Under the pieces are notes generated by a model, which worked only from the letters and a program-made list of their open reading frames with translations, did not search any database and was not told the origin of the DNA. Positions 1 to 20,000 of a stretch of 20,000 nucleotides of DNA are shown here, one piece after another. The stretch lies in IMG/VR virus record IMGVR_UViG_2838022645_000001, one strand, 5' to 3'. The position numbers and the translations under genes are program-made. Positions within the stretch are counted from its first letter, which is position 1. Every line of letters starts with the position of its first letter. Origin of the DNA: an uncultured virus (IMG/VR IMGVR_UViG_2838022645_000001) (lineage: Duplodnaviria; Heunggongvirae; Uroviricota; Caudoviricetes).

Positions 1-1
1 G

Positions 2-406
2 GCGACGCATAGCGACGACACGACATTTGGCGATGACACCGAATACGAGCAGAACGCTATTTCGGTTGTGTCCGTCGGCGTGACGCCACTGGCCGCCACA
101 TCGATCAAGCTACGCATCATCAAGGCTGAGGCCGATCTGGTCGGCGTGCGCTTCAGCTACAACAACGCGCTCTACGAGACCGGCCCCGTTACCGAGATCG
201 ACGGCGATACATGGACTGTGTCGATCTCGCCAAGCGTGCGGGAGCTCATTCCGGATGGCGCCGATCTGAATTTCGACCGGCCGACCTGCCTTTGCCATCT
301 GGCCGAAGACCGCGGCATGGACATCACGCAGGATGCGATCACCAAGGGCACGCGGCCAAACGTCAGCTTCGTCGAGGCGACTGATTACTGGAATTCGCTG
401 ATTTAG
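2..406 (+). CDS. Phage distal tail protein (5'-truncated by the window edge)
   Basis: Frame is open from position 2 (ATHSDDTTFGDDTEYEQN...) to the stop at 404-406. C-terminal 'LNFDRPTC...SFVEA' pattern and position upstream of tail hub genes fit a distal tail protein. Confidence 0.7.
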   Translation, partial: ATHSDDTTFGDDTEYEQNAISVVSVGVTPLAATSIKLRIIKAEADLVGVRFSYNNALYETGPVTEIDGDTWTVSISPSVRELIPDGADLNFDRPTCLCHLAEDRGMDITQDAITKGTRPNVSFVEATDYWNSLI

Positions 407-427
407 CATCATTGATTGGAGGACGGT

Positions 428-997
428 TTGGCCAGTCTTCGTGTTTTGTGCCAGGTGGAGCTTCCATCTGGCACGCTTCGTTTTTGGGATGGCTCCGGCG
501 GCCCGCTAATCGATTCCAACGGTGATGTCTATCGCGCCTGCGTGCTTACGGAGGACGCGCTGGCGCAGATCGAGGCGGCAATCAATGCCGAGGCGTTCAC
601 GTTGTCGCTGGTGCTTTCTGGCATCAGGGAGGCGGAGAGCAACGCGATTTGGGCCGACTATCAGGCCGGTAGCATCGTTGGCTCACGGTTTCGCATCTTG
701 CTTCAGAAATGCGACGACTACGACCAACCAACCGGCTCGCCCATCGTTAAATTCACCGGCACCATTTCCAACCTCAACTTCGTTGATAGCGCCAGCGATA
801 AGGGGATCAATTCGACGATCCAGGTGGATATCGCGAACCGATTTACGCTGCGCTCGGTGACCAACGGCGCCGTGCTGTCGGATGTCGACCAGCGCGCCAG
901 GGCGAAGATTCTGAACCCATCCGCGGCTGATGATAAATTCTGCGAGCGCATCCCTGGCCTGAAGGACAAAACAGTCAGATGGCCGCAGTGGGGCTAG
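428..997 (+). CDS. Phage minor tail/baseplate hub protein
   Basis: ORF 416-997; GGAGGA at 418-423 favours the TTG start at 428. 'LRFWDG' near the N-terminus and 'SDVDQR...DKFCERI...W' at the C-terminus resemble alphaproteobacterial siphophage hub proteins; synteny agrees. Confidence 0.7.
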   Translation: MASLRVLCQVELPSGTLRFWDGSGGPLIDSNGDVYRACVLTEDALAQIEAAINAEAFTLSLVLSGIREAESNAIWADYQAGSIVGSRFRILLQKCDDYDQPTGSPIVKFTGTISNLNFVDSASDKGINSTIQVDIANRFTLRSVTNGAVLSDVDQRARAKILNPSAADDKFCERIPGLKDKTVRWPQWG

Positions 998-1389
998 ATT
1001 CGGCGCTCTTGTCGTTTTTGGCCGCCCAGGAACGAAAGAACTGGGATCCGGCGACGCTGAACTGCATGCTGTTTCCGGCCGCTTGGGCGATCTGGCTTGG
1101 TCATCGCGATCCGGTCGAAAACTGGCGCGGGGCGTTCGCCAGCGAGGCCGAATACCTAGCCATTGTCAGGGCCGCCGGCGGCTGTGTGCCGCTAATGGAA
1201 GCCGCGGCAGCACGTATCAACGCTCGCGCTCTGGCGGTGCCTGTGTGTGGCGCTGTCGGCGTCATCGGTTCTCCAAATAATCCGGAACGGCAGTTCGGCG
1301 CCATTTTCGACGGCAGCCGCTGGCTGGTGCGCTTCACCAATCGCATCGGCAGCATGGCGGCGAGGCCTCTGGCGATCTGGTCCATTTAG
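979..1389 (+). CDS. Tail-tip assembly protein, NlpC/P60-like (gpK-like position)
   Basis: 'WD...NCMLFPAAW' Cys motif and 'DPV..WRG'; lies between hub and central tail protein. Start may be 979 (ATG) or 988 (GTG). Confidence 0.65.
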   Translation: MAAVGLDSALLSFLAAQERKNWDPATLNCMLFPAAWAIWLGHRDPVENWRGAFASEAEYLAIVRAAGGCVPLMEAAAARINARALAVPVCGAVGVIGSPNNPERQFGAIFDGSRWLVRFTNRIGSMAARPLAIWSI

Positions 1390-1397
1390 GAATTTTC

Positions 1398-3446
1398 ATG
1401 ACTGGTCTTGAGCTGATCCCGCTGATCGTATCGTCGGCGGCAACGACGGTTGCTGCCGCGAATGTGCTTTACCTCGGCACTGCGGCGCTTCTTTACGGCG
1501 GCCTTGCGGCAGGTGCCACACTTCTGTCTCGAGCGCTCACTCCCAGGCCGTCCGTACCCAAGCCAGAAGACGGCACATACAATCTCAAACAGTCGGTTCC
1601 ATCGCTACCCATAGTGCTGGGTCGCGTCAAGAAGGCCGGCGACTACGTGTTCCTTGAGGAAAAGAACGGAATTGCGTACCACATTCTCGTCCACGCAGGC
1701 CATCGAATCCAGGGATATGTAAAGCATTATCTGCATGATGAGGCGGTGACGCTGGATGGCTCCGGCAATGTCGTGTCTCCAGGGCATTTCAATGATGATG
1801 GCAATGCATACGTACAAATCACATCCAGGATTGGTCTCCCTGCCGAGACTGCATATTCTGATATAGCCTCGACATTTTCGACGATATGGAGCTCAAATCA
1901 TCGCGGAGATGGTTTGGCGTCTGTGCGGCTGCGCTGCTACACCGCGCCGTCCAAGGATTACCTGAAGGTATACCCAAACCAGATGCCGGAGCATTCGGCC
2001 GTTATGGACGGAATGCTGCTGTACGATCCCCGCACCGGCACGACTGCATTCACAAAAAATCTTGCCATCATGCGCCTTTGGCACCTGACCAGTCCATATG
2101 GTGGCAAGTTGTCGCTCGACGACATGTATCTTCCCGACTGGATCAACGCGGCCAATGTTTGCGACCAAACCGTAACAAACAAGAGCGGCGGCACAGAGAG
2201 CCGGTATTACGGCGGCATGTGGTTTCGTGCCAACAGCGACCCTATCGAAGTAGGCAAGACGCTAGATCAGGCCGCAGAACTTGTCGTCTATGAGCGTGCC
2301 GATGGCCTGATTGGCGTTCACGCTGGCGAATATGTGGCGCCGTCAATTACATTGACGCGAGACGAGATCATCTCATTTGGTCTTAACGCCAATGTGGATC
2401 CTGCGACGACTGTTCTGGCTGTCCGTGGTCGGTTTACTGACCCGAGCGACCTCTACAACACCAACGACGCTGCGATCTATGGCAATCCATATGTCGGCGA
2501 AGACACAGAAAGAACAGCGACAGTCGATAATGTCGCGGTGCAAACACACAACCATATCCAGCGCCTGCAGAAACTCGCATACATTCGCCGCAATGGCGCA
2601 CGGGTCAGTATCACCGCTCACTATGACCCAGATAACGATGTTGCCTATCATCGGTTCGTGCGCATCCAATACGCGCCAAAACTTTCCGACGCCGTAATCG
2701 AGATCACGTCGAAGGTGACGGTTTCTCTTCGGGATATGACTGTGACCTTTAGTGGTATTGTTGTGCCATCGGGGCTGTATGATTTCAACGCCGCGACAGA
2801 AGAGGGTGACCCTGGCTCATCCATTATCATCATTCCACCATCAAGTGCACCGGTTCCCGTTAATTTCGATGTTGTAATCCAGACGGAAGTAGTCTCCGGC
2901 GGATCGTCTGCCGCATATGCCTTGGCCACCTGGGATTTTGTCTCTGCGTCGCTTACATACGAGCTCGAGTGGGAAAAAACGTCTGGATCCACCGGACCTC
3001 AGTCAGTCGTATCCACGGCCGGCGAGACACAGGTTCGCTCTGGGTATCTCGCCGATGGTGTGCAGTATAAGTTCAGGTTGAGAACGTGGTCAGGCGGCGC
3101 AAGTTCTGATTGGACTGATTATGAAATCAGAACATCCACGGCAGATTCAAACCCGCCTGGCGTCGTCACCGGTGCATCCGCTACCGGCGGTGCAGGGCAG
3201 GTTACGTTCAATTGGACGGCGCCGAATAGCGCCAACTATGCAGCGGCTCGTTGCTATTGGAACACAAGCAACACGTTCGTCGGAGCGACCTACGTGGCTC
3301 CCCCTGAATACGGATCGCCTAGTTCCGCGGACAGTCGCGTCATCACCGGCCTAACGGCGGGAATCAAATATGGCTTCATTGAGGCCATAAACGCATCCGG
3401 TGTAGCGGCTACCCCGCAAGCAACTGGCGCATTTACCGTCACCTGA
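1398..3446 (+). CDS. Central tail fibre/tip attachment protein (gpJ-like) with C-terminal fibronectin type III-like domains
   Basis: 682 aa; 'PIVLGRVK', 'YDPRTG', FnIII-like 'W....YELEW' and 'VTFNWTAP' segments; AGGA RBS upstream. Confidence 0.85.
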   Translation: MTGLELIPLIVSSAATTVAAANVLYLGTAALLYGGLAAGATLLSRALTPRPSVPKPEDGTYNLKQSVPSLPIVLGRVKKAGDYVFLEEKNGIAYHILVHAGHRIQGYVKHYLHDEAVTLDGSGNVVSPGHFNDDGNAYVQITSRIGLPAETAYSDIASTFSTIWSSNHRGDGLASVRLRCYTAPSKDYLKVYPNQMPEHSAVMDGMLLYDPRTGTTAFTKNLAIMRLWHLTSPYGGKLSLDDMYLPDWINAANVCDQTVTNKSGGTESRYYGGMWFRANSDPIEVGKTLDQAAELVVYERADGLIGVHAGEYVAPSITLTRDEIISFGLNANVDPATTVLAVRGRFTDPSDLYNTNDAAIYGNPYVGEDTERTATVDNVAVQTHNHIQRLQKLAYIRRNGARVSITAHYDPDNDVAYHRFVRIQYAPKLSDAVIEITSKVTVSLRDMTVTFSGIVVPSGLYDFNAATEEGDPGSSIIIIPPSSAPVPVNFDVVIQTEVVSGGSSAAYALATWDFVSASLTYELEWEKTSGSTGPQSVVSTAGETQVRSGYLADGVQYKFRLRTWSGGASSDWTDYEIRTSTADSNPPGVVTGASATGGAGQVTFNWTAPNSANYAAARCYWNTSNTFVGATYVAPPEYGSPSSADSRVITGLTAGIKYGFIEAINASGVAATPQATGAFTVT

Positions 3447-3507
3447 CAATAAAAGCCGTGATGCGTTAAGTCGCCTTGCGCGAACACTTCCACACATGGA
3501 GAATTGA

Positions 3508-5613
3508 ATGCCAGCACCTACAGCCGCAGTAGTCTTCGATGATTACAACACCTCTGGCGTTCCATCATCTGGGGCCAAAAAGGTAAAGAAGTCAGAAGCT
3601 CGCGCCTGGGGCTCCTGGCTTGAGTCGTTCATTACCGCGATCTCCGCCAATGCTGGCGCGATATACGCTACGAAGGCTGAGCTAGACGCCGACCTAAGCA
3701 AGGCCGCCAATACCATGGCTTGGGTCATGAGCGACGCGACCGCGGCAAATAATGGTGTATACCGCAAGAGCGGCGCATCCGGCACTGGCAGTTGGACTCG
3801 AATAGGCGATCTCCCATATTCGTTCATCGAGGCGCTCGACACCGGAGCCGGCACGCCCAACGCGATCCAGGCGACAAGCGATCTTCCGATTTCGGAAAGC
3901 GCCTTGGTTATCGTCAATGTATTCGAGGCCAACACCGGCTCGCCAGTTACGATCGCCTTTAATGGCGGATCTGCCCTGACGATCAAGACTAACTCCGGCA
4001 ACAATGTCGTCTCGGGCGGCTTAGTCGCCGGCATGAGGTTGTTCGGATATGTCTCCGGTTCCGTCTTTCAGCTAATCAGCGACCAAGTGTCCGCATCTAT
4101 CGTTGCAGCGGCCGAGGCGGCTGCGGCTGATGCAGAGGCGGCCCAAGCTGCGGCCGAAGCCGCAGCGGCTTCGGTCACCTTGCCGACGCCCGTTGCGCTG
4201 AACTACATCCGCGTAAAGGCGGACCTCACCGGCTACGAGACTAGGACGCCGACGCAGGTTCTTTCCGACATTGGCGGCGCGGCGGCAGGAAGCCTGGACC
4301 GAAGGGTAAAAGATTTCGGCGCCAAGGGTGATGCCGTCATCATCCGCGCTGCCGTGACGATCGCGTCAGGATCTGCAGCACTCACCGTGACCGGTGCGAA
4401 CTTCCAGACAACGGATGTCGGCAAGTCAATCGCGGTCGAAGGAGCTGGCACCAGCGGCGCGACGCTCTATTCAACGATCCTGTCCCGCACCAGCGCGACG
4501 CAGATCACGCTCGCAGCCAACGCATCGACGGCCATCTCCGCCGTCACTAAGACCGTCACCTATGGCACGGACGACACGGCAGCCTTCAACGCGGCAATCG
4601 CCGATATCGTCAGGCAGACGGCAAGCAATGACAACGCCATCTTCGGCGGCTCGCTCACCGTGGATGCGAAGGGCCGGTATTATCTGGCCAGCCCGATCGC
4701 CATCAACAAGCATGGCATCAAGATTAAGGGCGGCGGCTCGCACACCGATACCTGCATCATCGTTGCCCACGAGGGCTATGGCTTCTCATTCGAGAACAGT
4801 GATAGTAGCACAGCGCTGATGCGGTCCAACCGCGTCGAAGGCCTGCGCTTCCTCTCGACCGCAAGCACGAGAGCGGCAAACAGCGGTGCGATCTTCATGA
4901 ACCGCGCGCTGCAGTTCGTCGTTCAGGATTGCTGGTTTGCTGGACGTCAGCAGTTCGCCGTCCATCTTCAGGACTGCCTGGATGGCATCATCCGTGTGAA
5001 CCGGATCGATGGTCCAGTGGAAGCTTCGATCAACGGCTTCACATACGGATTCTGGCTTGACAGTAACAATACCCTTTCCGGCCCGAACCAGATTACCATC
5101 GAGAACAACTGGATCGAGAACTGCGCGACGGCGGGAATTCGAGTCACCGGCAACACTTCGTTCTCGGGCAACCAGGTCAATATCCGCGAAAACCTCATCC
5201 AAGGCGGCAGCGGCAACGGCATCATGTACGACAAGCAGAATGGTCTTAACATCCTGCGTAACTGGTTTGAGGACAACGGCCGTGACGCCGTGTCTGGCCG
5301 CGCCGCGATCCTAGATATCGGCGACAATGTCAGCCACCTCGTCACCTTCAAGGAGAATGTTTTCGGCGGCAACAACAACGCCAACGCCGATTTTCGCCAG
5401 TTCAGCATTCAGAAGGTCAACGGGTTGAAAGTGCTCGAGAACTTCTTCACCGGCGGCAGCCACATCCGCTGCACGACGTCAACCACATACAAGGTCTATA
5501 TCGCCGACAACTGGTCATCCGGGACAACGCCGACAGTGGATGCGATGACGACCGATGTCACCTATGCACGGAACACCTACGGCGATACTGGTACGGCCTG
5601 GACGACCGGCTAA
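3508..5613 (+). CDS. Tail fibre/tailspike with pectate-lyase-3-like right-handed beta-helix (putative polysaccharide depolymerase, receptor binding)
   Basis: 701 aa; N-terminal virion-anchor region, Ala/Glu coiled-coil linker, 'VKDFGAKGD...TDDTAAFNAAI' signature, Asn-ladder repeats (ITIENNWIEN, NIRENLI, ILRNWFE); GGAG RBS. Confidence 0.85.
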   Translation: MPAPTAAVVFDDYNTSGVPSSGAKKVKKSEARAWGSWLESFITAISANAGAIYATKAELDADLSKAANTMAWVMSDATAANNGVYRKSGASGTGSWTRIGDLPYSFIEALDTGAGTPNAIQATSDLPISESALVIVNVFEANTGSPVTIAFNGGSALTIKTNSGNNVVSGGLVAGMRLFGYVSGSVFQLISDQVSASIVAAAEAAAADAEAAQAAAEAAAASVTLPTPVALNYIRVKADLTGYETRTPTQVLSDIGGAAAGSLDRRVKDFGAKGDAVIIRAAVTIASGSAALTVTGANFQTTDVGKSIAVEGAGTSGATLYSTILSRTSATQITLAANASTAISAVTKTVTYGTDDTAAFNAAIADIVRQTASNDNAIFGGSLTVDAKGRYYLASPIAINKHGIKIKGGGSHTDTCIIVAHEGYGFSFENSDSSTALMRSNRVEGLRFLSTASTRAANSGAIFMNRALQFVVQDCWFAGRQQFAVHLQDCLDGIIRVNRIDGPVEASINGFTYGFWLDSNNTLSGPNQITIENNWIENCATAGIRVTGNTSFSGNQVNIRENLIQGGSGNGIMYDKQNGLNILRNWFEDNGRDAVSGRAAILDIGDNVSHLVTFKENVFGGNNNANADFRQFSIQKVNGLKVLENFFTGGSHIRCTTSTTYKVYIADNWSSGTTPTVDAMTTDVTYARNTYGDTGTAWTTG

Positions 5614-5807
5614 GGGCTGCGGCGTTCGAAGTCGGACAGGCCAGCCTGGGCGGCATGGATGCAGACTGCGAGAAGCACGATTATGCAGCCTCCCATCGTC
5701 TCAAAGGCGTACAAGAACTTGTGTTCTGTCAGTTCAAACATCTCGGCGTTGGCGATAATGCCTAAGCCGGCCGCGCCAATGAGCGGGGCCAATAGTTTGC
5801 GTTTCAT
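5610..5807 (-). CDS. Small two-TM membrane protein (moron, antisense to the late operon)
   Basis: 65 aa with two hydrophobic segments; own promoter and AAGGA RBS upstream; fills the gap between tailspike and holin. Confidence 0.6.
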   Translation of the reverse strand: MKRKLLAPLIGAAGLGIIANAEMFELTEHKFLYAFETMGGCIIVLLAVCIHAAQAGLSDFERRSP

Positions 5808-5837
5808 CGCGCTCTTCTATCCTTGTAGTTAGGGTTG

Positions 5838-5866
5838 ATAGTAGACGCAAAAACGTTCAACGGCAA
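5838..5866 (-). promoter_or_regulatory. sigma70-type promoter for the antisense moron
   Basis: Minus strand reads (C)TTGCCG-N17-TACTAT: -35 at 5861-5866, -10 at 5838-5843. Confidence 0.65.
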
Positions 5867-5901
5867 GGCGTAATAAACCCCAAACACCACCGGAGCCAAC
5901 C

Positions 5902-6153
5902 ATGCTTCGCACGCTTTTCTCAGGCGCGCGTGACGCTGTCGCGCGCGTGCTCATCCCCGATGCGGCCGCGGTCTACAAAAAGGCCTGGTCGCTCCGCCTT
6001 ATCGAGCTCGCCGCCGCGGCCGACGTCATCCTCAATGTCGTGCCGGTCGTCTCTGACTACCTGCCGTGGTGGCTGACGCTCGCGTTGCTCGGCGGCGCAT
6101 GGGTCGCGCGCCTGCTCATCCAAAACAAGGAGGCACCAGTTGCCGATCAATAA
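5902..6153 (+). CDS. Holin
   Basis: 83 aa, two hydrophobic segments, 'KKAWSLRL...ARLLIQ' pattern, directly upstream of and overlapping the lysozyme gene. Confidence 0.75.
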   Translation: MLRTLFSGARDAVARVLIPDAAAVYKKAWSLRLIELAAAADVILNVVPVVSDYLPWWLTLALLGGAWVARLLIQNKEAPVADQ

Positions 6154-6736
6154 GATTGTCGCGACGAAGCGCGGCAAGGCTGCCATTGCTGCTGCCATGT
6201 TCGCGGCCGTGCTGGCCGCCGGCCAGTCGTATTTCGCCGAGCCGGCGCGGCCGGCCGCCGTCATCCTAGCAACGGAAACGCTGATCAAGCCGTGGGAAGG
6301 CCTGGTGCTGAAATCACACTGGGATCCTTACGCCAAGATCTGGGACATCTGCCACGGCGAGACGCAGATCGACGGCAAGCCGGTCAAGCCCGGCATGACC
6401 TTCACGACCGACGAGTGCGAGGCCATCCTCGAGGCGCGCGTGAAGCGCGACTATTACGAGCCGCTGACGAAGCAGATCAAGGGCTTCACCCGGTTCCCGA
6501 TCGGCGTGCAGGCCGCGATGATCTCCGGCGCCTTTAACTTCGGTGTGTCAGGCATGGTCAATTCGACAGCCGCGCGCCTGGCGGTGCAGGGCCGCTATCG
6601 CGAGGCATGCGAGGCGCAGACGGCTTGGAACAAGGCCGGCGGCCGTGTCGTGCAGGGCCTCGTAAAGCGGCGCGAGATGGGTGACGCCCAGCGTGCCGGC
6701 GAGGCTGAGATCTGCGTGTCGGGGCTGTCGCAATGA
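6140..6736 (+). CDS. Endolysin, GH24 (T4/P21-type) lysozyme with N-terminal SAR-like segment
   Basis: TTG start after AAGGAGG; 'WEG-x7-D', 'ICHGET', 'AFNFG', 'WNKAGGRVVQGLVKRRE' motifs; Ala-rich weakly hydrophobic N-terminus. Confidence 0.92.
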   Translation: MPINKIVATKRGKAAIAAAMFAAVLAAGQSYFAEPARPAAVILATETLIKPWEGLVLKSHWDPYAKIWDICHGETQIDGKPVKPGMTFTTDECEAILEARVKRDYYEPLTKQIKGFTRFPIGVQAAMISGAFNFGVSGMVNSTAARLAVQGRYREACEAQTAWNKAGGRVVQGLVKRREMGDAQRAGEAEICVSGLSQ

Positions 6737-7104
6737 TCGGGGCGCTCGCAAATAAATGGGTTGGCTACGGCATTGCCGTGGTCCTGCTCGCGCTCGCCGT
6801 CTGGTGGGGAGTCTCGACCATCTACAACAACGGCTATGACGCGGCCAGCCTGAAATACAAGGCCGAAATCGCCGAGCTCAAGCAGGCCGCATCTGACGCA
6901 GCCAACGCCGAGACCGAGCGGCAGGTGGCCGCCAACAATGCCGCCAAGGCACGTGAGGCGGAACGCATCGCCGAGATGCAGGCCGCCAACGAAGACCTTC
7001 AATCTCAAATCGAGGAATTGCAGCGTGAAGCTAGCCAAGATCCTGATGCTGGCCGCACTGCTCTCGGTGCTCCCGGCGTGCAGCGCATTAACAAGGTCCG
7101 ATAG
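6733..7104 (+). CDS. i-spanin (Rz-like)
   Basis: N-terminal TM followed by a long Ala/Glu/Gln coiled coil; ATGA overlap with the endolysin stop. Confidence 0.8.
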   Translation: MIGALANKWVGYGIAVVLLALAVWWGVSTIYNNGYDAASLKYKAEIAELKQAASDAANAETERQVAANNAAKAREAERIAEMQAANEDLQSQIEELQREASQDPDAGRTALGAPGVQRINKVR

Positions 7105-7327
7105 ACTGGTAGTGCCTCCGGCTCCGCCGGTGCTGCGGAAGCCAGACAGCATGTTGATCGAGCGTTGCAAAGGCCCGGTGGATCTGGGTGACAAGGCGTT
7201 GACGCAGGCCCAGCTGGAGCGCCTGTGGACCGCCGATCGCGAGCGGCTTCTGTCGTGCTTGCGGCGCCACCTGGCGCTGCGCGATTTCTATGCCGACCGC
7301 GACGCGCGCCTGGAGGCAAAGCCATGA
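7025..7327 (+). CDS. o-spanin (Rz1-like lipoprotein), overlapping the i-spanin 3' end
   Basis: GTG start at 7025 after GAGGAA; signal peptide with lipobox (LLSVLPA-C); Pro-rich mature region with further cysteines. Confidence 0.78.
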   Translation: MKLAKILMLAALLSVLPACSALTRSDRLVVPPAPPVLRKPDSMLIERCKGPVDLGDKALTQAQLERLWTADRERLLSCLRRHLALRDFYADRDARLEAKP

Positions 7328-7632
7328 CCGGAGCAGAAATCATGGCCGTCGTCGGCTTCTTCGTCATGCTCACCGGCGCCGGCTGGCGCGTGTGGGCGCG
7401 CGTCGAGGCCAAGGTGAAGGTCGCCGAGGACAAGGCCGACAAAGTCGGCGCGGACTTGGCGGCCCATCGGCTGCACAGCGCGGAAATATTTGCGACAAAG
7501 ACCAGTCAAGCCGAGCAGACCGCACAATTGCTGCGTGCCATCGAAGGCGTCGGCAACAGGATCGACGGCGTTCACGAGCGCCTCGATCGTCTCTACGAAA
7601 ACCCACCACAGCGGCGCGCCACGCGCGGCTAA
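7324..7632 (+). CDS. Single-TM coiled-coil phage protein (lysis-region associated)
   Basis: ATG at 7324 overlaps the spanin stop (ATGA), GGAGG RBS; N-terminal TM then coiled coil; 102 aa. Confidence 0.7.
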   Translation: MTGAEIMAVVGFFVMLTGAGWRVWARVEAKVKVAEDKADKVGADLAAHRLHSAEIFATKTSQAEQTAQLLRAIEGVGNRIDGVHERLDRLYENPPQRRATRG

Positions 7633-7677
7633 TCACGGCGAACCAGCCGACCAACACCACATTTCAGGAGACTACCC

Positions 7678-7992
7678 ATGGCTTTTTCAGGCCTTCATGT
7701 CGTTTGCGGTTATCCCGGCTCTCTGTTCGCTCGAGACAAATCCCAGGCCATCCTCGGCAAGATCGCATGGAGCGAGGCACCGACCAGCGGCGTGACGTCC
7801 ACCAACGTCGCTCCGACCGAAAGCGCCGGCTCCGGTCAGGCAATGTTCCGCATCCGCGCCGCCGCCGATTCCTGGGTATCGGTCGGCCCGACGCCGGACG
7901 CGACGACCGGCAAGCGCTTCCTTGTTCCGGCCGCGACTGACTACGACGTCTACGCCGAGCCGGGCGACAAATTCCAGTGGGTGGAGGCATAA
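7678..7992 (+). CDS. Phage hypothetical protein (predicted all-beta)
   Basis: 104 aa, AGGAG RBS, typical codon usage. Confidence 0.7.
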   Translation: MAFSGLHVVCGYPGSLFARDKSQAILGKIAWSEAPTSGVTSTNVAPTESAGSGQAMFRIRAAADSWVSVGPTPDATTGKRFLVPAATDYDVYAEPGDKFQWVEA

Positions 7993-7996
7993 CCAT

Positions 7997-9391
7997 ATGT
8001 CGACTCTGCAACTTGGTAGGGTGCCAAATCAGGCGCCCATTTCCATACCGGCGCGAGGTTACCGGCTTGGCGTCATCGGCACGTCCCTCGTGCAGCATAA
8101 TGAGAACGGCACATTTAGCCCGAAGATCTCCCACTGGTCACGCGGCTGGTTGTCTTGGGCGCGCTTCTATGCTGGCCGCCTATTCTCCTGCCCGATTTGG
8201 TGGGATAGCACTGTTTATGTCGGTTGGGAGCCTTCAGGAGTAGGTGGCGCGACGCGCTATTTTCAGGGCCTCAATGCAGGTGTCAGCGGCCAGACCTATG
8301 CGCAGATCGAAGCGCGCAAAGCGTATCTCGCTACCAAAGTTGATTGCGACATCATCATTATCGATGACGGCACCAATGACATGGGGCCCCAAACGAAAGA
8401 AAGCATCCAAGCCGCTCGCGAGGCGCTTGCAAGCTACTACCTGTCTTTCGGAAAAATCGTCATCCTCATGCCCATACTTGCGCGCGGCGTGGGTTCATGG
8501 ACTGGGGGCGGTCCAGAAAGGGCGAAGGCACATTGGATTAATCGCAAGACGCGCGAGTTTTGCCGCACCAAGAAGAATTGTTATTTCTTTGACTGGAACC
8601 TGTATTGGGCTGATTTAGCCTCAACCTACGGTGAACCGAAGAGCGGCTATTCCCCAGACTCCATCCACTTTAACCCGAAGGGTGGGGAATCGGTCGGATA
8701 TGGTTTGGTCCAGTTTCTCGCTACGATTTTGCCAGCCGCACAGAACTTCACGGCATATCCTGATGACTTGTTCGACGCCACGAACAACCCGCTGGGCAAC
8801 GTGTTGACGAATCCGCTCTGCCTCGGCACGACCGGGACGCTCGGTACTGGCGCTACAGGTTCAGTTGCGAATGGAATGCGGGTCGAGCGCTCATCAGGAG
8901 GATCGTCGGTCGTTGCATCAAAGGAAGCGAGATCGGATGGTCTCGGTGAATATGAGGTCATGACATTCACGCCGGCGGGTACGGCGGAAGACCTATTTTA
9001 CTTCCGCACCAACGCAGCTAACACGGCCCTGACGGGTGCCGTGGCTGGCGAGTGGTTCCAAGCCCGCTGCAAGGTTGAGACGAACAACTATGCAGGATTT
9101 ACCGGGGTTTCGTTGCTTCTGAATGATCAGGGCTCAACCTCGATGTCGGCTTACGCGATGGAGCCGTTTAACAGCGGTTCAGCCAACGAAAAATGGGCCG
9201 CACTCGCGCGCGCTGGTTATCTCGAAACGCCTGCGTTCCAAATCGCTGACGCTGCTCCTAACGTTCGTTGGCGGTTGGAAATTCGCTTTGACGCCAATGT
9301 GGCCGGTACGCCGATCGTCAAGTGCGGCGAAGTCGAGTTGCGTAAGGTGTCCGATCCGCGCACTCTCTTGCACTGGTCCGCGCCAGCGTAA
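7997..9391 (+). CDS. SGNH/GDSL-family esterase with a C-terminal beta-sandwich (carbohydrate-binding-like) domain
   Basis: ATG 7997 after GGAGG; block I 'GTSLV', block II 'NAGVSG', block III 'GTND', block V 'DSIH'; 464 aa. Confidence 0.82.
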   Translation: MSTLQLGRVPNQAPISIPARGYRLGVIGTSLVQHNENGTFSPKISHWSRGWLSWARFYAGRLFSCPIWWDSTVYVGWEPSGVGGATRYFQGLNAGVSGQTYAQIEARKAYLATKVDCDIIIIDDGTNDMGPQTKESIQAAREALASYYLSFGKIVILMPILARGVGSWTGGGPERAKAHWINRKTREFCRTKKNCYFFDWNLYWADLASTYGEPKSGYSPDSIHFNPKGGESVGYGLVQFLATILPAAQNFTAYPDDLFDATNNPLGNVLTNPLCLGTTGTLGTGATGSVANGMRVERSSGGSSVVASKEARSDGLGEYEVMTFTPAGTAEDLFYFRTNAANTALTGAVAGEWFQARCKVETNNYAGFTGVSLLLNDQGSTSMSAYAMEPFNSGSANEKWAALARAGYLETPAFQIADAAPNVRWRLEIRFDANVAGTPIVKCGEVELRKVSDPRTLLHWSAPA

Positions 9392-9403
9392 CGCCCATCA
9401 TCC

Positions 9404-9438
9404 AGCCGCCTCGCCTTAACCGGTGAGGCGGCTTTTTT
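9404..9438 (+). terminator. Rho-independent terminator ending the late/lysis transcript
   Basis: AGCCGCCTCGCC-ttaacc-GGTGAGGCGGCT 12-bp stem (one G-U pair) followed by a T tract; lies between convergent genes. Confidence 0.9.
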
Positions 9439-9442
9439 CATT

Positions 9443-9688
9443 TCAGGATTCCAGATAACTGCCGAACCGTAGGCGGCCAGCCTTGGCGCCGCACGCCGTG
9501 CACTTCAGTCGCGCCTCAATCTCGGGGATAAGTGCGAAATCTAACCTCGCAGGCACACTCTGCCGATCGAACTCGCGCTCTGCTCCGCAAGCATCGCACC
9601 TTGCCAAGATCGTCACGTGGTGCGGAGCCACATAGAGATAGCCGGGCGACCATCCATTTATTTCCAGAAATCTGCGCAAGGCCGTCAT
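9443..9688 (-). CDS. Small zinc-ribbon protein, probably SOS-inducible
   Basis: 81 aa with CDAC and CTAC pairs; LexA box immediately upstream. Confidence 0.75.
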   Translation of the reverse strand: MTALRRFLEINGWSPGYLYVAPHHVTILARCDACGAEREFDRQSVPARLDFALIPEIEARLKCTACGAKAGRLRFGSYLES

Positions 9689-9696
9689 CCAGTTAT

Positions 9697-9711
9697 GTTC
9701 TCTTTATGTTC
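9697..9711. promoter_or_regulatory. Alphaproteobacterial LexA (SOS) box
   Basis: GTTC-tctttat-GTTC matches the GTTC-N7-GTTC consensus exactly. It overlaps the -10 region of a minus-strand promoter whose -35 TTGACT is at 9725-9730. Confidence 0.85.
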
Positions 9712-9781
9712 CTGTCTGTCGATTAGTCAATAATCATTCTGGGTCAATTGCTTTTTAAGGTGTTGCTGATGTCATGGCGGC

Positions 9782-10797
9782 ATGACAAAGCCGCCTCGCA
9801 AGCCTTCCCAGCACTTGCTGGGTGACGCGGATGCACCACTCCGCCGCCGGCGCCGCCGGCGGCGCGATCCCGCCCAATCTCAACTGCTTCTCGACCCCAT
9901 GCCGGCGCGCGTCGCTCCTTGTCTCGCGCTCCTCAAGCCGCGGCCGCCGAAAGGTCCGCAATGGGCATATGAAGTAAAATGGGACGGCTACCGCCTGGCC
10001 ATCCACATTGAACCTGGCGGCGTCCGCATTCTGACGCGCGGCGGCCATAACTGGACGGACCGTTTTCCCGCCATCGCCGCCCAGGCAAAGCGTCTTCCTG
10101 TTTCGACGGCGATACTGGACGGTGAGGCCGTCGTGTTTGACGAACTGGGCCGGTCGGATTTCGGCAAGCTTCAGCAGTCGCTCGGTGGCAAGGGCGGAAA
10201 GCGGATATCGTTGGAGTCGGTCTTAATGGTCTTCGATGTCCTCTATCTCGCCGGCGCCATCTCCTCGAGGGGATAGTGCCGCCCGGCGGGGAGGAAGCTA
10301 TTCGCCTCTCCGAGGAGATCGAAGCGGACGGTGAAACGCTTCTGCGCATCGCCTGCGAGCATGGGCTTGAAGGCATCATCGCCAAGGATCGGAACAGCAC
10401 CTATCGCGGCGGTAGGTACGGCGACTGGCTGAAGATCAAATGCATCCAGAGCGACGGCTTTGCCATCATTGGCTATCAGAAATCTAGCTCGGCGTTCGGA
10501 AATATCGGCGCGCTGCTGCTTGCGGCGCGAAAGGACGGGAAATTGGTCTACGTCGGATCGGTCGGGACGGGCTTTAAGGCAGACCAGGCAATGCAGCTGC
10601 GTGCAACCATGGACAAGATGAAGGTGTCAGCGCCAGCGGTTAGGTACACTGGCCGGCGCAAGAACCTGATATGGATTAAGCCCACTCTGGTCGCCGAGAT
10701 CGAGTATCGATCCTGGACGCATGACGGCAAGCTACGGCATCCGTCATATAAGGGTCTGCGGGATCCAGCGGATAATTCTGCCATCTATGAATTTTAG
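9782..10797 (+). pseudogene. ligD: ATP-dependent DNA ligase (LigD ligase-domain type), frameshifted near 10250
   Basis: Motifs I (EVKWDGYR), III (LDGE) and IIIa (VFDVL) lie in ORF 9782-10276. Motifs IV (EGIIAK), V (WLKIK) and VI (LRHPSYKG) lie in a different frame that ends at 10797. The usual 'DG.DL' segment after FD.L is missing. Confidence 0.85.
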
Positions 10798-10815
10798 GTT
10801 CCTGCGCCACATTCG

Positions 10816-10828
10816 TTGACAAATTTGT
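10816..10828 (+). promoter_or_regulatory. Putative promoter -35/operator (TTGACAAATTTGT), copy 1
   Basis: TTGACA overlapping the perfect palindrome ACAAATTTGT in an AT-rich intergenic gap; identical copy at 18820. Confidence 0.65.
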
Positions 10829-10900
10829 ATGTTTACATGAAAGTGATCTTGCTGAGGTCCACCAAGCCTCTGCTTCCCATTCACCACAGAGGAGGCGCAG

Positions 10901-11611
10901 ATGAGATTCTACAGATATGCGGCCGTAGCCGTTCTGACATTCGCAATCACCATGTTCGGTGTCGTCGCGCTCGCCGTGCCGAGCCAGCCGGTCTATACCA
11001 CGGTCACCAATACGATCGTCCAGGCGCCGGCGACCACATCCGAAGATTCGTCCATCAAGATTTCCGTCGGCAATGGCCTCGGCTCCGGCGTCCACATCGG
11101 CGGCGGCAATATCGTGACGGCGGCACACGTCATCGACGACGCCAAGACGGTCAAGATCAAGACCAATGCCGGCATCGAGAGCGATGCGACAGTGCTCTGG
11201 GTCAACAAAGACTACGACATCGCGCTGATCCACACCGACGGCAACGTCGCCGGTTCCAGCGAGCTTGATTGCCGTGAGCCGCGATTCGGCGAGCAGATCC
11301 AGGCCGTCGGCAATCCGCTTGGCATGGAGTTCATCGCGTCGTTCGGCAGAGTTGCCGGTGCTGGCCGCCAGCTAGGCAACTGGAAGAGCGTTGTCGTAAC
11401 TGACATGACCACGGTCATGGGACAATCAGGTGGCGGCATCTTTGCAAATGACGGCCGCGTGGTCGGCATCAATGTCGGCGTTACTCTTGCGCCGCTCAAG
11501 TCCGGCAAGGATGCAGCCGGCGCCGACACCTACACGCCGACCATGACCGGCTTCGGCTTCGTGGTTCCGGCTTCGGTTGTTTGCGATCTGCTGGCGCGGA
11601 GGGCTTCGTGA
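10901..11611 (+). CDS. Exported trypsin-like (S1/HtrA-type, no PDZ) serine protease
   Basis: N-terminal signal/TM; 'GSGV', 'TAAHV' (His), 'DIALI' (Asp), 'GQSGG' (Ser). Confidence 0.9.
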   Translation: MRFYRYAAVAVLTFAITMFGVVALAVPSQPVYTTVTNTIVQAPATTSEDSSIKISVGNGLGSGVHIGGGNIVTAAHVIDDAKTVKIKTNAGIESDATVLWVNKDYDIALIHTDGNVAGSSELDCREPRFGEQIQAVGNPLGMEFIASFGRVAGAGRQLGNWKSVVVTDMTTVMGQSGGGIFANDGRVVGINVGVTLAPLKSGKDAAGADTYTPTMTGFGFVVPASVVCDLLARRAS

Positions 11612-11751
11612 TGCGGGCGCTCTTCACCTTTTTCACTGTAACGTGCGGGCTTCTATCTGTTGCGTTTTCAAATGCCGACATGCGCGGCGGAACATTGTTC
11701 ATGGTGTTCTTTTGCGCGCTGTTCGCGTCAATGAGGGAGGCAACCATATGA
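11611..11751 (+). CDS. 46-aa two-TM peptide (not in the ORF track)
   Basis: MRALFTFFTVTCGLLSVAFSNADMRGGTLFMVFFCALFASMREATI. TGATG overlap with the protease stop, ATGA overlap with the next start, GGAGG upstream. Confidence 0.65.
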   Translation: MRALFTFFTVTCGLLSVAFSNADMRGGTLFMVFFCALFASMREATI

Positions 11752-12290
11752 CGGCCCTCTCGAGATACATTGTCGCCAATGTCTGCTGGATTTCGGTCAT
11801 GGTGTGGGCGGCGGTCCTGGGCTTCGTCCAGATGGCATTCCTCGCCGACGCAGCGCACATAAGCTACGTCATCACGGCATTGTTCATCTTCGGCCTGTAT
11901 TCGACAACAGCGCGCATCATCGAAGTCGATAGGCTTTCGACGGCGCTCTCCAAGAAGAGAATTTGGGTCGCCGGCGAGCGGCGCGCCTTGGCCAAGGGCG
12001 CAAGGTTGCTTGCTATCCGCATCGAACATGTTGTCGACGTCATCGAGGGCCTCGTCCTCATCGGCCTGATCGGCAACGCCATAGGGTTTTTCATGGCCTT
12101 CAGGCATGTCGACATATCTGCGATGAAGTCCAGTGACGGAGTTATGGCGAATGCTGCTCATCTCATGGCTGGGACGGGCACAGCGTTCGGTGCAACCATT
12201 GTCGGATGCGTTCTCGCTCTCTGGACGATCCAGAATGGCCGAATGCTGAAGACGGCTGCCGCGATATACGCCGAGGATATCGCGGAATGA
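11748..12290 (+). CDS. MotA/TolQ/ExbB proton-channel family membrane protein
   Basis: ATG 11748 after GGAGG; 180 aa, about four TM helices; 'LIGLIGNAIGFFMAF' and 'AGTGTAFGATIVG' match the two conserved C-terminal helices (GL.GT..G...AF; G...A..TT..G). Confidence 0.75.
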   Translation: MTALSRYIVANVCWISVMVWAAVLGFVQMAFLADAAHISYVITALFIFGLYSTTARIIEVDRLSTALSKKRIWVAGERRALAKGARLLAIRIEHVVDVIEGLVLIGLIGNAIGFFMAFRHVDISAMKSSDGVMANAAHLMAGTGTAFGATIVGCVLALWTIQNGRMLKTAAAIYAEDIAE

Positions 12291-12844
12291 GCAGCGGCAA
12301 GGCAACTTCAATAGGCTTCAGAGACGTTCTTCTGTGCCTAAATGCTGTCCTCGGTGCGCTTGTTCTCATCGTTCTTTCGGCAATCAATCCGGCGGCCAAA
12401 GATGATCCCGCCCAGCTGCCCGGCAACCTCGTCGCCAGCATCGCCTGGCCAGCTGGCAGCACTGACGTCGACTTGTGGGTCCAGTATGGCGATGATCTAG
12501 CCGTCGGCTACAGCCATCGCTCCGATCGCGTTTGGAGTCTTCTTCGCGACGATCTGGGCACCGCGAATGACGATACACCTTTGAACGCGGAATCCGCCTT
12601 CACACGCGGCCTGCCTGATGGCGAGTATGCCATCAACGTTCGCTGCTTCGGCTGCGCAAAGGTGCCGGTGCCAGTGTCCGTCGAGGTGCGGCTGGCCGAA
12701 GGTGGCGTCGTATGGCGCGCCACGGTCGACCTACTCAAGGACAAGCAGGAGCGGACGGCGATCCGGTTTCGTATGGCTGGCGGGCAGGTCGTGCCTGGTT
12801 CGGCGTCGAGTGTGTTCAAGCAGATGAAGAGAGGAGAGGGGTGA
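12287..12844 (+). CDS. Single-TM protein with ExbD/MotB-like TM Asp and a YfaP/DUF2135-like extracytoplasmic domain
   Basis: ATGA overlap with the upstream gene; 'FRDVLL' at the start of the TM; 'W.....DVDLWV', 'RDDLG', 'N.E....RG...GEY.INV'; 185 aa. Confidence 0.65.
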   Translation: MSSGKATSIGFRDVLLCLNAVLGALVLIVLSAINPAAKDDPAQLPGNLVASIAWPAGSTDVDLWVQYGDDLAVGYSHRSDRVWSLLRDDLGTANDDTPLNAESAFTRGLPDGEYAINVRCFGCAKVPVPVSVEVRLAEGGVVWRATVDLLKDKQERTAIRFRMAGGQVVPGSASSVFKQMKRGEG

Positions 12845-13104
12845 TGGAAATAGTGATCGCAGTAGCAATTTGGCTTGGCATTGGCGCGGCTGGCTCCGCA
12901 CTTAGTGTCGAGTTCTTCTGGCGTCGTGGGTCATTCCCTATGGACGTCGATCTGACAGACGTCGGATTCTTCTCGGTGATGGCGATACTCGGGCCAATCA
13001 ACCTGATCATCGGATTTCTTTTCGCACTCGGATGGCTATTTCGGAAAGCTCTCAAGTCGTCTGGAATCGACCCGCAAGCAAAAATCCTCAAGGCGCGCCG
13101 CTAA
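12844..13104 (+). CDS. Two-TM membrane protein
   Basis: ATG 12844 (TGATG overlap), AGGAG RBS; 86 aa, two hydrophobic helices, basic C-terminal tail. Confidence 0.7.
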   Translation: MEIVIAVAIWLGIGAAGSALSVEFFWRRGSFPMDVDLTDVGFFSVMAILGPINLIIGFLFALGWLFRKALKSSGIDPQAKILKARR

Positions 13105-13541
13105 TGACCCCCGCCATCACCCTATGGCTAGCCTTCGTGCTGGCCGCCGGCATTATTTGCTGGACAGCAAATAACAAGCGGCAAGCCGTCGCCTTCCTGC
13201 TTGTCGCACTGGCAACCGCACCCGCAGCATTCATCACGCTCGGCCACGCTGCGCCATGGCAGCCCGCCAAAGGCCACTACACCGTGCTTGGCGCGCGCAT
13301 CGATGTCGACGAGGCAATCTATGTCCTACTCGACGGCAAGCCGGAGCCGCGCTTCTACAAGCTGCCGTATTCCGCCCAGCAGGCGAACAGTCTGCAGAAC
13401 GCGCTTGACACCGCCGAGGCCAACGGCACTGGCGTCGGCATGACAATGGACGGCGATGCGGCAGGCTTTGCCGAAGAGGGCGGCCAGCGAGGCGGATCCG
13501 AAGTGAAGCAGGCTGAGCCGCAAGCGATTATTGGAGGGTAG
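13104..13541 (+). CDS. Membrane protein with two N-terminal TMs and a soluble 'PRFYKLPYS' domain
   Basis: ATG 13104 (TAATG overlap); 145 aa. Confidence 0.7.
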   Translation: MTPAITLWLAFVLAAGIICWTANNKRQAVAFLLVALATAPAAFITLGHAAPWQPAKGHYTVLGARIDVDEAIYVLLDGKPEPRFYKLPYSAQQANSLQNALDTAEANGTGVGMTMDGDAAGFAEEGGQRGGSEVKQAEPQAIIGG

Positions 13542-13542
13542 G

Positions 13543-13869
13543 ATGGATGTGATGATAACAGTCAGAGAGTATGGCTACGGCGAGGACGCAGTTGGCTATC
13601 CGCCTCACGGCCTCGCAGAAGTGATCCAAATTCTCCAAGAGACTTTGATGGAAATTCCTCCGGAATTCCGGTCGAGCGCGGAGGTGGACTACTCGCCTCG
13701 CTACGAATACGGCGAATCGTATGATCGCCTGCGCATCATTTACGAACGTCCAGAAACGGCGGAGGAGCAGACGGCACGCATAACTGCGGAGCGCGCGACC
13801 ATGATGAAATGGATTGAGGAACAAGAAGCGCTCATCCGCCGCCGTAAAGCAGAATTGGAGATCGCATAA
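13543..13869 (+). CDS. Phage hypothetical protein
   Basis: ATG 13543 after GGAGG; 108 aa, acidic, 'YERPETAEE' then a coiled-coil end. Confidence 0.7.
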   Translation: MDVMITVREYGYGEDAVGYPPHGLAEVIQILQETLMEIPPEFRSSAEVDYSPRYEYGESYDRLRIIYERPETAEEQTARITAERATMMKWIEEQEALIRRRKAELEIA

Positions 13870-13870
13870 C

Positions 13871-15121
13871 ATGCCCACACCTCGCCTCAGTGACGAACTC
13901 GCCAAGGAAGCCGCCGACGCGTTCGAAGCGCTCGGCAACAAATCGCAGGCCGCCGAACTGCTCGGCCTGCCGCGCAACACGTTCAATTCGCGCCTGAAGA
14001 TCGCCGCCGAGCGCGGCATGTGCGGCACGAAGCCGGTTCTGCCGGGGTTCCGCATCGCGCAGATCAGCAACACGCCGAACGGCGACTATATCAAGCAGCG
14101 GCCGGAAGCTGGCGCCGAATTCGACATCCCAGCCGGGCATACCATCAAGGGCGTCTCTGCGCTCGTCGACGCGGACGGCCGGACTATCCAGCAATGGATC
14201 AAGACCCGCAACGAATACGCGCCGCAAGACGTCGCCGCCATTCTCAAGGAAGCGTTCGTCGATGTGCCGCCGGCTGAGCCTAGAGCACTCAATACCGTCC
14301 CGACCGACGACCTTCTGACGCTCACGCCCCTTGCGGATTTCCACGTCGGTTTGTTCGCATGGCATCGCGAGACAGGCGCCAATTGGGATCTATCGATCGC
14401 CGAACGGGTAATCGGCGGGGCGCTCGACGAGTTGATCGCCAGAACGCCACCGAGCGGCCATGCCATCGTATTGGGTGGCGGCGACCTGCTCCACTCGGAT
14501 AGCAATGAGAACAAGACGGCAAAGTCTGGCAACGTCCTGCAGGTCGACGGGCGTTACCAGAAGGTGCTGATGACGGCGTGCCGACTGGTCGTCCGCGCGA
14601 TCGACGCCAACCTCGCTAGGCACGGCCATGTTACTGTCCGCATCTTGCCGGGCAATCATGACGAACACGCCTCGGTGGCCGTCGCCTACTTCCTGCTGGC
14701 CTGGTATCGCAATGAGCCGCGCGTCACCGTCGACGTGGATCCGTCGCTGTTCTTCTGGTTCCGCTTCGGGCGCGTCTTATTGGGGGCAACGCACGGCCAC
14801 ACGGTCAAGCTCAAGGATATGGCCAGCATCATGGCCCACCGCCGCGCCGAGGACTGGGGCGCTACCGTGCATCGATTCATTCACGGCTTCCACATCCACC
14901 ACTCGAGCAAGTATGCGACGGAGGGCAACGGCGTGATTTCGGAATCGCACCAGACACCGACGCCGCAGGATGCGTGGCATTGGGGCGCAGGCTTCCTGTC
15001 TGGCCGCTCGATGCAGTCGATTAGCTACCATCGCGAGTTTGGTGAAGTCTCGCGTGTGCGGGTCGCCATGATGGATGCGGCAAACGATAACGAGCCGGCA
15101 GAGCAGAGGAGGGCGGCGTGA
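13871..15121 (+). CDS. Fis-type HTH fused to a calcineurin-like metallophosphoesterase
   Basis: ATG 13871 after GGAG; 'GNKSQAAELLGLPRNTFNSRL' HTH; motifs DFHVG, GGDLLH, GNHD, HGH, FHIHH; 416 aa. Confidence 0.85.
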   Translation: MPTPRLSDELAKEAADAFEALGNKSQAAELLGLPRNTFNSRLKIAAERGMCGTKPVLPGFRIAQISNTPNGDYIKQRPEAGAEFDIPAGHTIKGVSALVDADGRTIQQWIKTRNEYAPQDVAAILKEAFVDVPPAEPRALNTVPTDDLLTLTPLADFHVGLFAWHRETGANWDLSIAERVIGGALDELIARTPPSGHAIVLGGGDLLHSDSNENKTAKSGNVLQVDGRYQKVLMTACRLVVRAIDANLARHGHVTVRILPGNHDEHASVAVAYFLLAWYRNEPRVTVDVDPSLFFWFRFGRVLLGATHGHTVKLKDMASIMAHRRAEDWGATVHRFIHGFHIHHSSKYATEGNGVISESHQTPTPQDAWHWGAGFLSGRSMQSISYHREFGEVSRVRVAMMDAANDNEPAEQRRAA

Positions 15122-15351
15122 GCAAAGCGAAGTTTGCGGCACTTGATGCGGATGGTTGGCTTGAGTTCACGGCCAACAAATCACCCAAATGCCCTCACTG
15201 CGGCGATGACTTCCACATTGCCGACAACGAGGCTTGGTTTCTGTACGACGAAAACGACACCCACGAGGTCGAGTGTCCATCGTGCGAAGAGACCTTCCAA
15301 GTGAGCAGCAGCGCTTCTTGGTGCTTTAGCACCGACGAGCAGGAACGATAA
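15118..15351 (+). CDS. Small zinc-ribbon protein
   Basis: CPHC and CPSC pairs; GTGA overlap, GGAGG RBS. Confidence 0.75.
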   Translation: MSKAKFAALDADGWLEFTANKSPKCPHCGDDFHIADNEAWFLYDENDTHEVECPSCEETFQVSSSASWCFSTDEQER

Positions 15352-15410
15352 CCACCCCTGCCGCCGACCACCAATCGGCGGCAACCAATACCACCACAGA
15401 GGAGACTGAA

Positions 15411-15860
15411 ATGCTGAACAGAAGCGCAAACGCTAAAGCGTATCATGACGCGGGCCTCGTGCCCGCCAACGACAACTATTCCCACGCATCCGCCATCAAC
15501 CTGTTTGCGGCCGACTGCCACGCAGCAAGCCGCAAAGCCGGCTGGTGCACGAACCTCGCGACTGGGCGTGCATTGGACAGAAACGTGCCAGAAATGATGA
15601 TGCTGATCGTGAGCGAAATCAGCGAAGCCATGGAGGGCTATCGCAAATCTACCGGCGGCAAGGTCAAGATGGACGACAAGCTGCCGCACAGGCCAAACGC
15701 TGAAGTCGAACTGGCCGATGCCATGATCCGCATCGGCGATCTGGCAACTTTCCTTGGCTTCGACCTGGGCGGCGCGATCGTCGAGAAGATGGCATTCAAC
15801 GCCAACCGCGAAGATCACAAGATCGAGAACCGCAAGGCCGCTGGCGGGAAGGCGTTTTGA
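15411..15860 (+). CDS. MazG-like nucleoside triphosphate pyrophosphohydrolase
   Basis: 'LIVSEISEAMEGYRK' and 'EVELADAMIRIGDL' (ExxE...ExxD) motifs; AGGAG RBS. Confidence 0.82.
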   Translation: MLNRSANAKAYHDAGLVPANDNYSHASAINLFAADCHAASRKAGWCTNLATGRALDRNVPEMMMLIVSEISEAMEGYRKSTGGKVKMDDKLPHRPNAEVELADAMIRIGDLATFLGFDLGGAIVEKMAFNANREDHKIENRKAAGGKAF

Positions 15861-16786
15861 TGACCATGAACACGGCAAGAGAAGCGGCGATGCTGGCCGC
15901 TATACCGAATCCGCCAGAACAGTATAACCCCGAACCGCTCATGGTCGAAGGCCTTGGCGCCGTTCCTGTGGTGCTGCCGAAGTACTCGCCGGCGAATGAC
16001 AACGTCGAGGGTGGCAAGCGTTACCACAGCGGCGGTCTTGTTGGCGGGCCTGGCGGTGATGTGGCGCCAATCATGAAGATCGACCACGTCATCCCGCGCG
16101 CGCAGTACGAGGCCATCATGGAGCGCGGCCAGTACGTCGGATTGCGTCGACACACAGACATTGGCGCGCGAGTCGTGGCGGCTGTCGAAAAGGAGATTGC
16201 CGCCAGCCGTCCCTTGTCCTCGGACAGCGGACATCCCGCCCGAACCGGCGACTTCATGCAGACGGCGACCGGCCGCAAGTTTTGGCCCCTCGACCCGCGG
16301 AGCGAAGAAGTCTTCATCGAGGACATCGCGCACTCACTGAGCCTGCAATGCCGCTACGCCGGCCACTGCCTGCGCTTCTACAGCGTCGCCGAGCATTGCG
16401 TACTCATGGCCCGCAAGCTTCGCTGGGAAGGCGTGGACGTGGCTCTGTGGGCGCTGCTGCACGATGCGGCGGAAGCCTACACCGTTGACGTTCCGCGCCC
16501 GCTCAAGCGCCACCTAGTTGGCTACAAGGAAGCCGAGGCGAAAGTCATGGCTGCGATCGCCGATCGGTTCGGCCTGGCGGCGGAAATGCCTGCCGTTGTG
16601 CATGATGCCGACAACCGCATCATTGCCGACGAGCTCGTCAACCTCGTGCCGATGGAGTGGCACGCGCGCTATGCGGGCCAGGAACTGGGCGTGACGCTGC
16701 GCTACTGGTCGCCGGAGAAGGCGCGGGAAGAGTTCATGGCGACGTTTGACGCGCTGATGGATTGCAGGGCGAGGGGGATGGCGTGA
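15860..16786 (+). CDS. HD-domain phosphohydrolase (YfbR/YfdR-like 5'-deoxynucleotidase) with a long N-terminal extension
   Basis: 'IEDIAHSLS..CRYAGH', 'YSVAEHC', 'ALLHDAAEAY..D'; catalytic domain starts near residue 130; ATG 15860 by TGATG overlap. Confidence 0.85.
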   Translation: MTMNTAREAAMLAAIPNPPEQYNPEPLMVEGLGAVPVVLPKYSPANDNVEGGKRYHSGGLVGGPGGDVAPIMKIDHVIPRAQYEAIMERGQYVGLRRHTDIGARVVAAVEKEIAASRPLSSDSGHPARTGDFMQTATGRKFWPLDPRSEEVFIEDIAHSLSLQCRYAGHCLRFYSVAEHCVLMARKLRWEGVDVALWALLHDAAEAYTVDVPRPLKRHLVGYKEAEAKVMAAIADRFGLAAEMPAVVHDADNRIIADELVNLVPMEWHARYAGQELGVTLRYWSPEKAREEFMATFDALMDCRARGMA

Positions 16787-16983
16787 TGCTGCACTACTAT
16801 ATGTTTAGTTTCGCCATGGAGAGAGGCGGCTTCGCCCGCGTCACGATCGGATGGCCTGACGCGATAGTCACGGAAAGCCGCGTGGCATTTGCCAGAGAAA
16901 AGGCTATCGGCGCGCAACCAAACGCCTGCCCAATTGCCGTTAGTTATCTTGGGCACATGATGCCGGAGGTTGCGATCGCATGA
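16786..16983 (+). CDS. Phage hypothetical protein
   Basis: 65 aa, stop/start overlaps at both ends. Confidence 0.6.
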   Translation: MLHYYMFSFAMERGGFARVTIGWPDAIVTESRVAFAREKAIGAQPNACPIAVSYLGHMMPEVAIA

Positions 16984-17210
16984 CCAACACCACAGGCTGG
17001 AACATCTGGCGCGGCGATGGTGATTGCCCCGTCAACAAAGAGGCGATCGTCGACATCCGCCTGCGCAACGGGCGGATTATAGAAGGGGCAACGGCTGGCC
17101 GCTATCTGTGGGCGCGTCCGCAGCGCGAAGTGGAGGGCAACTGGAGCCCGCAGAGAACTGAGAACGGCGGCATTATCGTCGCGTATCGCGAAGTGGGGGA
17201 AGTGGCGTGA
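16980..17210 (+). CDS. Phage hypothetical protein
   Basis: 76 aa, ATGA overlap, GGAGG RBS; 'W.G..CPV...V.IRLRNG...W...IVAYR' pattern. Confidence 0.7.
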   Translation: MTNTTGWNIWRGDGDCPVNKEAIVDIRLRNGRIIEGATAGRYLWARPQREVEGNWSPQRTENGGIIVAYREVGEVA

Positions 17211-17452
17211 TGGACGATATAGCAGTTTGCGAGCTTTGCGGACACCCGATGGCACCCGGCGAGGAGATGTTCAAATTCCACGGATACAGCGGGCCGTGCC
17301 CAGAAGAACCATCGGAGGAGCACCTCAAGGCGGTAGCGGAGAAGCGCTTTTCGGAGTGGCTAAACGAAGGCCATGAGTTGGCGAAAGCCGCAGGGTGCGG
17401 TGTTATCATAAATGTCTCTCCATCATCAGATGCCGAAGGCGGTGCAGCATGA
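17210..17452 (+). CDS. Phage hypothetical protein with Cys/His motif
   Basis: 'CELCGHPMAPGEEMFKFHGYSGPCP'; coupled start (GTG 17207 or ATG 17210). Confidence 0.65.
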   Translation: MDDIAVCELCGHPMAPGEEMFKFHGYSGPCPEEPSEEHLKAVAEKRFSEWLNEGHELAKAAGCGVIINVSPSSDAEGGAA

Positions 17453-17526
17453 GATCGGCAGTTGAATGGATAATCTGCTTACTCGCAGTTGGCGGCATGG
17501 TTTCGGCCATGTGGGTGATGCTGTGA
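17449..17526 (+). CDS. 25-aa single-TM peptide (not in the ORF track)
   Basis: MRSAVEWIICLLAVGGMVSAMWVML; ATGA overlap with the upstream stop, GTGA overlap with the downstream start. Confidence 0.5.
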   Translation: MRSAVEWIICLLAVGGMVSAMWVML

Positions 17527-17837
17527 CCCCAACGCCAAAATACATCGAAACCGTCAAGCGTCGCGTATGGGAAATCCACATTCGCGACCACGACAAGCAT
17601 ATCCGCCGCGAAGATCTGAACGCCGTTCTCGGCGGAGTCGATTTCGTTCTCGACTACTACAGCAATAAAGTAGCGGAGCTGGAGGCGGTCATCGCAGCAG
17701 AGAGGACCACCAACCAAATTGAATGTAGTCGGTATGCGTACGAGCGTGACGTGGCGCGCCGAGAGCGGGATGACCTTATAGCGCAACAGTCATCCCCCAC
17801 GCCCACTTCAATCACCGGGGAGACCTTAGCATCATGA
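17523..17837 (+). CDS. Phage hypothetical protein (coiled-coil C-terminus)
   Basis: ORF 17466-17837; GTG 17523 preferred because of coupling to the upstream peptide. Confidence 0.6.
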   Translation: MTPTPKYIETVKRRVWEIHIRDHDKHIRREDLNAVLGGVDFVLDYYSNKVAELEAVIAAERTTNQIECSRYAYERDVARRERDDLIAQQSSPTPTSITGETLAS

Positions 17838-18124
17838 CAACAATGATCGAGCGGGTGGCGCGGGCCATAGCAAAAGAAAACAATACGGACGCTGCATTTG
17901 ATCTCCCTTGGGAGTTCTTTATTGGACAAGCCCGCGCCGTCCTTGAAGAGATACGCGAGCCGTCGGCGGCGCAACTGGCCGCCGCTGAGGAGATTGTCGT
18001 CGGCTATGACGACTTCGCATGCGGCGATGGCAATGTCTATCTCGCCTACCCAGAGTACTACGACAAGGCCAAGCACGTTTGGCAGTCGCTGATAGACGCA
18101 GCACTCAAGGAGGAAACACCATGA
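17834..18124 (+). CDS. Phage hypothetical protein
   Basis: 96 aa; 'MIERVARAIA...AR.....REP...W...IDAAL' pattern; ATGA overlaps at both ends. Confidence 0.7.
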   Translation: MTTMIERVARAIAKENNTDAAFDLPWEFFIGQARAVLEEIREPSAAQLAAAEEIVVGYDDFACGDGNVYLAYPEYYDKAKHVWQSLIDAALKEETP

Positions 18125-18813
18125 CCGAGAACCAAGTACCAGCCTGGACGCCCGCCGGCGAGCTCACCGCAGTGCCGGCCTCCAATGACAACGTTCCTTC
18201 CGAATTGCGCGCGCTTGGCGCGGCAATAGGGAAGCATGAAAGTAGCGACAGCCCACAACAGAATATTAGTGCGGCCAACGATAACTTCCCGCCCGTCGTC
18301 GCATTCACCGGCCAGGCTGGCGCCGGCAAGTCTACGGCCACCCGCTACCTCGTCGAGCAGCACGACTATACACTCGTCAAGTTCGCCGGGCCGCTCAAGG
18401 ATATGATGCGGGCTATTGGTTTGGCGGAGGATCAGATCGAAGGCGACCTGAAAGAAACGCCGACGCGGCTACTGCAAGGAAAAACACCGCGGCACGCGAT
18501 GCAGGCCCTTGGTACGGAGTGGGGCAGGGATCTGATCGGCAAGGATTTCTGGACATTCTTGTGGGAGCATCGCGCTCTTCAGGTCATTGACGCCGGCGGC
18601 CGCGTCGTTACAGACGACTGCCGCTTTCCGAACGAAGCGCAGCTTATCCGCCGACTGGGCGGAGACATCTACAAGATCGCTGGCCGTGGCGGCATTGCTG
18701 GTGACCACGTCAGCGAGCGCGGCTGCGGTGATCAGGATCTGGTGATTGCGAACGCTGGCGCGGTCGCAGAGTTGCACGGCAAGATCGAGGAGGCGCTGCG
18801 GCGGTATGGGTGA
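18121..18813 (+). CDS. Deoxynucleoside monophosphate kinase (T4 gp1-like)
   Basis: ATG 18121 after AAGGAGG; P-loop GQAGAGKST, 'FAGPLK', 'TPRHAMQALGTEWGR', 'DDCRFPNE'; about 58-aa N-terminal extension. Confidence 0.88.
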   Translation: MTENQVPAWTPAGELTAVPASNDNVPSELRALGAAIGKHESSDSPQQNISAANDNFPPVVAFTGQAGAGKSTATRYLVEQHDYTLVKFAGPLKDMMRAIGLAEDQIEGDLKETPTRLLQGKTPRHAMQALGTEWGRDLIGKDFWTFLWEHRALQVIDAGGRVVTDDCRFPNEAQLIRRLGGDIYKIAGRGGIAGDHVSERGCGDQDLVIANAGAVAELHGKIEEALRRYG

Positions 18814-18819
18814 TCCATC

Positions 18820-18832
18820 TTGACAAATTTGT
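18820..18832 (+). promoter_or_regulatory. Putative promoter -35/operator (TTGACAAATTTGT), copy 2
   Basis: Identical 13-mer to 10816-10828, intergenic, upstream of the HTH gene. Confidence 0.65.
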
Positions 18833-18881
18833 TGAATGAAGTTAGGAGTGTCGTACCGTACACCACCAAGAGGAGCTTAAA

Positions 18882-19076
18882 GTGGAGTGTGAAGTTAGAG
18901 AGGGCGACCTTCTCATGGGCGCCAACGCAATCGCCAAGTTTCTTGGCGTAACATCGCGGCAAGTCTACCGGCTCACCTACGGAGATTTGATGCCGCATTT
19001 CAAACTAGGCGGTAGCGTTGCGGCTCGCCGTTCGTCGCTCACAAAATGGATGGCTGAACAAGAGGCGGCATCCTGA
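18882..19076 (+). CDS. Small HTH DNA-binding protein (excisionase/AlpA-like)
   Basis: 64 aa 'DLLMGANAIAKFLGVTSRQVYRL...P.FKLG...ARRSSL..W'; GAGGAG RBS. Confidence 0.78.
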   Translation: MECEVREGDLLMGANAIAKFLGVTSRQVYRLTYGDLMPHFKLGGSVAARRSSLTKWMAEQEAAS

Positions 19077-19495
19077 TGGCGTACTTTGTATATGCGGTGG
19101 GTGGGAAGGACGACGCTGGCCCTCTATCTGGCATGCTAAAAATAGGTCGCGCGCGGGATCCGCATAACAGGCTTGTCGAGCTTCAGATCGGATGCCCGTT
19201 TCAGGTTGAACTAAAGCGGATATGGCGATTCTCAACTCAGAGCCACGGATGCGAATTTGAGTTAGCGTGTCACAAGCGGTTCCGGAACCAGAAGGTAAGC
19301 GGAGAGTGGTTCCGCATCGATCTGGAAAACGTGCATCAATTCATTGTTGAGTTGGCCGAAGTTCGGATGCTGCAAATATCACACGCAGATGGCAACAACT
19401 CGGCTCCATGCCCAACTCCACCTGCTCCTCCGAAGTTTTCTTTGGCTAATGCAGCAAAAGCGTTCATGGAGGCCAGAAGACAGGCCGCTATGTGA
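19076..19495 (+). CDS. GIY-YIG superfamily protein (T5orf172/MUG113-like)
   Basis: 'FVYAV', 'LKIG...DP..RL..LQ.G.P', 'E...H..F', 'GEWF'. Confidence 0.82.
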   Translation: MAYFVYAVGGKDDAGPLSGMLKIGRARDPHNRLVELQIGCPFQVELKRIWRFSTQSHGCEFELACHKRFRNQKVSGEWFRIDLENVHQFIVELAEVRMLQISHADGNNSAPCPTPPAPPKFSLANAAKAFMEARRQAAM

Positions 19496-19535
19496 ATAAC
19501 CACCAAACCCAACCACCACAGAGAAGGAGACTGAA

Positions 19536-20000
19536 ATGAGAGTCAATAAGTTTGAGCGCGAAAAATACGGCATCAGCGTAGATCTCATGTCCAGAATGTG
19601 CGGCCTGAGTACGGCGCGCATCAAGGAAGTCGAGGACGGCTATCTTGATCTTATCGGTCGCGGAATTCCGGAGAGCCGGCTGAAAGCTACAGCAGACGGC
19701 GATCGCATGTTTGCGGTCGTGGACGAAATCAAGGCGGAACAGGACAAGACAGTTGAGGCTCTGATTGGCCGGCTCATATCGAGTGGCGTTGATGTGTCGC
19801 TGAAGACGCTGCATCACCCAGGTCGCACGACAACTTACCAAGTCGAGTTGTCGTGTAACGACTACGCAGGCAAGGGCCTATCATCGATAGGCCGCGGCAG
19901 TTCGCAACTTTCGGCGCTTACCTCGTCTATCGACGTGATGCGAGGAGTTGTTGGGATGGTATCGCCCCTATTCCCGGTGACGAGCAAGGAAGCCGCATGA
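19536..20000 (+). CDS. Protein with an N-terminal XRE-like HTH
   Basis: 'REKYGISVDLMSRMCGLSTARIKEVEDG' resembles the XRE HTH; AAGGAG RBS; stop at 19998-20000. Confidence 0.6.
   Translation: MRVNKFEREKYGISVDLMSRMCGLSTARIKEVEDGYLDLIGRGIPESRLKATADGDRMFAVVDEIKAEQDKTVEALIGRLISSGVDVSLKTLHHPGRTTTYQVELSCNDYAGKGLSSIGRGSSQLSALTSSIDVMRGVVGMVSPLFPVTSKEAA

Follow-up and report, generated by a model that had tools for sequence, protein, structure and literature searches.

The window carries a conserved module of three genes, A-B-C, and not four as a sequence-only reading had proposed. A is homologous to the membrane core of MotA, ExbB and ZorA, and the three genes are conserved, co-occur, are under purifying selection and are inherited together. 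On balance, we lean towards A-B-C being a working ion-driven motor of the inner membrane, and more tentatively suggest that it serves envelope remodelling in phages. A conserved protease gene upstream of the module had been overlooked.

Gene content of the prophage window

The window is the whole stretch of 20,000 nucleotides that was analysed, and it corresponds to C9:45231-65230 of the host genome. It lies in a prophage of about 66 kb whose ends are marked by direct repeats of 57 bp, one copy at C9:268 and the other, which overlaps a tRNA-Thr gene, at C9:66212. Pfam and PHROGs searches placed tail-fibre, endolysin and spanin genes to the left of A-B-C, with ligase, protease, phosphoesterase, pyrophosphatase and nucleotide-kinase genes around it, and the nearest named relatives of B were from Rhizobium. 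The four open reading frames claimed at 11748..13541 were present at these coordinates and overlapped stop to start. The features of the region are:

10901..11611, + strand: trypsin-like serine protease with a hydrophobic segment at the N-terminus; its triad motifs are intact
11611..11751, + strand: hydrophobic ORF of 46 aa in a variable slot between the protease and A
11748..12290, + strand: A, MotA/ExbB/ZorA-family subunit of 180 aa with four predicted membrane helices, a short cytoplasmic loop, Asn110 and Thr150
12287..12844, + strand: B, 185 aa; a single membrane helix at 6-33 carries Asp13, and a TerD/DUF2135-like beta-sandwich spans 48-164
12844..13104, + strand: X, 86-aa two-helix protein, a variable insert between B and C
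13104..13541, + strand: C, 145 aa; two membrane helices precede a domain at 55-124 that probably has an OB fold and is predicted to be periplasmic

Elsewhere in the window, a GDSL/SGNH hydrolase moron (7922-9391) lies 3' of the lysis genes, and a strong terminator-like hairpin (9404-9433) follows it. The ATP-dependent DNA ligase is split over two consecutive ORFs at 9782-10797 (164 + 173 aa); in a relative (L005:3221-4273) it is a single 350-aa ORF, and the split form reflects either breakage of the gene or a faulty assembly. An HTH-fused phosphoesterase-like gene (phrog_704; 13871-15121) lies 3' of the module and was found there in 42/55 loci with the first profiles, and its sequence does not track that of C (rho 0.04). 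A promoter scan of the window returned 2 sites against 3.7 expected and was uninformative.

Subunit A is a MotA/ExbB/ZorA homologue

Hydropathy analysis of A revealed four hydrophobic stretches in its 180 residues. Window A matched Pfam MotA_ExbB at E 0.003, weaker than the curated cut-off, and 14 of the 15 aligned A members matched the same family (best E 1.8e-7). A profile built from 47 A sequences retrieved ZorA (E 1e-6), MotA (0.014) and ExbB (0.17) from the solved structures. The family search suggested in the earlier reading thus places A within the MotA/TolQ/ExbB core, and its description of A as a four-helix protein of this type was borne out. In most phage A proteins the cytoplasmic loop is shrunken and the protein is only 137 aa long. 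Two further A-like genes were found in the host genome (E 4e-11 and 0.002). Among the representatives, P0131 is a 342-aa A-B fusion, either genuine or a read-through artefact.

The reported change of a conserved GT to GN proved genuine, with Asn at position 110 in 27/37 rhizobial-phage rows and Thr in 51/51 others. Position 149 was Ser in 33/37 prophage-group rows and Thr in 48/51 others, and Thr150 was kept in 84/88 rows. Thr150 and position 110 may be equivalent to the polar Thr sites that face the Asp in 5:2 motors. Because two polar channel-side residues of A are changed in the prophage clade (Asn110 and Ser149), this clade may couple to ions differently or no longer do so.

Subunit B joins an Asp-bearing helix to a beta-sandwich

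The motif FRDVLL opens the sole helix of B, as had been read from the sequence. The structural model of B consists of one helix (residues 6-33) followed by an all-beta domain, with no helix after residue 33. The membrane Asp, on whose conservation the earlier proposal depended, was invariant in 88/88 aligned B partners, and among 150 distant B representatives it occupied this column in 127 of the 131 rows with a residue there. The exception was the bacterial family f210, in which Val replaced Asp in 4/4 sequences read. In this family (L139-L141) a Lys lies four residues past the Val, and a sensor-kinase-like gene in divergent orientation lies opposite the operon; f210 may have a rerouted ion path or act as a sensor.

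Comparison of the B domain with solved structures identified TerD as the best fold (Z 10.7, rmsd 3.2, 126 aligned; and Z 9.1), the next row scoring 6.3. The top Atlas model was DUF2135 on its aligned part (TM 0.72), a domain that we take to be YfaP-like, and the identity of B with TerD/DUF2135 domains was 10-12%. The YfaP-like assignment made earlier was therefore upheld by structure and not by sequence, in which 1/44 members reached DUF2135 (E 0.049). A sequence search of the solved structures with the B profile returned nothing below E 0.29, the viral structure library gave only TerD-like and unnamed matches, and in Pfam 0/44 B members matched OmpA families and 0/44 matched ExbD. No OmpA, ExbD or TonB folds appeared in the fold lists for B and C, an absence that on its own is not grounds for exclusion.

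Seven acidic or polar residues of B (D60, D62, D88, D89, D95, N100 and E102) were invariant and likely form a metal site. TerD binds calcium (PDB title 2kxt), and the B sandwich is likewise likely to be calcium-binding. Hydropathy and basic residues predict that the B and C domains are periplasmic.

C is the third member and X is a passenger

The downstream genes had been described as two more membrane proteins of the module, and this held for C and failed for X. The wider profiles recovered C in 54/55 loci, the single miss being a contig end, in line with the earlier nomination of the 13104-13541 protein. X (12844-13104) was rejected as a module part, as it occurred in 5/55 loci; the slot between B and C in the other loci holds different DNA of 101-1258 bp. 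No named family was found for B, C or X in Pfam, PHROGs, NCBIfam or PADLOC.

The model of C (145 aa) comprises two helices and a small compact domain, with no long force-transducing linker. Residues 55-124 gave OB-fold matches of middling score (Z ≤6.7), and Foldseek returned no match for C at E ≤0.001, its weak rows being OB folds. The C domain is thus a probable OB fold in the model. A relationship of B and C as homologues was unsupported (probability 20%). A weak search for longer fused forms of C gave one match, a tandem C-C protein; tandem duplication or self-fusion of C was seen in some chromosomal loci (L093, L099, L117; protein P0275).

A protease gene accompanies the module

With the first profiles, the protease gene was found upstream in 45/55 loci, and tblastn detected it in 0/49 chromosomal loci. 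Several phages (L031, L033, L038-L040, L055) had no such protease gene close to the trio. A distant phage (L035:4135-6576) has the rearranged order C - protease - A - B, and the protease link thus recurs outside the rhizobial clade. At the outgroup locus L105, Pfam identified a trypsin gene two genes upstream. The protease is a candidate accessory part of the module in the prophage clade.

The module is widespread on chromosomes and was probably captured at least twice by phages

We fetched 55 loci through B, about 8 of which were duplicates. The first profiles detected A in 54 and C in 48 of them, and the wider profiles detected A upstream of B in all 55. In 40 loci sampled at the level of the host's class, A preceded B in 40/40 and C came next in 34, the six misses being one contig end and five distant-outgroup rows. 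The genes therefore do co-occur elsewhere, as the proposed neighbourhood survey was meant to establish. In the outgroup loci L105, L106 and L122-L124, A-B pairs with longer B domains are followed by another gene in place of C.

The B profile gathered 2079 clusters at 50% identity. It matched 56/401 genomes of the host's class, often every sampled member of a family, and 17/401 genomes of the phylum, 4 of these being weak matches in long ORFs. Only 2/201 genomes of the host's family and 3/151 of its genus carried B, the host's own genome being included in both counts; the family copies were prophage-borne, and four other host-family copies that were checked all had the prophage gene order. The module is not phage-specific, since A-B-C also forms a stand-alone operon on chromosomes.

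Among 50,697 annotated phage records, B was matched in ten, all annotated as hypothetical. These comprise phage 16-3 and its relatives, together with two phages unrelated to them, RHph_N3_13 and RHph_I1_18 (171 kb). In phage 16-3 the trio is p038, p040 and p042, 3' of protease p036, and in RHph_N3_13 and RHph_I1_18 it is surrounded by replication and nucleotide genes or followed by tRNAs. Homing endonuclease-like genes were inserted between A and B at L002:5039-6010 and L009:5408-6001.

A quick FastTree tree of 98 rows, in which long branches meet, recovered a rhizobial prophage clade of 37 rows (support 98). In this tree the two Rhizobium phages that are lytic fell within cellular clade II, and a T4-like contig fell within clade I. 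The presence of phage copies in separate clades points to at least two captures, subject to the meeting of long branches. The distribution and the tree suggest a family that is mainly chromosomal in many Pseudomonadota and was picked up by phages at least twice.

Neighbouring ORFs were scanned for 132/132, 101/134 and 82/131 of those listed, and the neighbour counts are lower bounds because greedy ORF picking took wrong frames in GC-rich loci. Clade II neighbours were PQQ dehydrogenases, quinoprotein-relay genes or pqq genes, and those of clade I were varied. Clade II often had a fourth gene 3' of C, in up to three copies, encoding a predicted lipoprotein of about 235 aa; this unnamed family occurs at L144:8872-9582, L115:7252-7941 and 15 other loci, and is a candidate outer-membrane client of the motor. 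It was found in no phage locus and not in the host genome.

A, B and C are under purifying selection and are inherited together

The dN/dS ratios of six pairs were 0.06-0.19 for A, 0.08-0.15 for B and 0.11-0.53 for C, indicating purifying selection on all three genes. We compared distances among 29 related prophage loci, L009 having been dropped for a short downstream match. The B helix correlated strongly with A helices 3-4 (rho 0.80, partial r 0.69) and not at all with B's own periplasmic domain (rho 0.00), and A correlated weakly with the upstream protease (rho 0.13). DNA was inserted between A and B in 15/29 listed loci. Window A was 31-41% identical to the A of near relatives; against the same relatives, pN was 0.06-0.13 for the window B domain and 0.37-0.47 for its helix. 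Across 31 rows, the charge types were A-Glu/B-Arg in 13, A-Lys/B-Gln or Trp in 10 and A-Ala/B-Lys in 7, the window forming the remaining one. The tracking of A helices 3-4 by the B helix, in matched charge types, is evidence for an A-B pair, and plain linkage in a divergent, recombination-resistant block can also produce such co-inheritance.

The periplasmic domains of B and C correlated with rho 0.44 (partial 0.34). C also tracked the protease (partial r 0.28), and between the C helices and A there was no significant correlation (partial r 0.08-0.10). Shared ancestry may therefore account for some of the B-C signal.

Proposed mechanism and rival explanations

In the mechanism that we propose, which draws on the analogy of ExbBD-TonB and TolQR-TolA, a ring of A would encircle the Asp-bearing helices of B, and ions moving past Asp13 would make A rotate against B. 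C would be a third subunit engaged mainly through its periplasmic domain, and the B sandwich and the OB-like domain of C would together grip a periplasmic or outer-membrane client protein. The phage complex would then remodel the host envelope during infection, plausibly with the neighbouring protease. We infer with good confidence a 5:2 stoichiometry of A and B; ion flux through A-B is probable, and a contact with C is somewhat less so. The phage role is the most doubtful part, and we suggest only tentatively that it is envelope remodelling during infection. This role, with exclusion of later phages, is ranked first because of the middle-phase placement in lytic phages, the periplasm-facing protease and the splitting of the core into matched alleles; the trio has no direct tie to exclusion. 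Depolarisation and interference with host motors, the other roles envisaged in the sequence-only reading, agree less well with the data than does a self-contained complex that works.

The same motor could instead have an auxiliary metabolic role, maturing or energising periplasmic redox enzymes (PQQ dehydrogenases, cytochromes) and boosting the energy of the infected cell. PQQ dehydrogenase genes near 7/40 alphaproteobacterial loci, quinoprotein-relay genes in L100, pqqB before A in L145 and the TerD-like acidic motif set of B are in keeping with such a role, as is L143:3856-8830, where pqqB, pqqC and pqqE lead straight into A-B-C on one strand. However, 6/7 PQQ-labelled rows fall in cellular clade II, with the prophage clade across the tree, the clade II lipoprotein is missing from phage loci and host genome alike, and clade I has no such uniform neighbourhood; we regard a redox role in phages as unlikely. 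A gated ion channel, in which B and C respond to a signal in the periplasm (calcium or a phage protein) by opening a depolarising leak for exclusion or lysis timing, seems less probable still. It would suit the compact C without a force-transducing linker, the shrunken loop of most phage A proteins, the altered polar residues of A and the best solved match of A being ZorA, but whole families retain the same three-part design on their chromosomes, where a leak is an unlikely purpose, and the periplasmic domain of B is the most conserved part.

We consider it very improbable that the trio is a decoy that mixes with and poisons the TolQR, ExbBD or Zorya complexes of the host. In its favour, the host genome has two other A-like genes and the membrane core has diversified into several allele types, yet the matched inheritance of the A and B helices points to self-assembly, and a decoy would need neither C nor a conserved periplasmic domain. 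Neutral, decaying cargo from a chromosome is scarcely credible and largely refuted by dN/dS: B is split in prophage copy L049, with the same picture in L151, but purifying selection was found in 6/6 pairs tested, the phage clade spans 37 rows and lytic phages captured the module separately.

The working motor that we favour may be part of something broader, which we advance with reservation and judge rather less probable than the motor itself: an undescribed class of 5:2 motors that combines a calcium-binding sandwich with a third subunit of OB fold and works mechanically on periplasmic proteins. One bacterial branch would serve PQQ-enzyme systems, and in phages the class would be a repeatedly captured, protease-aided powered envelope remodeller whose charge-swapped A/B alleles are phage-specific compatibility types. 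If this is true, the 5:2 motors, which to our knowledge have all been described from bacteria, would gain a branch in the form of a large unnamed family whose partner domain and third subunit are new. A working motor carried by a phage and lacking in the host family would give phages a novel means of acting on the host envelope. With its 137 residues, the A of most phage copies would approximate a minimal motor ring. Phage 16-3 of Sinorhizobium meliloti is a classic genetic system, and the natural matched A/B alleles offer a ready specificity test in it.

Comparison with known systems

The literature within reach, which left out most subscription papers and the older 16-3 genetics, gave no description of the trio. 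The passages seen of PMC6277846 and PMC11837500 mention ExbB-family genes and establish no link to the A family, and the main text of PMC10460002, on the 16-3 relative AP-16-3, contains 0 occurrences of ExbB, MotA or superinfection. In the portions consulted of PMC9389320 and bioRxiv 10.64898/2026.04.14.718414, 5:2 motors are characterised by a conserved Asp on a single helix and a Thr on A. The B gene lies directly downstream of A across phage and chromosomal loci, some with inserts. Judged on sequence, the trio belongs to the 5:2 superfamily and falls outside the flagellar stators and the Ton, Tol and Zorya systems.

The trio resembles ExbB-ExbD-TonB and TolQ-TolR-TolA in its homologous A core and single-helix Asp partner, and also, as far as the available parts of PMC9389320 and PMC12505986 describe them, in its third membrane-anchored operon gene and lack of a plug. 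The clade II lipoprotein recalls Pal of the Tol system. In contrast to both systems, A has four predicted helices and B ends in an all-beta TerD/DUF2135-like sandwich; the ExbD fold is alpha/beta. TonB and TolA have one helix and a long linker; in C, two helices lead into a compact OB-like domain and there is no long linker. The reported absence of TonB/TolA stood, as 0/45 C members matched these families, and the phage loci contained no receptor or TolB/Pal gene.

ZorAB shares with the trio a phage-related setting, and ZorA is the best solved-structure and PADLOC match of the A membrane core. Unlike ZorAB, the trio is carried by phages, and A (180 aa against profiles of 494-1063) has no long ZorA tail, as had been noted. 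B had no PADLOC match to ZorB, and no Zorya effector was found among the window proteins scanned (6 in PADLOC; 29 in Pfam and PHROGs). With MotAB/PomAB the trio has in common a four-helix A, an Asp on B, a possibly equivalent Thr on the last helix and weak profile matches, but it lacks the torque-generating cytoplasmic domain, the plug helix, the OmpA-like domain and the flagellar context.

By description, the trio fits the broad non-flagellar group of 'generic ion transporters' in the sections seen of PMC12505986. Within section 8 and a term search of two supplements, that survey of non-flagellar homologues, with 379 sequences, names no DUF2135, YfaP or TerD partner. TerD and YfaP/DUF2135 proteins share with B the fold of its periplasmic domain and the acidic motifs, whereas in B this domain is fused to a motor-type helix.

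Follow-up and report, generated by a model that had tools for sequence, protein, structure and literature searches.

A C-terminal tail resembling the host tmRNA tag, and a recurring ANDN motif, in a 16-3-like prophage: a candidate SspB docking site and ClpX degron

Results

A phosphoesterase-like gene with an unstructured C-terminal tail

The DNA analysed here (the window, 20,000 nucleotides, G000:C9:45231-65230) is the right part of a complete 66-kb 16-3-like prophage in a host of the Rhizobium family. The prophage is bounded by a 57-bp direct repeat (C9:268-324 and 66212-66268) located in tRNA-Thr, and its helicase is 82% identical to the helicase of phage 16-3. The locus comprises the following features (the evidence is given in brackets):

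13871-15121 (+): gene encoding a 416-aa protein with HTH and calcineurin-like metallophosphoesterase domains, the carrier of the tail (ORF, Pfam, PHROG, alignment, AlphaFold, fold match)
15077-15121 (+): C-terminal tail AANDNEPAEQRRAA-stop, residues 403-416, predicted to be unstructured (translation, AlphaFold)
15080-15091 (+): ANDN codons, putative SspB docking core (sequence comparison with the host tmRNA)
15107-15112 (+): AGGAGG, the Arg-Arg codons of the tail and probably also the ribosome-binding site for the gene that follows (sequence)
15113-15121 (+): Ala-Ala-stop, putative ClpX degron, overlapping the GTG with which the following gene starts (sequence)
15118-15351 (+): zinc-ribbon-like ORF of 77 aa, translationally coupled to the tail (below the Pfam cut-offs)

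The carrier ORF starts with the ATG at 13871 and its product ends in AANDNEPAEQRRAA. The N-terminus of the protein matches HTH_8 of Pfam, and residues 8-400 match PHROG 704, annotated as 'DNA repair exonuclease'. The DxH, GD, GNHD, HGH and HxH metal-binding motifs that mark calcineurin-like enzymes are all present, and the corresponding ligands (D156 and H158, G204 and D205, G261-D264, H308 and G309, H341 and H343) are invariant in a 94-row alignment. Fold matches pointed to Mre11, SbcD and 5'-nucleotidase, with an identity of 8-14%; the exonuclease activity is putative, being taken from the annotation. The best phage matches of the carrier are encoded by Sinorhizobium phage AP-16-3 (78% identity) and RHph_X2_25 (75%), p044 of phage 16-3 being more distant (37%).

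AlphaFold modelling (mean pLDDT 79) places the last strand at residues 391-399 and gives pLDDT values below 50 for residues 403-416. Thus the 14-residue tail behind the last strand of the catalytic domain, which had been claimed from the sequence alone, is real, and the model predicts an accessible, unstructured C-terminus. Sequence search found no solved structure for the carrier. The claimed overlap between the codons of the last four residues and a ribosome-binding site was also correct: AGGAGG is followed by five bases and then by the GTG at 15118, which overlaps the stop codon of the carrier gene. A scan for promoters and terminators gave no signal exceeding that of shuffled controls.

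The tail shares the two invariant modules of the host-family tmRNA tag

The host genome contains a single, permuted tmRNA gene, whose tag is (A)ANDNYAEARLAA, 13 residues including the charged Ala. The ssrA gene is directly followed by sspB (G000:C32:40914-41848), whose product has the structural relatives 2NYS, 2QAS and 2QAZ, and clpX is also present. For comparison, tmRNA loci were collected from the family of the host (30 of the 31 found, the host's own included). The head ANDN and the terminal Ala-Ala were invariant in all 30 tags; 23 were identical to the host tag, and in five ANDN was followed directly by Asn instead of an aromatic residue.

The tail begins with the same A-ANDN, and the nine residues following ANDN fall within the native spacing (8-9 in the 30 tags). 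The terminal Ala-Ala also agrees with the tags, a match confounded by the ribosome-binding site overlap. In the middle part the tail has Glu and Arg where the native tag has Tyr and Leu. If a one-residue insertion is allowed, 10 of 13 residues agree with the host tag; among the middle identities Arg at -4 alone is common in homologues (59/89), and this residue falls on the AGG codons within the ribosome-binding site. The tail is encoded within the ORF rather than added co-translationally from the tmRNA template.

The sequence-only reading had described the tail as a full-length mimic of the Caulobacter tag. The Caulobacter sequence on which it relied (AANDNFAEEFAVAA) was quoted correctly (PMC9393093), and the ANDN head and the Ala-Ala end stood up to comparison. 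The full-length claim did not: the host tag has 13 residues, the homologous tails have 7-11 residues after ANDN, and Tyr and Leu are missing. Against the host's own tag, likewise, the invariant ANDN, the Ala-Ala and the spacing agreed, and the length and the Tyr and Leu of the middle part did not. Since ANDN and Ala-Ala are invariant in 30/30 family tags, the tail is better described as mimicking two modules than as a copy of the whole Caulobacter tag.

ANDN recurs throughout the prophage proteome

Approximate gene calling yielded 97 prophage and 6,409 host genes. There were 17 ANDN sites in 16 of the 97 called prophage proteins (0.15 expected), versus 15 sites in the 6,409 host proteins, a 112-fold enrichment (Poisson p 3e-29). 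In 1000 within-protein shuffles the mean was 0.20 and the maximum 3, and ANDN was the top-ranked tetrapeptide of the prophage. When all six frames of the 6.49-Mb genome were searched, 49 sites were found, 19 of them inside the 66-kb prophage and all 19 in frame on the coding strand. The two prophage sites not accounted for by called genes lie in frame in uncalled ORFs, one coding for a DUF559 protein and the other in the position of an excisionase. Because the latter did not align with 16-3 Xis, its assignment is positional only.

The tail had been presented as a property of one protein, a view that could not be maintained: the motif is phage-wide and is often internal or N-terminal. Its carriers include three methyltransferases, a helicase, an SSB-like protein, a sigma-like protein, a pyrophosphatase, an HD phosphatase, a dNMP kinase, the portal and the tape measure protein; the integrase and both repressor-like proteins have neither NDN nor Ala-Ala ends. 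Most sites lie outside family matches or at their edge. Counted by module, [AS]NDN occurs in 10/33 early, 4/22 right-arm, 3/32 head-tail-lysis and 1/11 left genes. A profile built from 61 sites (the prophage, 16-3 and the first 50 kb of AP-16-3) reads [AP]-[AS]-N-D-N, with free flanks. Seven prophage proteins end in ANDN-x(4-12)-AA, an ending found in none of the 6,409 called host proteins; 10 of the 17 called sites are not part of such a tail. No second prophage that could have served as control was found in the host by the terminase and portal families used.

Within the window, three further ANDN sites and one ASNDN in the neighbourhood of the carrier had escaped the earlier reading; a second ASNDN lies farther upstream:

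15465-15476 (+): ANDN at residue 19 of a pyrophosphatase (15411-15860), just ahead of the PHROG match
15992-16003 (+): ANDN at residue 45 of an HD-family 5'-dNMP phosphatase (15860-16786), in an N-terminal extension not covered by the PHROG match (103-305)
18178-18192 (+): ASNDN variant in the N-terminal extension of a dNMP kinase (18121-18813)
18271-18285 (+): AANDN in the dNMP kinase, just ahead of the P-loop
4621-4635 (+): ASNDN within a 701-aa beta-helix tail protein, probably incidental

Some carriers outside the window have features of their own. The portal protein (G000:C9:32827-34077) ends in ANDN...AA in this prophage as well as in 16-3 and AP-16-3, and is thus a virion protein with a putative degron. 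The helicase ends in ANDN...EDWEDIPF and a small DUF6511 protein in GDIPF (G000:C9:16472-18199 and 21094-21360); the 16-3 helicase has a similar end. We take these DIPF ends to resemble the SSB C-terminal motif. Among the other prophage genes (G000:C9:12004-13065) are one for a DNA polymerase III beta clamp and, in tandem, two for sigma-70-like proteins, of which one has ANDN at residue 4.

The motif is conserved as peptide

The ANDN codons of the tail match the start of the tmRNA reading frame in 11 of 12 bases; the rest of the tail DNA shows no likeness. At 29 prophage sites the sequence lay within two mismatches of the opening 12 bases of the host tmRNA reading frame; 17 of these are synonymous ANDN sites, and three are identical to the tmRNA. 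Third codon positions held 34 of the 46 mismatches, the likeness ended after the 12 bases (9/27 thereafter), and the bases upstream of the sites were unlike the tmRNA resume context. No tmRNA or other Rfam RNA was found in the window. A tmRNA relic or a phage tmRNA gene was rejected on the grounds that none is present in the window and that the DNA likeness stops after 12 bases, and a DNA-level repeat was rejected by the reading frame and the synonymous pattern.

The Ala-Ala end is not explained by gene layout alone

Ala-Ala ends were found in 20/97 prophage and 302/6,409 host proteins. Where the stop overlaps the next start and an RBS-like word is present, the proportions were 9/30 in the prophage and 42/530 in the host, so gene layout alone is not enough to explain the Ala-Ala. 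Within the prophage, Ala-Ala ends occurred in 11 of the 22 NDN proteins versus 9 of the 75 others, and they were coupled to C-terminal NDN (7/9 versus 13/88 genes, p 1.7e-4, the nine including the carrier); for genes overlapping the next start the figures were 6/7 with and 10/44 without C-terminal NDN. In three genomic homologues AA or VA is kept before TAA or TAG stops that do not overlap a start codon. The overlap/RBS control and these homologues weaken the view that the ribosome-binding site is the sole cause of the Ala-Ala. Ala-Ala without ANDN is nevertheless common, being present in 17/31 close homologues lacking ANDN and in 31/150 distant ones.

Viral contigs were scanned for NDN codons followed by an Ala-Ala-stop after a free gap of 12-27 bases, which gave 80 loci (79 distinct) among at least 122 stretches. 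Twenty of the matches were compared with Rfam, and the 13 that proved to be tmRNA genes were dropped. In the remaining set, ANDN was in frame with the Ala-Ala-stop in 20/24 cases and other NDN in 12/42 (p 2.6e-5; the contigs may be related). The thirteen tmRNA genes, with ANDN-type tags, may be phage-borne or lie in host flanks included in the viral collection.

Distribution among homologues and phages

Close homologues of the carrier were taken as the best 120 of 1,769 found (62-100% identity), and a tail was scored as ANDN in the last 40 residues. By this definition 89/120 had the tail and 66/120 had both ANDN and Ala-Ala; of the 89 tails 66 ended in AA and 18 in VA. Only 4/150 distant representatives had the tail, all four ending in AA or VA. 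Among 11 genomic loci, the tail was present in seven (Shinella, three Agrobacterium, two Brucella, Tianweitania) and absent from those of Rhodoplanes, Bosea, Hoeflea and Bradyrhizobium.

Across 17 named phages the tail tracked the genome-wide density of ANDN. Tail-bearing phages had many sites (AP-16-3, 17 in the 50 kb examined; 16-3, 18; RHph_X2_25, 20; RHph_TM3_3_14B, 18; NV1.1.1, 20), and tail-less ones had hardly any (RHph_X2_26, 0; RHph_Y60, 1; Mae-JY35, 1; R4C, V18, RDJL6 and pCB2047-A, 0 each). The expectation that homologues outside the Alphaproteobacteria lack the tail was borne out by all five gammaproteobacterial phage homologues. Conservation within the Alphaproteobacteria was partial: it holds for 89/120 close homologues, but six alphaproteobacterial phages, and one labelled as a Microcystis phage, are without the tail. 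The homologue of RHph_X2_26 is tail-less despite 60% identity and a Sinorhizobium host. A general trait of alphaproteobacterial phages was therefore rejected; the tail follows ANDN-rich, 16-3-like phages.

Mimicry of the start of their own tag (AND and then N, D, E or K) was sought in five gammaproteobacterial phage records and in three more (phages of Xanthomonas, Pseudomonas, Vibrio, Aeromonas, Escherichia and Salmonella), and no enrichment was seen (0, 1, 6 in 145 kb, 0 and 1 sites, and 3, 1 and 2 sites per record). Counts of [AP]ANDN went up to 27 among 40 relatives of the host, in two genomes of the same genus; the one of them that was inspected has the motif clustered in the same way. 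Another ANDN-rich region lies in a genome of that genus (G044:C14, C57; 22 sites in 55 kb), many of its sites having distant Ala-Ala ends. None of the five ANDN-rich phages encodes an SspB of its own.

Trees of the enzyme cores were built with the tails cut off. On 79 rows (quick tree) the distribution of the tail needed 9 changes, and a single tail-bearing clade was rejected with p-AU 2e-8 on a 24-row subset picked after the first tree and analysed with a simpler model; gain and loss are not distinguishable by the tree. The 16-3 enzyme groups with enzymes of tail-less Rhizobium, Escherichia and Salmonella phages. Near-identical tails are found on enzyme cores 37% and 72% identical, which suggests that recombination keeps the 3' end. 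The simplest reading of these comparisons is that different versions of the enzyme gain or keep the tail when residing within a 16-3-like genome.

Other features of the window and the prophage

Ahead of their start codons, six prophage sites share a leader resembling ACCACCACAG(A)GGAG, with one mismatch allowed (window 15390-15404, 19512-19526 and 5883; C9:806 on the minus strand, 10750 and 18245); the frequency in the remainder of the genome predicts 0.27 such sites in 66 kb. An ATP-dependent DNA ligase is encoded by two consecutive ORFs (window 9782-10797, +), the first with the adenylation domain and the second with its end and the C-terminal domain, apparently as a result of a frameshift. 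Behind a trypsin-like protease there is a run of membrane-protein-like ORFs without Pfam matches (window 11748-13541, +), reminiscent of a TolQ/ExbD-type set. A GDSL-like esterase gene lies behind the lysis cassette (window 7997-9391, +).

Discussion

We consider it probable, though well short of certain, that the tail of the carrier enzyme is an SspB docking site combined with a ClpX degron, and that it is one instance of the motif [AP]-[AS]-N-D-N of 16-3-like phages. The best explanation of the comparisons is that 16-3-like temperate phages of Rhizobiales place this motif in roughly one in five of their proteins, at flexible ends and in linkers, and that the motif is a copy of the head of the host tmRNA tag, to which the adaptor binds. 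Such pieces of the tag would probably let the host protease set the lifetime of the marked phage proteins.

In E.coli the head of the tag binds SspB and its end binds ClpX, the two modules being separable, and a head lacking the Ala-Ala still supports degradation if the extension following it is long enough (PMC8512704, PMC9963277). In Caulobacter, deletion of sspB slows the degradation of a tagged protein (PMC9393093). The mechanism envisaged starts from the findings that the motif is selected as a peptide and lies outside folded domains, and that on the carrier Ala-Ala stands at native spacing behind it. By analogy with this biochemistry, host SspB would bind the ANDN head and tether the protein to the N-domain of ClpX, the terminal Ala-Ala would enter the ClpX pore, and the protein would be degraded by ClpXP. 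In the last and weakest step, early and middle lytic proteins (nucleotide-metabolism enzymes, methyltransferases, sigma-like factor, helicase, excisionase-position protein) would be short-lived, and the motif-free repressors and integrase would persist. The presence of the motif in the portal and tape measure proteins fits poorly with a simple timer of early proteins.

Several features count against this reading. E.coli SspB binds seven residues including Tyr (PMC8512704, PMC9963277), and the phage motif has no aromatic residue at that place. The native Leu before the Ala-Ala is replaced, the Ala-Ala itself is confounded by the ribosome-binding site and the stop-start overlap, the helicase ends in DIPF, and more than half of the called sites are outside ANDN...AA tails. 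Alternatively, ANDN might bind SspB mainly without degradation, as a tether for remodelling or localization, as a shield against ClpAP or by collective titration of the adaptor away from tagged proteins of the host. Many sites are N-terminal or internal, the helicase and the SSB-like protein lack Ala-Ala, and the portal is tailed both here and in 16-3; in E.coli, moreover, the head alone is reported to give binding without degradation (PMC8512704), and SspB to block recognition by ClpAP (PMC9963277). We nevertheless regard non-degradative binding as unlikely, in view of the tight coupling of C-terminal ANDN to AA or VA at native spacing and of the excess of Ala-Ala ends among NDN proteins (11/22 versus 9/75). 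A decoy would require one abundant protein, not about twenty.

It is quite unlikely, in our judgement, that ANDN docks another host or phage factor, the likeness to the tag being coincidental and the Ala-Ala reflecting the geometry of the ribosome-binding site together with an SspB-independent ClpX degron. Only four to five residues match, there is no aromatic residue, Ala-Ala ends without ANDN exist, and the motif is absent altogether from other phages of the same hosts. However, the motif is identical to the head that never varies in the tags of the host family, and it stands at the native distance from the Ala-Ala; the excess of Ala-Ala persists in genes with overlap and RBS (9/30 phage versus 42/530 host), AA or VA is kept before TAA and TAG stops that do not overlap a start, and no enrichment is seen in the seven gammaproteobacterial phages tested. 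An element acting as nucleic acid (an insertion derived from tmRNA, a boundary of module-swapping recombination or a signal in the mRNA that happens to read ANDN) might be suspected from the three prophage sites identical to the first 12 coding bases of the tmRNA and from the near-identical tails on cores 37% and 72% identical. It is made very improbable by the 19/19 sites in frame on the coding strand with mismatches clustering at third positions, by the end of the likeness after 12 bases, by the lack of tmRNA or Rfam RNA in the window and by upstream sequences unlike the tmRNA resume context. A single four-residue match is expected in any genome, and the host proteins themselves contain 15, yet the probability of chance is negligible given the 112-fold enrichment, the shuffle maximum of 3 against 17, and the same ANDN density, seen also in the records of five other phages and in a further prophage region.

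Beyond a docking site and degron on one enzyme, a wider scheme of adaptor-gated proteolysis can be put forward only tentatively. About twenty lytic-side proteins of 16-3-like phages would carry the SspB head, new enzymes would be fitted with it, and the free SspB-ClpXP capacity, falling as the products of ribosome rescue accumulate, would set lifetimes and feed into the lysis-lysogeny and induction decisions. This scheme is possible, if doubtful. The copying of the adaptor-binding head by a phage lineage onto a fifth of its proteins, on unrelated enzyme cores, would in itself amount to mimicry of a host quality-control signal at the scale of the proteome. It is directly testable in the classic system of phage 16-3 and Sinorhizobium meliloti, and it would give dozens of natural variants for mapping the needs of alphaproteobacterial SspB, as well as tunable degrons for Rhizobiales.

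No recurring ANDN in phage proteins was found in the literature searched, subscription journals (with much of the 16-3 literature) and supplements being outside its scope; PMC5422525 gave general background only. Known already are phage-encoded ssrA-like degrons on one or two regulators. The present analysis adds the comparison of 30 tags, the control for the ribosome-binding site, the frame test on viral contigs, the restriction to a phage lineage and the non-monophyly of the tail-bearing cores.

Comparison with known systems

With the native alphaproteobacterial tmRNA tag (for Caulobacter see PMC9393093) the phage tail shares the ANDN head, the terminal Ala-Ala, a spacing of 7-11 residues around the native 8-9 and a flexible C-terminus, in a host having ssrA-sspB and clpX. 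It differs in being encoded by the gene rather than supplied by trans-translation, in its variable middle part devoid of the native Tyr/Phe and Leu, in the additional placement of the head at N-termini and in linkers, and in its presence in about twenty proteins of one phage. Among PHROG 704 and Mre11-SbcD-5'-nucleotidase-like enzymes, 16-3 p044 included, the fold and the metal-binding motifs are common property, whereas the tail is missing in most distant members (present in 4/150).

RseA(1-108) of E.coli is described as a natural substrate delivered to ClpXP by SspB and ending in VAA (PMC8138137). Like the tail, its Ala-Ala end is genome-encoded, and RseA uses SspB; according to the same source it is, however, a host protein whose end is exposed by cleavage and whose SspB site is unlike ssrA, a single substrate rather than a recurring motif. 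In mycobacteriophage BPs and the cluster P phages, ssrA-like C-terminal tags on the integrase and the repressor take part in integration-dependent immunity (PMC9262239, PMC9635641). There, too, genes of temperate phages encode ssrA-like degrons for a host protease, but as described in these papers only an LAA-like end is involved, on two lysogeny proteins, and it is removed by integration. In the 16-3-like prophage the integrase and repressors are untagged and att lies outside the repressor genes, unlike the arrangement in integration-dependent immunity; instead it is the adaptor-binding head that appears to be copied, and on lytic-side proteins.

What the first reader, a model, noticed from the sequence alone, without database searches (positions are those of the whole stretch)
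15465..18288. Internal ANDN motifs in the N-terminal extensions of three unrelated nucleotide enzymes
Seen: ANDNY (15465-15479, MazG-like), ANDNV (from 15992, HD hydrolase), and SNDNV (from 18181) plus AANDNF (18271-18288) in the dNMP kinase. Each sits in a Pro-rich, probably disordered extension before the catalytic domain. Codons differ between copies, so the repeat is at protein level. AANDNF equals the first six residues of the Caulobacter tag. With the C-terminal mimic at 15077, all four nucleotide enzymes carry the motif. Inference: a phage short linear motif docking on host SspB, for coordinated ClpXP turnover, adaptor sequestration or enzyme scaffolding. I know of no description of this system but could not search the literature.
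Basis: partly seen in the sequence, partly recalled or inferred. Interest (0 to 1): 0.82.

Follow-up and report, generated by a model that had tools for sequence, protein, structure and literature searches.

The report
Phage enzymes copy host ssrA tag
A temperate phage of a Rhizobium-type bacterium has written the first four residues (Ala-Asn-Asp-Asn) of its host's "destroy-me" tag into the loose ends of many unrelated proteins, including three nucleotide enzymes that lack the tag's Ala-Ala ending; this probably lets them dock on the host protease adaptor SspB, but no binding or degradation has been measured.

Summary
The four motifs are at the stated coordinates and lie in translated N-terminal extensions of a MazG-like enzyme, an HD hydrolase and a dNMP kinase. 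They are not special to nucleotide enzymes. The window is the end of a 66-kb 16-3-like prophage with 17 ANDN in 16 of 88 called proteins, against 13 in 6,087 host proteins (133-fold; shuffles average 0.23). The host's tmRNA tag begins ANDN, its gene lies beside sspB, and 18 of 19 alphaproteobacterial tags read here begin ANDN. Orthologues from ANDN-rich phages keep NDN in otherwise hypervariable extensions (134 of 148) with free codon choice. The C-terminal Ala-Ala comes and goes (12 changes against 3 on the kinase tree; absent from all 19 motif-bearing MazG). The head is therefore selected on its own. Best reading: a stand-alone SspB docking motif that ties phage proteins to ClpXP turnover (0.55); shielding or titration 0.2. 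Binding is untested. This scan noted the same motif on at least eight other genomes or windows; my ten paper searches found no description.

The parts
13871..15121 (+). Metallophosphoesterase / DNA-repair exonuclease, 416 aa (PHROG 704), ending in a complete ssrA-like tail
   Evidence: 34 of 38 non-redundant orthologues have NDN in the last 30 residues, 33 of those 34 end AA or VA
15077..15121 (+). C-terminal tag mimic AANDN-x7-AA-stop (ANDN to stop 13 residues; host tag 12)
15411..15860 (+). MazG-like nucleotide pyrophosphatase, 149 aa (PHROG 5658), ends GGKAF, no AA degron
   Evidence: weak match to MazZ 7ody, E 0.013
15465..15479 (+). Internal ANDNY motif, residues 19-23; equals the first five encoded residues of this host's tmRNA tag
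15860..16786 (+). HD-domain deoxynucleoside 5'-monophosphate phosphatase-like protein, 308 aa (PHROG 318), about 127-aa N-terminal extension, ends ARGMA
15992..16006 (+). Internal ANDNV motif, residues 45-49
18121..18813 (+). dNMP kinase, 230 aa (PF21448, PHROG 139; fold of 1dek), 57-aa extension, ends RRYG
18181..18195 (+). SNDNV, variant motif (residues 21-25); many orthologues have ANDNV at this site
18271..18288 (+). AANDNF (residues 51-56), in coil just before the first strand of the kinase core
4624..4635 (+). SNDN in the tail fibre protein (residue 373 of 701); possibly chance, not followed up

Best explanation
[P/A]-A-N-D-N is a phage-encoded copy of the adaptor-binding head of the alphaproteobacterial tmRNA (ssrA) tag. 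It works as a modular docking site for the host adaptor SspB. Step 1 (shown): one lineage of 16-3-like temperate phages keeps the motif in the flexible ends of about a fifth of its proteins. Step 2 (inferred from identity to the invariant tag head): the host SspB dimer binds it. Step 3 (inferred from the known SspB-ClpX tethering mechanism): SspB tethers the protein to ClpXP. Proteins with a nearby or distant C-terminal AA/VA are then degraded like tagged proteins. The three enzymes in this window have no AA end, so they would be adaptor-dependent substrates, engaged through a weak C-terminal or N-terminal site only when tethered, as engineered DAS+4 tags are. The result is that early and accessory phage proteins are short-lived and their levels follow SspB/ClpXP capacity.
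For: Enrichment 133-fold over the host; 17 of 18 DNA matches are in frame in called genes, using 11 different 12-mers. In related loci 270 distinct motif contexts use 28 of the 32 possible 12-mers, and the Ala codon is not biased towards the host tmRNA's GCA (p 0.28). Host tag ANDNYAEARLAA, with sspB about 155 bases after the tmRNA gene. The host SspB matches solved SspB structures 2qas/2qaz (E about 1e-36) and 2nys. 18 of 19 tmRNA tags found in 28 sspB loci begin ANDN, vary after it, and all 19 end AA. Prophage proteins with NDN end in AA more often than the others (10 of 21 against 7 of 67, p 5.6e-4). Orthologues of HD and the kinase that have the motif end AA/VA in 37 of 62 and 32 of 63 cases. 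The motif sits in coil of lower model confidence, with Pro- and Ala-rich flanks. SspB tethering and SspB-dependent weak degrons are described in PMC8138137 (passages).
Against: No binding or degradation data exist here. None of the three window enzymes has an AA end, and 0 of 19 motif-bearing MazG orthologues do (they end in the family's GGKAF-type tail), so the ClpX engagement site is unidentified. Some copies lie only 4 residues from the N-terminus, which leaves little tail to engage. The motif is also in the portal and tape measure proteins, where turnover is less obviously useful. Other phages of hosts with the same kind of tag lack it, so it is not needed to infect such hosts. That SspB-alpha reads N-D-N is recalled from Chien et al. 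2007 (Structure), which is not held.
Confidence: 0.55

Rival explanations
1. The motif binds SspB, but for the AA-less enzymes this does not cause degradation. It shields them from other proteases, or multimeric enzymes titrate SspB and so slow turnover of tagged host proteins and of the phage's own AA-ended proteins.
For: The motif is kept while AA is lost: 3 changes against 12 on the kinase tree, 11 against 16 for HD, and AA never appears in MazG. 8 of 20 [A/S]NDN sites in this prophage are internal in proteins with no AA/VA end. The kinase has two copies.
Against: There is usually one copy per protein, spread over enzymes, and no dedicated multi-repeat decoy was seen. The association with AA ends points to delivery, not blocking.
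Confidence: 0.2
2. The reader is not SspB but another host protein that recognises the tag head, or a phage-encoded factor of this lineage.
For: The motif is lineage-specific, not host-specific. Its preferred context, Pro/Ala before and Pro two residues after (50/36% and 64% of 159 internal sites), is not what most host tags show. There is an unchecked report of it in a Pseudomonas phage.
Against: It equals exactly the part of the tag that is invariant across alphaproteobacteria. All 20 of 40 named genome loci that carry it have alphaproteobacterial titles. The genome has only one SspB-family gene, the host's.
Confidence: 0.15
3. The motif scaffolds a nucleotide-metabolism complex, using dimeric SspB or another hub.
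For: Four adjacent enzyme genes all carry it.
Against: It is equally present in the helicase, methyltransferases, SSB-like and sigma-like proteins, portal and tape measure. An SspB dimer holds two substrates (bioRxiv 10.1101/2020.06.12.148478, passage).
Confidence: 0.06
4. It is a DNA- or RNA-level element, or a neutral relic.
For: Half of the Ala codons in the motifs of phages 16-3 and AP-16-3 are GCA, as in the host tmRNA gene.
Against: In-frame bias of 17 of 18. Free synonymous use and no GCA excess in 270 contexts. No longer DNA repeat family joins the sites. It is retained in 134 of 148 orthologues whose flanking sequences do not align.
Confidence: 0.04

Closest known systems
Native alphaproteobacterial tmRNA (ssrA) tag read by SspB and ClpXP (Caulobacter tag AANDNFAEEFAVAA, PMC1233412; SspB structures 2qas, 2qaz)
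   Same: Same head residues. Seven prophage proteins also have the AA end 8-16 residues from ANDN. The host has ssrA, sspB and clpX.
   Different: Encoded in phage genes, not added by trans-translation. In the three window enzymes it is internal, 130-264 residues from the C-terminus, and there is no AA end.
RseA(1-108), the natural SspB-delivered ClpXP substrate of E. coli (PMC8138137, Table 1 passage)
   Same: A genome-encoded protein that uses SspB.
   Different: One host protein, exposed by cleavage, whose listed sequence does not contain the tag head. Here one motif recurs in 16 unrelated phage proteins.
Engineered DAS+4 and related SspB-dependent degrons (PMC8138137 passages)
   Same: An adaptor site separated from a weak or absent ClpX site makes degradation depend on SspB.
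   Different: Synthetic, C-terminal, with a spacing of a few residues. A natural N-terminal placement was not found in my searches.
Phage proteins with ClpX degrons (MuA, lambda O; PMC8138137 passages)
   Same: Phage proteins are known ClpXP substrates through encoded terminal signals.
   Different: Those are single proteins with direct ClpX signals and no adaptor head.
Rhizobium phage 16-3 and Sinorhizobium phage AP-16-3
   Same: Closest named relatives of the enzymes, with 18 and 23 ANDN-coding sites and the same mix of C-terminal, split and internal sites.
   Different: The annotation seen for 16-3 (bases 24000-33000 only) does not mention the motif. This prophage sits in tRNA-Thr.

Membership tests
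tmRNA (ssrA) tag | Added to stalled chains from tmRNA | tested here: not met
   The motifs are in frame in phage ORFs; no tmRNA gene in the window
tmRNA (ssrA) tag | Head residues ANDN of the alphaproteobacterial tag | tested here: met
   Host tag and 18 of 19 other tags begin ANDN; one of the four internal sites is SNDN
tmRNA (ssrA) tag | C-terminal Ala-Ala about 10-16 residues after the head | tested here: not met
   MazG, HD and kinase end GKAF, RGMA, RRYG; met only by the exonuclease tail at 15077
SspB ligands / SspB-delivered ClpXP substrates | Host encodes SspB and ClpX | tested here: met
SspB ligands / SspB-delivered ClpXP substrates | Direct binding to the SspB groove | not testable with these tools
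SspB ligands / SspB-delivered ClpXP substrates | SspB-stimulated degradation by ClpXP | not testable with these tools
   Needs degradation assays
Short linear motif | Short motif recurring above chance in unrelated proteins | tested here: met
   16 of 88 proteins, 0.18 expected
Short linear motif | Lies in disordered or accessible sequence | tested here: inconclusive
   Kinase model: both sites in coil, pLDDT blocks 56-84 in residues 1-60 against mostly over 90 in the core. Flanks are Pro/Ala-rich. MazG and HD were not modelled; the tape measure site may be structured.
Short linear motif | Conserved island under protein-level selection | tested here: met
   134 of 148 orthologues in ANDN-rich loci keep NDN in extensions of 14-337 residues; 28 of 32 codon spellings used
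Short linear motif | Independent gains | tested here: inconclusive
   The MazG tree has two separate motif-bearing groups (5 changes, 2 forced by starred branches) and HD 11 changes (5 forced), but these are unrooted FastTree trees on few columns; the kinase is compatible with one origin
dNMP kinase (PF21448, T4 gp1 fold) | Family profile and fold | tested here: met
   PF21448 above its cut-off; best fold match 1dek, E 2.7e-8; activity not tested
MazG-like pyrophosphatase and HD 5'-deoxynucleotidase | Family profile | tested here: met
   PHROG 5658 E 3e-63 and PHROG 318 E 5e-67; no Pfam or NCBIfam hit; activity not tested

The most novel reading that the evidence does not exclude
The ANDN head has been uncoupled from the degron and used as a free-standing adaptor-docking module across a phage proteome. 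Phage proteins and ribosome-rescue products then compete for the same SspB groove, so the stability of many replication and nucleotide enzymes reports the host's load of stalled ribosomes. That would be a proteome-wide post-translational input into lytic development, with the AA-less multimeric enzymes acting as buffers.
Probability: 0.2. Interest if true: 0.88.

Novelty: new variant of a known kind. Interest (0 to 1): 0.7.

Why it matters
It would be a natural case of a virus wiring much of its proteome to a host protease adaptor by motif mimicry, and of the SspB-binding head working away from the C-terminus. The test is easy: phage 16-3 of Sinorhizobium meliloti is a long-studied laboratory phage with 18 such sites. 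The natural variants (C-terminal, split, internal) would also form a ready library of tunable degrons for alphaproteobacteria.

Tried and rejected
1. SspB-peptide complex prediction: not available for this window, so there is no structural result for or against binding. 2. Single-sequence fold of the kinase: uninformative (pLDDT 34); repeated with an alignment. 3. Idea that MazG orthologues lacking ANDN carry a ClpX-binding tail like SspB's instead (one lineage begins SDNVVTL): such patterns are not enriched in this prophage or in ANDN-rich loci; dropped. 4. Copying from tmRNA DNA: no GCA excess in 270 contexts. 5. DNA repeat family: none beyond one 16-nt pair of motif copies. 6. Host-tag covariation: ANDE...AA tails exist in viral contigs, but I could not assign hosts. 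The ANDE helicase had no close named relative and one other protein matched Burkholderia phages at about 31% only. Inconclusive. 7. Look-up of the tag peptide among solved chains found nothing. 8. Literature: ten full-text searches showed no listing about this motif in phages. I saw search listings only, except passages of PMC8138137, PMC9382460, PMC3064785, PMC1233412 and bioRxiv 10.1101/2020.06.12.148478. Subscription papers, including the primary SspB-alpha papers, are not covered, and no supplements were read.
Full report
Observation. All five motif sites are at the stated coordinates and in frame. The ORFs are a PHROG 704 metallophosphoesterase/exonuclease, a MazG-like pyrophosphatase (PHROG 5658), an HD 5'-deoxynucleotidase-like protein (PHROG 318) and a dNMP kinase (PF21448; best fold match 1dek). 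The motifs are at residues 19 (MazG), 45 (HD), and 21 and 52 (kinase), upstream of the catalytic domains. Ribosome-binding sites or stop/start overlaps support the upstream starts. The HD and kinase extensions are Pro-rich (10-11%); the MazG extension is not (3%). In an AlphaFold2 model built on 77 sequences, both kinase sites are in coil; confidence is 56-84 over residues 1-60 and mostly over 90 in the core.

Context. The window is the right end of a prophage bounded by a 57-bp repeat at C9:268 and C9:66212 that overlaps tRNA-Thr. Its enzymes are closest to those of Rhizobium phage 16-3 and relatives. 19 of the genome's 49 six-frame ANDN lie in it. With my own simple gene caller (6,175 genes, approximate starts), 17 ANDN fall in 16 of 88 prophage proteins, against 13 in 6,087 others. 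That is 133-fold per residue; 1000 shuffles gave mean 0.227 and maximum 2. The other eleven permutations of these letters occur 0-3 times in the prophage and 3-12 times in the host, so the host neither uses nor avoids the motif noticeably. Eleven copies are in the early arm, two in the packaging/virion/lysis block (portal, tape measure) and four in this arm. Carriers include the helicase, two methyltransferases, an SSB-like and a sigma-like protein. The link to nucleotide enzymes is therefore an effect of the window. Of 20 [A/S]NDN sites, 7 are complete C-terminal mimics, 3 are 'split' (AA end far away; a term taken from an earlier scan note), 2 are near a C-terminus without AA, and 8 are internal without AA. 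The four sites of this finding are in the last class.

Protein-level selection. 17 of 18 DNA matches are in frame in called genes, and they use 11 different 12-mers. In 137 ANDN-rich related loci, 270 distinct contexts use 28 of 32 spellings, and Ala codon use equals the background before Asn (p 0.28). From three scans of viral contigs (best 80 loci kept of 90, 85 and 262) I extracted complete orthologues and removed those over 90% alike. In loci with at least two other ANDN, NDN is present in the extension of 19 of 24 MazG, 59 of 67 HD and 56 of 57 kinase orthologues. In the other loci it is present in 0 of 40, 3 of 18 and 7 of 21. These groups are phylogenetically related, so the tests overstate independence. 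The extensions vary from 14 to 337 residues and mostly do not align. The 100% conservation of NDN in my position tables is by construction. The flanking preferences are not: Pro/Ala before (50/36%), Ala first (89%) and Pro at +2 (64%) of 159 sites.

The head is independent of the tail. Motif-bearing HD and kinase orthologues end in AA/VA in 37 of 62 and 32 of 63 cases; MazG orthologues in 0 of 19. On FastTree trees of the catalytic cores, the motif changes 3 times and the AA end 12 times in the kinase; 11 and 16 times in HD; 5 and 0 times in MazG, which has two separate motif-bearing groups (few columns, unrooted, long branches flagged). The window's own kinase lies in a group of 20 that all keep the motif while 17 lack AA. 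This is the main addition of this finding: the head is retained where no AA degron exists.

Host side. The host tmRNA (Rfam alpha_tmRNA) encodes ANDNYAEARLAA, and the MazG site matches its first five residues. sspB follows directly, matches the solved SspB chains 2nys, 2qas and 2qaz, and clpX is present. SspB was found in 57 of 61 genomes sampled from the class (this tally includes one unpublished genome, G040, which was not used further). In 28 sspB loci ARAGORN found 19 tmRNA genes; 18 tags begin ANDN, one ANSN, and all end AA with a variable middle. The phage motif thus copies the invariant head. The Caulobacter tag is printed in PMC1233412. SspB tethering to ClpX, and weak tags that are degraded only with SspB, are described in PMC8138137 (passages). 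That SspB-alpha recognises N-D-N is recalled from Chien et al. 2007, which I could not read.

Distribution. 16-3 has 18 and AP-16-3 has 23 ANDN-coding sites (backward-pattern controls 0 and 1). RHph_N17, Atu_ph08, RcRhea, phiE255, AH2, YO041_1 and KP1 have none, and KT1 has one (10 records examined). Of 40 named genome loci with a relative of the kinase, 20 carry ANDN and all 20 have alphaproteobacterial titles, mostly Rhizobiaceae. The other 20, which include Bradyrhizobium and other alphaproteobacteria, have none. So this is a trait of a phage lineage. In viral contigs, a pattern for head...AA-stop was in frame in 101 of 122 ANDN loci (30 tmRNA genes, 54 protein tails), 76 of 119 ANDE loci (35, 34) and 24 of 100 control ANDQ loci (1, 14). 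ANDE tails are not clustered (0.10 further copies per 10 kb against 1.07). Single-protein tag mimicry may therefore be wider, while the proteome-wide form was seen only for ANDN.

Mechanism. Shown: an enriched, selected, lineage-specific peptide equal to the tag head, associated with AA ends (10 of 21 against 7 of 67). Inferred: SspB binding (about 0.8 overall), then delivery to ClpXP (0.55) or shielding/titration (0.2). A different reader (0.15), a scaffold (0.06) and a nucleic-acid-level or neutral element (0.04) are less likely. The weak point is that no ClpX engagement site is known for the three enzymes.

Novelty. It is not an ssrA tag, since it is gene-encoded and here lacks the AA end, but it probably works like the tag's adaptor half. 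Ten searches of the held library showed no paper on it; subscription journals and supplements were not covered. Earlier AI notes of this scan report the same motif in eight other windows. They are not independent evidence, and I had reached the SspB reading before seeing them. One of them reports a Pseudomonas phage; I could not check it, and it would favour a broader reader if true. Verdict: real, a new variant of a known kind, interest 0.7.

Noticed in passing
G000 C9:268 and C9:66212 (outside the window): 57-bp direct repeat overlapping tRNA-Thr(GGT): attachment sites of a roughly 66-kb prophage.
   Followed up: yes
G000 C9:32827-34077 and 42354-44933: The portal ends in a complete ANDN...AA tail, and the tape measure protein has ANDN at residue about 47. 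Both are conserved in 16-3 and AP-16-3, so two virion proteins carry the motif.
   Followed up: partly
G000 C9:16472-18199 and 21004-21360: The helicase ends DWEDIPF just after its ANDN (DEVPF in 16-3), and a small protein ends GDIPF. These acidic-PF tails recall the C-terminus of bacterial SSB (recalled resemblance), a possible second mimicked motif.
   Followed up: no
L352, L353, L357 and similar viral contigs: A phage helicase family ends in ANDEHRRAA, and other viral proteins have ANDE...AA tails; these are possible tag mimics for hosts with ANDE tags. Hosts not assigned.
   Followed up: partly
L100, L118, L021, L105, L018 (MazG orthologues): One lineage replaces the ANDN extension with one beginning [S/A]DNVVTL, which resembles the first half of the SspB C-terminal tail; no general enrichment.
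   Followed up: yes
window 18121-18813 and orthologues: Many kinase orthologues end RRYG, RRWG or RRFG in place of RRAA or RRVA: a candidate alternative weak degron.
   Followed up: no
window 9782-10797: What looks like an ATP-dependent DNA ligase is split over two consecutive ORFs (judged from the translation only).
   Followed up: no
window 10901-13541: Accessory cluster: a trypsin-like protease with a hydrophobic N-terminus (PF13365) followed by several membrane-type ORFs without family hits.
   Followed up: no
window 7922-9391: GDSL/SGNH hydrolase (PF13472, PHROG 6102) after the lysis genes.
   Followed up: no
window 19076-19495: T5orf172/MUG113 (GIY-YIG-like) protein next to the excisionase-like HTH gene at 18882-19076.
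   Followed up: no
L293-L321: ssrA and sspB are neighbours in 19 of 28 alphaproteobacterial sspB loci examined.
   Followed up: yes
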